From positions 352,001-416,000 of the forward strand of contig CAVSPA010000007.1 in the NCBI GenBank assembly GCA_963729715.1: a stretch of DNA of 64,000 bases, written 5' to 3'. The DNA is from an uncultured delta proteobacterium (GTDB lineage Bacteria > Desulfobacterota > Syntrophia > Syntrophales > UBA2185). The notes under the pieces were generated by a model, which was given only the letters and a program-made list of their open reading frames with translations, ran no database searches and was not told the DNA's origin. Below, one piece after another: positions 1 through 64,000 of this stretch (the stretch's first letter is position 1; every line of letters begins with the position of its first letter). A program made the position numbers and the translations under genes.

Positions 1-243
1 ACGAATACCTTCATTAACTGCCGCCGTGATAAGGTCCTGAAGCATATCGACATCTTCCGGATTGACAACCTCTTTATCGATTTTCAGAGACAGTATCTCA
101 AATTTTCCGTTTACCACAACGGTTACCATGCCTCCTCCGGCAGTCGCTTCCACGGTTTTGGATTCCAGCTCTGCCTGTATGCTGGCTATTTTTTCCTGCA
201 TCTTCTTTGCCTGTTTCATGATGTTTCCAAAATTCTGTGTCAA
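1..243 (-). CDS. ybaB: YbaB/EbfC family nucleoid-associated protein (runs off window start)
   Basis: Manual translation from TTG at 243 (RBS GGAGG at 251-255): [72 protein letters not shown]. Canonical position downstream of dnaX. Not in ORF track. Confidence 0.93.
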
Positions 244-321
244 TTAAATACCTCCTAATGTGGGAGCTCCAAGAACGCCCTATGCGCGATAAACATCTTC
301 ACAAGACCCTCTTGATGTTCT

Positions 322-2037
322 TTATGATTTTACTGAGTCGTCATTAGTCTCTCTTGTTGTAACCTCACGCACAACAGCGCCATCAAAAACATCCAGAACC
401 TTTTGCAGAAGCGGATGGTTGAGGGCGTCGCGTCTTGCATTATTGTTTTTGTTGTTATTTGTGACACTATTGTGATTCTTATGATAGCGGCTGTACCGCT
501 CCGTATCCAAAGATTCGATAATGACGGTAACATCATCTCTAAAGTACGCTTTCGATATCTCCGTAAGTCGTTCCTTCTGATCCTTTTCCGTTATGTCATC
601 CAAGAAAATATAATTCTTATGAAAGCCGATTTTGAGCCGCTTGTTTTCGTATCCGAGAAATACGCCCGGCTCAATCTTGGAAAACAGCGGGTAACTCTGT
701 TTCTTTACAAAGGCCTTTAAGTCTTCCCAGATATCCTCCATGATTTTACCTTCGGCCGCATCATGTCCACGGTGGGCTTCGTCAACTATTCGTGACTCAG
801 CGATCTCGGGGAGTTCCTGCTCGCGGGAAGGAACCGCGCCCGTTTCCCGTAACTCATATGAAGACGGTTTAACCTGAACAGTCCCACCTGAAGCCAACCT
901 CTTTTCCAGGCCTTCCATGCGGGAAAGCCATTTATCGATTGCTATCATAGGTTCGAGATAGGCCATTCTGACTAGGACCGTCTCAAGGTTGATACGTGGA
1001 TTCTGACTTCTTTTCACATTTTCTTCTTCCGCCATCAATATATCCAATAGGTGGCGGATGGTCTCTTGCGAAACGCCTTCCGTCTGCACGGCGAGGTTGG
1101 CCGTTTCTTCATCTCCCAGATCAAAGAGGTCGTGATCTTTTCCAACAATCTTGGTGAGAAGTAAATTTCTGAAATGACCAATGAGCATCTGATAAAAGTA
1201 TTTCATATCAAGGCCGGCGTAATAACCTTCTTCAATGATCTTTAAGCAACGGCCGGCATTTCTTTCAAACACTGCTTTGGAAAGCCGGAAAAGAAAACGT
1301 CTGTCCGTCAGTCCCAGTATGTCCTCCACATCCTGATCCCGGATTTCGAAGCCTGCATATGATATTATCTGGTCCAGGATGCTCTGTGCGTCTCTCAGGC
1401 TCCCGTCGCCGGCTTCGGCGACCCATGTCAGGCCTTTCTCGCTTATCTGAACGCCTTCTTTTTCGGAGATTCGCCGCAGGCTGTCTTTGATTTGTTTCAG
1501 CGATATCCGTCTGAATTCAAAGCACTGGCATCGGGATAGTATGGTCGCTGGTATTTTTTGGATCTCCGTCGTGGCAAAAACAAAGATTACATGCGCCGGC
1601 GGCTCCTCGAGGGTCTTTAGAAGGGCGTTGAATGCCTCCCTGGTCAACATGTGCACTTCGTCAATTATATATAGCTTGTAGCGGGATGACAGCGGAGAGA
1701 ATTTGACATTTTCCCTAAGTTCCCTGATCTCATCTATGCCCCTGTTGGATGCACCGTCAATCTCACGGACATCCATGGCTATACCTTCCGTGATCTCCCG
1801 GCAATTGCTGCATTCATTACACGGCTCTTCTGCGGGTCCTTTTTCACAATTGAGGGCCTTGGCCAATATCCTCGCTACTGTGGTCTTCCCCACGCCGCGT
1901 GGTCCGCTAAAGATGAAGGCATGGGCTATGCGGCCCTGATGAATGGCATTCCTCAGTGTCTTCACCGCATGGTCTTGCCCCACTACCTCGTCAAAGTTTT
2001 GAGGTCTGCACTTTCTGGCTAAAACAAGGTATTCCAC
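322..2037 (-). CDS. dnaX: DNA polymerase III subunit gamma/tau
   Basis: YLVLARKCRPQNF, Walker A GPRGVGKTT, zinc module, EIDGASN, DEVHML, SRC. Start refined to GTG 2037 with GAGGAG RBS. Confidence 0.97.
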   Translation of the reverse strand: MEYLVLARKCRPQNFDEVVGQDHAVKTLRNAIHQGRIAHAFIFSGPRGVGKTTVARILAKALNCEKGPAEEPCNECSNCREITEGIAMDVREIDGASNRGIDEIRELRENVKFSPLSSRYKLYIIDEVHMLTREAFNALLKTLEEPPAHVIFVFATTEIQKIPATILSRCQCFEFRRISLKQIKDSLRRISEKEGVQISEKGLTWVAEAGDGSLRDAQSILDQIISYAGFEIRDQDVEDILGLTDRRFLFRLSKAVFERNAGRCLKIIEEGYYAGLDMKYFYQMLIGHFRNLLLTKIVGKDHDLFDLGDEETANLAVQTEGVSQETIRHLLDILMAEEENVKRSQNPRINLETVLVRMAYLEPMIAIDKWLSRMEGLEKRLASGGTVQVKPSSYELRETGAVPSREQELPEIAESRIVDEAHRGHDAAEGKIMEDIWEDLKAFVKKQSYPLFSKIEPGVFLGYENKRLKIGFHKNYIFLDDITEKDQKERLTEISKAYFRDDVTVIIESLDTERYSRYHKNHNSVTNNNKNNNARRDALNHPLLQKVLDVFDGAVVREVTTRETNDDSVKS

Positions 2038-2109
2038 TCGCTGCTCCTCACACGCGGGATCACGATTAAATCTGAGACCCTTCGACGCGTTTCGTTCGCT
2101 CAAGGTCAA

Positions 2110-2217
2110 TTGAAGCTCTCCGCAGCAAACTGCGGAGAATCTTCGATCATTAAGGAATCATCACGTTCCCCGTTTATCCTGCAGCAAGCTTCCAGGATTG
2201 CGCTCGCTGCCGGATTC
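2110..2217. repeat. Dispersed palindromic miniature element, copy 1 (long, two hairpins)
   Basis: TTGAAGCTCTCCGCAGCAAACTGCGGAGAATCTTCGAT...TGCGCTCGCTGCCGGATTC; homologous to copies at 8005, 11294, 33161 and 56158. Confidence 0.9.
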
Positions 2218-2223
2218 GACTAA

Positions 2224-2256
2224 GGCCTTTCCCGTGGAGGTCCCTTGGAAAAGGCC
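2224..2256 (-). terminator. Hairpin downstream of SRP RNA (possible terminator)
   Basis: GGCCTTT-CC...GG-AAAAGGCC inverted repeat just 3' of ffs. Confidence 0.4.
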
Positions 2257-2270
2257 AAGTCTTTATTTAT

Positions 2271-2376
2271 GGAGATAGCCAGGCTTACCCGCAGCACACG
2301 TCGGAAATTGCTACCGTTGCTTCCTTCCGGATCTGGCGGGGTTTACAACCCTTCGTTGCACGGGACCCGGCTATCA
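2271..2376 (-). ncRNA. ffs: Signal recognition particle RNA (4.5S, small type)
   Basis: Minus strand has the domain IV motif ...AGATCCGGAAGGAAGCAACGG..., closing stem GATAGCC/GGCTATC, and the classic location upstream of dnaX. Confidence 0.93.
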
Positions 2377-2483
2377 TATTTGGAGGACAGGGAATAGGAA
2401 TAAGAGATGGGTTAACCTGTTTTTGATCTCTGCCGCCTAATCTGTTTCCTAGCCTCTATTCTCTGATCCCTATTCCCCAATAC

Positions 2484-2577
<94 letters not shown>

Positions 2578-2658
2578 ACATTGGGGATCAGGGGTTAGGG
2601 ATAGGGGTTCAAAAAAAATTTGACTCATCCCTATTCCCTGATCTCTATTCCCTAATGC

Positions 2659-2752
2659 TGGCGGAGAGAGGGGGATTCGAACCCCCGTGAGAGCTTTTGG
2701 CCCTCAAATCGATTTCGAGTCGATCCCGTTACGACCACTTCGGTATCTCTCC
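2659..2752 (-). tRNA. tRNA-Ser(CGA)
   Basis: ATCGA-CT-CGA-AA-TCGAT anticodon arm, long variable arm, GGTTCGAATCC, encoded CCA. Confidence 0.97.
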
Positions 2753-2762
2753 GCAGGATTCA

Positions 2763-3242
2763 TTATGATCGCGAATTGGTGTTTGATGTTATCCTCTTCT
2801 CATGAAAAAATCTACTCAAAATTTCCGCGCATGCTTCCTTCTTCACGCCGCCTTCTATTTCCACAGGATGATTCAGCCTCTCATCCTGAAAGAGCCTGTA
2901 AAGGGAGACAGCGCCGCCGCTCTTGGGATCATCTGCACCAAATACGACTCTCCGTGCCCGCGCCTGTATAATTGCCCCCGCGCACATGATGCATGGTTCG
3001 AGTGTCACGTAGAGTGTGGTATCAATGAGACGGTAATTGTCGAGCTTCCTCGCCGCCTCACGGATAGCAAGAACCTCTGCGTGAGCGGAAGGATCATTCA
3101 TCGAAATACATCTGTTGCGCGCCGCTGATAATATCTCGCCTCTAAGGGTGATCACCGCGCCCACAGGAACCTCCCCTTCCCGAAAAGCCAGGGAGGCTTG
3201 CTCAAGAGCGAGGGTCATAAATTTTTCATCCATAGAATCCAT
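2763..3242 (-). CDS. tadA: tRNA adenosine(34) deaminase
   Basis: GEVPVGAV, HAE, TLEPCIMCAGA motifs. Confidence 0.95.
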   Translation of the reverse strand: MDSMDEKFMTLALEQASLAFREGEVPVGAVITLRGEILSAARNRCISMNDPSAHAEVLAIREAARKLDNYRLIDTTLYVTLEPCIMCAGAIIQARARRVVFGADDPKSGGAVSLYRLFQDERLNHPVEIEGGVKKEACAEILSRFFHEKRITSNTNSRS

Positions 3243-3350
3243 GAATCACCTATTGTGACAGGGTCATGCAAGACACATCCTGCGCCTTAACAAATTGTTG
3301 ATTTTTATATGCTCATTGACGTATTATCCGCATAAGAAAAGGTCGCCGCG

Positions 3351-3905
3351 ATGACGTCAAAAAAAATATTGATCATATCCATACTGATATCCCTTGCCAG
3401 TCACGTGGCCATGCTGTGTGCCACAGGCTTTATAGACTTTCGCGGGAAAGCCCGCAAGGAAGATGTCTTAATCGTCACCTTGAAAGAACCGACAGCAGTC
3501 AAAGACAAAATCACACAACAAGAGGCCGACAAGCCCGTCCATCAGGTCGAAGAACAAGTCAACAGCCGACGCGTGAAAAGAGAAGAGACCGTAGACCTCG
3601 GCAGCATTGACATCAAATATTCATTTTACCTTAAAAGGATAAAGAAAAAAATCGAAGACAGATGGATATACCCTCAGGCTGCCTTTGACCGAGAGGAAGA
3701 AGGGGTCGCCGTCGTTAAATTTTCCATAGGCGAAGGCGGAGACATTACTTCGAGCAGGATCCTCGAATCATCAGGATACAATTACCTCGACGAGGGAGCT
3801 CTTGATGTCGTCAGATCTGCCGCCCCCTATGACCCCCTGCCGCGTGAGTTCAATATTTCACAATTGAACATTGTGGCGAGATTCCAGTACAAGATCGTCG
3901 AATAG
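3351..3905 (+). CDS. Energy transducer TonB family protein
   Basis: N-terminal TM with S-x3-H; C-terminal YP..A...EEG...SSG...LD..AL TonB_C pattern. Confidence 0.85.
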   Translation: MTSKKILIISILISLASHVAMLCATGFIDFRGKARKEDVLIVTLKEPTAVKDKITQQEADKPVHQVEEQVNSRRVKREETVDLGSIDIKYSFYLKRIKKKIEDRWIYPQAAFDREEEGVAVVKFSIGEGGDITSSRILESSGYNYLDEGALDVVRSAAPYDPLPREFNISQLNIVARFQYKIVE

Positions 3906-3933
3906 AACGATGCCAGTGTCACTGACGGTGATG

Positions 3934-5541
3934 TCACACTTCAGAATTTATTTCCATCAGGACGCGGTCGAGATCGAGGAGCTGATCTCTGATCTCTGTC
4001 TGTTCCACCCACGGCTTTGATTCCAGCCCTGCCCTTCTTTCCCTGAGCTGTGCAAACCTGTTACCGATATTTTCAATTATGTAATCCCAGTCAATCGAGG
4101 GAACCGCTTTCTCCGGATACTCCACCCGCTCAAGTACACGACCAGGCTCGAGGGTAGTTTCTTCGAGATATTCAGGTATCATCACCTTGAAGCCGAATCG
4201 TTCCTTAATCAGGCCTGCAAGCACCTGCTGAGCTTCATATTCCCCGTGTACGAGGAAGACCTGCATATAACGGCTCCGAAAATGTCTCAGCCAGTCGAGA
4301 AGTTGACTTTGACCGGCATGTGCGGAAAAGCCATTTATCGTAAAGATCTTGGCCTTTACGGCGATATCCTCATTAAAGAGACGAATCTTCTTTGCGCCAT
4401 CCACGATCTTACGACCCGTCGTTCCCTGGGCCTGAAAGCCGACAAACACAATACTGGCACCTTCCCGCCATATGTTATGCCGCAGATGGTGTTTTATCCT
4501 CCCTGCGTCGGCCATGCCGCTTGCGGAAATGACGATCGCCGGTCCTGAGATATTGTTGATTGCCATAGATTCCTCTGTCGTAGGAGTGAAATGTAATTGC
4601 GGCAGATTCAAGGGATCATCCCCTTTCTTTATCAGCGCCCTGGTGTCATCATCCAGGTAAGCCGCGTGGTGACGGAAGATCTCCGTGGCCTGGATGGCCA
4701 AGGGGCTATCCAGATAGACGGGCATATCATGGGGAAGTCTTCCATCCTTGGAGAGAAGATACAGACAATACATCATCTCCTGGGTTCTCTCCACGGCGAA
4801 GGCAGGGATAATTACTTTCTCTCTGTTGCCGTAACTATAGGCTATGGCCTCAGCCAGTTCGTTCAGGCTGTCATCCTCGTTCTTATGATTGCGATCACCG
4901 TATGTTGACTCCAGGAAGAGGAAATCCGCGGTATCGACAACACTCGGATCTTCCATGAGCAGTTGGGCGGGTCGGCCTATATCACCGGAAAAGACGAGCT
5001 TGACGGTCGCGCCGTTTTCTTCCAGCATAAGTTCGATGAGCGAAGCGCCCAGGATGTGGCCTGCATCTTTGAAAGTCACCTTGAGGCCGCCCATGGGTTC
5101 GAAAACCTCGCCATACGAAACCACATTAAACATCGGAAACACCGCTTCCGCGTCTTTCTGTGTATATAAAGGCTTGATTTTTTCTTCTCCTCGGCGGAGA
5201 TGCTTCTTGCTTTTCCACTGCGCTTCCATCTCCTGAATATGGGCGCTGTCGAGAAGCAATATTTTCAGCAAATCCCTCGTTGGCGGCGTGGTATAGATCT
5301 TTCCGTTAAATCCCTTCTTGACAATCCGCGGCAGAAGACCGGAATGGTCTATGTGCGCATGCGTGATGAGAAAAAATTCTATGTCCGCGGGTTGATAAAT
5401 ATCAACATCCCAGTTCCTTTTCTCTATTTCGGCATTGCCCTGATGCATCCCGCAGTCAACAGCAAATCTATGGCCCTTCGTTTCAATAATGTAGCAGGAA
5501 CCGGTTACCGTTCTTGCCGCGCCCATGAATTTTATTTTCAT
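3934..5541 (-). CDS. MBL-fold/beta-CASP RNA metallo-hydrolase
   Basis: GAARTVTGS, THAHIDHSG, AGHILG, ESTYG, FSAHAG, VHGE; start refined to MKIKF. Confidence 0.92.
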   Translation of the reverse strand: MKIKFMGAARTVTGSCYIIETKGHRFAVDCGMHQGNAEIEKRNWDVDIYQPADIEFFLITHAHIDHSGLLPRIVKKGFNGKIYTTPPTRDLLKILLLDSAHIQEMEAQWKSKKHLRRGEEKIKPLYTQKDAEAVFPMFNVVSYGEVFEPMGGLKVTFKDAGHILGASLIELMLEENGATVKLVFSGDIGRPAQLLMEDPSVVDTADFLFLESTYGDRNHKNEDDSLNELAEAIAYSYGNREKVIIPAFAVERTQEMMYCLYLLSKDGRLPHDMPVYLDSPLAIQATEIFRHHAAYLDDDTRALIKKGDDPLNLPQLHFTPTTEESMAINNISGPAIVISASGMADAGRIKHHLRHNIWREGASIVFVGFQAQGTTGRKIVDGAKKIRLFNEDIAVKAKIFTINGFSAHAGQSQLLDWLRHFRSRYMQVFLVHGEYEAQQVLAGLIKERFGFKVMIPEYLEETTLEPGRVLERVEYPEKAVPSIDWDYIIENIGNRFAQLRERRAGLESKPWVEQTEIRDQLLDLDRVLMEINSEV

Positions 5542-5598
5542 AAACATGATCCTCAAAAATTTCCCACAATTTCCAACAACTGATGCGATTGTGACTTT

Positions 5599-6168
5599 CT
5601 ACAATAGAATCAGTCCCGTCCACGTCACCTTGTTCTTAACAGGGAAGGTTAGGGGCAGACCTGCCTTTTCCGCAGTAGCTATAACATCGATTCCCATGGC
5701 CTCCATGGAAGGCCTCGCTTTGAAGGGAAACCGGCACGCCGTGCCGCCCTGTGCCGCCACACATTCGTCGCACAGCCGGCAACAGCCTCCGATAAACCCG
5801 GCGGCAAAACGAAAACCAGCGGCAAATGCCTCTCTCTCACCCAAATTAACCAACTCGTGAAGTTTTCTCGCAGGAAAAAACACCTCTTCCCGAGGGGCGT
5901 TCACGTATGTTTCGTGGAGAAGGGCGTAAATCTGGATGAGGATGACTTGCTTATAGTTCGTAATGGCCTCGCGAAATTCCGCGACAGACGGTACATAGGG
6001 GGGACACACGAGGTTCTTGTTATACGCGTCACACACGGGCACACGACACTTCAGGCGAACCCTTTCGTCAACGACGATGTCAGCGATATTTGCCAGCACC
6101 ACGGCCGAAGCGCCTCGTTCCTTGAGAAGCGAGATTATGTTATCAAGAACCTTCTTGTGTTTCTGCAT
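5599..6168 (-). CDS. DUF2284 family predicted metal-binding protein
   Basis: KC...C..Y.KN..CPP and GCCRLCDEC...CRFP.KARPSMEAMGIDV. Confidence 0.85.
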   Translation of the reverse strand: MQKHKKVLDNIISLLKERGASAVVLANIADIVVDERVRLKCRVPVCDAYNKNLVCPPYVPSVAEFREAITNYKQVILIQIYALLHETYVNAPREEVFFPARKLHELVNLGEREAFAAGFRFAAGFIGGCCRLCDECVAAQGGTACRFPFKARPSMEAMGIDVIATAEKAGLPLTFPVKNKVTWTGLILL

Positions 6169-6174
6169 TGGCGT

Positions 6175-7368
6175 CTATCCCTGGGTGACGTCGACGACAT
6201 AGCTGGCATTGGTCAGCCTCTGACTTCCTTTGTCCGTGACGGCGAATGTATCTTCAACGCCGACAACCCCTTCCCCCGGAAAGTTAAACTTCGGTTCGAT
6301 GGCGATGACCATGCCGGGGGCGAGGAGCGCTTTTCCTCCTTTTGCGATCACCGGGTACTCGTCCAACTCCAAACCTACTCCATGTCCGCAGAATCCCAAG
6401 CGCCGATTTCCATAACCGAGGAAATGTTCAGCGAGATGATAAGATTCGGCCATGCGCTGTGCCTCTGAAAACAGCTCGCCAACTGCGACACCGGGCTGGA
6501 TCATCTTCCTCAATCCATAGTGGATCTCCAGGGACACCTTGTAGGCATCGTCCAATTTATTGGGGAGGGGCCCGAGGCACAGTGTGCGCGTCTGATCCAC
6601 GCAGTACCCATACATAGTTGCCCCGAGATCAGAAATGACCGGCTCCTGCCTCCTGATAGGTCTCCATCCCGAACCTTGCGGGAAGGCGTTGTAGAGCCCA
6701 TGTCCGCCGGTTGTGCTGTCCATGAAGGTCAGATCGGCCGCGTCAGGTCCGGATATTAGATGACCCCAGTAAACCTCCTGATTGAACGCCCTCGTACGGA
6801 CATAACCCTGGTGGCCGCGCGTTCTGGCCGCCGCCTCAATCGTGGCAGCAAGCTCTATCTCAGTCAGCCCTTCCTTAAGATTATTCCGGCAAGTTGTGAC
6901 CATGAAGTCTGAAAGGCGCGCCACCTCTTTCATGAGCCCTGTCTCATGGTCTGATTTCACGGCCCTGACGGCCTGAATGGAAGGCCAGACGTCAACGATT
7001 TCAGCCGGCTTTATAATATCCAGATACCGAAGATAAAGGCCGACCGGCAACACATCAAGCTCCATCCCGAGCTTTCTTATTTGCGAATAGCCATGGTGAG
7101 CGAGCTGTCCCGGCAATTCTCTGAGGCTTCCCATAGGTATGATGTTATCAAGCTCGCACTCATCCTTGATTTGGTCTGCGTTCCTGCGCACAAAAAGCAG
7201 AGGCTCCCCGGAAGAGGGTATAAACAGATACCCCTGCGGCACGGTTCCTGTGAAATAGAAAAGGTCCGCATTTTGAACGATCAGGGCGCCGTTTACGTCC
7301 CCTGATTCCATGCGTCTCTGGAGCGCTCTGATACGCCCGTTTAGCTCTTCCTTGGGGGTTTTCTTCAT
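6175..7368 (-). CDS. Xaa-Pro peptidase (M24) family protein
   Basis: Creatinase-like N domain, RAVKS, DLG...GYCVDQTRT, GHGVGLELDE, IEPK, GVEDT. Confidence 0.9.
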   Translation of the reverse strand: MKKTPKEELNGRIRALQRRMESGDVNGALIVQNADLFYFTGTVPQGYLFIPSSGEPLLFVRRNADQIKDECELDNIIPMGSLRELPGQLAHHGYSQIRKLGMELDVLPVGLYLRYLDIIKPAEIVDVWPSIQAVRAVKSDHETGLMKEVARLSDFMVTTCRNNLKEGLTEIELAATIEAAARTRGHQGYVRTRAFNQEVYWGHLISGPDAADLTFMDSTTGGHGLYNAFPQGSGWRPIRRQEPVISDLGATMYGYCVDQTRTLCLGPLPNKLDDAYKVSLEIHYGLRKMIQPGVAVGELFSEAQRMAESYHLAEHFLGYGNRRLGFCGHGVGLELDEYPVIAKGGKALLAPGMVIAIEPKFNFPGEGVVGVEDTFAVTDKGSQRLTNASYVVDVTQG

Positions 7369-7410
7369 GAGCCTCCCTCTCCGAGTTCCCTGCAATTCCG
7401 TCTTCCCAAG

Positions 7411-7965
7411 CTAATATTCTATACCGGCCCTTTCCTTCAATCCCATCGAGTAATGATGTTTAATCTCATTTACCTCGCTGACGGTATCGGCAATCTCGAT
7501 AATTTCCGGAGGGGCATATCTTCCCGTCATGACCACGTCCACGTTCGTCGCCCTCTCTTTTATCATTTCGACAACGTCCTTTACGGAGACCAATCCAAAG
7601 TCAAGGGCAATATTTATTTCATCCAGGATAACCATGTTATATTCGCCGGAAGACAGAGATTTTCTGGCAAGGTTCAACCCCTGTTGCGCCAGATCGATAT
7701 CAACGGGAGCCGGGTTTCCTCTCATCACAAAACTGTCGAGACCGCATGGGCAAATGGTTATCGCGGGAAGAAATTTCTCGCAAGCTATCACCTCGCCATA
7801 TTTTTTCCCCTTCATGAATTGAATTACCAGCACCTTCAGCCCGTGCCCCACTGCCCGCAGCGCCTGCCCCATAGCGGCCGTTGTCTTTCCCTTGCCGTTC
7901 CCCGTATAGACGAAAACCAGCCCTCTGTTATATTTCGCCAGTGTTTCCTCCAGTAAGCCGGACAT
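7411..7965 (-). CDS. cobO: Cob(I)yrinate a,c-diamide adenosyltransferase (CobO/BtuR type), paralog 1
   Basis: YTGNGKGKTTAAMG, QFMKG, ILDEI, TGR, KHHY...GIEY. Confidence 0.9.
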   Translation of the reverse strand: MSGLLEETLAKYNRGLVFVYTGNGKGKTTAAMGQALRAVGHGLKVLVIQFMKGKKYGEVIACEKFLPAITICPCGLDSFVMRGNPAPVDIDLAQQGLNLARKSLSSGEYNMVILDEINIALDFGLVSVKDVVEMIKERATNVDVVMTGRYAPPEIIEIADTVSEVNEIKHHYSMGLKERAGIEY

Positions 7966-8004
7966 CTTAATTTTCCTCCTGCCTTGTGACCTACGTCTAT
8001 GACT

Positions 8005-8053
8005 GTATTCGGTAGCGAGCGCATTCCCCGCGGCTTGCTGCGGAGAGCTTCAA
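8005..8053. repeat. Dispersed palindromic miniature element, copy 2 (short, inverted)
   Basis: Reverse complement TTGAAGCTCTCCGCAGCAAGCCGCGGGGAATGCGCTCGCTACCGAATAC. Confidence 0.9.
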
Positions 8054-8214
8054 TGGTTTTTCGCTAAATTATGTTTTAAGAAGAATACTTATTTGATATA
8101 ACATATTAAAGATAGTCGGATAAGTAGCATATTCAGAAGATTCTGACAATTCATTTAAAGGACAAACACAAACGCATATTGATCAAATAAGCTCATAGGA
8201 AAACGGATTACCTT

Positions 8215-9165
8215 ATGAAAGTCGCGCAGGAAAATCACCGTGACAAATTGTTAATGATCCCGATCGTAGAGGCAAAAAATCTGACCAAGATATTTGGTGA
8301 CCTCATAGCTGTCGATAATATTTCTTTCAAGGTATATCCGGGAGAATGTTTCGGGATGCTGGGACCCAATGGGGCCGGAAAAACTTCAACCATCCGGATG
8401 ATCTATGGCCTCTCGCCGATGACGAGCGGCGCCCTCGAAGTCTTCGGTCTTGATGTCATAAAAAATACGCGTGCCATAAAGTCCAGACTCGGCGTGTGTC
8501 ACCAGGAAAATAATTTGGATCCCGACCTTACGGTAAAACAGAATTTAGAGGTTTTTTGCCGATATTTCAATATGTCACCCGCGGTAGCAAAGGTGCAGGC
8601 CGAGAACCTTCTTAAGTTTATGGCCCTCGATCACCGCAAAGACGCCAGGATTACGGAACTGTCGGGAGGCATGATGCGCCGTCTGGTTCTGGCAAGGGCA
8701 CTGCTGAACGCGCCTGAACTCTTGATTCTGGATGAACCGACGACGGGCCTGGACCCGCAGTCCCGGCATCAGGTGTGGGAGCGTTTAGGTGAGCTTAAGG
8801 CAAAGGGGCTCTCTGTTTTGCTTTCCACCCATAATATGGATGAAGCGTCCCGGCTTTGTGATCGCCTGATCATCATGGATCACGGAGGCATACTGGTAGA
8901 GGGAAAACCTCTTGAACTCATCAGGCAATATGTAGGCCACGATATCATAGAGGTGCTTGAGCCGAACCAAACGCTGCGGGCGTTTGTCCAATCCAGGAAT
9001 ATGGAACATGAGGATCTGGGCCATCGGCTGATCATAAATACCGGTGATGGAAATGCCCTGTTCCGTGAGATCAGCAACGAATATTGCAAGGAAGGATGCA
9101 TCATGCGCATGGCAACACTGGAAGACGTCTTCCTGAAACTAACAGGCAGGGAACTGAGAGAATGA
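8215..9165 (+). CDS. ABC transporter ATP-binding protein (NodI/DrrA-like)
   Basis: GPNGAGKTS, LSGGM, LDEPTTGLD, TLEDVFL; true start may be ATG 8254. Confidence 0.9.
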   Translation: MKVAQENHRDKLLMIPIVEAKNLTKIFGDLIAVDNISFKVYPGECFGMLGPNGAGKTSTIRMIYGLSPMTSGALEVFGLDVIKNTRAIKSRLGVCHQENNLDPDLTVKQNLEVFCRYFNMSPAVAKVQAENLLKFMALDHRKDARITELSGGMMRRLVLARALLNAPELLILDEPTTGLDPQSRHQVWERLGELKAKGLSVLLSTHNMDEASRLCDRLIIMDHGGILVEGKPLELIRQYVGHDIIEVLEPNQTLRAFVQSRNMEHEDLGHRLIINTGDGNALFREISNEYCKEGCIMRMATLEDVFLKLTGRELRE

Positions 9166-9953
9166 GGAAAGTCTTACTGCTCCATCTATCCATGCGCTTC
9201 TTGCGGGTCTGGGAGAGAAATCTGCTTGTCTACAGACAGAACTGGAAGATCAGTTTCATTCCACCCTTGCTCGAACCTTTCTTCTATCTGGTTGCTTTCG
9301 GGGTGGGCCTGAGCGCGCTCGTCGGCGATGTTAATTACCAGGGCTCAGAAATATCGTACATGCTTTTCATTGCACCGGCCCTCCTTGCCATCAATATTAT
9401 GAACAACGCCTTCTTTGAAAACACCTATGCCTCCTTTGTACGCATGTATTATCAAAAAACATTTGATGCCATGATGGCGACGCCGCTTACCCTTGAAGAA
9501 ATTATCACCGGGGAAATAGTCTGGGGGGCCACCAAATCTGTTATTGCGACATCAATCATGCTCGCGGTTATCAGTTTGTTCGGCCTCATCCGTTACCCCG
9601 AAGGCCTCCTGATTATCCCGCTCTCCGTTATCGGGGGCATTGCCTTTGGTTCAATCGGAATGATCTTTACGGCGATTGTTGCCAACATAGAGCTGTTCAA
9701 CCTGCCCGTATTTCTGTTCATCACCCCCATGTTTCTTTTCAGTGGAACTTTTTTCCCCATAGAGAATCTGCCCGGATGGGCTCAGTACATTGCCATGTTC
9801 CTGCCCCTCACGCACATGGTGAATCTTACCAGGTCTCTCAGTCTCGGCATAGTTAATATGTCGCTGCTGCCGGGGTTCTGCTATTTTGTGATTTCCTGCA
9901 TTGTTTTTTTTCCGCTCGCAATCCGCAAAATGCACCGGCGCTTGATCAAATAA
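9162..9953 (+). CDS. ABC-2 type transporter permease (NodJ-like)
   Basis: LLEP..YL..FG.G, ATPL..EI..GE, FSGTFFP; ATGA overlap with the ATPase gene. Confidence 0.9.
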   Translation: MRKVLLLHLSMRFLRVWERNLLVYRQNWKISFIPPLLEPFFYLVAFGVGLSALVGDVNYQGSEISYMLFIAPALLAINIMNNAFFENTYASFVRMYYQKTFDAMMATPLTLEEIITGEIVWGATKSVIATSIMLAVISLFGLIRYPEGLLIIPLSVIGGIAFGSIGMIFTAIVANIELFNLPVFLFITPMFLFSGTFFPIENLPGWAQYIAMFLPLTHMVNLTRSLSLGIVNMSLLPGFCYFVISCIVFFPLAIRKMHRRLIK

Positions 9954-9977
9954 TATGCAGCAATAGGATTTTAAGGC

Positions 9978-11282
9978 TTAGTGTGCAGACTCGATATACT
10001 CGACGGTCTTTTCCGCAAGTGTCTTCATCACGTATTCAAATTTGTCTGCATCTCTGTCGAGCAAGGTCATCCTGAAACCAGGTACAGAGGTAAAGAAAGA
10101 AGTGAGTGGAACGACGCAAATCCCCGTGGAGCCTAAGAGGTAATAAACAAAACGTTTGTCAAACTCTATTCTTTCAGACACCAGTTTCTCAACGTATTGC
10201 CTGATCTCCGGTTGCTTGATAGGCAGTTTCTGCCTGTCATTGAGCGAGGCCTCGTTAAAAACCACCGACATATAGAAGGCGCCGTTGCTCCGGTTCACGA
10301 TAAGATAGGGAACATCCTTGAGACTGTTATAGGCTATGTTGGAGAGTTTTTCGTAGTGGCGGATACGTGAGTCCAGGTATTTCTTATACTCCGGATGAGT
10401 AACTATTTTCGGGATCGCCATCTGTGGCAGTGTGGTCGAACAAACCTCGGACATCTTCTGATTTACTATCGTGTTGAAGTACCTTTCGAATTTTTCGTCC
10501 TTGTGTACATTGTACACCTCCATCCAGCCGCACCGCGAACCCGGCCAAGGGAATTCCTTGGAGATGCCCTTCATGCTGATGGCGGGCACGTCTTCGATAA
10601 TTTCGGATAGGCTTACCGTTGATTTTCCGTTGTACACAATGTTGATGTATGTTTCGTCGAAAATAAGAAAGAGGTCATATTCCCTGGCAATCTTCACGAT
10701 CTGCTGCAGCGCTTCAGGAGAATGAACAAAGCCCGTGGGATTATCCGGATTTATGACGAGAATTCCGACGATCGATTTATAGCTTCTCACCTTCTGCTCG
10801 AGTTCGCGGATGTCCGGAGCCCAGTCCCGATAGGGGTTCATACGGTATGTGTTGGGCGGGAATGAGGCATGGAGCACTTCCGCCAGCAGGTGTGTAGAAT
10901 AAGTGGGTTCAGGCATGATGATCCTCGCATCAACCCTTATGGCGCTGTATGCGCGGGCAATTGCATCACCCAGTCCGTTGAAAAAAATTATATCTTCAGG
11001 TGTTATCTGCGCGTGGCCCATCTTGTTTACCCGATCCGCGAGGAATTCACGGGTCGAGTCAACACCCTTGGTAGGACAATAACCGTAAGAAAGGTCATCT
11101 CTGAGAATTTCAATAAGAACTTCTTTCATCCAATCGGGTATCTTTTCACCTTTATGAATGGGGTCGCCGATATTCTCCCAGGTTACCTCAATGCCGTATT
11201 CTTTCAGTTTATTGGCCACGATGACAATCTGCCTTATTTCATAAACCAAGCCACTGCCGTCTTTAGCAATATCAAACCTCAT
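9978..11282 (-). CDS. PLP-dependent aminotransferase class I/II
   Basis: ENIGDP, INPDNPTG, DETY, SKEFPWPGSRCGW (PLP lysine). Confidence 0.9.
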   Translation of the reverse strand: MRFDIAKDGSGLVYEIRQIVIVANKLKEYGIEVTWENIGDPIHKGEKIPDWMKEVLIEILRDDLSYGYCPTKGVDSTREFLADRVNKMGHAQITPEDIIFFNGLGDAIARAYSAIRVDARIIMPEPTYSTHLLAEVLHASFPPNTYRMNPYRDWAPDIRELEQKVRSYKSIVGILVINPDNPTGFVHSPEALQQIVKIAREYDLFLIFDETYINIVYNGKSTVSLSEIIEDVPAISMKGISKEFPWPGSRCGWMEVYNVHKDEKFERYFNTIVNQKMSEVCSTTLPQMAIPKIVTHPEYKKYLDSRIRHYEKLSNIAYNSLKDVPYLIVNRSNGAFYMSVVFNEASLNDRQKLPIKQPEIRQYVEKLVSERIEFDKRFVYYLLGSTGICVVPLTSFFTSVPGFRMTLLDRDADKFEYVMKTLAEKTVEYIESAH

Positions 11283-11293
11283 AAACACCTCAA

Positions 11294-11409
11294 TTGAAGC
11301 TCTCCGCAGCGAACTGCGGAGAATCTTCGATCCTTAAGGAATAATAATATTCCCTATTCGCTTGCTTACCACGCAGCAAGCTACGGTGAATGCGCTCGCT
11401 GGCGGATTC
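11294..11409. repeat. Dispersed palindromic miniature element, copy 3 (long, two hairpins)
   Basis: TTGAAGCTCTCCGCAGCGAACTGCGGAGAATCTTCGATCCTTAAGGAAT...CACGCAGCAAGCTACGGTGAATGCGCTCGCTGGCGGATTC. Confidence 0.9.
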
Positions 11410-11492
11410 ATTTCAAAAGATTCTAAATTTTATCATATTATAATTAATATAAAATTTCCAATGTTTTTTGACGTTAAGACTTTTCAAATTTA

Positions 11493-12779
11493 TCATTCAA
11501 GCTCTGAGATGATGCCCATCTTGAGGTAAATGGGAAGAACATTTTTTCTTATGTGCGGGAGCTTCAGGGCAAAAAGGAGCGATCCGATTATGCAGGCTAA
11601 TCCGCTCAAGATGAGGGTGGCAGGGGCGCCGATCCAAGACGCCAGTGCACCTGAAAAGAGGTTGCCAATCGGCGCCATGCCCATAAGGGCCGTCGCATAT
11701 ATGCTCATCACGCGACCCCGCTTGTCCTCTTCCACGATGCTCTGCAGGATCGTGTTGGAGGACGCCAGCTGAACTATCATGCCAAATCCGACAACGAACA
11801 TCATGCTCAGGGAAAAGGCGAGGACCGTTGAAAGGGAAAAGGCGATAACGCCGGCGCCGAAAATGGCGGAGGCAATTGCAATGAGTCTTCCCAGCCCCAG
11901 GATTGTCTGCCGCGAGGCAAGATAAACAGCACCTGTAATGGCTCCGATACCGTTTGCCGCCATCAGAAACCCGAGGGTGTGAGGCCCGCCGTGGAGAACA
12001 TCTTTCGCGAAAATGGGCATAAGGACGGCGTATGTCATGCCCATGAAACTCATCAATCCAAGCTGAAGAAGGATGTAACGGATCGGTGCAAATCCAAAGG
12101 CATAGGAATAACCCTCTTTCAAATCATGCCACAGACGGGGGGCGTGCACCTCCTTATTTCTCTTCGGGACCTTTATCGCAAGTAAAGCGATGATGATGCC
12201 GATGAAGCTCAGCCCATTGATGAGAAAGCAGACACCTTCTCCGAGAAGACCGATCAGTATGCCTGCGACCGCCGGCCCCACGAGCCTTGCACCATTGAAC
12301 ATGAAAGAATTGAGGGCAATCGCGTTCCCAAGGTCATCCGGCTTTTCTATCATTTCCACGATAAAGGACTGACGGGTGGGCATGTCAAACGCATTGATCA
12401 CACCGAGACATATACCCAAAGCGATGATCTGCCAGACATGCACGACTCCGGTCATGGTAAGAACTGCAAGGGTCAGGGCCTGGATCATGGAAAGGGCTTG
12501 CGTGACGACCAGTATGCGATGGCGATTCCATCGGTCCGCATAGACGCCGGCAATAGACGCGAAGAGGAAGATGGGGATCTGGCTGGAAAAACTGACCACG
12601 CCGAGGAGAAATGCCGAATTAGTAAGACGGTAGACGAGCCAACTCATGGCGATCTGCTGCATCCACGTCCCGATGAGAGAAACGCTCTGACCGCCGAAGA
12701 AGAGACGGTAATTCCTGTGGTGTAACGCCCTGAGAATGAATTTAACGCTGATCTCTTTCTCTGGTCCCGACGCCTTCAT
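11493..12779 (-). CDS. MFS transporter (MFS_3/DHA3-like)
   Basis: RALHHRNYRLFFGGQ..SLIGTWMQ, G..ADRWNR, many TM segments. Confidence 0.9.
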   Translation of the reverse strand: MKASGPEKEISVKFILRALHHRNYRLFFGGQSVSLIGTWMQQIAMSWLVYRLTNSAFLLGVVSFSSQIPIFLFASIAGVYADRWNRHRILVVTQALSMIQALTLAVLTMTGVVHVWQIIALGICLGVINAFDMPTRQSFIVEMIEKPDDLGNAIALNSFMFNGARLVGPAVAGILIGLLGEGVCFLINGLSFIGIIIALLAIKVPKRNKEVHAPRLWHDLKEGYSYAFGFAPIRYILLQLGLMSFMGMTYAVLMPIFAKDVLHGGPHTLGFLMAANGIGAITGAVYLASRQTILGLGRLIAIASAIFGAGVIAFSLSTVLAFSLSMMFVVGFGMIVQLASSNTILQSIVEEDKRGRVMSIYATALMGMAPIGNLFSGALASWIGAPATLILSGLACIIGSLLFALKLPHIRKNVLPIYLKMGIISELE

Positions 12780-12903
12780 ATCGCTCTACGTCACATCACT
12801 TCCGAAGTCTGATACAATCATCATATACTACTATTCCCTTATAAAAAACATATATGATGTGCTCCCCGTATCCGTATGAATAGGCATCCTGATCGTTGCG
12901 CAA

Positions 12904-13845
12904 TCAAAGACTGAACCTGACGGCAAGAAATATAATCGTCGCAAGAATCATAGTGACAAACATCAGGGCATTTGCCCTTACTATATCCTTCTTCCTCAGC
13001 TCTTTGACCGGATCTCCCAAGGTTGGTCTCAGAGATGGTTCCCCAAAGTAATAGTTCAGCCCGCCAAGTTGAACGGCGAGAGCGCCGGCCACAGCAGCCT
13101 CCGTGAGGCCTGAGTTCGGGCTCGGGTGTTTTTTCCCATCCCTCAACAGGATTCTGAGCGAATTCAAAGGACTCATCTGCAGGATGAGGGCGGCAACAGG
13201 AATCATCAAAGCCGTCAGTCTCGCGGGTATATAGTTGGCAACGTCATCGAGCTTTGCCGAGGCCCATCCGAATTTTCTGTAACGTTCGTTTTTGTAGCCG
13301 AAAGTGGAATCAAGCGTATTTACAGCCTTGTAAAGCATCGCGCCTGCAGGTCCGGCAAGGAAGGCAAAAAACAAGGGCGCCGTAACTCCATCCACAGTGT
13401 TCTCGGCAACACTTTCCACTGTTGCCCGAACGATGCCCGCCTCATCGAGGATGTCGGTGTCCCTGCCCACCAGCAGGGCAACCTTCTTCCTTGCCTCCTC
13501 AATGTTCCCCGCTTTCAACCCGCGATAGACATTAATACTATGCAGTGATAGGTCTCTGGCAGCAAACGTCGTATAGAGGAGGACAATGGAAACGATATCG
13601 GCGGCGAGAGGATGAAGCAGACCTGCACCAGCGACGGCCGCATATGTTGCCAAACCCGTAACCACGAGGACAATTAACACCGCCATCGAGCCTGCCGTGC
13701 GCGCCTTTGCAAATATCCGTCTCAGTGGTGTCTCGAGGAAAGAAGCGAAACGTCCTATCAGTTTCACGGGGTGGGGAAGCCAGGGCGGATCGCCGGCGAT
13801 GAAGTCCAGAAGTATGGCGGCAACAATCTGATATTCCAGTCTCAT
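12904..13845 (-). CDS. cbiB: Adenosylcobinamide-phosphate synthase
   Basis: GDP..LPHPV, VGRDT, ESVAEN.VDG, NTLDS..GY, HPSPNSG. Confidence 0.95.
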   Translation of the reverse strand: MRLEYQIVAAILLDFIAGDPPWLPHPVKLIGRFASFLETPLRRIFAKARTAGSMAVLIVLVVTGLATYAAVAGAGLLHPLAADIVSIVLLYTTFAARDLSLHSINVYRGLKAGNIEEARKKVALLVGRDTDILDEAGIVRATVESVAENTVDGVTAPLFFAFLAGPAGAMLYKAVNTLDSTFGYKNERYRKFGWASAKLDDVANYIPARLTALMIPVAALILQMSPLNSLRILLRDGKKHPSPNSGLTEAAVAGALAVQLGGLNYYFGEPSLRPTLGDPVKELRKKDIVRANALMFVTMILATIIFLAVRFSL

Positions 13846-13909
13846 GTAAAAATTTCAGGCCGGGAGATTTGAATTTTGAAAAATATCTCTCAGTCCCCCT
13901 CCCGTTAGC

Positions 13910-14659
13910 TCAATACACGATGCCCATCAAAGCCAAAGCTGCGATGGGCGGAATAATCTCCGTAAGTTCACAACCGGCTCCCAGGGTATCACCCGTATAC
14001 CCGCCAATCGTACGAAAACAGTAAACAGAAAAAAGAGCTGCCATCAAAAGCGCAGAAAATCCTGCTGCGAGTCCCATCCAGTGTCCCGCAAGCCATCCTG
14101 CGGTAAGGAGAAACGCCGATGTCCAAAGGACGTTTAGCCATGACTTTCCACCCCCGAAGGCAGTCGCCAGGCCGCCTTCGCGTCTGACATAGGGAAGAGC
14201 CGTCATCATCAAAACAAAAGAGCACCGCCCCGCCAGAGGCATGAGGACAATGATCCCCGGACGTAAAGGCGGTAAGATGGATATCAGCAAGGACACTTTC
14301 AGCACAATTACAAAAACCACAGCGAGAACGCCCATGACGCCTGTCCGGCTGTCTCTCATGATTTCGAGGACCCGCTCACGCGGACGGGCGCTGAAAAAAC
14401 CATCCGCCGTATCCGCTAGGCCGTCCATGTGTAATCCCCCCGATATCACTGTCATGGCAATCACGGTCATCACGTTTGCCGGGAGTGGCGGGAGAATTAA
14501 GCCTATGACATGATCAAAAGCCGCTATGATAATGCCGATGAGCAAACCAACGACGGGGAAGAACGGCATGCATCTCGCGAGTTCCTTTTCTCCACCTGTG
14601 AAACTCTTTGGAAATGGGATGACTGTCAAGAACTGGATGGCTGCCAGAAGAGGTCTCAT
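13910..14659 (-). CDS. cobS: Adenosylcobinamide-GDP ribazoletransferase (cobalamin synthase)
   Basis: FLT.IP, GGLHMDGLADTADG, IMRDSRTG, GGYTGDTLGA. Confidence 0.95.
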   Translation of the reverse strand: MRPLLAAIQFLTVIPFPKSFTGGEKELARCMPFFPVVGLLIGIIIAAFDHVIGLILPPLPANVMTVIAMTVISGGLHMDGLADTADGFFSARPRERVLEIMRDSRTGVMGVLAVVFVIVLKVSLLISILPPLRPGIIVLMPLAGRCSFVLMMTALPYVRREGGLATAFGGGKSWLNVLWTSAFLLTAGWLAGHWMGLAAGFSALLMAALFSVYCFRTIGGYTGDTLGAGCELTEIIPPIAALALMGIVY

Positions 14660-15720
14660 TTGTCCGCCTTGGATACTGCCGCTTCCTCAAAAGTGGCCAC
14701 TTCCGTAAGAATCCGGACGGCGGCCTCTACAAGATTCATGGATAAGGCCGCGCCTGTTCCTTCGCCGAGCCTCATATCGAGATCCAGAAGTGGTTTTTTC
14801 CCCAGGCAGTCGAGTGCTATCTGATGCCCCCTTTCCATGCTGCGATGGGAGGCGATCATGTAATCCCGGGAAGCGGGAGCCAACCGCGCGGCTATGAGTG
14901 CGCCGGCAGTGGAGATGAATCCATCCACGAGCACTGGCTTTCTCATGTAGGCAGCGCCCAAAATTAAGCCGGCGATACCGCCGATCTCAAATCCCCCGAC
15001 CTTTGCGAGGACATCAAGGACGTCGTTTGGGTCGGGCCTGTTCATCTCCAGGGCCTGTTCGATCATTGTATTCTTATGCACAAGCTGTACATCATCAATG
15101 CCTGTACCGCGGCCCACAATCTCGGCAAGCGGTGAACCGCTGAATACGGCAATGACAGCGGCGCTCGGTGAAGTGTTGCCGATCCCCATATCGCCTGTAC
15201 CGAAGATATCTGTCGACGGCCCCAGTTCCAGGGCCACCTCAATTCCTCCTTCCAGGGAGCGAACGGCCTCATTCCGGGACATGGCCGGTCCGGTGGCCAT
15301 ATTCCTTGTTCCCGCCCCCGTCCGCTTGGAAATGATCTTCCCCGCTTTCACGAGCTCACCCAAGTCACCTGCCACACCCATATCGACGATCACCACCTGT
15401 GCACCGACAAGCTTTGCCAGGGCATTGATGCCTGCGCCGCCCTGTACAAAGTTATGGACCATCTGAACGGTTACTTCCTGCGGATATTTACTGACGCCCG
15501 CTGCAGCAATTCCATGATCACCTGCCATGGTAACTATAGTCTTGCGGCCCACAGGCGGCTTCAGGGAACCCGTCATACCCGCTAATTCTTCGGCCAGGTC
15601 CATCAATCGTCCCAACGCCCAGTACGGCATAGTGAGCTGTTCAAGCCTTTGCCTTGCTTGTGCACGGGCATCCGTGTCCTGGGGGATTATTTTATTAATC
15701 GTCGATTCCAATAAGTTCAT
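14656..15720 (-). CDS. cobT: Nicotinate-nucleotide:dimethylbenzimidazole phosphoribosyltransferase
   Basis: LGRL, AGDHG, MGIGNT, GRGTG, GGFEI, DGFI, MRLGEGTGA. Confidence 0.95.
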   Translation of the reverse strand: MNLLESTINKIIPQDTDARAQARQRLEQLTMPYWALGRLMDLAEELAGMTGSLKPPVGRKTIVTMAGDHGIAAAGVSKYPQEVTVQMVHNFVQGGAGINALAKLVGAQVVIVDMGVAGDLGELVKAGKIISKRTGAGTRNMATGPAMSRNEAVRSLEGGIEVALELGPSTDIFGTGDMGIGNTSPSAAVIAVFSGSPLAEIVGRGTGIDDVQLVHKNTMIEQALEMNRPDPNDVLDVLAKVGGFEIGGIAGLILGAAYMRKPVLVDGFISTAGALIAARLAPASRDYMIASHRSMERGHQIALDCLGKKPLLDLDMRLGEGTGAALSMNLVEAAVRILTEVATFEEAAVSKADK

Positions 15721-16268
15721 AATATTTTCTCTCCTTTAATATAGAGGGGAATGCCGCTTATCATGAAGATGAACACATCCGCGTGATCCGCCATGATCTG
15801 ATTGCACCGCCCTGCCAGGTCCCGGAACAGCCGGGAGACGGGATTCTCTGGCACTATGCCCATCCCTACTTCATTGGTTACAAGAATAACCGTGCCGGGA
15901 AGGTCGTTACAGACTCCCACGATATCCTCACACCTTGCACTAATCACCTCTTCATCAAGACATCTCTTTTCCTGCTCTGCTTCATACATGAGATTGTTGA
16001 TCCACAAGGTGAGGCAGTCAACGAGCGTCACATGGCTCCCCCTTGATCTGCGGAGGGCCCCCGCGAGATCCGTCAACTCTTCGAGAGTCTGCCAGGACGC
16101 TTGTTTGCGGTCTTCCTTGTGCTTCCGTATGCGGTCTTCCATCTCCTTATCGATGACCGGACAAGTTGCAATATACGTTCGGGCGCCGGAGATCGACTCC
16201 GCAATACGTTGGCCGTAGGCGCTCTTGCCGCTCCTGCTCCCCCCTGTAATGAAAATGATCTTAGCCAT
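15717..16268 (-). CDS. cobU: Bifunctional adenosylcobinamide kinase / cobinamide-phosphate guanylyltransferase
   Basis: ITGGSRSGKS, YIAT, DCLTLW, TNEVGMGIVP, FRD.AG; start refined to MAKIIF. Confidence 0.95.
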   Translation of the reverse strand: MAKIIFITGGSRSGKSAYGQRIAESISGARTYIATCPVIDKEMEDRIRKHKEDRKQASWQTLEELTDLAGALRRSRGSHVTLVDCLTLWINNLMYEAEQEKRCLDEEVISARCEDIVGVCNDLPGTVILVTNEVGMGIVPENPVSRLFRDLAGRCNQIMADHADVFIFMISGIPLYIKGEKIL

Positions 16269-16887
16269 CCGATGCGACCTCTTGCTCCACCCGTCCTGTT
16301 TCATTCAGCCCCGCGAGGACACCTGACCGGTTAAACAGTTCGATAGTTGTGAGGGAGGCATGCTTCACCTTAAAGAGTATATAGTGCCAGGGCTGAAGCC
16401 CCAGAAAATGGCAGATGAGGAGACGGATGACGCCTCCATGCGTACATACGAGAATGGTGTCGGCCGCGTTTGTCACCAGACGCTCGGCAACGCCCACGAT
16501 TCTTTCCTGAAAATCTCCGATTTTGTCCCCGCCCGGAAAAGAAAACTCGGCGTTGAACTCAGCCCATTTATTGATCTCCCCGGGAAAGGTCTTCTGGATT
16601 TCCCCGAAGGCCATGCCTTCCCATCGACCGAAATCTACTTCTCTCAGATCGGGATCGACGGCAAAGTCCATGTCAGCACTTTCCATAACAGCAGCTGCCG
16701 TTTCTCTGCAGCGCGCCATGGGACTCGAGATACACCGGCTGGGCATTTCTTTGTCGAGCAGCGCCCGGACGGCCCTGACCTGCCGATGCCCCAGGGCGCT
16801 CATGGATACATCCGTTCTCCCTATATACCGGTCTTGATACTGCTTGCCTATATCTCCGTGTCTCACGAGCAATAATTTTCGTGCCAT
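16261..16887 (-). CDS. cobC: Histidine phosphatase, probable alpha-ribazole phosphatase
   Basis: VRHG, SSP..R..ETA, LREVDFGRWEG, THGG; first gene of the cob operon; start refined to MARKLL. Confidence 0.85.
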   Translation of the reverse strand: MARKLLLVRHGDIGKQYQDRYIGRTDVSMSALGHRQVRAVRALLDKEMPSRCISSPMARCRETAAAVMESADMDFAVDPDLREVDFGRWEGMAFGEIQKTFPGEINKWAEFNAEFSFPGGDKIGDFQERIVGVAERLVTNAADTILVCTHGGVIRLLICHFLGLQPWHYILFKVKHASLTTIELFNRSGVLAGLNETGRVEQEVASDG

Positions 16888-16931
16888 AAAAATAATAAAA
16901 AATCCACGAACCATTTTATTGATCCGTGGAT
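16888..16931 (-). terminator. Intrinsic terminator of the riboswitch 1 expression platform
   Basis: Minus strand ATCCACG...CGTGGAT followed by TTTTTATTATTTT. Confidence 0.65.
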
Positions 16932-16999
16932 GCCGTTTTCCATCTACGGTGAATTCAGCTTTGCCTGTACCGCGCACAGGCCAAAACTACGTTTGCTCT

Positions 17000-17156
17000 G
17001 CAGGCAGGTCTTCTGACTTCCGGCTCTTTCTACTCGCCGCGCCTTCCCATCCTTGGAGGAAAGTGGCCCATACGGTTTTCGTCCCCGGTTACAGCGGCGG
17101 GTCCGTGGCGGATTTTCACCGCCTTCCCTAACGCCCTTGCGGGTTACCTATGTTGG
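17000..17156 (-). promoter_or_regulatory. Cobalamin riboswitch 1
   Basis: Minus strand AGGGAAGGCGGTGAAAATCCGCCACGGACCCGCCGCTGTAA...GCCACT...GGGAAGGC...AGTCAGAAGACCTGCC (B12 box), upstream of cobC. Confidence 0.95.
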
Positions 17157-17271
17157 ACTTATGCGTAACACACGCATGCGAAGTTTGTCAAGGGAATCAA
17201 TCCCACGAGTCTTACTCAATGCAAAGGGCAAAGGTCCGGCTGCTTTTTTATTTCGGACGGCTTCCCTGTCC

Positions 17272-18039
17272 TCATTTTGACACGGCGATCATCGGTCTGT
17301 TGACCCTTCCCCACTGATCCATAAACTCATCATAGTCAATTGATATTTCACGTCCATGGCCGGGATCAGCAAGCACGACTGCCTTATATATATCGTCATA
17401 CCCTATTATCACCGCCATGTGCAGCGTACCTTCCCATTTCCCAGGTGCAATACGTCCACACATTACGGGAATGCCTTTATCAATATAGCTTTTTACGGCT
17501 TCGAGATCGCCCTCTTCACGGTAATCAACATTAAGTCCCGCCCTGCTCATGAAGCGTGCGACCGTTCTTGTATCGAGTCCTTCCCCTTCCCTGACGGTGC
17601 TTCTCCGCCGCGCATTTAAATTCTTATAAATCGCATCCTGATCAAGATCGAAGCCGTAGTACTTAAAAACCATTTCCATGCTGGCAAAGGCGCACCAATT
17701 GCGCTTCTGTAAAACCAGGGGAAAATTCGCCAATTTCTGTTGCGTTCTCGAAGTTATCCTGCGCGAATCTTCTTTCGGCTTCGTTCCTGGAGCAGCGACC
17801 TTTTCTCCGGGCATTTCCAGTCTCACGCCAGGGACTTCCTCCCTTGGCATTGCATCTTCCACCTTCAGCTGTTTAGTTTCGTTGACAATTTCCGGTTGAT
17901 CATCCGAGAAGTGCACCACTCCCTCTTCATCAACCCATCTGTACATCTCGGCAGAGCCGGCCGGCAATGATATACACAGAACCATAAGAATAATTATCGC
18001 AAGTTTGGATTTGACTCTTCTCTCAATTGCCGGCATCAC
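17272..18039 (-). CDS. Exported DUF4124 + C39-like cysteine peptidase domain protein
   Basis: Signal/TM segment, MYRWVDEEGVVHFSD (DUF4124), Q..NWC, H..VIIGYD, ADP catalytic pattern. Confidence 0.8.
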   Translation of the reverse strand: MMPAIERRVKSKLAIIILMVLCISLPAGSAEMYRWVDEEGVVHFSDDQPEIVNETKQLKVEDAMPREEVPGVRLEMPGEKVAAPGTKPKEDSRRITSRTQQKLANFPLVLQKRNWCAFASMEMVFKYYGFDLDQDAIYKNLNARRRSTVREGEGLDTRTVARFMSRAGLNVDYREEGDLEAVKSYIDKGIPVMCGRIAPGKWEGTLHMAVIIGYDDIYKAVVLADPGHGREISIDYDEFMDQWGRVNRPMIAVSK

Positions 18040-18172
18040 ACACAGACACCTCTTAACAATAATCGGCTCTTGTGATATTTTGCTTTAGCGCGTTAAATCA
18101 AGTAACATAAGATGAATGAGTTTGATTCGGAAATATTGACCAACACACCGGAGTACGGGAAGTTCCCTGAAC

Positions 18173-18622
18173 ATGACTTTTCGCACAAACCAGGAAATAC
18201 ATCCATATCACGTAGCCCCTCCGCGGACACTGAAGGAATCTGCGGACGAGCAAATCTCGGCGGTCTGCTCGAAAATATTGCAGGAAACGGAAAAAGAAGA
18301 AAAAGAAGAGTCAATCATTTGCAAGAACTGCAGAAACGAGATCACAGCCGTCGGATATAGCATTGCCGTAAACGGTCAGCATGCACATATATTTAAAAAT
18401 CCTCTCGGCATTACCTTCCATGTCGGCTGCTTTTCCAAGGCATGGGGCTGTTTCATCTACGGCATCCCCACATGTGAGGCAACGTGGTTTTCCGGATTCA
18501 CTTGGTGCGTCGCTGTGTGTGCAAATTGCTTTACTCACTTAGGCTGGCATTACCAGTCCGGCAGGGAAAGTTTTTATGGTCTGATCATGGCCAACCTGCT
18601 TACGAATCACAAAATTCACTGA
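18173..18622 (+). CDS. Cereblon family (CULT domain) protein
   Basis: CKNC...H.F.NP.G..F...CF...TWFSGFTW....CANC..HLGWHY; start uncertain. Confidence 0.88.
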   Translation: MTFRTNQEIHPYHVAPPRTLKESADEQISAVCSKILQETEKEEKEESIICKNCRNEITAVGYSIAVNGQHAHIFKNPLGITFHVGCFSKAWGCFIYGIPTCEATWFSGFTWCVAVCANCFTHLGWHYQSGRESFYGLIMANLLTNHKIH

Positions 18623-18666
18623 AGGCTGAAATACATGGTCGCCAATGGGCAACGCCGCATAGCCGC

Positions 18667-20694
18667 CTACGACGGCTGCATAAAGATGCGGGCATCCACG
18701 ACGAGGACACCCTGTTCATAGACGAGCACAGGGTTCAGATCAATCTGATCAATTTCCGCATTATCAATTGCCAGCTTGGATACACCCTTCATGACTTCTA
18801 TCAGCTTCTTTACGTCTTTCGGCCGTCGGCCCCGGACACCGGCAAGCAGAGGATATCCGGTAATGGTCTCGATCGTCTGCCGCAGTTCTGCATTTGAAGC
18901 AGGGAGCAGGCAGAACTGTACATCCCTATAAATTTCCGTGAAGATTCCCCCCAGGCCGAACATCAAAATGGGCCCATACTGGGGATCCCTGAAAATACCT
19001 ACAATGACGTCCTGGCCGCCTGCTTCGGCCATGGGTGATACGGTTACCCCCTCGATCAGGGCACCGGGTGCGTGAACGGCGGCGCTTGCCATGATTTCGT
19101 GATAGGCGGTGCGTATTTCCTTATCGGTGGATAGATTAAGGCGTATGCCGTCAACGTCACTCTTATGGGCTATGTCCGGCGAGGCCACCTTGAGGACCAC
19201 GGGAGTGGCGAACGTGCGGGCCAACGCTGTGGCCTCCTCGGGTGATTTTGCGAGTTTCGCGGCAGCCACGGGAATGCCGGCCTCATCGAGCAGCGTCACT
19301 GTCTCATTTGCACCCATCAATTGCAGGCCTGAGGTTGACGTTTGAGATGAAGAGGGAATAACGGCGCGGCTGTCGAACCGGAAGAACTGATACAAGGCCT
19401 TGAGGCCGCGTTCCGGCGTGGGGAATACCGGTATGCCCCGCTGGTGGATTAGAACGCGCTCCTCTCTTTCGACATCGGCGCCGCCCAAGAAGACAACCAC
19501 CTCTGAGGCGCCCGGAGTGACAATTTTAGATGCGCCGGCAATCGGGTCGCCAAAGACTATGACCATAGTGTCATAGTCGCCTTTTGCCGCATCGATCACT
19601 TTACTGTACAGCGTCGGATCACCGATCACGTCTCCCGTAAGGTCGATGGGGTTATCAATCGAACAGTGCGCCGGTAATATTGCACGCAACCGTTCCCTCA
19701 ATGCGGCTGTAGGTCGCGGCGATTCGAACCCGAGCTTTTCCGCCTGATCTATGGCCAGAATGGCGGAGCCTCCCGAGCTGGTGATATTGAGCAGGCGCTT
19801 TCCCGGAGGCTTGGACATATAGGCTAATGCCTTGGCGTAGTCGTAGAGTTCTTCTATGGTATCGGCTCGGTGGATTCGGTATTTCCTGAAGATGGCGTCG
19901 TAAACAGCATCCACTCCCGCCATTGACTTGGTGTGCGATTCTGCCGCAACACGGCCCCGCGGCGTGCGGCCGGATTTTAAAATAACGACGGGTTTCGTGG
20001 CCGCGGCCAGCGCTTCTTGAAATTCAACGGGCCGTTTGACGCCTTCCACATAGAGGGCGATCACCTTGGTATTGGGATCATTGCTAAAATACTGGATGCA
20101 ATCTGTTTCATCGACGTCGGCGCGATTGCCGAGACTTACGAAGGCGCTTACCCCGAGGTGCTCCTCGCTCGCCCAGTCCATGAGCGCCGCCCCGACCGTA
20201 CCGCTCTGGGAGATAAATGCCATGTGGCCCTTCCTGGTAAGGAGCGGCCATGACGCGCAGAGATTTTGATGAGGATTATTCACTCCCTGACAGTTGGGAC
20301 CCATCACCCGGATGCCGTGGCGGCGCGCGGTATTAGCCAGCTCTACCTGAAGTTTTTCACCTGCTTCTCCCGCTTCCGCAAACCCGCCCGTAATGACTAC
20401 CGCGGCCTTAACCCCCGCCATGCCGCACTGGTCGATTGCACTGGGCACCGCCTTTGCCGGAATGATCACCACCGCAAGATCCGGCGCGGGCGAAATATCG
20501 CCGATCTGCTTGTATGCAGGCCGCCCCAGAATCTGATCCGCTTTCGGGTTGACAGGATATATCGGACCGGCAAAATCGGCGTGGATCAGGTTGTAGACAA
20601 CGTCATAACCAAGTTTGCCCGGAGCAGGTGAAGCTCCGATTACCGCAACACTCTTAGGTTTAAAGATGGCATCCAGTTGATTTATCAGCTGCAT
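18667..20694 (-). CDS. Acetate/acyl-CoA ligase (ADP-forming) family, alpha-beta fusion
   Basis: PKSVAVIGAS, GPNC.G, SQSG, SLGN.AD, SHT phospho-His, ATP-grasp HKSDV.G, DLNP. Confidence 0.92.
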   Translation of the reverse strand: MQLINQLDAIFKPKSVAVIGASPAPGKLGYDVVYNLIHADFAGPIYPVNPKADQILGRPAYKQIGDISPAPDLAVVIIPAKAVPSAIDQCGMAGVKAAVVITGGFAEAGEAGEKLQVELANTARRHGIRVMGPNCQGVNNPHQNLCASWPLLTRKGHMAFISQSGTVGAALMDWASEEHLGVSAFVSLGNRADVDETDCIQYFSNDPNTKVIALYVEGVKRPVEFQEALAAATKPVVILKSGRTPRGRVAAESHTKSMAGVDAVYDAIFRKYRIHRADTIEELYDYAKALAYMSKPPGKRLLNITSSGGSAILAIDQAEKLGFESPRPTAALRERLRAILPAHCSIDNPIDLTGDVIGDPTLYSKVIDAAKGDYDTMVIVFGDPIAGASKIVTPGASEVVVFLGGADVEREERVLIHQRGIPVFPTPERGLKALYQFFRFDSRAVIPSSSQTSTSGLQLMGANETVTLLDEAGIPVAAAKLAKSPEEATALARTFATPVVLKVASPDIAHKSDVDGIRLNLSTDKEIRTAYHEIMASAAVHAPGALIEGVTVSPMAEAGGQDVIVGIFRDPQYGPILMFGLGGIFTEIYRDVQFCLLPASNAELRQTIETITGYPLLAGVRGRRPKDVKKLIEVMKGVSKLAIDNAEIDQIDLNPVLVYEQGVLVVDARIFMQPS

Positions 20695-20756
20695 GGGTCC
20701 TCCTTGTCGCTCTTGGTTAAGAAGAAATGAAGGGTGTTAAGCGGAAAAGGTATAAG

Positions 20757-20785
20757 AGTATAAGAAAAATGTATATACGTGTCAA
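20757..20785 (-). promoter_or_regulatory. sigma70-type promoter of the acyl-CoA ligase gene
   Basis: Minus strand TTGACA-N17-TATACT. Confidence 0.7.
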
Positions 20786-20817
20786 TTGGAAAGACATTGG
20801 AAAGACATTGGAAAGAC
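20785..20817. repeat. Perfect tandem repeat (ATTGGAAAGAC)x3
   Basis: Three exact 11-bp units at 20785, 20796 and 20807. Confidence 0.95.
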
Positions 20818-20883
20818 GAAGCCTGGACGCAGTGCAGTACGGTAGTCCTGCTGGTATGGCCGATCCCACGGTCTGCACTACTT

Positions 20884-21519
20884 TTATGATGTTATTGCCG
20901 GAAAATACCCCGCAATCTCGTGAAGAAACTGTTCACGATCCATGTAACGGATAACCCGCAACCCCACCTGTTCAGCCCTTTCGCAGTTTCCTCCGTCATC
21001 GTCAACAAAGAGTACTTTATGGGCCTCAGTTCCTAACACACGGACCACGTCCTCAAAATGGCTCGGGTCCTTCTTGCTTTTTCCCATATGATAACTGTTG
21101 AAAACATAATCGAACAGCCTAAAAAAGTCATGATGGGCGTCAAGTTCATCAAGCCAGTTGGTCTGGTCGCTGAGCATACCGACACGCAGTTTAATGTCCT
21201 TGAGTCTTTTCACTGTGTCGATCATCCATTTTCTCATTATGAATCGAGACAGTATTTCATTTCTCAGGTGTTGATCATCACCCTGGATGCCGGTAGTCCT
21301 TCTCAATATTTCCCAATAGGCGCTCTCGGAAGCCTTGCCGATAACGTAGCCACAGGCATGGATCACATCGTTGGCAGTCCTGACAAAAGTCTCTACGTCG
21401 AGTCCGTTTGAGTTCGCAATTGCCCGGAGGCCGTTCCTGAAGCCTTCCTCAGAGAGAACCCCTCCAAAATCAAACAGCACTGCTTCAATACCGTCGGTTT
21501 CACGAAATGTATTTTCCAT
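20884..21519 (-). CDS. HAD family phosphatase
   Basis: FDFGGVL, LSD, SKK, FVDD motifs. Confidence 0.88.
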   Translation of the reverse strand: MENTFRETDGIEAVLFDFGGVLSEEGFRNGLRAIANSNGLDVETFVRTANDVIHACGYVIGKASESAYWEILRRTTGIQGDDQHLRNEILSRFIMRKWMIDTVKRLKDIKLRVGMLSDQTNWLDELDAHHDFFRLFDYVFNSYHMGKSKKDPSHFEDVVRVLGTEAHKVLFVDDDGGNCERAEQVGLRVIRYMDREQFLHEIAGYFPAITS

Positions 21520-21639
21520 ATGATAAATTCAAGAAATCGATTGAGTTCAATGCAATTGATTATTACAATAATCCAAAAAGAATGATACAAAAATCCGACA
21601 AGGGCAATTAATTTTTCTAATCCTCATTTTTTTCTGCGC

Positions 21640-22839
21640 ATGAACAGTCAGATCAGATTCGTCATCTATGTATGTGTGGCCGAAATATTCTCCATGGCCG
21701 GGACGATGTACTTCCCTGCCCTTCTTCCCGGCTTTCAGGCCGAGTGGGGTCTCAGCAATACCGAGGCCGGTTGGATCAACGGCATCTTCTATGGAGGATA
21801 CGCGGCCTTTGTACCCATCCTTGTGAGTCTCACCGACAGGATTGACCCGCGCCGCATCTATCTCTACTCGGCCGTTTTCGGCGCAGCCTCGATGGCGGGC
21901 TTCGGGTGGCTTGCCGAGGGCACCCTGACGGCAATGTTATTCAGATTTTGCGCGGGTGTCAGCCTGGCCGGCACGTACATGCCGGGGTTGAAGGCGCTTA
22001 GCGATCACATCACAGGCAAAACTCAGAGCAGGTCCATCGCCTTTTACACATCTTCGTATGGCATCGGCACGGCCATATCGGTGTTTCTGTCCGGATGGCT
22101 GGTGACCTGGCTTGACTGGCGCTGGACGGCTGTGATACTGGCATTAGGCTGCCTCGGAGCCGTATTGATCTTTGCTCTTGCCGTTGAAGCAAAGACGCCT
22201 GATCTTCCGCTGAAAGAACCCCTCCTTTCATCCTTTAATTTTCGCGGAGCCCTCCAGAACCGTTCGACCGTGGGCTACATGTGCGGTTATGCGGTTCACT
22301 GTTGGGAGCTCTTCGGGTTTCGTACATGGCTCGTCGCCTTTCTGGCTTTCAGCATAAGCCTGCAGACTGCGCGCGAATATCATATCACTCCGCAAAACCT
22401 GGCCACGATCGTTCTTTTCGCAGGCGTGCCTGCCAGTGTCCTAGGCAATGAACTGGCGCTGATTTCGGAACGCAGGCGCGTCATCACCATTTTTATGCTT
22501 GCCGCCGGCCTCATCGGGTGTGCCATAGGTTTTACCGCCGCTCTCCCCTTTATCATGGTCGCGGGACTCTGCCTCCTCTATGGGATTGCCATGATGCTCG
22601 ACAGCGCTGCGCTGACAGCCGGTGTGGTAGCAGCCGCACATGACTCTGAACGCGGCAGGACCTTGGCGCTCTATGCGTTTGTCGGATTCGGTATGGCCTT
22701 TCTTGCACCTCTCGCCATCGGTCTTGTACTCGATGTCTCCGGCAGCGGAATATGCGGATGGGGATTTGCCTTTGCCATACTCGGATTGGTTTCCATGACC
22801 GGACCCATCTGGCTCAAACTGTTTCGCGACAATACCTGA
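21640..22839 (+). CDS. MFS transporter
   Basis: LTDRIDPRR motif A, AGTYMPG, HCWELFG, many TM segments. Confidence 0.88.
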   Translation: MNSQIRFVIYVCVAEIFSMAGTMYFPALLPGFQAEWGLSNTEAGWINGIFYGGYAAFVPILVSLTDRIDPRRIYLYSAVFGAASMAGFGWLAEGTLTAMLFRFCAGVSLAGTYMPGLKALSDHITGKTQSRSIAFYTSSYGIGTAISVFLSGWLVTWLDWRWTAVILALGCLGAVLIFALAVEAKTPDLPLKEPLLSSFNFRGALQNRSTVGYMCGYAVHCWELFGFRTWLVAFLAFSISLQTAREYHITPQNLATIVLFAGVPASVLGNELALISERRRVITIFMLAAGLIGCAIGFTAALPFIMVAGLCLLYGIAMMLDSAALTAGVVAAAHDSERGRTLALYAFVGFGMAFLAPLAIGLVLDVSGSGICGWGFAFAILGLVSMTGPIWLKLFRDNT

Positions 22840-22899
22840 TGTTTCGTTCCCTTTTGCGGGAACAACCCTCATTGAAATCTTAAAAAGGAGATTCGCACC

Positions 22900-23319
22900 A
22901 TGAAGTCCTATCGTGAGGAATTATGGTTTAACACCCCCGGCAGGAGGGCATTCGTCAATATTACACCTCAAGTAGTACAGTGCCTCAAGAAGAGCGGGAT
23001 CAAAGAAGGTCTGGCGCTGGTGAATGCGATGCACATCACGGCTTCCGTTTTCATCAACGATGACGAGTCGGGTCTGCATGAGGACTATGATCAATGGCTG
23101 GAGAAGCTGGCGCCCCATGAACCCGTATCGCATTACCGTCACAATCGTACCGGTGAGGACAACGGGGATGCCCACTTGAAGCGTCAAATCATGGGAAGGG
23201 AAGTAGTCGTTGCGATTACAAACGGCAGGCTCGATTTCGGCCCGTGGGAGCAGATTTTTTACGGAGAATTTGACGGCAGGAGAAGGAAAAGGGCTCTCGT
23301 AAAAATCATCGGTGAGTAG
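22900..23319 (+). CDS. yjbQ: YjbQ/UPF0047 family protein
   Basis: [37 protein letters not shown]. Confidence 0.92.
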
Positions 23320-23353
23320 ACAACTCTTGCGATGCGAGCAAGCAGGCGCCCGG

Positions 23354-24850
23354 TTAATTGCGCTTATTATTATCGCTGCTGTTGAGATCCTTGTTCGACG
23401 GGAGCGAGGAGGAATTCCAACCGCCGCCGATCGCTCTGATCAGGAGAACGCTCGCGGCCATCCGACGGCCGAGAATATTGATGGCGGTTATTTCGTTTGC
23501 AAGCAGGATAGTTTGCACAGTCACCACGTCGAGGTAGCTGATTGTTCCGGCCCTGTACTGGTTCATGCTAAACTCGAGGGATCGTCGCGCGGCGCTTACC
23601 GCTTCGCCCTGGATGCGAGATTCTTCCTCCAGTATCCGGAGGGCAGCGAGATTATCTTCCACTTCCTGAAATCCCCCGAGCACGGTTTGACGATAGGACG
23701 CCACCGTTGCGTCATATGCTGCCCGTGCCTGGTCCGTGAGGGCGCTGCGCAGGCCTGCATCGAATACGGTCTCCGTCAGGGCCAGTCCGACTGACCAGAG
23801 ACGGCTTGGCCAGGACAGCCAGTCCGACAGATGCGAGGATTCAAACCCGCCGGTTGCATTCAAGATAACATTCGGGAAATAGGCCGCCTTGGCAACCCCG
23901 ATCTGGGCATTTGCCGCCGCTAAGCGCCGTTCCGCACCGGCAATGTCAGGCCTTCGTTCAAGGAGTTCCGAAGGAATACCAAAAGGTACGGCGACCGGCG
24001 TCGCAGCGAGGGGCGTTGCCGGAATGGATAAAACAGACGGCGCTTTGCCGACGAGGAGCGCGATCGCGTGCTCCAGTTGGGAGCGCTGCACCCCCACATC
24101 TATCGCCTGCGCCTGCGTGGTTTTGAGCTGGGTTTCGGCCTGAAGGACGTCGGCCCTGGATGACACACCGCTGACGTAGCGCCTATTGGTCAGTTCCAGA
24201 GTTTTCTGGAAGGCGGCCACCGTGGCATTGAGAAGCTTCTTTTGAGCGTCGAGTGAGCAAAGCTGGAAATAGTTTTGTGCCAGTGCCGCCTGGGTGCTGA
24301 GGCGGATCGATTCGAGGTCCGCTGCGCTTGCCTGGGCGCCCGCCTGGCTTGCCTCGACAGTACGACGGACCTTGCCCCAGACATCCGGCTCCCACGAGGC
24401 CGTCCCTGTCAACAGCAGGTCGGAAACCTGGTTCGTCGCACCGAGAGAGTTAGGGGCATTAGCTGATCCGAGAGAACGTGTGGCCTGGGCTCCCATTGCG
24501 ACATTGGGAAAATAGCCTGCACGGGCAGCCTGCACGGCCGCACGCGCCTGACGGAACTGTGCTTCCGCCGCAGCAACATTCTGATTCGATATATTCACCT
24601 GCTCTTCTAGCGCGTCAAGCTGATGATCTTGAAATATCTTCCACCAAGCTCCGCGAACGACGGCCTCCTGAGGCTGTGCCACCTTCCACTCCGCGCCTTC
24701 CTTGTAGGCAGCGGGCACTTCGTCTTCCGGTTTCACATAGTCGGGTCCGACCGCACAGCCCGTAAAAATGACAAGCATCCCGGCAACGGCGGCAATTGCA
24801 AGGCTGCGCGGCTTTATCCATTCTCGATAACCTGCTTTAGCACGAATCAT
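23354..24850 (-). CDS. RND efflux outer membrane lipoprotein (NodT/OprM family)
   Basis: Lipobox TGC-AVGPDY, WW..F.D..L, SWEPDVWG, LLERRPDI..AE. Confidence 0.92.
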   Translation of the reverse strand: MIRAKAGYREWIKPRSLAIAAVAGMLVIFTGCAVGPDYVKPEDEVPAAYKEGAEWKVAQPQEAVVRGAWWKIFQDHQLDALEEQVNISNQNVAAAEAQFRQARAAVQAARAGYFPNVAMGAQATRSLGSANAPNSLGATNQVSDLLLTGTASWEPDVWGKVRRTVEASQAGAQASAADLESIRLSTQAALAQNYFQLCSLDAQKKLLNATVAAFQKTLELTNRRYVSGVSSRADVLQAETQLKTTQAQAIDVGVQRSQLEHAIALLVGKAPSVLSIPATPLAATPVAVPFGIPSELLERRPDIAGAERRLAAANAQIGVAKAAYFPNVILNATGGFESSHLSDWLSWPSRLWSVGLALTETVFDAGLRSALTDQARAAYDATVASYRQTVLGGFQEVEDNLAALRILEEESRIQGEAVSAARRSLEFSMNQYRAGTISYLDVVTVQTILLANEITAINILGRRMAASVLLIRAIGGGWNSSSLPSNKDLNSSDNNKRN

Positions 24851-24935
24851 ATGTTATTCCTTCTGGCGGTTCATCTTACCAAGATGGACTCCCGCAAACA
24901 ACGAATTTTTTACGCATGCTGCCTGCCGAATCCGA

Positions 24936-27900
24936 TCACCGCACATCCGACGCCCCCGCAGGCACATTATGTAGAGCCGCCCGCTTCCTCTCCGTCTTTC
25001 TTCTTTCCAGGCGGAGCCGCAGGCGGTCAAGATATAGATATACCACCGGAGTTGTGTAGAGCGTAAGCATCTGGCTGAAGATCAACCCGCCGACGATGGC
25101 GATACCGAGGGGACGTCGGAGCTCGGACCCGACGCCGAACCCAATGGCCAGGGGCAGCGCCCCGAGGAGCGCCGCCATGGTTGTCATCATAATCGGCCGG
25201 AACCGCAGCAGACATGCTTGATAGATTGCTTCTTCCGGACTTTTCCCTTCATTGCGTTCCGCCGCCAGGGCGAAGTCTACCATCATGATGCCGTTTTTCT
25301 TTACGATGCCGATGAGCAGGACAAGTCCGATCAGGGCTATGATGGTAAGCTCTGTGCCTGAGATCAGCAAGGCTACGAATGCCCCGACACCTGCCGATGG
25401 CAGCGTGGAGAGTATGGTAAGCGGATGGATGTAGCTCTCATACAACACGCCGAGGACGATGTAGACCGCTACCAGCGCGGCAAGGATCAGGAGAGGCTGG
25501 TTGGCGAGGGACGCCTGAAAGATCTGGGCCGTCCCCTGAAAGCTGCCGTGAATGCTCGCAGGCAATCCCATCTTCCGGGTGGCGGATTCGATCGCTTTCA
25601 CTGCATCACCCAAGGCCAGCCCCGGCGCGAGGTTGAATGATAGCGTCACCGCGGGGAATTGTCCCTGGTGGCTCACTGCGAGCGCCGTCTGCGTCATGTC
25701 GTAATGGGTGAAGGCGCTCAAGGGAACAAGCGCCCCGGTCGATGACGGCGCATAGATATAGCGGAGCGTCTCCGGACGTTGCCAGAAGCTGGGTTCCACT
25801 TCCATCACCACATGGTACTGATTCAACGGCGTATACATGATCGATACCTGCCTCTGGCCGAAGGCGCTGTAAAGCGTATCATCGATCACCTGCGGGCTGA
25901 CGCCGAGGCGTGACGCCGTGGCGCGATCGATAACAAGCGACGCTTGAAGCCCTTTGTTCTGCTGGTCACTGCTCACGTCGACAATGCCCGGAACATCGCG
26001 CAATCGCTGTTCTATAAGGGGGCACCATGTCATGAGATCAATCAGGTTTTCCCCCTGGAGCGTGTATTGGTATTGGCCTCCGCCCATCCGCCCCCCCGCG
26101 CGCACATCCTGTACGGCCTGGAGATATGCAGGAGCTCCGGGAACGCTGCTGATTTTCTTGCGAAGTCTGCCGATTACCTGGTCGGCGCTGAGCTTCCTCT
26201 CCTCTATGGGTTTCAGGGCGATGAACATTCGTCCTGTATTAGTCGTCGCACGCCCGCCGGAGCCGCCGGTGAATGCGACAACCGTGTCCACAGAGGGATC
26301 TTTCCCGATGATGTCGACAATCGCCGCCATTTTCCCCCTCATCGATTGGAACGATATGTCCTGTGCCGCGAGTATTGTGCCTGTCAGGCGGCCCGTATCC
26401 TGCTGAGGGAAGAATCCTTTCGGGACGATGACAAACAGCACTATACTGATCACGATTGTGGAGAGCATCAGGGAAAGCATGAGTCGCGGGTGTTTTAGCG
26501 CCCACGACAGGCTTCTCTCGTAACCCTGATGCATCCCGTCAAACAGACGCCCGCTTAAATTAAACAGTCGTCCGTGTGTCCGGACCTTTTCCGTTTTCAG
26601 AAAGTAGGCGCACATCATCGGCGTGGTTGTAAGCGAAACCACGAGAGACACCATGATGGCGGCGGAAAGCGTCACGGCGAATTCGCGGAAGAGCCGGCCC
26701 AGCATCCCTCCCATGAGCAGGATGGGGATAAACACTGCCACGAGGGAAACGCTGATCGAAAGGACAGTGAAGCCGATCTCCCGTGCACCGAGCAAGGCGG
26801 CCTGATGGGAAGGAACGCCTTTTTCCAGATGACGGGTGATGTTTTCGAGGACGACAATCGCGTCGTCCACGACAAAACCCGTGGCAATTGTAAGCGCCAT
26901 AAGGGAGAGGTTATCGAGGCTGTAGCCGCAGAGGTACATGACTCCAAAGGTGGTGATGAGCGACACGGGTACGGCAATACTCGGTATGAGGGCGCTTCGC
27001 GCATGCCGCAAGAACGCAAAGACCACCAGGATCACGAGTATGCCGGAAATGACGAGTGTGCGCTCTACGTCCTTCAAAGAGGCGCGGATCGTTGTTGTCC
27101 GGTCGAGAACGACGGAGAGGTTGATTGCTCCGGGGATGGACGCTTCAAGCTGCGGCAAGAGTTCAACGACGCGGTCCACGGTCTCGATGATATTTGCCCC
27201 CGGCTGACGGAACAAGATAACCATCACGGCGGGTTTGCCGTTTACCAGACCCGCATTGCGTATATCCTCAACCGAATCCTGCACGTCGGCAACATCAGAC
27301 AGCCTTACCGCCGCCCCCGACTGGAAGGCGACGATGATCGGACGGTACAGTTCCGCCTTGTACATCTGATCGTTCGTTTTGATCTCCCATGTCTTCTCGC
27401 CGTTTGCCAGTTGTCCCTTGGGCCGGTTCACGTTGGTGTTGGCAAGGGCGGTCTGCACATCGCTAAGGCCGATTCCGTACTTGCTCAGTGACAGGGGATT
27501 CAACTCCACGCGCACCGCCGGCAATGAACCGCCGCCGACTATTACCTGTCCGACGCCTTCCACCTGAGAGATCTTTTGCTGGAGGATGGTTGACGCCGCG
27601 TCATACATCTGTGCCCTTCCGACCGTATCAGAGGTGAGGGCCAGGATAAGTATAGGCGCCTCGGCCGGATTTACCTTGCGATAGGTCGGGTTCGAAGGAA
27701 GCGCCGCCGGCAGGTAGGATCGGGCGGCATTGATTGCCGCCTGGACGTCACGGGCCGCTCCATCGATGTTGCGGTCCAGGTCGAACTGCAGGACGATCGA
27801 CGTAGACCCGAGGTAACTGGTAGACGTCATCTCGGCGACGCCCGCAATATGTGCAAACTGCCGCTCCAGCGGCGCCGCCACCGACGTTGCCATTGTCTCC

Positions 27901-28076
27901 GGACTCGCCCCCGGCAGGACAGCAGATACGGAGATCGTCGGATAGTCCACCTGTGGCAAAGGAGACAAAGGAAGCAAACGAACTGCGATCAGCCCGGCGA
28001 GAACCATTCCTATGGTGAGAAGGGTCGTCGCCACGGGCCTCCTGATGAAAGGGGCTGAGAAATTCGCGCCGATCAT
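24936..28076 (-). CDS. mdtC: RND multidrug efflux permease MdtC-like
   Basis: [45 protein letters not shown]; second RND gene of the pair. Confidence 0.88.
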
Positions 28077-31000
28077 TTCTTGCTGTCCTCGTCATTTGCT
28101 TCATCGGAGCGATGCCCAGCAAAGCGCACTGCCAGCCTGTCAAACCACAGATAGATGACCGGGGTCGTGTACAGCGTGAGCACCTGGCTCACAACTAGGC
28201 CACCGATGATGGAAATGCCGAGGGGGCGACGAAGCTCTGCGCCCACGCCGGTGCTGATTGCCAGAGGCAGTGCCGCCAAGAGGGCTGCCATGGTCGTCAT
28301 CATGATCGGCCGGAACCGAAGCAGGCATGCCTGATAGATGGCGTCTTCCGGGCTTTTTCCTTCATTGCGTTCCGCCGCCAGGGCGAAGTCCACCATCATG
28401 ATTCCGTTCTTCTTCACGATGCCGATAAGAAGGATGATGCCTATCAGGGCAATGACGCTGAACTCCGTGCGGCATATCATCAGGGCAAGAAGCGCTCCCA
28501 CCCCTGCGGAAGGCAGTGTAGAGAGGATCGTGACTGGGTGAATGTAACTCTCGTAAAGTACTCCAAGGACGATGTAAACCGTGATCAGCGCCGCGAGGAT
28601 CAAGATGGGCTCATTAGCGAGCGATGACTGGAAGGCCTGGGCAGTGCCTTGGAAGCTCCCCCGGATGCTCGCCGGCATTCCGAGTTTCTGCGTGGCAGAA
28701 TTAATTGCCTTGACTGCATCTCCAAGGGATGCATCAGGCGCGAGATTGAAGGACAGGTTTGTTGACGGAAACTGCCCCTGATGGCTGATGATAAGTGGAC
28801 CCAGGGTTTCCTTGAACTGGGTAAACGCGCCGAGGGGCACCTGCCCGCCGCTCGCGCTTCTGACATAGAGGTCGCCCAATTTTTCCGGATGCACCTTGAA
28901 TTCCGGTTTGACCTCGAGGATGACCCGATACTGGTTCAACTGTGTGAACATCGTTGATACCAGCCTCTGGCCATAGGCGTCGTAGAGTGTATCGTCGATG
29001 AGCTGCGGGGTAATTCCGAGCCTTGACGCAGTAGCCCTGTCAATCACAAGCGAGGCCTGCAATCCTTGGTTCTGCTGATCGCTGCTTACGTCGCGAAGTT
29101 CCGGGAGCTCATGCAGCGCGTCGACAAGTTTCGGAGTCCAAAGGTCGAGCTCGTCGGCATTCGGGTCTTCGAGACTGTACTGGTACTGCGTGCGGCTCAC
29201 GCGGCTTTCGACTGTGAGGTCCTGCACCGGCTGCATGTATACGTTGATTCCGTTGAGTTTCGCGAGTTCAGGTTGCAGGCGGCGTATAATCTCACTCGCG
29301 CTCGCATCGCGGCCGGAGAGCGGCTTTAGGTTGATAAGGACGCGTCCGCCGTTCAGAGTCGTATTGGTTCCATCCACCCCGATAAACGTGGACAGGCCCT
29401 GCACGGCCGGGTCGCGGAGGATCGTCCGTGCGAGGGCCTGCTGCTTCTCGGCCATTGCCTGAAACGATGTCCACTGCGGCCCTTCCGAGATGCCGAGGAT
29501 AAGTCCGGTATCCTGGACGGGAAAGAAACCTTTTGGTATGGCAATATACAAAAGAACTGTAAAGACGAGTGTTGCAACTGCCACAACGAGCGTCGCCGTC
29601 TGGCGATCGAGCACCCACTTAAGAGACCTGCCGTAGGCCGCGATTATCCGGTCAAACATATGCTGTGATACGCGGTAGAGGGCCTTCTGCTGTTCCTCCG
29701 GTTTGTGCTTCAGCAGCCTTGCGCACATCATCGGCGTCAACGTAAGTGAAACCACTGCGGAGATCAGGATCGTAATGCCGAGGGTGATGGCAAACTCACG
29801 GAAAAGCCTTCCCACCACATCACTCATGAAGAGAAGCGGGATAAGAACAGCGACAAGTGAGATGGTCAGAGACACAATGGTGAAGGCAATCTGCTCCGAA
29901 CCTTTAAGGGCCGCCTCAAGCGGGGATTCACCCTGCTCTATGTACCGGGCAATATTTTCTATCATGACGATAGCGTCATCCACAACGAAGCCCGTCGCAA
30001 TTGTGAGGGCCATAAGCGTCAGGTTGTTCAGGCTGAATCCGAGAAGATACATGAGCCCGAAGGTGCCGACCAAAGAGAGGGGCACGGCAACGCTAGGGAT
30101 GGATGTTGCCGACAGGGTGCGCAGGAACAGAAAGATGACCATCACCACCAGGGCCACCGCCAGCATTAATTCGAACTCCACATCGCGAACAGATGCGCGG
30201 ATTGTTGTCGTGCGGTCCGTAAGTATGGAAACCTGAATGGCGGAAGGAAGCGAACTCTGCAACTGCGGCAGCAGCTTCTTGACGCGGTCGACAACCTCGA
30301 TGACATTAGAGCCCGGCTGCCGCTGTATATTGACGATCACCGCAGGAGCATCATTCATCCATGCCGCGAGCTTTACGTTCTCCGCATCATCGATGGCATC
30401 GGCAACGTCGGAAAGCACCACGGGAGCATTGTTGCGATAGGCTACTACGAGAGGCCTGTACTCTTTGCTTGACAGGAGTTGGTCGTTGGCGCCGATAATA
30501 GAAGACTGCCGCGGCCCGTCAAAGCTCCCCTTTGCCTGATTCACATTGGCTGCGGCTACCACCGCGCGCAGATCCTCGAGGGTCAGGCCGTAGGCCGCCA
30601 GGGCCGTGGGGTTTGCCTGTATCCTGACAGCCGGTCTTTGCCCTCCGCTGATACTGACAAGCCCCACCCCGGAAAGCTGTGAGATCTTCTGGGCGAGTCG
30701 CGTATCCGCAAGGTCCTCAACCTGCGGGAGAGACATTGTATCTGAAGTCAGCGCCAGAGTAAGTATCGGCGCATCAGCCGGATTAACCTTACTATAGACC
30801 GGCGGGTTCGGAAGATCCCTCGGAAGGAAGGTGGCGGCCGCATTGATAGCCGCCTGCACCTGCTGTTCGGCCACGTCAAGACTGAGCTCAAGGGTGAACT
30901 GAAGTATAATGACCGAACTGCCGCCGGAACTCGTTGACGTCATCTGTTTCAATCCGGGCATCTGGCCGAACTGACGCTCGAGGGGAGATGTTATGGATGA

Positions 31001-31180
31001 AGCGATGACATCGGGGCTTGCACCGGGATAAAAGGTGAACACCTGGATGGTTGGATAATCCACCTGCGGCAAGGCGGAAACAGGCAACTGGCGGTAGGCC
31101 ACGAAGCCGGCCAAGAGAATTGCTACCATGAGCAGGGTAGTCGCGACAGGCCTCAGGATGAAAATGCGCGAAGGGTTCAT
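28073..31180 (-). CDS. mdtB: RND multidrug efflux permease MdtB-like
   Basis: [40 protein letters not shown]. Confidence 0.9.
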
Positions 31181-32397
31181 CACTTACCTTTGCCGGAGTT
31201 GTTGGTTCCTTGACCCTGCAACTCGACCTTGTTGCCCTCCCGCAACCTGTCCGCCCCTTCCACCACAACGAGCTCACCAGGCGACAACCCCTCATCGATG
31301 GAAACGTTATCGCCCTCAGCAGGGCCGACTTTGACCGCACGCACTGCCGCGGTCAGTTCCGGAGTCACCACGTAAACGAATGTCCCACGGGTGCTCTGCT
31401 GCAAGGTGGCAGTGGGCACCACTGTGGTTCCCTTCTTGACGCCGATAAGCAGGCGTGCGTTCACAAACTGGTTTGCGAAGAGCTCGTTCTCCTTATTGGG
31501 AAACAACGCCTTAAGCCGAACTGTGCCGGTAGTCGGATCGATCTGGTTGTCAACCGTCAGCAGGAATCCTTCGGCGATCTTCTTTGTCTGCTCACGGTTG
31601 AGTGCAATAACGGGCATGCGCTCACCGGACTTGAGCTTAGCGAGCACCTGGGGAAGGCTGTCTTCGGGAATCGTGAAAATGACGGTTATGGGTTGCAACT
31701 GTGTGATGACGGCAAGCCCGTTGGCATCGGTCGCGTGAACGATGTTGCCCGGATCAACGAGACGAAGCCCGATCCTGCCGCTGATGGGTGCGGTGATGCG
31801 CGAGTAAACTATCTGCAGCCTCGCATTGTCTATCTGGCCCTGGTCGACCTTGACGGTTCCCTCCAACTGCCGCACTAAAGACCTCTGTGTGTCATATTGC
31901 TGCTTGGCGATGGAATCCTCTGCTGCGAGATCATGGTAGCGCTGAAGGTCCAGCCGCGCATTTGCGAGAAGCGCCTGATCACGCGCCATCTGCCCCAAGG
32001 CTTGGGTAAGTTGTGCTTCAAACGGGCGCGGGTCGATTTCCACGAGGAGAGCGCCTTTATCCACGACCTCTCCCTCCTTGAACAAAACCCTCATCAGCTG
32101 TCCGTCGACACGGCTCTTCACAGTCACCGTATTGAGCGGCGTGACTGAGCCGAGGCCGGTGAGGTAAATATTGATGTCGCCCTTTGCCGCAATCGCCGTG
32201 ACAACCGGAACAGCGCGCGCCGGAGGCGCAATCGCTTGTTTAAGTGCGATAGACGGCATCCGACCCGAGTAGGCAAGGTACGCGTAAACCACGGCGGCGA
32301 GGAGACAGGCAAGCAGCAGCCAGAGCCCCCTGCGTCCGGAGAAGACATGGAGAATTTTTTTAAATGGGGCACTCTTTTCCGCTTCCGTATCAACCAT
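31180..32397 (-). CDS. mdtA: RND membrane fusion protein MdtA-like
   Basis: N-terminal [39 protein letters not shown]; start refined by RBS. Confidence 0.9.
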
Positions 32398-32692
32398 CGC
32401 GTGATAACCTCTTGGAGTCTGTATTTTTCTATCAAGCCCTTGCAAGCGGACTGAAACAATCTAAAAGCGAGAATATGCCGTTTATCCGGCGGAAAGGGAA
32501 CTAAGACAAGGACGGCACTCTAAGCGCCCTCCTTGTCCCCAACCTATGCATTTTTGTTACAACAAACAAAAAAATCAGAGAGTTCCGCAAATAGTTAACA
32601 TCTTGAAGATATAATTATCAAGAAAAATTGTATGTTGTCTTGGCGATGATTATTGCCGTCGTTATCCGTCTGCATGCTACACCCGCTTTAAC

Positions 32693-32744
32693 GTAGTGCA
32701 GGACTTTAGTCTGCTTATACAGCAGACCTGAAGGTGCGTACTTC
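32693..32744. repeat. Degenerate GTAG-type REP doublet (REPIN-like)
   Basis: GTAGTGCAGGACTTTAGTCTGC-N7-GCAGACCTGAAGGTGCGTACTTC imperfect inverted pair. Confidence 0.5.
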
Positions 32745-33032
32745 TTTGTCCCATGATCGCTGGAGAATATTTGTCAATGCGATAGTAGCCGCCCTGCAAC
32801 GACAACTCCAAGGACATTAACTGTCCCTCTTATACGTTTATCTTCTTTTGAGCAAAGTACCGTCTGCTGAATTTAGCAAGAAATATACCGGGGGGGCGAT
32901 GAGCGGCAAATATGCCAAATAAAAACAATTTTCTGTAATTGGCGGCGGGTTGATCCGGCAAAAGTGGATAAAAAGTATGCGGCCTCGGTATCCAGTAGAT
33001 TAAAAAGTATCCAGGCGATTGTTTAACCAATA

Positions 33033-33110
33033 TCCTCCGGTAAAGCCGGAGGTTCTATGCTTACCGGCCCTCTCGAAGGGACCTGATCGCGAGCGACAAC
33101 CAAAAAACAT
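33033..33110. mobile_element. IS200/IS605-type end remnant
   Basis: Hairpin CCTCCGGTAAAGCCGGAGG followed by a second hairpin CCCTCTCGAAGGG; no transposase ORF. Confidence 0.4.
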
Positions 33111-33160
33111 CAGTGTCAAGGTTCTGGTAACACCTGTCATTCCCGCCTACGATGAGAAGA

Positions 33161-33209
33161 TTGAAGCTCTCCGCAGCAAGCCGCGGGGAATGCGCTCACT
33201 ACCGAATTC
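33161..33209. repeat. Dispersed palindromic miniature element, copy 4 (short)
   Basis: TTGAAGCTCTCCGCAGCAAGCCGCGGGGAATGCGCTCACTACCGAATTC; two mismatches to copy 2. Confidence 0.9.
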
Positions 33210-33376
33210 GGGGCAGGCCTGAACTGGAATCCAGACTCTGTCCGGTTGTTAAAAGCTAAATACCCGATAAAGGCATCCGGGTATGACAAAAGCGTCTTGG
33301 TCGATTAGTGCTTGCATTAACAAATGGTATAATTTAAATAATCCAACTACATCTCAAGACGCGTGAGGGAAATTCC

Positions 33377-34510
33377 ATGAAAACACGTTTCACGAGGATT
33401 CTGCTTGTCTCAGTTATCGCAATCACGTGCCTGAATTTTATGATGCCCGTTGCAATCCCCGCCGCGGACACGATCAAGCTGGGGGTCGCCGTCCCACTCA
33501 GCGGCGATATCGCTTCCTACGGTATCCCCAGCGCCAGGGCAGCGGAGCTGGTGGCAAAGGACATCAATGAAAAAGGAGGCATCCTTGGCAGGAAAGTAGA
33601 GGTCCTCGCCGAGGACGACGTCTGTAAACCAGAGGTCGCTACCAACGCCGCAACGAAACTTGTTTCCAAAGGCGTTAATGTAGTCCTTGGGCATATCTGC
33701 AGCGGCGCCACCAAGGCAGCCCTCGGCATTTACAAAGAAGGTCATGTAATAGTGATGTCGCCGTCGGCTACAAATACTGAGCTGACATTAAGCGGCAAAT
33801 ATCCCAACTTTTACCGGACAATCGGTTACGATAAGAACCAGGCGAAGCTGGCCGTAGATTTTACCGTCAAGAATCTCAATCTGAAGAAGATAGCGATCCT
33901 GCATGACAAAGGCGACTACGGCAAGGGATTCGCGGAAGAAGCAAAAAAGAATATTGAGGATTCGACAAAAGCCCATGTCGTCCTCTTTGAAGGAATCACC
34001 CAGGGTGCTGTTGACTACTCCGCAGTGGTGCAAAAAATCAAGCAATCGGGTGCGGAAGCCGTTATCTACGGTGGCTATCACCCGGAGGCCGCCTCGATAG
34101 TGACGCAGATGCGCAAGAAAGGTTTGAAGACGCTCCTTATCTCCGATGACGGCGTCAAGGATAACACCTTTATCAAGGTGGCCGGGAAATATGCCGAAGG
34201 GGTCTATGCGACGAGCCATAAGGACACTTCGAAAAATCCCCTCGCGATCGCCGCCGTAGAGGCGCATAGAAAAGCATACGGCTCCGAGCCCGGCGCCTTT
34301 TTCCTGAACGGCTACGCAGGCGCGCAGGCGCTTCTTTATGCTATCAAGAATGCCGGCTCTACAGATTACGAGAAGATAAGAAAAGCCCTCCGCACATATT
34401 ATGTGGACACACCTCTCGGAAAAATTAAATTTGATAATAAAGGAGATGCCATAGGCGTTGGCTTTTCCGTATACCAGGTCAGGAACGGGGCATATGTGGA
34501 AGTAAAATAG
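33377..34510 (+). CDS. livK: Branched-chain amino acid ABC transporter substrate-binding protein
   Basis: Signal peptide, PLSG..A..G, DD.C.P..A, GHICSG, HDK..YG.G, YGGYHPE. Confidence 0.88.
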   Translation: MKTRFTRILLVSVIAITCLNFMMPVAIPAADTIKLGVAVPLSGDIASYGIPSARAAELVAKDINEKGGILGRKVEVLAEDDVCKPEVATNAATKLVSKGVNVVLGHICSGATKAALGIYKEGHVIVMSPSATNTELTLSGKYPNFYRTIGYDKNQAKLAVDFTVKNLNLKKIAILHDKGDYGKGFAEEAKKNIEDSTKAHVVLFEGITQGAVDYSAVVQKIKQSGAEAVIYGGYHPEAASIVTQMRKKGLKTLLISDDGVKDNTFIKVAGKYAEGVYATSHKDTSKNPLAIAAVEAHRKAYGSEPGAFFLNGYAGAQALLYAIKNAGSTDYEKIRKALRTYYVDTPLGKIKFDNKGDAIGVGFSVYQVRNGAYVEVK

Positions 34511-34698
34511 ATTTTGTCTCTCCGCGGAGCCGCACGGTCATAAAGCATTTTACCGATATCGCACCAATAAGCCCCTCCCTAAATCCCTCCCGCCGGGAGA
34601 GCGAAGTGCAAGAAGCTTAAGCCCACAGTCTTGCCGAGGGCGGGAGAAATAAATTGAACTCTGAGATGCTTCGGCAGTGAAATAAAAGAGGGGAATGC

Positions 34699-35016
34699 AT
34701 GATAATAACAGCCGATAAAGGTACGAGAAAAACTTTTCTGGGCGTGGCTTTTGTGGTTCTGTCCCATGGGCCGGATACTATGATAACTAAAATGCTTTAC
34801 AAGAAGGAGGATAATGTCCCGTTTCATAAACATCCGAATGAACAAAGCGGATACGTGATATCAGGGAAATACAGAATCCGCTTTGGTGCTCACGATCAGA
34901 TTATAGCACCGGGAGATACATATTCGATTCCTAAGAACGTTGAACACAGGATAGAAATAATCGAACCCGGTCACGTTTTGGATTTCTTCTCTCCGCCAAG
35001 GGCAGATTATTTGTAA
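34699..35016 (+). CDS. Cupin domain protein
   Basis: PFHKHPNEQSGYVISG...PGDTYSIP.NVEH...DFFSPPR.DY. Confidence 0.88.
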   Translation: MIITADKGTRKTFLGVAFVVLSHGPDTMITKMLYKKEDNVPFHKHPNEQSGYVISGKYRIRFGAHDQIIAPGDTYSIPKNVEHRIEIIEPGHVLDFFSPPRADYL

Positions 35017-35072
35017 CTTCTGAAAGCCCGCTTAGTCGAGTCGGAAGACATTGTCATTCACGGCGTATTAAG

Positions 35073-35975
35073 ATGGATTATTTTCTTGAACTTCTTATCG
35101 GCGGGCTCACGCGCGGCAGCATCTATGCCCTCATTGCCCTCGGCTACACCATGGTCTACGGCATCATTGAGCTGATAAATTTTGCCCATGGTGAGATCTA
35201 TATGATCGGCGCCTTTACAGCCCTGATTGTTGCGAGCGTCCTCGCCATGTCGGGGATGAGCGGCATTTCCGTCCTGATCCTTGCCTCCGTTGTCGCTGTA
35301 ATCTACTCCGCTGCCTACGGCTTCACTGTAGAGAAAGTCGCCTACAAGCCTCTCCGCCAGGCGTCCCGTCTTTCGCCTCTGATGAGCGCCATCGGCATGT
35401 CCATCTTTCTTCAGAATTACGTCCTTCTCGCCCAGACCTCGGACTTCCTCCCCTTCCCTAATCTATTGCCCGATCTCCCCTTCATGGCGAATTACGTCGG
35501 CTTCATAGGCTCAACGGAATTTATCATTATTGTAACTACGGCAGTTGTCATGGTCCTCCTGACCATGCTCATCAAATTCACCAGAATGGGGAAAGCCATG
35601 CGGGCTACGGCACAGGACAGTAACATGGCCATGCTGGTGGGCGTTAACGTCAACCGCGTAATCTCCAACACATTCATTATCGGCTCGGCATTGGCCGCTG
35701 TAGGAGGGGTATTGATTGCGTCTCATGTCGGACGGATCAACTTCTACATCGGATTTCTTGCGGGGATTAAGGCCTTTACCGCCGCGGTTCTTGGAGGGAT
35801 AGGCAGCATCCCCGGCGCGGTTCTGGGCGCCTTGGTATTGGGTTGCACAGAAAGTTTCGCCACGGGTTATGTATCGAGCGATTACGAAGACGTGTTTGCT
35901 TTTGTCCTTCTTATCCTTATTTTGATAATCAAGCCCTCAGGGCTCTTAGGCCATAAACCAACGCAAAAGGTATGA
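35073..35975 (+). CDS. livH: Branched-chain amino acid ABC transporter permease
   Basis: GSIYALIALGYTMVYGII.LINFAHG, GKAMRA, KAFTAAVLGGIG. Confidence 0.93.
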   Translation: MDYFLELLIGGLTRGSIYALIALGYTMVYGIIELINFAHGEIYMIGAFTALIVASVLAMSGMSGISVLILASVVAVIYSAAYGFTVEKVAYKPLRQASRLSPLMSAIGMSIFLQNYVLLAQTSDFLPFPNLLPDLPFMANYVGFIGSTEFIIIVTTAVVMVLLTMLIKFTRMGKAMRATAQDSNMAMLVGVNVNRVISNTFIIGSALAAVGGVLIASHVGRINFYIGFLAGIKAFTAAVLGGIGSIPGAVLGALVLGCTESFATGYVSSDYEDVFAFVLLILILIIKPSGLLGHKPTQKV

Positions 35976-37195
35976 GCACATTGAATAACAAAAAATACAT
36001 GGAAGGCATGAAACAATCCGTCGTCGTTTCGTTGTGGTTCATGTTTCTCACCTTCCCCATCATGGTAATACGGGTCAATACCATTGAGAACATCATCGAA
36101 TGGCGCTGGACGAACATGATGTATGTCGGCGGCGGCAGTTTTATCCTTTCCTTTGTCTGGCGCTATCTGTCAGGAAAGGGCATATCCGGAAGGAAGGAGA
36201 GCATCGATGCACAGGGAGGACGCAAGTCTTACCTGCAGCGGCTCGTGAGCGAGAAGAGGCTGTCTCTTCCTGCGCTTGGCATTGTAGCGGTTATCGCTCT
36301 CTTCTTCCCCTTTGTCTCATCCATTTACCAGACTAATATAATGACCACCGCCCTCATGTATGTCGTCCTGGGCCTCGGCCTCAATATCGTTGTGGGTCAG
36401 GCGGGACTTTTGAATTTGGGCTATGTGGCCTTCTATGCGGCAGGCGCTTACACGTATGCGCTTCTCTATCACCATTTCGGAGTCGGTTTCTGGCTTGCCT
36501 TGCCCCTGGGCGCCCTTGCCGCTACTATTCTGGGCGTCCTCCTCGCTTTGCCCGTGCTGCGGCTTCAGGGCGATTATCTGGCTATCGTAACCTTAGGCTT
36601 CGGTGAAATCACCAGATTGGTCCTGGAAAACTGGAACGAGTTTTCCTATGGCCCCAGCGGCATCTCCGGGATACCGCGGCCCGGTCTCTTCGGCATGGAG
36701 ATGGACATGCACGAGGCTACAGTATATCTCTATTTTCTCATGATACTCCTTTGCATCATCACAATCTTTGTCGTAAACCGGCTGCAGGATTCGCGGATAG
36801 GAAGGGCGCTCCTCGCCCTTCGGGAGGACGAAATCGCTTGCCAGGCCATGGGTATCAATAAGACCATGGTCAAGCTGACTACCTTTGCCTTGGGTTCTAC
36901 ATGGGCTGGCCTTGTCGGTGTCATCTTTGCGGCCAAGACCACCTTCGTCAACCCGGCAAGCTTCACCTTTCTCGAATCGGCCATGATCCTCTCCATCGTC
37001 GTTCTGGGCGGAACGGGTTCTATCATCGGCATTATTATCGGCGCCCTCCTTCTCATATTGCTCCCGGAATACCTCCGTGCCTTCAGCGATTACCGGATGC
37101 TGCTCTTCGGAATCATCATGGTGATCATGATGATCTTCCGTCCTCAGGGGATTGTAACGGGCGTCCGCAAGACCTACGAATTTCACACGGAGTAA
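35972..37195 (+). CDS. livM: Branched-chain amino acid ABC transporter permease
   Basis: GLNIVVG.AGLL.LG, LRL.GDYLAIVTLGFGEI, SRIGRA..ALREDE. Confidence 0.93.
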   Translation: MSTLNNKKYMEGMKQSVVVSLWFMFLTFPIMVIRVNTIENIIEWRWTNMMYVGGGSFILSFVWRYLSGKGISGRKESIDAQGGRKSYLQRLVSEKRLSLPALGIVAVIALFFPFVSSIYQTNIMTTALMYVVLGLGLNIVVGQAGLLNLGYVAFYAAGAYTYALLYHHFGVGFWLALPLGALAATILGVLLALPVLRLQGDYLAIVTLGFGEITRLVLENWNEFSYGPSGISGIPRPGLFGMEMDMHEATVYLYFLMILLCIITIFVVNRLQDSRIGRALLALREDEIACQAMGINKTMVKLTTFALGSTWAGLVGVIFAAKTTFVNPASFTFLESAMILSIVVLGGTGSIIGIIIGALLLILLPEYLRAFSDYRMLLFGIIMVIMMIFRPQGIVTGVRKTYEFHTE

Positions 37196-37258
37196 AAATA
37201 AAAAGTGCATTTAATTTTTATCGTCAGTCCCGTGCATGCGGTAAGCAAGAAATAAATT

Positions 37259-38047
37259 ATGAACCCTATTCTTGAAGCAAAAAAGCTCAGCATGAATTTC
37301 GGCGGCCTGAGGGCACTGCACCACGTTGACATCAACGTCCTGCCCGGACAGATTACCGCCCTTATCGGACCCAACGGTGCGGGCAAGACGACTTTCTTCA
37401 ATTGCATTACCGGCATTTACTCTCCCACGACGGGCGATATCTTCATTACCTCTCCGGGAGGCAGGCGGAAGAGGATCACCGGTTTCAATATTCACAGGGT
37501 GACGGAGAGCGGCGTTGCGAGGACGTTTCAAAATATACGGATATTTCCTGATATGACGGTTCTCGAAAATGTCATGATCGGCCGTCACTGCCGTACGGAT
37601 GCCGGTGTCCTCGGCGCCATCCTAAGGGACAAGGGCACGATGGCGGAGGAAAAAGCCATTGTTGCGAGAAGCTATGAAATCTTGAAAAAGATCGGCCTCA
37701 CGGAGCACGTGAATCTACTCGCGAGAAACCTCCCTTACGGCGCCCAACGCCGCCTGGAGATCGCAAGGGCTTTAGCAACCGATCCTTTTCTGCTCCTCCT
37801 CGACGAGCCCGCGGCCGGCATGAATCCCCAGGAAACAAGAGATTTGGAAACGCTGATTATCAGCATCCGCGACGAATGGGAGATTTCCGTTTTTCTCATT
37901 GAGCACGATATGAGACTGGTCATGGGACTTTCGGACTCCGTCTACGTCATGGACTATGGTGAGATGCTCGCCAGCGGGACGCCGCAGGAAATCAGACAGA
38001 ATCCGGAAGTGATAAAGGCATATTTGGGGGAAGACGTCAGTGCTTAG
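37259..38047 (+). CDS. livG: Branched-chain amino acid ABC transporter ATPase
   Basis: GPNGAGKTT, ARTFQN, LPYGAQRRLEIARA, DEPAAG. Confidence 0.93.
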   Translation: MNPILEAKKLSMNFGGLRALHHVDINVLPGQITALIGPNGAGKTTFFNCITGIYSPTTGDIFITSPGGRRKRITGFNIHRVTESGVARTFQNIRIFPDMTVLENVMIGRHCRTDAGVLGAILRDKGTMAEEKAIVARSYEILKKIGLTEHVNLLARNLPYGAQRRLEIARALATDPFLLLLDEPAAGMNPQETRDLETLIISIRDEWEISVFLIEHDMRLVMGLSDSVYVMDYGEMLASGTPQEIRQNPEVIKAYLGEDVSA

Positions 38048-38747
38048 ACTCCACAACATCCAGACTTTTTACGGCAACGTCCAGGTATTGAAAGACCTCT
38101 CCATAGAAGTCTCCGAGGGAGAGATCATCACCCTGATAGGCACGAACGGCGCCGGCAAGTCCACCACCCTCATGTCCATCTCCGGCATAGTGCCTCCGAG
38201 AACAGGTGAGATTCTGTTTGACGACAAACCTATCCACACTTTGAGTCCGGATGATATCGTCGCAAAGGGAATTTCTCTCGTGCCGGAAGGCCGCCGCATA
38301 TTCCCCCGCCTCACGGTCATGGAAAATCTGGACATGGGGGCCTTTCTCAGGAGAGATAAGAGAGAAATAGAAAAAGACATCAATCATATCTTCGAACGGT
38401 TTCCCATACTTGCGGAAAGACGCCATCAACAAGGCGGCACGCTGAGCGGCGGAGAACAGCAGATGCTGGCCATCTCGCGGGCGCTCATGGCAAGGCCGCG
38501 CCTGCTCCTTCTCGACGAGCCTTCCTTGGGTCTTGGTCCTATTTTCGTCAAACTGATTTTTGACATCATCAGAAAAATCAACACCGAAAGCAGAACAACA
38601 ATTTTCCTGGTGGAGCAGAACGCACACATGGCGCTAAAGGTCGCCCACCGCGGCTACGTCATGGAAAACGGCCGCATCACCCTCGAAGGCTCTGCCGACG
38701 CCCTTCTCCACAACGAGGACGTTAAGAGGGCGTATTTGGGAATTTGA
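38040..38747 (+). CDS. livF: Branched-chain amino acid ABC transporter ATPase
   Basis: G.NGAGKST, VPEGRRIF, LSGGEQQMLAI, VEQNA. Confidence 0.93.
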   Translation: MLRLHNIQTFYGNVQVLKDLSIEVSEGEIITLIGTNGAGKSTTLMSISGIVPPRTGEILFDDKPIHTLSPDDIVAKGISLVPEGRRIFPRLTVMENLDMGAFLRRDKREIEKDINHIFERFPILAERRHQQGGTLSGGEQQMLAISRALMARPRLLLLDEPSLGLGPIFVKLIFDIIRKINTESRTTIFLVEQNAHMALKVAHRGYVMENGRITLEGSADALLHNEDVKRAYLGI

Positions 38748-38782
38748 TGCGAGGGAAGCGCGAAAACGCTTTTAGAAAAATC

Positions 38783-38811
38783 TTGACTTGACGCCCCCGC
38801 GCATATATAAG
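38783..38811 (+). promoter_or_regulatory. sigma70-type promoter for riboswitch 2 and the peptide-rSAM operon
   Basis: TTGACT-N17-TATAAG directly before the aptamer. Confidence 0.55.
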
Positions 38812-38814
38812 CAC

Positions 38815-38976
38815 ACATCGGTTTTAGCATACCGGAACACGGTGCAAATCCGTGGCGGACCCGCCGCTGTAATCGGCGAGGCTCTTCACAATAGCTGGTC
38901 ACTGCCGGGGTTCACCCCGTTGGGAAGACGGTGAAGAGCCCTTGACCCGAAAGCCAGAAGACCTGCGCAAACCGAG
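38815..38976 (+). promoter_or_regulatory. Cobalamin riboswitch 2
   Basis: CCGGAACACGGTGCAAATCCGTGGCGGACCCGCCGCTGTAA...GTCACTG...GGGAAGAC...AAGCCAGAAGACCTGC. Confidence 0.93.
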
Positions 38977-38995
38977 ATAACCGGAATCCGATGGT

Positions 38996-39040
38996 AAAGG
39001 GTTCCGACTGACGCCAGTCGTCCGTCGGAACCCTTTTTTT
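38996..39040 (+). terminator. Intrinsic terminator of riboswitch 2
   Basis: AAAGGGTTCCGAC...GTCGGAACCCTTTTTTT. Confidence 0.85.
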
Positions 39041-39073
39041 ATTGTCCAAAAATTACAGGAAAGGAGAATGTAC

Positions 39074-39181
39074 ATGAAGAAAAAGAAAGCAAAAAAAGAT
39101 GTTATCGCGTATCGGAAGGGCTGCAAAGCCAAAGGAACCGGGCTTTCCCACTACATTCTGATGGACAGGAAAGCGAAATAA
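39074..39181 (+). CDS. cbpA: 35-aa RiPP-type precursor peptide (CbpA-like), missing from ORF track
   Basis: AAGGAG RBS; MKKKKAKKDVIAYRKGCKAKGTGLSHYILMDRKAK; its TAA overlaps the ATG of the radical SAM gene (TAATG). Confidence 0.85.
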   Translation: MKKKKAKKDVIAYRKGCKAKGTGLSHYILMDRKAK

Positions 39182-40602
39182 TGGCGGTCACGAAAAAGAA
39201 GGTAATCAAGGACGCGGCGGCCCCCTCGCGGGGCCGCTTCGTCAACACGGGTAACGGTCCCACATTTCAACCAATCGATATCGGCCACCGGCAATATTTG
39301 GCCGTCATCGAACCGGATACGGCTTTCTGGTCCCTCATGAAGCGCGAAAAAATCGCCGACGTCTTTTCCGCAGGCGAGCTCACAAGAGCCTTTGCCGGAA
39401 AATCCCGGCAGTTCGCGCGGGAGATAGATAAACTGCGGTTCGGGCTCACGCCCTCTGCGGTCTACTTCAATCCTACCGAACGGTGCAACATGAACTGCAC
39501 CTACTGTTACATACCTGAGAAGATGAGAAAGAAGGGCAAACACATGCCCGAAAAGAAACTTCTTGAGGCGCTGGAGCTCCTGAAACGGCACTTCGGCAAG
39601 ACCCTGTCTAAGGGTTCCATGCCTCAGATCATCTTCCACGGGGCGGAGCCCCTGCTCAATCGTGATGCTGTCTTCGCCGGCATCGAGAAATACGGGAAGG
39701 ATTTTCTCTTCGGCATCCAGACCAATGCAACACTCCTCGACGATGAGGCCGCCAAGTTCCTTACTAGCCGCAAGGTGAGCATCGGACTTTCGCTCGACGC
39801 TCCCACCGCACAGATTGCCGATCGCACCCGGAAGAACTGGGAAGGCCAGGGAACTTTCAAGCACGTGCTTGCAGCCATGAAGCGGCTTGGTGGCTACGAA
39901 GGCTGGAGCGTTATCTGCACCGTCACCGCCGCAAACAAGCGGCATCTTACCAGGCTGGTGGATTTTTTTCACGAGCGAGAGGTGCCCACATGCCTGATGA
40001 ACATCCTTCGTTGCACACTTCCGCCCTCACGCAGCCTGAAGCCGGACGATGCAGCAGCGGCCAGGCATTTCCTCGCCGCTTTAGACCGCACCTACGAACT
40101 CTATAGAAAGACCGGCCGCAGACTGACGGTGGGAAATTTTGCCAATATCATCCTTGCCATCATCGCGCCCGCGGCGCGCAGGCTCATGTGCGACATCTCT
40201 CCCTGCGGCGGCGGCAGATGTTTTTTTGCATTGGCACCCAACGGCGATATGTTTCCGTGTAGTGAATTCATCGGTCTCGACCGCTTCCGCGCGGGAAACC
40301 TTTTTGAAGATGATATTTCGCGGCTGATGGACTCCGAACAGTTCCGTCTGGTGACAGGCCGCAAGGTTGAGGACATCGAGCCATGCCGGCGCTGCGCCAT
40401 CCGGCACTTCTGCGGATCTCCATGCCCGGCCGAGGCCTACGAGATGAACGGCGGCATGGACAAGACTGGCGCCTTCTGTGAGTTCTACGAAGAGCAGGTG
40501 CGCTACGCTTTCCGCGTTATCGCCGATGGAAAGGTGGACGCCTACCTCTGGGACAACTGGGACAAGGGGATGAAAGAAACCTTCAATATAGGAAGCTCTT
40601 GA
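39181..40602 (+). CDS. cbpB: Peptide-modifying radical SAM/SPASM enzyme (CbpB-like)
   Basis: CNMNCTYC, FHGAEPLL, QTNA, SLD; SPASM cysteines CDISPCGGGRC...GDMFPC...CRRCAIRHFCGSPC...FC. Confidence 0.85.
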   Translation: MAVTKKKVIKDAAAPSRGRFVNTGNGPTFQPIDIGHRQYLAVIEPDTAFWSLMKREKIADVFSAGELTRAFAGKSRQFAREIDKLRFGLTPSAVYFNPTERCNMNCTYCYIPEKMRKKGKHMPEKKLLEALELLKRHFGKTLSKGSMPQIIFHGAEPLLNRDAVFAGIEKYGKDFLFGIQTNATLLDDEAAKFLTSRKVSIGLSLDAPTAQIADRTRKNWEGQGTFKHVLAAMKRLGGYEGWSVICTVTAANKRHLTRLVDFFHEREVPTCLMNILRCTLPPSRSLKPDDAAAARHFLAALDRTYELYRKTGRRLTVGNFANIILAIIAPAARRLMCDISPCGGGRCFFALAPNGDMFPCSEFIGLDRFRAGNLFEDDISRLMDSEQFRLVTGRKVEDIEPCRRCAIRHFCGSPCPAEAYEMNGGMDKTGAFCEFYEEQVRYAFRVIADGKVDAYLWDNWDKGMKETFNIGSS

Positions 40603-40624
40603 GGATTTGTAGTCAGAGAAACGT

Positions 40625-41335
40625 TTACTTTAGCTTCTTTTCTATCTCTTTCCAATTCTCTACGACTTCCGCGTCCTCCATGGAATCAAAACTAAAGGCA
40701 AGCGGCTTATACTCCTGGGCGGATTCAATAACGTCCGGCCCCCCGATTATCGCCTTAATCTGCAAATCCCTTTCTTTGATTTCCCTGAATACTTCGCCCT
40801 GACCCCAGGGGAGCACAGGTGCAACAGGAAAATTATTTTTCTTCAGCCATGATCTCACAGATTCCAGACTCAAAAGACCTTTCAGGAGATAGACGATGGG
40901 AAATCTTTTATGGATTCTTGTCACGGCCTTACTGCTTTCCGGTCTTTCTTTTTCTCCAAACGGCCCTTCCAGCAGCGAGCCCCCAACATCAATAAAGACT
41001 ATCCGCGTTTTTTTCTCCAGTGCCAAGAGTATCCCGCTGTTCTTGTCTTCGCCGGATCTCACATTTATTTTGTGGAGACCCGTTCTTGCCGGGACAAATG
41101 TCTTGACGGCAAAGCCATCTCTCCCTGATAGGTTCTTCCCGATAGACCTTCCATCAACGATGAATTCCACAATCTCTCCGCTCTTGCTGAGAAGCGTTCC
41201 CCTTGTTTCCGCTCTGAGCATGACCTCCCGGCCCTTCAGAGCCACATCATCATAGACAAAGACCCGGGATAGCGCCGCATCCGGACAGATAACGAAGAGA
41301 AAAACAGATAAAATGAAAGCAAAGAGAATTCTCAT
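40625..41335 (-). CDS. Hypothetical exported protein (Ig-like N part, HAD-like C part suspected)
   Basis: Signal-peptide-like N-terminus; start refined to MRILFAF; no firm family. Confidence 0.6.
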   Translation of the reverse strand: MRILFAFILSVFLFVICPDAALSRVFVYDDVALKGREVMLRAETRGTLLSKSGEIVEFIVDGRSIGKNLSGRDGFAVKTFVPARTGLHKINVRSGEDKNSGILLALEKKTRIVFIDVGGSLLEGPFGEKERPESSKAVTRIHKRFPIVYLLKGLLSLESVRSWLKKNNFPVAPVLPWGQGEVFREIKERDLQIKAIIGGPDVIESAQEYKPLAFSFDSMEDAEVVENWKEIEKKLK

Positions 41336-41476
41336 ACGATGCCTCGCCTGTACAAAAAAATGGGCCATACCCTTATTTTTATATTAGATAATGCAGGTTC
41401 AGGCAAGGTGAATTTGGGAAGGGCATTGACATTGGTCGATTTCTGTAATAGATTTCTTTGTCTATATTATTTGATT

Positions 41477-42217
41477 ATGAAACAGTTAATTGTAAGAAAT
41501 ATAATCGAGCCGAACGGCAGCAAAAAAGGCAGATGCCTTGCCTGCGGCGCTACGCTGAAGACGGCCCGGCGCAAATACTGCTCCATGGAATGCCGGAAAC
41601 GTCTCCTTTACAAGTTGGATGTAAGAACGGGTCTGATAAGAGCCCTGAACGCGAAGTACGCAACATTCTATTTCTCCGAAGTCATGATAATAATGGACAT
41701 GCTCCCCTACGGGTCTGAGCAGATATTCAGCTTCTTCTATCCGCGGTCTCCCGGAAGCAAACCTGCCGAGGACTTCAGCAGGATGGCCGACATGCTGGGA
41801 AATATCTGGTGGAATGAAAGAAAGCGAACAAACAAGAGATACCTCGCGTCATTCCACCTTCTCGGAAAAGCCATCAAGACCGGCGCGCCATTAATCTCTG
41901 TTAAACCATCAATGGTAAAAGTCCCTTCCATTAAGGCGGCGCACTTATCTCATCTTAAACTTGACAAAGCCCAATTGAACGCGGCGGAACTGCAAAAAAG
42001 CGTTAAAGAAGCATATCGCAGGCAGGCGAAGGTACATCACCCCGATCTCGGAGGTGATGCGGCGACGTTCAGAAAACTCCACCAAGCGTACAGAGAGTTG
42101 ACTTCATGGGCGAGGAGACCCTCTTTCACAAAACGTCGTGGATTCCCCGATAAGTGGTTTTACGATGGGCGTACGAACAAATGGGTGCAGCCGATACCCT
42201 CGCAAATGCAAAGATGA
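41477..42217 (+). CDS. J-domain protein with N-terminal Cys4 zinc motif
   Basis: CLACG...YCSMEC; C-terminal KEAYRRQAKVHHPDLGGDAATFRKL..AY (HPD motif); start refined to ATG 41477. Confidence 0.8.
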   Translation: MKQLIVRNIIEPNGSKKGRCLACGATLKTARRKYCSMECRKRLLYKLDVRTGLIRALNAKYATFYFSEVMIIMDMLPYGSEQIFSFFYPRSPGSKPAEDFSRMADMLGNIWWNERKRTNKRYLASFHLLGKAIKTGAPLISVKPSMVKVPSIKAAHLSHLKLDKAQLNAAELQKSVKEAYRRQAKVHHPDLGGDAATFRKLHQAYRELTSWARRPSFTKRRGFPDKWFYDGRTNKWVQPIPSQMQR

Positions 42218-42315
42218 CGCACTCGTAAGAGAACATGCCCCTGGTTTTTCAAACTGCGGGTGATGGAAAGTGATGTCGCTCTGTGTCATGGTTTTTTCTT
42301 TCCTTGATCCGGCAT

Positions 42316-42343
42316 TAAAGTTTTTTCACCAAAGAGCCGATAT
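42316..42343 (+). promoter_or_regulatory. sigma28 (FliA/SigD)-type promoter
   Basis: TAAA-N16-GCCGATAT about 30 nt before the start codon. Confidence 0.75.
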
Positions 42344-42374
42344 AGGTATACCATTATTGCTTGGAGGTGAAAGC

Positions 42375-42722
42375 ATGTCAGACGCATCTAATGCAGCCCT
42401 TTCCGCCCTCGGTTCTCTTTCCCGTAAAATAGATGTCACAGCCAATAATATCGCTAACGTAAATACTAATAGCTTCAAGAAGAGCCGGGCAGAACTCGAG
42501 GATGTCTACCCTTCAGGCGTCAAAGTCTCCATAAGCCAGGTCGATACGCCGGGCGATGCATTGCCTCCCGACGAAAAGGGCAAAGAGCAGGAATCATCGA
42601 ACGTTAACCTGTCCGAGGAACTTATAAATCTGATTACTACACAGCATGCCTATGCCGCAAATATCAAGACGATTACAACGGAAGACGAGATGAGGAAAAC
42701 TCTTCTCGACACCATCGCCTGA
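42375..42722 (+). CDS. Orphan flagellar basal-body rod (FlgC/FlgG-like) domain protein
   Basis: ANNIANVNT..FK N motif and SNVNL.EE..NLI..Q.AY.AN C motif; GGAGG RBS. Confidence 0.85.
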   Translation: MSDASNAALSALGSLSRKIDVTANNIANVNTNSFKKSRAELEDVYPSGVKVSISQVDTPGDALPPDEKGKEQESSNVNLSEELINLITTQHAYAANIKTITTEDEMRKTLLDTIA

Positions 42723-42787
42723 TGCCTGTCAATTATATCTTGACAAAGAAACCCTCCTTTGTTACTCATCACTTGAAATGACAAAAG

Positions 42788-42940
42788 AATACGGATGGAT
42801 GTGTGGAAGAGGGGTTAAATGCCCCCGCTGCCCCGCAGCCGTGAAGGGAACGAAAGCCTCAAAAAGCCACTGTCATGAAAAGTGCATGCCGGGAAGGCGG
42901 GTGAGTAGGCAGCCCGAAGCCGGAAAACCAATCCATCGCG
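42788..42940 (+). promoter_or_regulatory. Cobalamin riboswitch 3
   Basis: GGAAGAGGGGTTAAATGCCCCCGCTGCCCCGCAGCCGTGA...GCCACTG...GGGAAGGC...GAAGCCGGAAAACC; P1 GATGGAT/ATCCATC; upstream of cobD-cbiP. Confidence 0.85.
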
Positions 42941-43155
42941 GTTCCTCGAGGGGGGATTTTTACGGCTACATTACTTTTCTCAATTATTCCATTCTTACTT
43001 TACCAGCCCGCCATCCCGGTTTGCAAAGATGCCTGCGGTTCGTTCAAATCTGCCAGTTCGCGTGACCATGCCGGAATATCCCCGTCAGCATCCCGTTGCC
43101 ATAACGCTCTTGCCGGAGTGTGTGGCGATAAAGGAGCCTGATACAGGAAAAAGAA

Positions 43156-45729
43156 ATGACACCAAACAAACACGGTGGAAACCTGATAAAATTGGCATCA
43201 GCGGCGGGGCTTTCCCCGGACGATATCCTGGACTTTTCCGCCAATATAAATCCTCTCGGTCCACCGGAATGGGTCAGGCCCCTCATGAGCCGGACGATTT
43301 CCTCCCTCACCCATTATCCTGACCCGGACTGTGGAGCGCTTATTGGTGCCATCTCCGCCCGTTATGGGGTCCGGGAAGATGAGATTGTTGCCGGGAACGG
43401 TTCTACAGAACTCATCTACCTCATACCACGGGAACTTCACGTGAGACGCGCCGTCATTCCCATACCCGCCTATGCAGACTATGCGCGAGCCTCGGAACTC
43501 GCCGGGCTGACGCTGGAAAAGACTATTTTGAAAGAAGAAGACGCCTTCCGGCCCAATCTGGCAGCCATTGAAGCGCGGCTCCGTGAAGGCGACATGATGT
43601 TTATCGGCCAGCCGAGTAATCCAACAGGGTTGGTCTGCAATGCGGATGCCCTGAGAGGCATGGCCATGAGGAATGCGTCCGTCACCTTCGTCATAGACGA
43701 GGCGTTCGCCGCATTTGTGGAAGGCATGGACAGCCTCACGCGCAGGCGTCCCTCCAATGTCATCGTGCTTCTCTCTTTCACCAAGTTCTTTGCAATTCCA
43801 GGCCTGAGACTGGGTTGCGCTATTGCCGACCCTGCCGTCATCTCGCAAATACGGGCGATGATGCCGCCCTGGTCGGTCAATACCCTCGCCCAGGTCGTCG
43901 GGGAAAAGGCCATGGCGGATGAAGAATATGCGAGGAAGACGAAGGCATACTGCCATGCGGAGCGGAAGACGCTTATGGAGCAATTGCAGTCCATCCCCGG
44001 GCTTTATGTGTATCCAGGAGAGGCGAATTATCTCATGGTGCGGATTGACCGAAAAGGGCTGAGCGCGTCTGCGCTCGCAGAGAAGCTCCTGCCCGTGGGA
44101 ATCGCCATCAGGATCTGCGAGAATTTCGATGGACTGGATGCAAGGTTCTTTCGCGTTGCTGTGAGGACTGCTGAAGAAAATGAAATTCTCTTACACAAGC
44201 TCCGCCACGCTCTCGGCGTTACTCACGTCTTGAGTAGAAAGAAAACGAAACCTGCTCTCATGATCCAGGGGACAAGCTCCAACGCGGGAAAGAGTGTCAT
44301 GGCTGCGGCCCTCTGCCGCATCATGCTCCAGGACGGTTACAGCGTCGCGCCCTTCAAGGCGCAGAACATGTCTTTGAACTCCTGCGTCACGCGGGACGGC
44401 GGCGAGATGGGCCGTGCCCAGGTCGTCCAGTCCCAGGCCTCCCGGATCGACCCGGATGTAAGGATGAATCCCATCCTGCTCAAACCCGGCAGCGATACGG
44501 GCGCCCAGGTCATCGTAATGGGAAAGCCTGTAGGGAACATGGATGTGGGACAGTATATCCGCTACAAGCCCGAAGCGTTCCGAAGGGCGTTGGAGGCATA
44601 CGATTCCCTCGCCTCCGAGCACGACGTCATCATCCTGGAGGGAGCGGGCAGCCCCGCGGAAGTTAATCTCAAGCACCACGACATAGTCAACATGGCCATG
44701 GCCCGTTACGCCCGTTCGCCGGTCATTCTGGTCGGTGACATCGACAGAGGCGGAGTCTTTGCTTCATTCGTAGGGACGATGGAGGTCCTTGCCGAATGGG
44801 AAAGGGCGCTGGTCGCGGGGTTTATAATCAACCGTTTTCGGGGGGATGAATCGCTGCTTGATGATGCCATAAATTATGTGGAGCGCCATACAGGGCGTCC
44901 CACTTTCGGCATCGTCCCCTATCTCAAAGGCCTGGGACTCCCGGAAGAGGACTCCGTCACCTTCAAGAACGGCCCGAATGAAGGAACCCGCCCTCCCGGA
45001 GATGCGGTGGAGATCGCACTTATCGACCTTCCCCATATATCAAACTTCACGGATTTTGATTCGCTCCGCTTGGAACCAGACGTGCACCTGCGCGTTGTCC
45101 GGTCATCCCGCGATATCGGGCACCCTGACGCCGTCATCCTGCCAGGGAGCAAGAACGTCATCGGCGACCTGGAATATCTCACGAAGGACGGCCTCGCGGA
45201 AAGGATCGCAGACCTAGCCCATTATGGAAAAACAGAGATTGTCGGCATCTGCGGCGGGTTTCAGCTCCTCGGAGCGGAGATCGCCGACCCGCACGGTATC
45301 GAGTCCGGAGGAAGGACCATCAAAGGACTGGGACTGCTGCCGGTCACAACGACGCTGGCCCCGGAGAAGACCCTCGAATGCGTCTCGGCGCGTCACGCCG
45401 ATTCGGGCATTGCCTTGAAGGGATATGAGATACACCATGGATTGACAAGCGGCATGAACATGCCTGCCGCCGTTGTGCGCGAAGACGGCGCCGTAGTCGG
45501 CGTAAGATCGGAAGACGGACTCCTGTGGGGAACATACCTCCACGGGATATTCGATGCCGATGAATTTCGCCGGTGGTTTGTCGACAGGTTGAGGACCCGC
45601 CGCGGCCTGGCCCCTGTGGGAAGGGTCCTTGCCGCTTATGACCTGGAGCCAGCCTTCGACCGCCTGGCCGATATCGTCCGACGGTGCCTGAATATGGATG
45701 CAATCTATCGGTTGATGGGATTGAGGTGA
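43156..45729 (+). CDS. cobQ: Fused L-threonine-O-3-phosphate decarboxylase (CobD) and cobyric acid synthase (CbiP/CobQ)
   Basis: N half: [31 protein letters not shown] half: [52 protein letters not shown]. Confidence 0.93.
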
Positions 45730-45742
45730 GAGGGTTGTCAGT

Positions 45743-46270
45743 GTGAAAGATAAGAAGCGGATACTGCTCTTTACGGGGGACGGCAAAGGAAAGACGACAG
45801 CCGCCCTAGGCATAGCCCTCCGCGCGTGCGGGCACGGCATGAAGACCATGATAATCCAATTCGTTAAGGCGGATCCCACAACGGGAGAGCTTGCGGCATG
45901 CAGGCATCTGCCCGGTTGCGAGATCGTGCAGACCGGCAGGGGGTTTGTCCCGGAGCGGACCGACCCGGCATTCAGGGAACACCTGATGGCGGCTGCGGAA
46001 GGCCTGAAACGGGCCGCAGAGGCCCTTTCGTCAGGCGGCTACGATCTTATTATTCTCGATGAAATATGCACCGCCATAGGGAAGGGACTTCTTGACGAGG
46101 GACAGGTCATCGAAGCCGTCCAGGGAGGAGCACCAAGGATGTGCGTCGTCATGACGGGCCAGAACGCCACGGCGGGGCTGATATCCCTCTCCGACACGGT
46201 AACAGACATGCGCGTGGTCAAACACGGTTTCCAAGAAGGAATAGAAGGGCAAAAGGGAGTGGAATACTGA
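45743..46270 (+). CDS. cobO: Cob(I)yrinate a,c-diamide adenosyltransferase, paralog 2
   Basis: FTGDGKGKTTAALG, QFVK, ILDEI, KH.F..G...QKGVEY. Confidence 0.9.
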   Translation: MKDKKRILLFTGDGKGKTTAALGIALRACGHGMKTMIIQFVKADPTTGELAACRHLPGCEIVQTGRGFVPERTDPAFREHLMAAAEGLKRAAEALSSGGYDLIILDEICTAIGKGLLDEGQVIEAVQGGAPRMCVVMTGQNATAGLISLSDTVTDMRVVKHGFQEGIEGQKGVEY

Positions 46271-46272
46271 AT

Positions 46273-46311
46273 ATGCACTTGCCCCGGATTGTCATAGCGG
46301 GCACGCAAAGC
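46273..46311 (+). pseudogene. cbiA: 5' stub of cobyrinate a,c-diamide synthase
   Basis: MHLPRIVIAGTQS matches the CbiA/CobB N-terminus and stops just before the expected G.GKTT P-loop; directly follows cobO. Confidence 0.7.
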
Positions 46312-46978
46312 GTCTCGATGGCGACAGAGATTTCGCTGGAACTGGATGCGCATCCCGACATCAGCCGGCGAGCGGGAAGGCTCGATGAGAAGGGATGGCC
46401 CGCCTGATCAGCGAAGGCGGCATCGACGCGATCGTCGATGCGACACACCCTACGCAGTGCTTGTCCGAAAGACGGCGAGTCGCGTATCCAGGCGCCTTAA
46501 TATTCCCTACTTTGCCCTCCGCCGCCCGACGGGCATCCACGGTAGGGAGAGAATTACACTGGCGGCAAGGATCGCCTGCACTGCGGGTCGGACGGTATTT
46601 CTCACCACAGGTGTCACGAACCTCAAACCATACGTAGATGAAGCACGGAAAATGGGAAGCATGCTGATCGTCCGTGTCCTTCCCGCAAAGTCGTCCCTCA
46701 ATGCCTGCCGCGCTCTTGGCATCAATGAAGAATTTATCATCGCGAAGAGGGGGCCATTCTCTGTCGACGAAAACAGATCAGCCATGAAGAGTTTCGGCGT
46801 AGGCGTGCTCGTCACCAAGGATAGCGGCCCTGCCGGGGGAACACCAGAAAAGCTGGAGGCGGCGCGTCTTGAAGGCTGCCCCGTTGTTGTTGTCACGCGA
46901 CCGCAGGAGCCCGCTCATGCTTCCTTCGAGAAACATGCCGACCTGATATCCGCTGTCAGGGCTCGTGTTCCTATATAA
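46312..46978 (+). pseudogene. cbiJ: Precorrin-6x/cobalt-precorrin-6A reductase, 5'-truncated and frameshifted
   Basis: Motifs split over three frames: VSMATE...GRLDEKG / MARLISEGGIDAIVDATHP / YA...RRP...VFLTTG..NL...RVLP...GPFS...N...LVTKDSG..GG..EK..AA...V.RP. Confidence 0.85.
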
Positions 46979-47002
46979 GATGGTTCTCAAACATTCCGGC
47001 GT

Positions 47003-48853
47003 CTAATCTTTATTATCTTCCCTGCGCTTCGATCCCCGCTTATTGTAATCAAGCTCCATCTTCCTGAGGCGTATGTGCTGCGGAGTTATTTCCACAAGCT
47101 CATCCTCAGCGATAAATTCAATTGACTGATCGAGGGAGAGTGGGCGCGGCGGCCTTAGGGTCACAGTTGCTTCCGCCGTTGAACTCCTGATATTTGTGAG
47201 TTTCTTTTCCTTCGTTATATTCACCGGCATATCACCGGTGCGATTGCGTTCGCCGATAATCATCCCACCGTACACCTCGGTCCCCACCTCCACGAAGAGT
47301 TCACCGCGGTCCACCATGGCCAGACTGGCATAGGTCGTGACCCTGCCGTTTCTATCGGCCAGGAGAGCGCCGCTTGCCCGCTGCGGGATCGGTCCGAACC
47401 ACGGTTGATAGTCTTCAAAGAGCGTATTCATCACACCCGCACCTTTGGTATCCGTCAAAAAATGACTGCGGAAACCAATCAGGCCGCGGCAGGGAACAAG
47501 AAACTCCATGTTGACCCGGCCGCTTCCCTTATTGATCAGATGGACCATGCGTCCTTTTCTCACAGCAAGTTTTTCCGTCACAATGCCGACGACCTCTTCG
47601 GGGATATCGATAAAAACGCGCTCCACGGGCTCTAAGGTTTTGCCGTTTTCTTTTTTCGTGATGACGTTTGGCTTCGATACCATGAGCTCATAGCCTTCCC
47701 GGCGCATGGTCTCGATCAGCACGGCCATCTGCAGCTCTCCCCGCCCGCAGACCTCAAAGGCGTCCTTGCGCTCCAATGGTTTAAGTTTCAGCGCCACGTT
47801 CCGGAAACTCTCCTTTTCCAGACGCTCAAGAAGATGACGCGTAGTTAGATACTTCCCTTCCCTGCCGGCAAAGGGACCGTTGTTGACATAAAAGATCATG
47901 GAGACAGTCGGCGCGTCGATAAATATCCGGGGAAGCGGCATGGGGGTTTCCTGCGATGTAATCGTATCGCCGATACTGATGGCCGGGACACCGGCAACAG
48001 CGACAATGTCACCGGCCTCTACAACATCCACCTGTTTTTTCTTCAAGCCGTAAAACGTGTAGAGGGCGGAGAACCTGACTCCTTGCGTGATTGCATCTTC
48101 TCCGCAAAGGGCATATGTCTGATTCATCGCGAGGCTGCCGTTGATCAAACGCCCGATGCCAATCTGCCCCACATAGGGATCGTAATCGAGATTCGTAACA
48201 AGAAACTGGGGAACCTGTGCGTCATCGGCAGCAGGACCGGGTATGGTAGAACAGATGGCGTCAAACAGGGGCTTGAGATCTTCCGATGGATCGTCTGGCT
48301 TCAGATGGGCAATGCCCCGTTTTGCATTGGTATAGAGGATGGGAAACTCGATCTGCCGCTCATTTGCGTCGAGATCGATAAAAAGGTCGTAAATCTCATC
48401 AATGACCTCTTCGATCCGGGCGTCACCGCGGTCGATCTTATTGATGATGACCACAATGGGCAGTTTCTTGGCGAGGGCTTTCTTAACGACAAATCGTGTC
48501 TGCGGCAGCGGTCCCTCGCTGGCATCTACGAGCAGGATGGCCCCATCAACCATATTCAGGCTCCGCTCCACCTCGCCGCCGAAATCCGCATGACCGGGTG
48601 TATCGACGATATTGATCTTGATATTTTCGTACCATATGGCTGTATTCTTCGCCATGATGGTAATCCCCCGCTCCTTTTCGAGATCCATCGAGTCCATCAC
48701 CCGTTCTACGATCTCCTGATTCTCCCGGAATGTGCCGGTCTGCTTGAGCATGGCATCAACAAGGGTCGTTTTGCCGTGATCAACGTGGGCGATGATAACG
48801 ATATTTCTGATGTTCTTTTTTCTCACTCGTGTTGCTGCTCCTTCAAAAGGCAT
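47003..48853 (-). CDS. typA: Translational GTPase TypA/BipA
   Basis: [39 protein letters not shown]...LIETMRREG; alternative start GTG 48826. Confidence 0.97.
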
Positions 48854-48927
48854 CCCCCCTTATCCGCAGTAATCAGTTTGTATCAGGGCAAGGGGGGATG
48901 ATTATAACGTATTCTTTATATATATGT

Positions 48928-51111
48928 TCAACTATTCATTTCGGTAATTTTAGTTTGCGTTTCCTGATTGAGGAACTCCCATAACCCGACCTGCTTCAGG
49001 GTCTCCACTTTCGGCACCCCTCGCACATTCCAGCCCCGCTCGCGATAGTACGTCTCTATCAATTCTCGCAGCTGTTCTTTCCTGAAGTTCATCAGGATTT
49101 CCCTCTTATCTTTCGTAAGCATCTTCTCTACGTTTGCGAGAGGCTTCCCCGATATTTTGCTTACCTCCGCGTCATGGAAATCCTTCTCGGCATCATAAAG
49201 ATCATTGTCTGTAGGCCCTATCGCCCGGTCAGGTACCCAGTCATACTCGCCTGTTTTTTCACCAAAGATCACCGCATTCATGACCCTCTGCAAATTTATG
49301 TCTCTGTCTGTCCGTTCGTAGATCTTCTCCCATGTGAGGTCCGCACCCAGCATGCCGTTATAGAACTCCGCATACATCTCCTGCGAGGCAGGGTTTATGT
49401 ATATATCGGTGTTCTTCATTTTTTCCGAATCCGGATTGAACACATCCACCCACGGGAGCTTGCAGAGCCCCAGGTTGTCATTGCCGAGACGAACCCGCGG
49501 ATAGGTTATAAGGGCCTTGGCCTTGTCTTTGAAAGAAGGAAAAGCGCCGAGGAGGTCTGCTTTAATAAGCCACGCCGCTGCGTGATGCGCCCCTATGTCA
49601 CTCGCCGCCGCATACGACGCCTGCATAGAAAGAGACCTGTGCGTCCTGTAAAGAGAAAAGGGAAGACCCTTCACCTGCATGGCAAATTTCATGAGCTCCT
49701 TCTTGGGATTTTCGCGGCCCGTTCTTTTGACATACTTCTCGGAGACCCAGTCCAGCAAGCTTCGCATCCCTTTTCCCGCTTCCCTCGCGCACTCCGTTTC
49801 GCCATAGCTAATCTGACGCAGGAAAGTGAGCAACGCCTTTTCATTTCCCCATTGGAGTTCCAGACCGCCCGTATCGTCCTTGGTGAGATAACCCCTCTGA
49901 AAACACTCCATCAAGAACGCGATGATAACAGCAGCTGTTATGGTATCGATCCCTAAGTTATCGCAATGCCAGTTGGCTTCTATGACGGTCTCTGCATTCC
50001 ATATGCCTAAATTTGAGCCGAAACCGCACGCCGTCTCATATTCGGGTCCATCGACCCAGACCTTCGTGCCCTTTTGATCACCTGCTGACAAAGTAACCCA
50101 GCCGCCTTTGGTGCACCGGAGAGAACAGCCGGGATAACACCCGTCCATTCCTCTGTGATCGAAGATATTATCCGCGTAAAATTTACCGCTGATCTGTTCA
50201 GCTCGGGGATCGGAGCCATACTGGTAGTTCTTAACCGGCAGAGATCTATAATTTTCTTTATTCATGAAACTGATGAGTCCCGCACTCCCCTTGCGGTGCA
50301 TTTTCAAGGATACCGGATCAACCTCCCTCACGACCTTGGAAAGCTTTGAGCCCGCTCTTTTCGCCTTTTCCCAGTCTGCTGCTCCATACGGATTGTCGCC
50401 GTGCGGATATTCGGCAAGGATGATGACGGATCGTATTTTTTTATCCACCATCACCGAGCCAAGGCCGGTTCTGCCTGCCTGCTTTGTCCTGAATAATCCT
50501 TTCTGGCCATCACTTGTCTTCGTCGGGTCAAAATAATGACTGTTGATACATCCATATGTCGTACTTGCCGCGCCGATACCGGTTGTGACAAAGGCCATAT
50601 CCTTTTTGTCATAACCTTCCTTTGTAAATTTATCGGCAATGAATTTCTCGAGCTCAAAGACGCGTTCTATCCTCGGCGCTTCAACAATCGTTACTTCATT
50701 TTTAAACCCATCGATGACAATGAAAACGTCTTTTCCCGATTTTCCCGTGATCTCAATTACGTCGAACCCGGCGAATTTCATGTGAGCCCCGAAATGCCCG
50801 CCGAAATTCGATACCCCCGGGATTCCTGTGTGCGGGGACATAGAGAGCGCCATGCATTTGCTCGTGCCGGGAAAATTGGGAACGCCCGCCAGCGGCCCCG
50901 GGGAGAAGATCAAGGGATTCTCCGGAGCGTAGGGGCTCGTGTGCAGGGTCACGCGCCTGTAGAGCAGATACAAGCCCAGAGCCCTACCCCCGACGAAATA
51001 ATCCCTCGCGCGCGGATCAAGATCTTTCGCATCTATCGCTCCGTTATGAATATCGACATTAAGAATCTTGTTTGCGTATCCACGCGTCAATTTTGATTTC
51101 GTATACTTCAT
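48928..51111 (-). CDS. Aldehyde:ferredoxin oxidoreductase family (W/Mo) protein
   Basis: GG...G, SP.T....SN.GG.FG, KQAGR.G.G.V, CYPGCSLRC, DGPEYET, GIDTI, LGLCKLPW, YYRERGW...G.P. Confidence 0.9.
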   Translation of the reverse strand: MKYTKSKLTRGYANKILNVDIHNGAIDAKDLDPRARDYFVGGRALGLYLLYRRVTLHTSPYAPENPLIFSPGPLAGVPNFPGTSKCMALSMSPHTGIPGVSNFGGHFGAHMKFAGFDVIEITGKSGKDVFIVIDGFKNEVTIVEAPRIERVFELEKFIADKFTKEGYDKKDMAFVTTGIGAASTTYGCINSHYFDPTKTSDGQKGLFRTKQAGRTGLGSVMVDKKIRSVIILAEYPHGDNPYGAADWEKAKRAGSKLSKVVREVDPVSLKMHRKGSAGLISFMNKENYRSLPVKNYQYGSDPRAEQISGKFYADNIFDHRGMDGCYPGCSLRCTKGGWVTLSAGDQKGTKVWVDGPEYETACGFGSNLGIWNAETVIEANWHCDNLGIDTITAAVIIAFLMECFQRGYLTKDDTGGLELQWGNEKALLTFLRQISYGETECAREAGKGMRSLLDWVSEKYVKRTGRENPKKELMKFAMQVKGLPFSLYRTHRSLSMQASYAAASDIGAHHAAAWLIKADLLGAFPSFKDKAKALITYPRVRLGNDNLGLCKLPWVDVFNPDSEKMKNTDIYINPASQEMYAEFYNGMLGADLTWEKIYERTDRDINLQRVMNAVIFGEKTGEYDWVPDRAIGPTDNDLYDAEKDFHDAEVSKISGKPLANVEKMLTKDKREILMNFRKEQLRELIETYYRERGWNVRGVPKVETLKQVGLWEFLNQETQTKITEMNS

Positions 51112-51336
51112 TTAATTCTCCTTACGCCGGGCTCCTGCGTCTGCTGCGGTTTTAGGACTTAACGACTACTTGAAGAAAGCGAGAGCCCATTTTTTTAGAA
51201 GGGGCACTATAAGCCAAAGCAAATTAACTTGTCAATTGGAAAAGTTAAGTAGCTTGACATTCGCGGCAATTCATGGTTTAGCCTGCCTTCAGTTAATAGT
51301 TGCTTTTGGGATGGCAGGAGCGCACAGAGAGTCAGC

Positions 51337-52230
51337 ATGGAAATCAATCACCAATGGGTCTGGATCGATACACAGGCACGAATGGATGAGGCAGAAAGAG
51401 ACATCGCCAACGCATCCATCATTTGTGTTGATACGGAGTATGATTCCTTCAGGTATTTTCGCGAAGTCCTCTGTCTGATCCAGATAGATGCAGATGGACG
51501 TACTTACCTTTTCGACCCTCTGGGCAAGCTTGATTTTCCCTTCCTCGGAACGTTTTTCACAGATCCCGCCGTCCTCAAAATATTGCATGCAGGTGATAAC
51601 GATATCCGGCTTCTAAAAAGGGACTACGGTTTCGAATTCAAGAATGTTTTTGACACACACCAGGCTGCGTCCATCCTCGGTTGTAACCATCTTTCTCTCT
51701 CGACATTGATAAGCCAGTATCTCGGCACGGAGCTCAAAAAAGATAAGAAAATGCAGCGCTCCAAGTGGGAAACACGCCCCCTGACGGAAGAACAGATGCA
51801 CTATGCAGTAGAGGACACGGCGCACCTCACGGCCCTGTATCGGAGGCTGGAGTCTGAGATCCAGTTGAGGGGTCTCAAAAGGAAAGCGGCAAGGGCCTTT
51901 GAGAAGATCGCCGCCGTGACATGGAATGAGAAAGTCTTCAATCCTCAGGGATGCAAAGGTATCAAGGGGTACGAGTCCCTTTCAGCGCAACAGAAGCATT
52001 ATTTGCTTAACCTCTACCGATGGCGTTTCCAGAAGGCAAAAAAGACAAACATGGCGCGCTTCAGGATATTTCCCGATCAGGCCCTGCTTGACATAGCAAG
52101 AACCGAGGCATCCTCCATGGAAATGCTGAGGGAGACAAATATGCTTTCGCCTGAAAAGATAAGGGTCTATGGACGGGAAATTATCGAGGCCATTACTGAC
52201 GGCAGAGCGTCGGAACAGGACCTTCGATAA
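51337..52230 (+). CDS. Ribonuclease D-like 3'-5' exonuclease with HRDC domain
   Basis: DTEYDS, LCLIQI, KILHA..ND, FDT..AA, W..RPL....YA.ED. Confidence 0.88.
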   Translation: MEINHQWVWIDTQARMDEAERDIANASIICVDTEYDSFRYFREVLCLIQIDADGRTYLFDPLGKLDFPFLGTFFTDPAVLKILHAGDNDIRLLKRDYGFEFKNVFDTHQAASILGCNHLSLSTLISQYLGTELKKDKKMQRSKWETRPLTEEQMHYAVEDTAHLTALYRRLESEIQLRGLKRKAARAFEKIAAVTWNEKVFNPQGCKGIKGYESLSAQQKHYLLNLYRWRFQKAKKTNMARFRIFPDQALLDIARTEASSMEMLRETNMLSPEKIRVYGREIIEAITDGRASEQDLR

Positions 52231-52319
52231 AAGAGCGCTCTACATCGGGAACAGATTTGTTTTCAGGCGACGCGCAGCAAGAGCTGCAGGCGGATGGATA
52301 GAACCGCAATGCTTCGTCT

Positions 52320-54023
52320 TCACCTTTTAAATTCCTCGCGCGTCAGATAATCCTGTGCCGCTTTGAGTCCCAGCCATGCTGCGGATATCATGTCATCGAG
52401 GGCTTCATCAAAGGCCCACAGTTCCTCGTACGCCCGCGCACGGATGTAGTAGGCCATGGCCTCTTTCCTGTTTATGGCGATCGCCATGCTGCAATACTCA
52501 ACAGTCTCGGAAAAATTCCCCAGTTTCCCATAGGCTATGCCGCGGTAGATATAGGGTCTGGTGTCTTTCGGGGCCAGTTTCATGACCTTGTTGAAATCCT
52601 CGACTGCCCTTTCATACTCCCCCAATTCCCAGAGGGCTATCCCATGATAGAGGTATCCTGTAGCATCGGCGGGTTTCATCTCCTTTATCTTTTTGAATTC
52701 GCGAACGGCGCGCACATAGTTTTCTCCGTCTCCGTAAAATTTCGTGAAGGAACCGTAGTTCAGGATTTCACGCGGGTTTGTCGCTAAGGCCTTCTCGTAA
52801 TTGCTTAGAGCTTTTTTATAATTGCCGAGATGGCCGTAAGCAATCGACCGGAGCAGATATACCCTTTCATCCCGCGGATTCATTTGCAGGACGATGTCGT
52901 AGTCCCTGATGGCATTATCATAGCGGCCTGCAACCCATTCAGCCACGCCGCGGCCATAATAGGCGCTCACCTGTTTCGGATTACGTGTGATGAGACTGTC
53001 ATAGTACTCCGTGGGTGTTTCTCTTTTTCCGAGCTTCTGATAAGCCTGTTCAAGACTCGCTTTGGCCTGCGGATCTTTCTCATTCTTTTCGAGAGCACGG
53101 TGATAATCATTGATGGCAATGGGAAGGTTGCCGGTTTTCTCATAAATCCTCCCCCGCTGATAGTAGGCCTCGGAAGATCCGGAATTGATTTCGACAGCCC
53201 TTGTGCAATCCGCGAGCGCCTGATCAAGATTTCCCGTTTTCTCTTCGAGAGCGGCACGCTTGAGGTACGATGTCTCATCCCGGGGGCTGAGTTCAATGAG
53301 TCTGTCTAAATCCGTCTTGGCCTTTTGGTAGTCGCCTGTCTTCTCAAAGATCCTCTCCCGGAAAAGGTAGAAGAACTTTTCTTCCTTCTGAAGGTCAACG
53401 GCCTTAGTGAAGGCCTCTGCCGCTTCCCGGTCATTGCCCGAGATGAGGAGCCTGTATCCCTCGAGGCATAATGTCCAGGCAATCATATCATCTATAGCTC
53501 TACGATATTGCTTTGCCGCAGACGCATCGGCGTCTTTGGAAGAGAACTTCTTCCGCAGGTCCTCGATCTTGATAAGCGCCGCGGCCACCTCTCTTCCGAT
53601 CTCCGCCACGTCCTTGCTCTTTTGAGAATCTTTGCGGAGCGCGTCCAGAGCCTTCACAAGGGCCGGTGGATCAGTTGCTATTTTTACGGTTAAGGTAAAA
53701 GATTTTCCATCCTGACTCTCTGAAACCGTGTCCGGCCTAACCAGCGCCGATACCATGGATCGGATATCTTTGGGGCCGAGGAGAAAGAGCTTTGCATCTG
53801 TATGCTCTGCGAGATAATTTCCCAGCTCCGTGTAGAGAAGACCTTCTGCCTGTGCACGGCCGACGGCCTTTGAGGATGCTTCATTGTCCAGATCACTCAC
53901 CCGATATGTGTATCTCTTTTCAAAGGTCTTGACTTCAGCCATGGCGGGGCTAATGACGAACTGGAGCAGCGGTATGATGATTAGAACGGCGCACTTGATA
54001 TTAATCGGAGTCTTCCACTTCAT
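52320..54023 (-). CDS. Exported tetratricopeptide repeat protein
   Basis: Signal peptide and multiple AY..RG......G....AI.D...A TPR units. Confidence 0.88.
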   Translation of the reverse strand: MKWKTPINIKCAVLIIIPLLQFVISPAMAEVKTFEKRYTYRVSDLDNEASSKAVGRAQAEGLLYTELGNYLAEHTDAKLFLLGPKDIRSMVSALVRPDTVSESQDGKSFTLTVKIATDPPALVKALDALRKDSQKSKDVAEIGREVAAALIKIEDLRKKFSSKDADASAAKQYRRAIDDMIAWTLCLEGYRLLISGNDREAAEAFTKAVDLQKEEKFFYLFRERIFEKTGDYQKAKTDLDRLIELSPRDETSYLKRAALEEKTGNLDQALADCTRAVEINSGSSEAYYQRGRIYEKTGNLPIAINDYHRALEKNEKDPQAKASLEQAYQKLGKRETPTEYYDSLITRNPKQVSAYYGRGVAEWVAGRYDNAIRDYDIVLQMNPRDERVYLLRSIAYGHLGNYKKALSNYEKALATNPREILNYGSFTKFYGDGENYVRAVREFKKIKEMKPADATGYLYHGIALWELGEYERAVEDFNKVMKLAPKDTRPYIYRGIAYGKLGNFSETVEYCSMAIAINRKEAMAYYIRARAYEELWAFDEALDDMISAAWLGLKAAQDYLTREEFKR

Positions 54024-54206
54024 TAATTCAATCTTTCAAGGCCGGATGGCGATTCTTCTCCGGAACCCGTGTGGATGGCGTTTGTCTTTCTGAATATAAG
54101 GGCCAAACTAAGCCGCTTGAATACCCTCTAACGTCTCAATATGGCCGCAGCATGATTCAGGAAGGGTTCGACAGTCGGTAGGCTTTTTACTCTGCTTTGT
54201 GGAATA

Positions 54207-54587
54207 TCAGGACTTAAGTTTGCAAACGTCGTTTTCTACGAGCAGCTCTGTTGCCCTTTTAAGCCTCAGGGAGAGTGTTCTTAAGATTACCTGAAAATGT
54301 TGCGACAGCTTGTTGTACTCTGTATCCAGGAAAGCGCGGTCGATAAGCCCGACCGTCGTTTCTCCCACCGCCCGTGCTGTGGCAGTTCTTGGAATACGGG
54401 CAAGAAAGGCTATTTCCCCGAAGACATCACCGGACTGTAATACCGTGATGACGGCCCTGCCACTGGCAGCTGTCTTGGAAAGTTCCACAGCACCTGATTC
54501 TATCGCATATATCCAATCACCATGACTCCCTTCCTCAAAAATAATCTGCCCATCCTGATAGGTTTCGTATGTTGCGATAGGTAACAT
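54207..54587 (-). CDS. Stand-alone cyclic nucleotide-binding domain protein
   Basis: IFEEG..GD..Y.I.SG.V, GDVFGE.A.L...PRTATA. Confidence 0.9.
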   Translation of the reverse strand: MLPIATYETYQDGQIIFEEGSHGDWIYAIESGAVELSKTAASGRAVITVLQSGDVFGEIAFLARIPRTATARAVGETTVGLIDRAFLDTEYNKLSQHFQVILRTLSLRLKRATELLVENDVCKLKS

Positions 54588-54713
54588 TTTTGCATACTCC
54601 TTGAAAGTTTCCCAAATTTCTTTATTTTATAAGAAATAATGGTTGAGAAAGTTCATCTGTGCAAGCCTGCCTTCCTGCATGCTATTGAGGAAGACGCCAT
54701 TTGACTTTTCAAT

Positions 54714-55103
54714 TCACTGACTCTCTTGGTCGGGTTTCGCCGGGATCTCTTTTTCATCACCCATGTCGGGAAAACCTTTTTTCCCTATTTTATAGGCGTC
54801 TACCACAGAAAAGAGCCAACAGCATAAAACAAATAATAGGATAAAGTTAAGATTAATCCCGCTGTGTACGGAATCAATCTTGGCGAGATTGGAGACTGTC
54901 TCCATGTCGGCGATTCCGCCCCCACTCTCTATTGCTCTAAGACTTTCCAGGGCGCTTGCAACCACTGTTCCGACAATTATGCCTAAACACAATAATACGG
55001 GTAGCAGAATTGCAAGACCCCGCGTGTACCTCTTGAGATATATCTGACCTAGGCCGGGAAACACAATGCCTGATAATAGGGCGGCCTTAATAGCGCTTTT
55101 CAT
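54714..55103 (-). CDS. Hypothetical membrane protein
   Basis: AALLS...PGLGQIY...Y.RG and W.FS..DAY pattern; two to three TM segments. Confidence 0.75.
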   Translation of the reverse strand: MKSAIKAALLSGIVFPGLGQIYLKRYTRGLAILLPVLLCLGIIVGTVVASALESLRAIESGGGIADMETVSNLAKIDSVHSGINLNFILLFVLCCWLFSVVDAYKIGKKGFPDMGDEKEIPAKPDQESQ

Positions 55104-55206
55104 ATGTCATCTTCTTTCAGTATCACTGATCGGACTTCGGGATTCATCATACCATATTCCTTAAGGCGAATGTTGCTATTTTCTTGTCAGGAAAATACAA
55201 CTCAAC

Positions 55207-56079
55207 TTACTCATTGGGTTTATAGGTTCGTTCCTTCTGCGGTGTTAACCCCTTTTCTTTTGACCTCGTTTTTACAAACCAGTCTATCAACTCACGGGCA
55301 ATACTGATCTTACCTGGTATGGTCGGAAGTTTTTCTGGATCAAACCATCCTGCATCAGCGATCTCCGTTTCGTCAATCCTGATCTCGCCGCTCTCATATT
55401 CTGCGGTAAAACCTATCATCAGGGAATCAGGAAAGGGCCAGGGCTGGCTTCCGAAATAACGGATATTCTTGACCCTGATACCCACCTCTTCTCCTATCTC
55501 GCGTTCTACCGCTTCTTCGAGCGTTTCGCCGAGTTCGACAAAACCCGCGAGGACGCTGTACAGCTCTGAAGTGAATCTCTTAACCCGGGCTAGGAGCACC
55601 CTGTTCTCTCTTTCTACAAGAACGATTATAGCGGGTGAGATGCGGGGGAAAATCAATAGTTCGCAACACGGGCACTCCTTGGCGATCATACCCCTTGTGC
55701 GGATCGTCTCCATTCCGCAGTACCCGCAATATCTTGTGGTCCTGTCCCACTCAATCATATGCACCGCTTTCATTGCTACCCTGTGGAGGAATCCTTCCAG
55801 GCGTCCGTAAAGGTGCCTCAGGCCGCGAAAGGTCATTTTCTCGGGAACCGATGCGTTTTCGGAAATCTCGGCACAATAGCAGTGACGACCGGCAATGGTC
55901 CCGAGATACCATTCCCTGATCGGTTCCAATCCAAGCTCCGCCGGATCTGTGAAACACGGGAGAGAAATTTTTTCACCCGCCTCTGCAACCATCAACCTGT
56001 CTGCCATAAACACGAACCAACATGCCGGTTCCAACTTTGTGGGCGGCGCTTCTACTGAGGGTATAAGTTTATTTTCCAT
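55207..56079 (-). CDS. nudC: NAD+ diphosphatase / NAD-cap decapping enzyme
   Basis: YCGYCG...CPCC...FPRISPA, Nudix box GFVE.GETLE....RE..EE.G, SQPWPFP.S. Confidence 0.95.
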   Translation of the reverse strand: MENKLIPSVEAPPTKLEPACWFVFMADRLMVAEAGEKISLPCFTDPAELGLEPIREWYLGTIAGRHCYCAEISENASVPEKMTFRGLRHLYGRLEGFLHRVAMKAVHMIEWDRTTRYCGYCGMETIRTRGMIAKECPCCELLIFPRISPAIIVLVERENRVLLARVKRFTSELYSVLAGFVELGETLEEAVEREIGEEVGIRVKNIRYFGSQPWPFPDSLMIGFTAEYESGEIRIDETEIADAGWFDPEKLPTIPGKISIARELIDWFVKTRSKEKGLTPQKERTYKPNE

Positions 56080-56157
56080 AGTTTAAATCTTAGCCTTTTT
56101 CTATTTAGTTGTAAAAAAGTTGCGCAGGTTCAGATGCAGATAATTAGTTTTACTGCA

Positions 56158-56239
56158 TTGAAGCTCTCTGCAGCAAGCTGCGGAGAATTTTCGATTCTTA
56201 AGGAACAGTATCGTTCGTCATGCGCTCGCTACCGAATTC
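56158..56239. repeat. Dispersed palindromic miniature element, copy 5 (intermediate length)
   Basis: TTGAAGCTCTCTGCAGCAAGCTGCGGAGAATTTTCGATTCTTAAGGAA...TGCGCTCGCTACCGAATTC; overlaps the GNAT stop codon. Confidence 0.9.
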
Positions 56240-56732
56240 CGATCAGTACTTTCGAGAACACGAGCTTATCATCACCGATCCGGTAAAAATCCTTGATACG
56301 CGCCGCCAGTTGGTAACCGCTCTTCTCATAAAACCGTATCGTTGCGCCGTAAGATTCCTGCGATGACGTCTCAATTAGGAGCATGCGGCCACCTTGCTTT
56401 TTGATTTCACGCTCGACATATCCCAAAAGATAGCGTCCAATGCCCTTCTTCTGGGCCGCCGGATCTACTGCGATCCAGTACAAATCATATACGCCCTCTG
56501 TCAGGGGAGTCGGACCGTAACAGGCGAAGCCCTGTAACACGGGATGCCTCTTTCCGTATTCAAGGACGGCGAAGATATAGCCGCTCGCATCCCCATCTTT
56601 AATGGCCTCATCTACCAGTTCCAGTGCCGTCTCTATCTCGACATCATTGAAATTGCCCGATGAAACAACCATTTCTTCGATGCGGGATCTGTCGCGCGGT
56701 TCCAGTTTACGAATGCGTTTCTCTCGATCCAC
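56229..56732 (-). CDS. GNAT family N-acetyltransferase
   Basis: CYGPTP.T...YDLYWIAVDP..Q.KGIG, ETSS...Y..T..FY...GY; start refined to GTG 56732 (GGAG RBS). Confidence 0.88.
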   Translation of the reverse strand: MDREKRIRKLEPRDRSRIEEMVVSSGNFNDVEIETALELVDEAIKDGDASGYIFAVLEYGKRHPVLQGFACYGPTPLTEGVYDLYWIAVDPAAQKKGIGRYLLGYVEREIKKQGGRMLLIETSSQESYGATIRFYEKSGYQLAARIKDFYRIGDDKLVFSKVLIGIR

Positions 56733-56882
56733 TTTTTTTCGCTCCGATACCGTGGCATCATCTACACAGCTAAAGCTATATTTGACGATCACACATATAT
56801 TATTTCCGCGATCCTTGTACCATATTTTAAACAAGAAAGCTTCGGTCATCAAAGGCAGACCATTGCTAATGTCACGGAGGGA

Positions 56883-57398
56883 TCAGTCCTTCACAACTTC
56901 ACAAGAGAGATCTATCTCATCCGCTCGGGACTTCGCGGGGCTCCAGAGCAGCCTCCATTGATGCTTTGGTGTTTGCTGCTGCACGGCCACATCCGCAGTG
57001 CTATATTCAGCCCAAGCTGCAAAATCCAACCACCAGTCAAGTACCGCCTTGTAACCCCAGAGATGAACCTTGCCCGCCACACCCGGGTGCGCAACAAGCA
57101 GCAAGTCATATACGTCCCATTTGACTGTCTCTCCGGGCTGCACTGATTCCACGATTTTTGACCGGGAGAGGGCCTCGGTGGCATCATGAATGAGACCGCG
57201 TTCCTGCGCAAACGTGGCATGCGGCACTACACCGACCAATGCCGCATGGCCAGTATTCATCATCGAGAGCATCGCCCGTGTAAACGCAATCTCCCTGCCC
57301 CCGCTCACCTCCAGCTTTGAAGGAACAGCCTGCAGGGAAATGTCCAGGCAGCCTTCCTGAATTTTCGAATTTGTTTCCAGAGGCTTTGTGTCCGGCAT
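56883..57398 (-). CDS. Hypothetical protein
   Basis: 171-aa ORF with AAGGGGG RBS; no family recognised. Confidence 0.55.
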   Translation of the reverse strand: MPDTKPLETNSKIQEGCLDISLQAVPSKLEVSGGREIAFTRAMLSMMNTGHAALVGVVPHATFAQERGLIHDATEALSRSKIVESVQPGETVKWDVYDLLLVAHPGVAGKVHLWGYKAVLDWWLDFAAWAEYSTADVAVQQQTPKHQWRLLWSPAKSRADEIDLSCEVVKD

Positions 57399-57758
57399 AA
57401 TTGTATCCCCCCTTCCGGCTCATTTCCGATCCGCGATTTTGTTTACAGTGTTAGTAAAGAAATCTACGATAATTATCGGCATGGCTTAGCCGAGGCGCTA
57501 CCCATCTCTCAATTATACAACCCCTTCTAACTAATCTTACCACATTTTGAGAGAGACTCATGATATTTTATTCCATCGCGCAAGTCTTTTCTCATTTGCC
57601 GGAGGTGCAATTTCTCTTCTTATCTTCTGCAGATATGTTGAATGGATTTGGAGAGTTTAGAAAAGCGGTGGAAGGAAGTAACCTGGAACTCGCCCTTGAG
57701 ATCGCAGGCGAGTTTATTTTCGTTCATGACCGGAAAATATTTTTCCTCAATGTTCAAT

Positions 57759-58301
57759 CTAACTGCATGAGCATGCCGAGGAGCCTTTCGCACCGGGTGA
57801 TAGGGGACAGCACATTTCTTGCCCGGCGGACTCAAAGCTCCCCACGTTGTCGGAGATTTCCTGATCGGAAAATATTCCGGCATTTTTTCTCACCATCTTG
57901 GCGAGTGAGACACACATCTGTATCTGGTCGGGTGTCACATTTTGCTCTTTCGCTTTTTGTATTTCAGAAACGACATCTGGGGCAGAATTCGCGGCAACGA
58001 ATGAAGCGATTCTTGCCAGTACTGCAAGCTTTACTAAAGACACATCGGTGCCTTGTGCGTCAATCCCCTTGTCATTGCCCATAAGCTCGGAAATTTTCAT
58101 TCTCATTGTCCCAATGGCTTCGGCCTTTGCGTCGAGTCCCCATTGAAGGGCTTTTAGCATTTCCTTTTTCGGAATTTTGAGCGACGTGGCAACGCCGTAT
58201 AATTTGTCGGCGCATTGCCGGCATCCTGCGCCCATGGCGGCGCTCATGGCGATAAGATTCTTTTCCTGGTTCGTCAAATGATTTTCCTGATTATTGTCCA
58301 T
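57759..58301 (-). CDS. Carboxymuconolactone decarboxylase/AhpD-like protein
   Basis: LT..EK.LIA..AA..AGCRQC; second degenerate helical repeat; Cys-rich tail CC...CSCS. Confidence 0.65.
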   Translation of the reverse strand: MDNNQENHLTNQEKNLIAMSAAMGAGCRQCADKLYGVATSLKIPKKEMLKALQWGLDAKAEAIGTMRMKISELMGNDKGIDAQGTDVSLVKLAVLARIASFVAANSAPDVVSEIQKAKEQNVTPDQIQMCVSLAKMVRKNAGIFSDQEISDNVGSFESAGQEMCCPLSPGAKGSSACSCS

Positions 58302-58736
58302 TTTTTATTCTCCCTCGGTTCAGTTCTTGTGCGTTTTTTTGGCTTTCACAAACTAAGACGAACCAGGAGCCAAAAAGGATACAAGAAATGTTGCCCCTTG
58401 CAAATGTCTCTATTGCCCTATTGTGGGAAGTCGCTCCGCCGATGCATATGCATCGCATGAAACGAATTTGCGCAGCAGGGCGCAAGTACCGGCTGGGGAA
58501 AGGAAATTACGAGGGAGGAAGCCTGGGATATCTCCGGTGATGTTCTTTGCGCCATCATCGGCGTCACGGACATTGCAACTACGCTCAGGTGTACGAAGGG
58601 AGCAAACCGGGTAGGCGCGGTCGTCGTCGACTAATTGATGATCTATCTGGCCTTTGAGGATTACAAGAACGTTAAGGCTAACAATAAATCGAGAGACGTA
58701 AATGCCCCGGATAAGCCCGCAGTCAGCATGAAAATT

Positions 58737-59546
58737 TTATTGCGTTCTGGCAAGGCGAAAACCTATGTAGCGGGCCATGTTGGTCGGTTTGAAGTATAGA
58801 CGATGCGCAGAACGGCTGTACTTAGCGCCGTCGCTCCAGCAGCCGCCCCGCATTACTTTGTCCGTACCCGATGAAGGGCCGGAAGGATCGGACAGGCGGC
58901 TCCTCCAGGAGTATTCGTCGAACCAGTCCTGGCACCATTCCCATACATTGCCGTACATGTCGTAGAGACCCCAGGCGTTGGGGGCGAAACTTCCCGCACG
59001 CACTGTCTTGTCCCTGAATTCCCCTTTAGGGCAGCCGGTAAGAGGGAAATTGCCGTTATAGTTCGCCTGATCCGTGGAAAGACACTTCCCCGTATAGAAG
59101 GGTGTTGTCGTCCCGGCCCGTGCCGCATACTCCCATTCCGCCTCCGTGGGAAGCCTGTACTTATTTGTTCCCTCCATCTTGTTGAGCTTCCCAATAAATT
59201 CCTGGACGTCATTCCAGGAGACGTGCTCCACAGGACAGCCATCACCGCAGTCCTTAAACTCTGAAGGATTGTTCCCCATGACCTTCTTCCATTGTTCCTG
59301 GGTGACCTCCGTCGTCTGCATGTAAAATGGTTTGCTGATCTTGACCTTGTACTGCTCCTCGTTACTCGACCGATCCGGTTCGTCGGGAGGCGATCCCCTC
59401 ATGTAGGTCCCCGCAGGGATGAGGGCAAACTTGGCTCCGAGGGTGGGGCTCGTGAAGACCTGTTCATCGGCCGCCAAGCATGGGAGAGTGATGAACAAGG
59501 CAAAGACAAATGAGATCAGTGTAATTCGCAAGAGGGCATATTTCAT
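58737..59546 (-). CDS. Exported formylglycine-generating enzyme (FGE-sulfatase) domain protein
   Basis: IPAG.Y.RGS, TEVTQ, PVE.VSW, RLPTEAEWEYAARAG, NAWGLYDM.GNVWEWC.D, RGG.W, IGFR. Confidence 0.9.
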   Translation of the reverse strand: MKYALLRITLISFVFALFITLPCLAADEQVFTSPTLGAKFALIPAGTYMRGSPPDEPDRSSNEEQYKVKISKPFYMQTTEVTQEQWKKVMGNNPSEFKDCGDGCPVEHVSWNDVQEFIGKLNKMEGTNKYRLPTEAEWEYAARAGTTTPFYTGKCLSTDQANYNGNFPLTGCPKGEFRDKTVRAGSFAPNAWGLYDMYGNVWEWCQDWFDEYSWRSRLSDPSGPSSGTDKVMRGGCWSDGAKYSRSAHRLYFKPTNMARYIGFRLARTQ

Positions 59547-59674
59547 CGGCTTCAACCTTTACTCTGAAATTCCATGCCCCTTTTATACATTACCCGTACA
59601 GAAATCACAAGACCTGTTGTAAATCTCCATTTGAGATGTTTAATTGCTTGACGATTACCTTCAGTCAACTATCA

Positions 59675-60877
59675 TCAATTCATGCTTTCATTAAATTGAG
59701 TTTCATTGGTCAACATAGCAAACATTGTCCTGATGAGCTTATGTGCTGTAGCCAGCACAGCCATTTTGTAGGGCAGCCCGTCCTGCTTTCGCTTCAGGTA
59801 ATATTTCTTGAATCTAGCGTTAAACTGGATGACCTTAGTCGTCATTACCCAGATCACCCGCCTGAGATGCCTGTTGCCTCGTTTGGTAATCTTTCCCTTT
59901 CGATCTATCTTCCCTGACTGGTACAGGGCTGGATCGAGGCCTGCCATGGCTATCACCTTTTTGTGACTCTCAAACTCCTTGACATCCCGTCCTACCTCAA
60001 TCAGGAAATTCATGGCCGTCTTTTTTCCTATGCCTCTCATAGAAGTAAGGATGTCCATATCCCTCCTCATCTTCCCCTTACACTGTTCGGTGAGTATATC
60101 CGTAAGCTCCTGGAGATGCTGCTCCAGTTGCATCAGTAAGGATACTTTCTGTTTGAGAATGATCTCTTTGGCAGAACTTGACGTTCCTATGGACGTTTCG
60201 GCTGCCTTGACAATACGCTCAACCGATGTATCCGTTTGTTTACCGTATGATCCCGGTATCAGTATCCTGGCTATCTTGGAACGCTTTGCCTGTCTTATCG
60301 AAGCAGCAGAAGGATATTGACAGAGCAACCGAAGCATGGATTTGGTAAATATACAGGCAATGTGTTCCAACTCAGGGAAAGTCATGGTCAACAATCGCTT
60401 GATTTCAATCTTGTTCGAAGTCATCTGGTCCACAAGGCTTTCCCGTTGCCTGGAGAGATCCCTGATATCGGTAAAATCAGATGATCCGACGGTTCGACCA
60501 AGGGAATCACGGTTCAAAAGAAGAAACTGCGCAATCACATAGGCATCTTTCTTATCCGTCTTGGTTTTCCTCAATTGGAGTTTAACAAAATTAGAAATAA
60601 GCAGGGGATTAATCACGATCACGGTATACCCTTTCGAGATAAGAAAAGAATATAGATTCACGTGGTAGCAGGCCGTCGACTCCATACCGACCAGTACAGA
60701 CTCTTTAGGAGCTGATAGTGAAGAAAGCTGTTTAATCAGCTCCTCAAATCCTTCCCTATCCATCGACGTCGAGATGCTGAAATGCTTTTCCCCTTGAACG
60801 CTGATACAACACGCATCGAATGTCTCCTTGGAGATATCGATGCCAAGAAACCATCTAAAACCCTTTCTTTCATCCAT
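59675..60877 (-). CDS. IS110 family transposase/recombinase
   Basis: GIDISK, MESTA, KTDKKDA (DEDD RuvC-like), GIG..TA, AGLDP..YQSG, KRGN..LR, A.AHKL. Confidence 0.96.
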   Translation of the reverse strand: MDERKGFRWFLGIDISKETFDACCISVQGEKHFSISTSMDREGFEELIKQLSSLSAPKESVLVGMESTACYHVNLYSFLISKGYTVIVINPLLISNFVKLQLRKTKTDKKDAYVIAQFLLLNRDSLGRTVGSSDFTDIRDLSRQRESLVDQMTSNKIEIKRLLTMTFPELEHIACIFTKSMLRLLCQYPSAASIRQAKRSKIARILIPGSYGKQTDTSVERIVKAAETSIGTSSSAKEIILKQKVSLLMQLEQHLQELTDILTEQCKGKMRRDMDILTSMRGIGKKTAMNFLIEVGRDVKEFESHKKVIAMAGLDPALYQSGKIDRKGKITKRGNRHLRRVIWVMTTKVIQFNARFKKYYLKRKQDGLPYKMAVLATAHKLIRTMFAMLTNETQFNESMN

Positions 60878-60879
60878 AT

Positions 60880-61070
60880 ACGCACCTCCAATTAGTACAC
60901 GGCAAAAGCAGGATCCGCCTCCCAACCAATCCTCCATCGTTACAAGGATTCTCCGATCCCATCAACCTATTATGGCTTGGGAGGCAGGGGACAGACTGTA
61001 GTAAGGATTCTTCGACCCGGGAAGAACTGAGTCCTCCTGCCTTTCCATATTCAGTTGTTAATTATATACC
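60880..61070 (-). ncRNA. Candidate IS110 bridge RNA
   Basis: Nested inverted repeats and a duplicated GGG.TCG.AGAATCCTT motif in the non-coding end upstream of the transposase. Confidence 0.5.
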
Positions 61071-61307
61071 CTATACCTGAATTGCTGGTAGGAGGAAGGA
61101 CTAACCGAAAAATCCAATCGCTGCTTTTTTCAGGATCTCCGACTCAGCGGAATCATGCCTTACTCAATTTAAGAACCAGCGAAAGCCGCGCATAAACCAG
61201 CCGTTATTTGCCAAGAGGCGGGTCACGACATAGGTCAGTATGATGTAGACCGGTGTGAGGGCAACAGAAACCCATAGGTCATGGCTAAAGGCTGCAATGC
61301 GGACCTG

Positions 61308-61550
61308 CTATCGAAGGTTAGCTACCGTTTCCCCCTGTGCTTCCTGAGACTTGGCCACGGCTGATTCTCTTGCTTCTTCAGACGCAGTCTTGCCCGATAG
61401 CTTCGCCGCCATATCTTTTGCCGTTTCGGAAAGTGTAACATCATCTTGTTTCTTGGGCTGTGGCGCCTGCGCAGGTGCCCTTTCTTGTTTTGTAACGGCC
61501 TGGACAGCTTCGGCGGTAACGTTCTTTTGGCTGACCGGATCAATATTCAT
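61308..61550 (-). CDS. Small hypothetical protein with D.V.LS..A motif
   Basis: 80-aa ORF, AAGGAG RBS, QDDVTLSETAK motif, upstream sigma28-like promoter. Confidence 0.65.
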   Translation of the reverse strand: MNIDPVSQKNVTAEAVQAVTKQERAPAQAPQPKKQDDVTLSETAKDMAAKLSGKTASEEARESAVAKSQEAQGETVANLR

Positions 61551-61596
61551 CTTCTTATCTCCTTTTCAGATACTCAGTCGCACCTATGTTTTAATG

Positions 61597-61624
61597 ATAT
61601 CGTCAGAAATGGAGAATAACTTAA
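61597..61624 (-). promoter_or_regulatory. sigma28-like promoter
   Basis: Minus strand TTAAG-N15-GACGATAT. Confidence 0.5.
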
Positions 61625-61772
61625 GTTTTTTTTGTGAGAGGCTGTCAGTTTGTGGGTTATCAGCGAATGAGAGTTTGTAAGGGTATGATTATTCGGAAAA
61701 ACAAGGTACCGGGATGGACTAAACAAAGATCCATAAGAAGAAATACCTAACTCGAAGACGGTTTCTTTTCAA

Positions 61773-63161
61773 TCAGAGAGCTGGCTCCCCGCCTATTTGT
61801 GTGTGTGATGAAAGCAGTGAAAAATAGAACGTCGCTCCCTCATCTACCTTTCCTTCCGCCCATACCCTGCCGCCATGCCTCCGTATGATGCGCTGGACGG
61901 TTGCCAGGCCGACGCCCGTGCCTTCGAACTGGTCCGTACTGTGAAGTCTCTGAAAGACGCCAAACAGTTTATCGTAATAGGCCATGTCGAAGCCCACGCC
62001 GTTGTCCTTTACATAATACACTATTTCATTTCCCTCGGCGTAGCCTCCCACAACGATCTCGGCGGCATCTTTGTATTTTGTAAATTTTGCGGCGTTGGAC
62101 AGAATGTTGATCAAGACCTGCTTGATGAGCGCCCTGTCTCCGTAGCACGGAGGCATGCTCTCCACTGCGGGCTTTATCTTCCTCTCGGGGTCGCTCGCCT
62201 GCACTTCTTTCCATGCATCTTTCACGAGGATATTCACGTCTAAGAGCGCTAAAGAGATCTCCTTCCGCCCTAAGCGTGAGAAGGTCAAGAGGTCATCGAT
62301 AAGCTGGCCCATCAGGTGCGTGCTCGATCTGATCACGTTAAACTTATCGAGGGTGTCCGCGTCAAACTTATCTGCCTGTTTCTTTAGGATCAGGCGCGCA
62401 TACCCGTCTATGGCGCGGAGCGGCGCGCGCAGATCATGGGAGACGGAGTAGCTGAAGCTCTCCAGTTCCTTGTTCAATTCTTCAAGTGCTACCGCGCTTT
62501 TCTCAAGGGCCCTATGATCCTCTTCCAATCGCTGCTGAATGGCCCGAAACTCCTCGTTCTGCACCTTCAGCTCTGCCGTAATATCCTCTAACTCGGCCGT
62601 CCGCTTTCTGATTTCAAAGTCCAGCCGATCTTCTCTCTTCTTCTGTTCGGTGAGATCGGTAATGACCATGCTCACCGACAGTTGTTCTTCAATTTGGAGA
62701 GGGTTTGTGGAGACAGCGACGGGAAGATACTCACCCCTCGCAGTACTGAGCAGGAACTCACTCTTTTGTTTCCCGGCTAAGCTAAGCGCCAGAAGTCTGA
62801 CAAAGTCCTTTTCCCCGCTTTCGTGGACGAAGGAGTGAAAGAAAGAACCCACTATCCTTTCGAGGACAAGACCCAGCATATCTGCAAAGCGCTGGTTCGC
62901 ATAGATGACTGTTCCATCGGGCAGAAGTGTGACGGTGCCTTCATTGATATTCTCGATGATCATCTGGTAAGGATAGTCGGCGCCTTTCAGTGTAAAGATC
63001 TGCGGACCTGTCGCCGTTTCGATTGCGAGGGCGTCCACTTCACCGTTGCGAATCGCACGCAGGGTCTCTTCCGCTTCCGCCAGCCGCGACTCCAGGTGTT
63101 CCACTTTGGCCCGGAGATCTTCTCGTTTCGGTTTTTGGGGTTTGCGCACAACCTTCTTCAT
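61773..63161 (-). CDS. PAS-domain sensor histidine kinase
   Basis: LAEAEETLRAIRNGEVDA N-terminus, PAS, FSYSVSHDLRAPLR H-box, N..SNA.KF, DNGVGF, FQRLH, GTGVGL. Confidence 0.93.
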   Translation of the reverse strand: MKKVVRKPQKPKREDLRAKVEHLESRLAEAEETLRAIRNGEVDALAIETATGPQIFTLKGADYPYQMIIENINEGTVTLLPDGTVIYANQRFADMLGLVLERIVGSFFHSFVHESGEKDFVRLLALSLAGKQKSEFLLSTARGEYLPVAVSTNPLQIEEQLSVSMVITDLTEQKKREDRLDFEIRKRTAELEDITAELKVQNEEFRAIQQRLEEDHRALEKSAVALEELNKELESFSYSVSHDLRAPLRAIDGYARLILKKQADKFDADTLDKFNVIRSSTHLMGQLIDDLLTFSRLGRKEISLALLDVNILVKDAWKEVQASDPERKIKPAVESMPPCYGDRALIKQVLINILSNAAKFTKYKDAAEIVVGGYAEGNEIVYYVKDNGVGFDMAYYDKLFGVFQRLHSTDQFEGTGVGLATVQRIIRRHGGRVWAEGKVDEGATFYFSLLSSHTQIGGEPAL

Positions 63162-63508
63162 GATTTCTTCGGCCTCAAATCTATTCCCACCAGGAACCTT
63201 TCCGTATCCGACATGTCGCCGATGAGCCTGCGAAGCGGCAGGGGCAGCTTCTTAATCAATGTGGGGGCCGCAATAATCTGCTCACCTTGGGCAAGTTTGG
63301 GCTGCTGATAGATATCGATGACCTCGAGCTCATAACGTCCTGTGAGATATTTTTCGCAGATATCTTTGACATTCGCGATCGCCTTTGTCGATCTGGGGGT
63401 CAGCCCTGTAATATAGAGGCGCAAAATGTACTTTTCCTCTTTGGACCTTTTTACAGCCTTTTGTAATTCCTGCTCACCTGTTGTGGTCTTCTTCTTAGTC
63501 ATCAGCAT
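63158..63508 (-). CDS. kaiB: KaiB family protein (second copy)
   Basis: LRLYITG.TPRS..AI.N...ICE..L.G.Y.LEVIDI...P.LA..EQI.A.PTLIK.LP.PLRRLIGDMS. Confidence 0.92.
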   Translation of the reverse strand: MLMTKKKTTTGEQELQKAVKRSKEEKYILRLYITGLTPRSTKAIANVKDICEKYLTGRYELEVIDIYQQPKLAQGEQIIAAPTLIKKLPLPLRRLIGDMSDTERFLVGIDLRPKKS

Positions 63509-63520
63509 TGCCCCACGGAT

Positions 63521-63862
63521 TTATTTGACGGCCTTTGCAGCAGGCTTGATGTCGAGTCCGATTAATACGCGCTCCGTGTTGGCCAGATCTCCGATGAGCT
63601 TTTTCACCGGCGGGGGAAGTTGCCTCACCAGTGTCGGGATGGCAAGGATCTGGTCTCCTTTTGCGAGCATGGGATTCTTAAGGAGGTCTACGATCTCGAT
63701 CCGGTACTTGCCGGCAAGGTGCTTTTCACAGATCTCTTTGAGATTGGCGAAGGCCGCAATCGACTTTGGCGTCTGCCCGGCTACATACAGCTTCAGTATC
63801 CATATCTCTTGGACGGGAGCCGGTTTTGCTGGTTTCTTTTTCTTGGTTGGCTCGTTCTTCAT
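63521..63862 (-). CDS. kaiB: KaiB family protein (first copy)
   Basis: [30 protein letters not shown]...[18 protein letters not shown]. Confidence 0.93.
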
Positions 63863-64000
63863 TTCACGCCCTTCTTCTTCCCTTCTTTCCGGGAACCCTT
63901 TGAACGATCCGCTTTGCGCAGACGCCCCATCTCGGCCCGGTCTGCGATCACACCGTTTCGCTTTTTCTTCTCATGCGCAGCCATAAACCTAAGTTCCTCG
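63859..64000 (-). CDS. kaiC: 3' end of probable KaiC (partial, runs off window)
   Basis: Manual translation ...[35 protein letters not shown]...VK*; ATGA overlap with kaiB; the R.EM.RLRKAD tail resembles non-cyanobacterial KaiC C-termini. Confidence 0.65.

Follow-up and report, generated by a model that had tools for sequence, protein, structure and literature searches.

Which organisms can use a given cobamide is decided by its lower ligand, and to our knowledge no peptide route to this variable base of B12-type cofactors has been described. Among peptide-based systems, the PqqA/PqqE and MftA/MftC clusters carry dedicated proteases and tailoring enzymes. In the sections of PMC7617358 and PMC6461909 cited here, BzaF is the anaerobic 5-hydroxybenzimidazole synthase; the latter source adds that phenolic lower ligands need tandem ArsAB, and that 42% of predicted cobamide producers lack known benzimidazole or phenolic ligand genes. 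On the regulatory side, repression is the behaviour of most tested corrinoid riboswitches, whereas the Alkalihalobacillus halodurans cobT riboswitch activates expression and is called the first activating corrinoid riboswitch (cited sections of PMC10653944). The peptide/enzyme pair CbpA/CbpB (TIGR04164/TIGR04163) is already catalogued. Its family names returned no publications, the literature searched held no tested reaction, related literature searched did not name the pair in title or abstract, and the available portions of PMC3543383 and PMC8620254 contain nothing on it. For this pair, activating regulation and a role in lower-ligand supply are proposals from our analysis; the association of one riboswitch layout with bzaF-like and cobT-led genes and the mutual exclusion of cbpB and bzaF-like genes are new observations.

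The initial annotation had proposed a complete transcription unit within the window, the whole 64-kb stretch of DNA analysed, and this unit is real, with all parts recovered in place (Table 1), including the 35-codon ORF with the peptide sequence quoted there. As for its interpretation, the family assignment, the conservation of the peptide and the link to cobamides held up, whereas the sign of regulation, the chelator function and the fixed cross-link fared less well. The motif TTGAC-N18-TATAA occurs once in the window, both strands examined, and transcription is predicted to start near 38817; a generic promoter/terminator scan listed neither the cbpAB promoter nor the cbpAB terminator. The cbpA TAA and the cbpB ATG overlap by one base. 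Upstream lies what we take, from its translations, to be a branched-chain amino-acid ABC operon, and the convergent ORF downstream had no NCBIfam match. In agreement with the earlier claim, no protease, exporter or receptor adjoins cbpAB, and no export gene recurs at other loci either.

Table 1 Features of the cbpAB unit and of the other cobamide gene groups in the window
Feature	Coordinates	Strand	Basis and details
cobC-cobU-cobT-cobS-cbiB operon	12904..17166	-	NCBIfam, Rfam; cobalamin riboswitch 16986-17166
Sigma-70-like promoter	38783..38811	+	Consensus match only; -35 38783-38788, -10 38806-38811, 17 nt spacing
Corrinoid riboswitch aptamer, P2-less variant	38817..38978	+	RF00174 match, alignment, metagenomic pattern
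P13 hairpin, predicted antiterminator	38982..39006	+	Covariation; arms 38982-38989 and 38999-39006, loop L13 38990-38998
Intrinsic terminator	38999..39040	+	Folding and covariation; hairpin 38999-39033, U-tract 39034-39040
Shine-Dalgarno AAGGAG	39061..39066	+	Sequence; 7 nt before cbpA ATG
cbpA, 35-aa precursor peptide	39074..39181	+	TIGR04164 57.5 bits, conservation
cbpB, 473-aa radical SAM/SPASM enzyme	39181..40602	+	TIGR04163 694.1 bits
Cobalamin riboswitch, cobD-cbiP fusion, cob(I)yrinic adenosyltransferase, cbiA/cbiJ scar	42780..46978	+	Rfam/NCBIfam and sequence

The initial assignment to the CbpA/CbpB pair was borne out by the profile search, in which both ORFs exceeded the curated cut-offs: CbpA reached 57.5 bits against TIGR04164 (cobo_pep; cut-off 35; model positions 1–25 of 25) and CbpB 694.1 bits against TIGR04163 (rSAM_cobopep; cut-off 375; model positions 1–428 of 428). 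CbpA comprises a recognition-like I-x-x-R-x-x-C segment followed by a G-L-S-H-Y core. The peptide is conserved with its enzyme, being encoded upstream of cbpB in 77 of 80 enzyme loci, where the three misses had at most 120 nt of upstream sequence, and being followed by the enzyme in 70 of the 71 peptide loci with room for it. None of these 77 peptides lacks the His or the Cys. The amino-acid conservation spans phyla, even where cbpA lies at least 100 bases from cbpB or lacks a riboswitch; in close relatives the stop codon overlaps the cbpB start. The spacer between the Cys and GLSH amounts to 5, 6 or 7 residues, and the core Tyr is replaced by Phe in one locus (L075). Furthermore, 14 of the best 120 peptide matches are tandem two-cassette precursors, as expected of a consumed substrate.

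Judged by its sequence features, CbpB is a predicted radical SAM/SPASM peptide maturase. The CxxxCxxC motif (C102/C106/C109) and eight SPASM cysteines are invariant in 58 sequences, and at least 2187 protein clusters from many anaerobic phyla match CbpB at E 1e-60, some of them possibly below the family cut-off. Its structural model (pLDDT 85.7) has three strands plus helices at residues 30–87, and based on the match to CteB we label this amino-terminal part RRE-like. The best structural and profile matches were CteB (PDB 5WHY, 5WGG; Foldseek E 3e-21, profile E 5e-34) and anSME (PDB 4K36-4K39; Foldseek E 3e-19, profile E 2e-30), at 18–22% identity to CbpB. CbpB nevertheless stays below the ranthipeptide/sactipeptide family cut-offs (PapB 139.7 against 340, SCIFF 103 against 425), and CbpA, with a single Cys and a variable spacer, lacks the Cys-rich core of fixed CxxxD-type spacing that characterises CteB, PapB and SCIFF. 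Like CbpB, anSME keeps all eight SPASM cysteines, whereas CteB lacks the first in the alignment; the site left free in CteB is presumably the one open for thioether chemistry. The variable spacer and the eight conserved cysteines weaken the fixed Cys-to-core cross-link put forward initially and, together with the CteB comparison, disfavour a thioether from the single Cys. A predicted complex of CbpB (residues 26–465), CbpA, SAM and three 4Fe-4S clusters scored 0.14 (mark 0.32).

The riboswitch matched RF00174 at 38834–38962 with 77.0 bits (gathering score 31.5) over model positions 47–167, positions 1–46 being unmatched and the P2 hairpin thus absent. Only about 17 nt separate the predicted transcription start from the conserved core; this short 5′ end is conserved (alignment A4), and 40 of 49 metagenomic cbpA riboswitches match the P2-less pattern. 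Two bzaF riboswitches also lack P2 and are almost the same in sequence as the platform of cbpAB. Loop L5 reads ACCCG at about 38859–38863. The terminator hairpin folds with −26.3 kcal/mol (z −6.6; none of 200 shuffles folded as well), and its 5′ arm is the P13 3′ arm, with an overlap offset of 0 nt. Across homologues, P13 was paired in 88.9% of cells compared with 79.3% after shuffling, with 20 compensatory cells against 4.5 (0 of 500 shuffles), and pairing was present in 451 of 512 cells from 64 platforms; for the terminator, 96.0% of cells were paired and 30 were compensatory. The overlap recurs in 44 of 46 metagenomic platforms. An L5 of [AU]CCCG accompanies an L13 of UGG[UC] in 51 of the 60 platforms with L5 called; these columns barely vary, and their single correlated change, in which L5 G and L13 U both become A (3 of 4 cases), does not follow Watson–Crick pairing. 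Sequence and covariation together show that P13 and the terminator exclude each other, competing for one strand. Since this layout is that of the one tested activating corrinoid riboswitch (cited sections of PMC10653944), the cbpAB riboswitch is predicted to turn its genes on rather than off, and the initial statement that the peptide is made only when B12 is low is probably inverted.

The overlap layout, found in over 100 loci across this analysis, is not evenly distributed over cobamide genes. A loose pattern search matched 138 of 301 genomes, with many matches in the reversed control too; we inspected 70 loci (30 returned, plus 40 chosen by eye from a listing of 150 out of 234 matches) and retained 27, each with both the L5 motif and the B12 box, which together with 7 from other loci gave 34 riboswitches with the L13 motif. 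In this sample, the overlap layout preceded genes of the bzaF clade in 14 of 14 cases with a called terminator (4 more had no called terminator) and cobT-led genes in 4 of 4, as well as a dehydrogenase–TrpD-like–cobT cassette, a UbiD gene and cbpAB. In contrast, operons for the ring, for cobalt or for uptake had the separate layout in 5 of 5 called cases and the overlap layout in none of the 5, and among the 34 riboswitches the overlap layout was not seen before cobD, cbiB, cbiP, cobU, cobS or cobC. The regulatory slot shared with bzaF and cobT counts for a lower-ligand role of cbpAB. Counting against it, the cobC-cobU-cobT-cobS-cbiB operon of this genome has the separate, OFF-like layout, in which the terminator starts just after P13.

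We analyzed gene co-occurrence in 301 genomes of the phylum, 28 of them with cbpB, and in a second set of 50 cbpB genomes from many phyla. The TIGR04386 (BzaB) cut-off, tried as a separator of BzaF from ThiC, was passed by 0 of 301 and 0 of 55 and was replaced by a tree plus gene context, so that the BzaF label denotes a clade of 16 second ThiC copies (support 100 in a quick tree) located beside cob genes or cobalamin riboswitches. None of the 28 cbpB genomes of the phylum sample held a member of this clade, whereas 49 of 188 cobT-positive, cbpB-negative genomes had a plausible second ThiC copy (Fisher p 0.0009, kin not being independent). In the 50 cbpB genomes no bzaF-like gene was detected, the best identity to the BzaF query being 50% compared with 64–76% for clade members. 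BzaF and cbpAB were thus never together in 78 genome look-ups, of which a few may concern the same genomes in both sets. This exclusion counts for a lower-ligand role; it can partly reflect lineage, as the majority of genomes with cobT lack both cbpAB and a second ThiC, and BluB, the oxygen-dependent DMB synthase, lies outside it, as Rhodoblastus acidophilus carries cbpAB and BluB together. Cultured carriers of cbpAB include this species, Sedimenticola and Fundidesulfovibrio putealis. A three-way exclusion with the dehydrogenase/TrpD-like cassette was rejected (cassette in 10 of 301 genomes, 3 of these with two ThiC copies and 1 with cbpB). In one genome (G299), the sole ThiC-family gene lies within the cob operon that also contains cbpAB; it groups with the plain ThiC of sister genomes.

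The neighbours of cbpAB belong largely to the late pathway. Of 80 loci, 20 had cobT/S/U/C, 19 cbiB/cobD/cbiP, 10 ring genes and 5 cobalt uptake, and in some operons cbpAB adjoins cbiM or cbiX. Cluster maps place cobT directly after cbpB at 7 of the 80 genome loci, and the same order was found in L051, G067 and G098; inside operons, cbpAB follows cbiA-cbiC, near the place of bzaF after cbiA. Among cbpB genomes cobT was present in 27 of 28, compared with 215 of 301 overall, and cbiD in 25 of 28, where the ring is still made. CobT of cbpAB carriers does not form the single clade sought as a sign of co-evolution (13 tree changes, at least 10 forced). In the genome studied here, the 5′ stub of cbiA is joined to a cbiJ remnant, the scar of deleted ring-synthesis genes, and cbiD, cbiC, cbiL and cbiE had no match; corrin-ring synthesis has been lost, yet cbpAB and cobT are retained. 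A second genome (G330) likewise has cobT and cbpAB without cbiD, and in a third (G333; assembly 1.2 Mb) both cbiD and cobT were undetected. The cobamide link drawn in the initial annotation holds, whereas its cobalt-chelator idea is weakened, because this genome has no cobalt-requiring ring synthesis.

Among the earlier ideas, a peptide-derived cofactor part is the best fit. We give an even chance to the reading that CbpB makes a lower-ligand base for cobamides out of the His-Tyr core of a peptide that is consumed, and does so when cobinamide builds up. P13 and the terminator compete for one strand; by analogy with the A. halodurans cobT switch, as far as the cited sections of PMC10653944 describe it, corrinoid binding would very probably form an L5-L13 kissing loop that holds P13 and lets transcription pass, with cobinamide a somewhat likely preferred effector. 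The RRE-like domain of CbpB may then grip the I-x-x-R-x-x-C segment, and the enzyme may oxidise or cross-link the G-L-S-H-Y core, with the invariant His as the likeliest site. A small N-heterocycle would then be set free by housekeeping proteases or by radical cleavage and be phosphoribosylated by the single CobT for CobS, making the pair a non-homologous stand-in for BzaF. We know of no route from a His-Tyr peptide to a CobT substrate. The tracking of the late pathway (cobT, its adjacency, persistence without cbiD) counts for this role; the ring made in most cbpB genomes and the adjacency to cbiM or cbiX count against it, as do the lack of a recurring protease or tailoring gene (30 downstream ORFs scanned, plus neighbour clusters), the scatter of CobT, the ThiC of G299 and, within the limits of its 1.2 Mb assembly, G333. 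The one CobT match in 27 of 27 cobT-positive cbpB genomes and the Phe in L075 speak against a phenolic ligand, namely p-cresol from Tyr.

Other readings account for part of these data. A modified peptide that stays intact and binds cobinamide or a base-off corrinoid through its His, perhaps also its Cys, as a chaperone or buffer for nucleotide-loop assembly would fit the invariance of both residues, the missing protease and, as a stoichiometric binder, the ON layout and the tandem cassettes. We consider it unlikely, as it explains the BzaF exclusion less directly and a fixed chelate would poorly tolerate a Cys-His spacing varying by two residues. The predominance of late-pathway neighbours, and eight SPASM cysteines resembling those of anSME, the modifier of a protein, would also suit service in another late step (the linker, remodelling, or the activation of CobT, CobS or CbiB) with the peptide as co-substrate or redox shuttle; this is rather unlikely in a genome that already has cobD, cbiB, cbiP, cobU, cobS and cobC, the late genes before which the overlap layout was not seen.

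That B12 represses the operon and a cross-linked peptide chelates cobalt or corrinoid under B12 scarcity, the original reading, is distinctly unlikely: most tested corrinoid riboswitches do repress, cbiD accompanies cbpB in most genomes and some operons place cbpAB beside cbiM or cbiX, but the P13-terminator overlap with its covariation, the persistence of cbpAB without ring synthesis and the lack of a recurring exporter or receptor speak against it, and the BzaF exclusion is left unexplained. In a further reading, which is very improbable, the short reading frame would encode no more than a leader for regulation or coupling, and the substrate of CbpB would be a small molecule, from which it might, for instance, make the base directly. 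Regulation and exclusion would suit such a base synthase just as well, and the overlapping stop and start in close relatives agrees with coupling, yet the peptide is conserved across phyla at a distance from cbpB and without a riboswitch, tandem cassettes exist, and CbpB carries an RRE-like domain and has its nearest match in CteB, a peptide maturase.

More tentatively than the lower-ligand role itself, we propose a third, peptide-based lower-ligand route, in which a radical SAM enzyme would carve an imidazole-containing base from a ribosomal His-Tyr core and CobT would build from it a B12 analogue, perhaps one that has yet to be isolated, under a switch of a widespread cobinamide-activated class marking bzaF, cobT, cbpAB and two further uncharacterised cassettes. 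If true, peptide natural-product chemistry meets vitamin B12 biosynthesis. The lower-ligand placement gives the orphan annotation CbpA/CbpB a simple test, and the overlap layout is usable for finding other lower-ligand genes independently of the chemistry of cbpAB.

Compared with described systems, the locus has the gene order and coupling of the CbpA/CbpB pair, with no family-level difference. With PqqA/PqqE and MftA/MftC it shares a short ribosomal peptide with an aromatic core and a SPASM enzyme, which in cbpAB would likewise lead to a small cofactor-type product (cited sections of PMC10114670); unlike in those clusters, no dedicated protease or tailoring enzyme recurs near cbpAB, and its product would be a corrinoid part, not a free redox cofactor. 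In the A. halodurans cobT switch, as given in the cited sections of PMC10653944, P13 and terminator are mutually exclusive as in the cbpAB type, and L5 GCCCG stands with L13 UGGC where the cbpAB type has [AU]CCCG with UGG[UC]; that switch differs in controlling cobT and in its host, a Firmicute. BzaF, according to the parts of the literature cited, is ThiC-like, acts on aminoimidazole ribotide, involves no peptide and is not homologous to CbpB, a SPASM enzyme without homology to ThiC or BluB, so that any likeness to BzaF, BzaAB or BluB means 'works like' rather than membership. For BzaF, this likeness to cbpAB lies in the stand-alone riboswitch layout, a similar place after cbiA in operons and the dependence on cobT.

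We identified in the sequence all elements of the complete unit described in the initial annotation (promoter, riboswitch, terminator, Shine-Dalgarno sequence and both open reading frames), the promoter being unlisted in a generic promoter scan of the window. Its assignment of the two ORFs, a precursor peptide (cbpA) and a radical SAM/SPASM enzyme (cbpB), was borne out, as both scored above their family cut-offs, whereas the runner-up family for CbpB, PapB, reached 139.7 bits, below its cut-off of 340. The peptide, whose conservation had been proposed as a check, was present upstream of the enzyme in 77/80 genome loci found via the enzyme, the other three being contig ends; in the reverse direction, the enzyme lay 3' of the peptide in 70/71 metagenome loci with room that were found via the peptide. 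Relatives bearing names (85–94% identity) were for the most part Syntrophales, and the families extended to Planctomycetota, Verrucomicrobiota, Omnitrophota, Lentisphaerae, Dehalococcoidales and Proteobacteria. Searching the literature under the two family names yielded no publication. The family is already catalogued and the locus is an unexceptional member of it, its value lying in a testable function.

Features of the cbpAB locus and of related loci (bare positions, window; L, loci; G, genomes, G000 being the host; C, contigs; P, proteins)
Feature	Position	Strand	Remarks
Small SRP RNA, two tRNA genes	2274-2752	-	
Promoter hexamers	38783-38788 and 38806-38811	+	consensus pattern, single occurrence in window
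Cobalamin riboswitch	38834-38962	+	Rfam, 77.0 bits
P13 hairpin	38982-39006		
Strong terminator	38999-39033	+	3' of aptamer, then Shine-Dalgarno
cbpA, 35-codon ORF	39074-39181	+	TIGR04164, 57.5 bits (cut-off 35)
cbpB, 473-aa ORF	39181-40602	+	TIGR04163, 694.1 bits (cut-off 375)
Cobalamin riboswitch	42780-42950	+	unusual 5' end, no obvious terminator
Similar riboswitch	L084 (G000:C3:81361-81530)		likewise
cbiA stub fused to cbiJ remnant	46273-46978	+	first cbiA codons run into mid-cbiJ
thiC and neighbours, two copies	G000:C12:4440-5696 and G000:C15:3010-4266		near-identical
ThiC-family gene	L088:9499-10785 (G299:C192)	-	between cbiN and cbiQ, in cob operon
Zn-dehydrogenase, TrpD-like phosphoribosyltransferase, cobT	L198:500-2686 (G030:C100)		behind P2-less overlap-type riboswitch
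UbiD-family decarboxylase	L223:518-1783 (G127:C42)	-	behind P2-less, probably overlap-type cobalamin riboswitch
Omnitrophota flanking genes	L062:3171-3821, L064:7372-8037, L064:4810-5748, L068:4650-5702		
Tandem two-cassette CbpA precursors	P0122-P0135		two named from Sedimenticola

Cys, Gly, Leu and His were found in all 77 upstream peptides, with single core substitutions of Ser to Ala and Tyr to Phe, and all 130 cores in the best 120 profile matches read G-x-G-L-S-H-Y, an invariance partly built in by choosing the sets by motif or profile. The spacer between Cys and core comprised 5, 6 or 7 residues in 78, 4 and 9 of 91 peptides, respectively, its variation indicating a recognition segment separate from the core; the whole CbpA unit was duplicated in 14 of the best 120 peptide matches. 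The predicted CbpB structure (pLDDT 85.7) exhibited an RRE-like N-terminus, with CteB and anSME as best matches. Its eight invariant SPASM cysteines suggest two fully ligated clusters, which we take to disfavour thioether chemistry. A group of sister SPASM enzymes (P0261, P0268, P0271, P0274, P0277, P0281; 27–32% identity) kept the N-terminal Trp, the four members scanned reaching 265–338 bits for TIGR04163, below its cut-off.

Following the aptamer, which is devoid of P2, the 3' arm of the P13 hairpin doubles as the 5' arm of the terminator. Across an alignment of 31 riboswitches, P13 was paired in 88.9% of cells compared to 79.3% upon shuffling, and pairing dropped to 25–64% with slid partners. 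P13 showed 20 compensatory cells (4.5 shuffled) and the terminator helix, 96.0% paired, showed 30, counts that kinship among the riboswitches can inflate. A scripted count over 64 distinct platforms, with three loci dropped for want of an L13 match, yielded 451/512 paired P13 cells versus 388 ± 5, and the overlap recurred in 44/46 platforms of a metagenome set. Two covarying helices with a common strand are the expectation for a switch, and the ligand-free state was computed to favour the terminator by about 14 kcal/mol.

We compared 34 cobalamin riboswitches of the phylum with the same L13 motif, classing by script whether P13 and terminator overlap (ON-like) or are separate (OFF-like). The overlap layout preceded 14 genes of the clade of BzaF, the ThiC-like anaerobic lower-ligand synthase (about six families and so fewer than 14 independent events), four cobT genes, and one each of a dehydrogenase/TrpD-like/cobT cassette, a UbiD gene and cbpAB; four further bzaF-clade switches and two other riboswitches had no called terminator. 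The separate layout was found at five operons headed by cbiX, cbiC, cbiM or uptake genes, at one unknown gene and, borderline at 4 nt, at the host cobC-cobU-cobT-cobS-cbiB operon. Two bzaF switches were P2-less and near-identical to the cbpAB platform. These counts indicate that the overlap layout marks lower-ligand genes, and by its layout cbpAB groups with these. The TrpD-like gene of the cassette occurs in 10/301 genomes. The UbiD-family gene may supply a ligand, phenolic or otherwise; its genome also carries an overlap-type switch on cobT (L222). Btu-like uptake genes accompany the host riboswitch at L084 and a second one (L082).

Among 301 genomes of the phylum, 28 carried cbpB, with CobT in 27/28 compared to 215/301 overall and CbiD in 25/28. 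Each of the 27 cbpB genomes other than the host contained exactly one ThiC-family gene, whereas the host had two equal-scoring copies on two contigs and 52 other genomes had two copies. The near-identical host copies fit the 6.5% contamination estimate. In a tree of 61 ThiC-family proteins, 16/16 sampled second copies formed one clade (support 100), most members having cob genes as neighbours or a cobalamin riboswitch upstream; based on clade and context it was taken as BzaF, and it held no copy from any cbpB genome. A plausible second copy occurred in 49/188 cobT-positive, cbpB-negative genomes, G191 and G187 being left out because their extra copies are probably duplicated or split genes (Fisher p = 0.0009 versus cbpB genomes; 0.007 with genome G299 counted as an exception; both inflated by kin among genomes). 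One family (f37) had cbpB in one genome and a BzaF-like gene in another. Across 50 cbpB genomes of many phyla, many of them incomplete assemblies, the top match to a BzaF query showed 50% identity (47 with a match), compared to 64–76% for BzaF clade members. Within the samples examined, BzaF is excluded from cbpB genomes. The ThiC-family gene of G299 is its only one and follows thiD in sister genomes, a possible independent recruitment.

A cobamide gene lay within 6 kb of cbpB in 36/80 loci, comprising cobT/S/U/C (20) and cbiB/cobD/cbiP (19), labelled by NCBIfam, as well as presumed ring (10), btu (7) and cobalt-uptake genes (5), recognised from sequence. CobT followed immediately 3' in seven Smithella or Syntrophales loci, locus L051 and two genomes of family f54. 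Within operons, cbpAB usually stood 3' of cbiA-cbiC and often 5' of cbiM or cbiX; bzaF stood after cbiA and before cbiM or cbiC in 4/6 inspected loci. Neither homologous loci nor gene clusters revealed a recurring protease, exporter or tailoring gene. Where cbpAB lies in cob operons of Omnitrophota, its flanking genes encode a diphthamide-synthase-like ATPase and an asparagine-synthase-like protein.

The pair persists without ring synthesis: CbiD was missing in 7/12 hand-picked cbpB genomes, among them G330, a single-chromosome genome with CobT. In the host, cbiD, cbiC, cbiL and cbiE were absent among the matches listed, and the cbiA/cbiJ junction is the scar of deleted corrin-ring genes, a recent loss since the close relative G302 (L002) retains cbiD. 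The host retains the late pathway (NCBIfam), btu-like uptake genes and nine B12-binding domains above cut-off, with no BluB above cut-off. It is a precursor salvager without a known ligand synthase, in which cbpAB is nonetheless retained.

On balance, we lean towards cbpAB acting at the lower-ligand step. That the base is cut from the peptide itself is a more tentative proposal, somewhat less likely than not. Several observations speak against the proposed mechanism as a whole: we know of no such chemistry, no protease recurs nearby, CobT proteins of cbpB genomes do not form one clade, the G299 ThiC-family gene shares an operon with cbpAB, and the host cobT operon looks OFF-type. Rhodoblastus, moreover, carries BluB as well as cbpAB; BluB is an aerobic synthase, and cbpAB as an anaerobic second route would fit. 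Binding of cobinamide by the intact peptide appears unlikely, and service at another late step, whose genes also neighbour cbpAB, rather unlikely; a leader-peptide role for an ORF with such a conserved core is very improbable. If CbpB does make the lower ligand from the peptide, B12 biosynthesis would gain a step of a new kind, one that would account for part of the 42% of producers reported in PMC6461909 to have no known ligand genes.

The initial annotation had proposed a peptide made only when B12 is low, which could become a cobalt/corrinoid chelator or a peptide-derived cofactor. With P13 overlapping the terminator and both helices covarying, the opposite sign is predicted, and we regard a B12-repressed cobalt chelator as improbable. 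For the A. halodurans cobT switch, PMC10653944 describes, by mutation, stabilisation of P13 by an L5-L13 kissing loop, activation through P13 overlapping the terminator, and the best response to cobinamide. Together with the P13/terminator competition, this tested switch predicts that cbpAB is made when corrinoid is bound; transcription would very probably be corrinoid-activated, and cobinamide is the probable preferred effector. The A. halodurans loops, L5 GCCCG and L13 UGGC, are matched by L5 ACCCG and L13 UGGU in the cbpAB switch.
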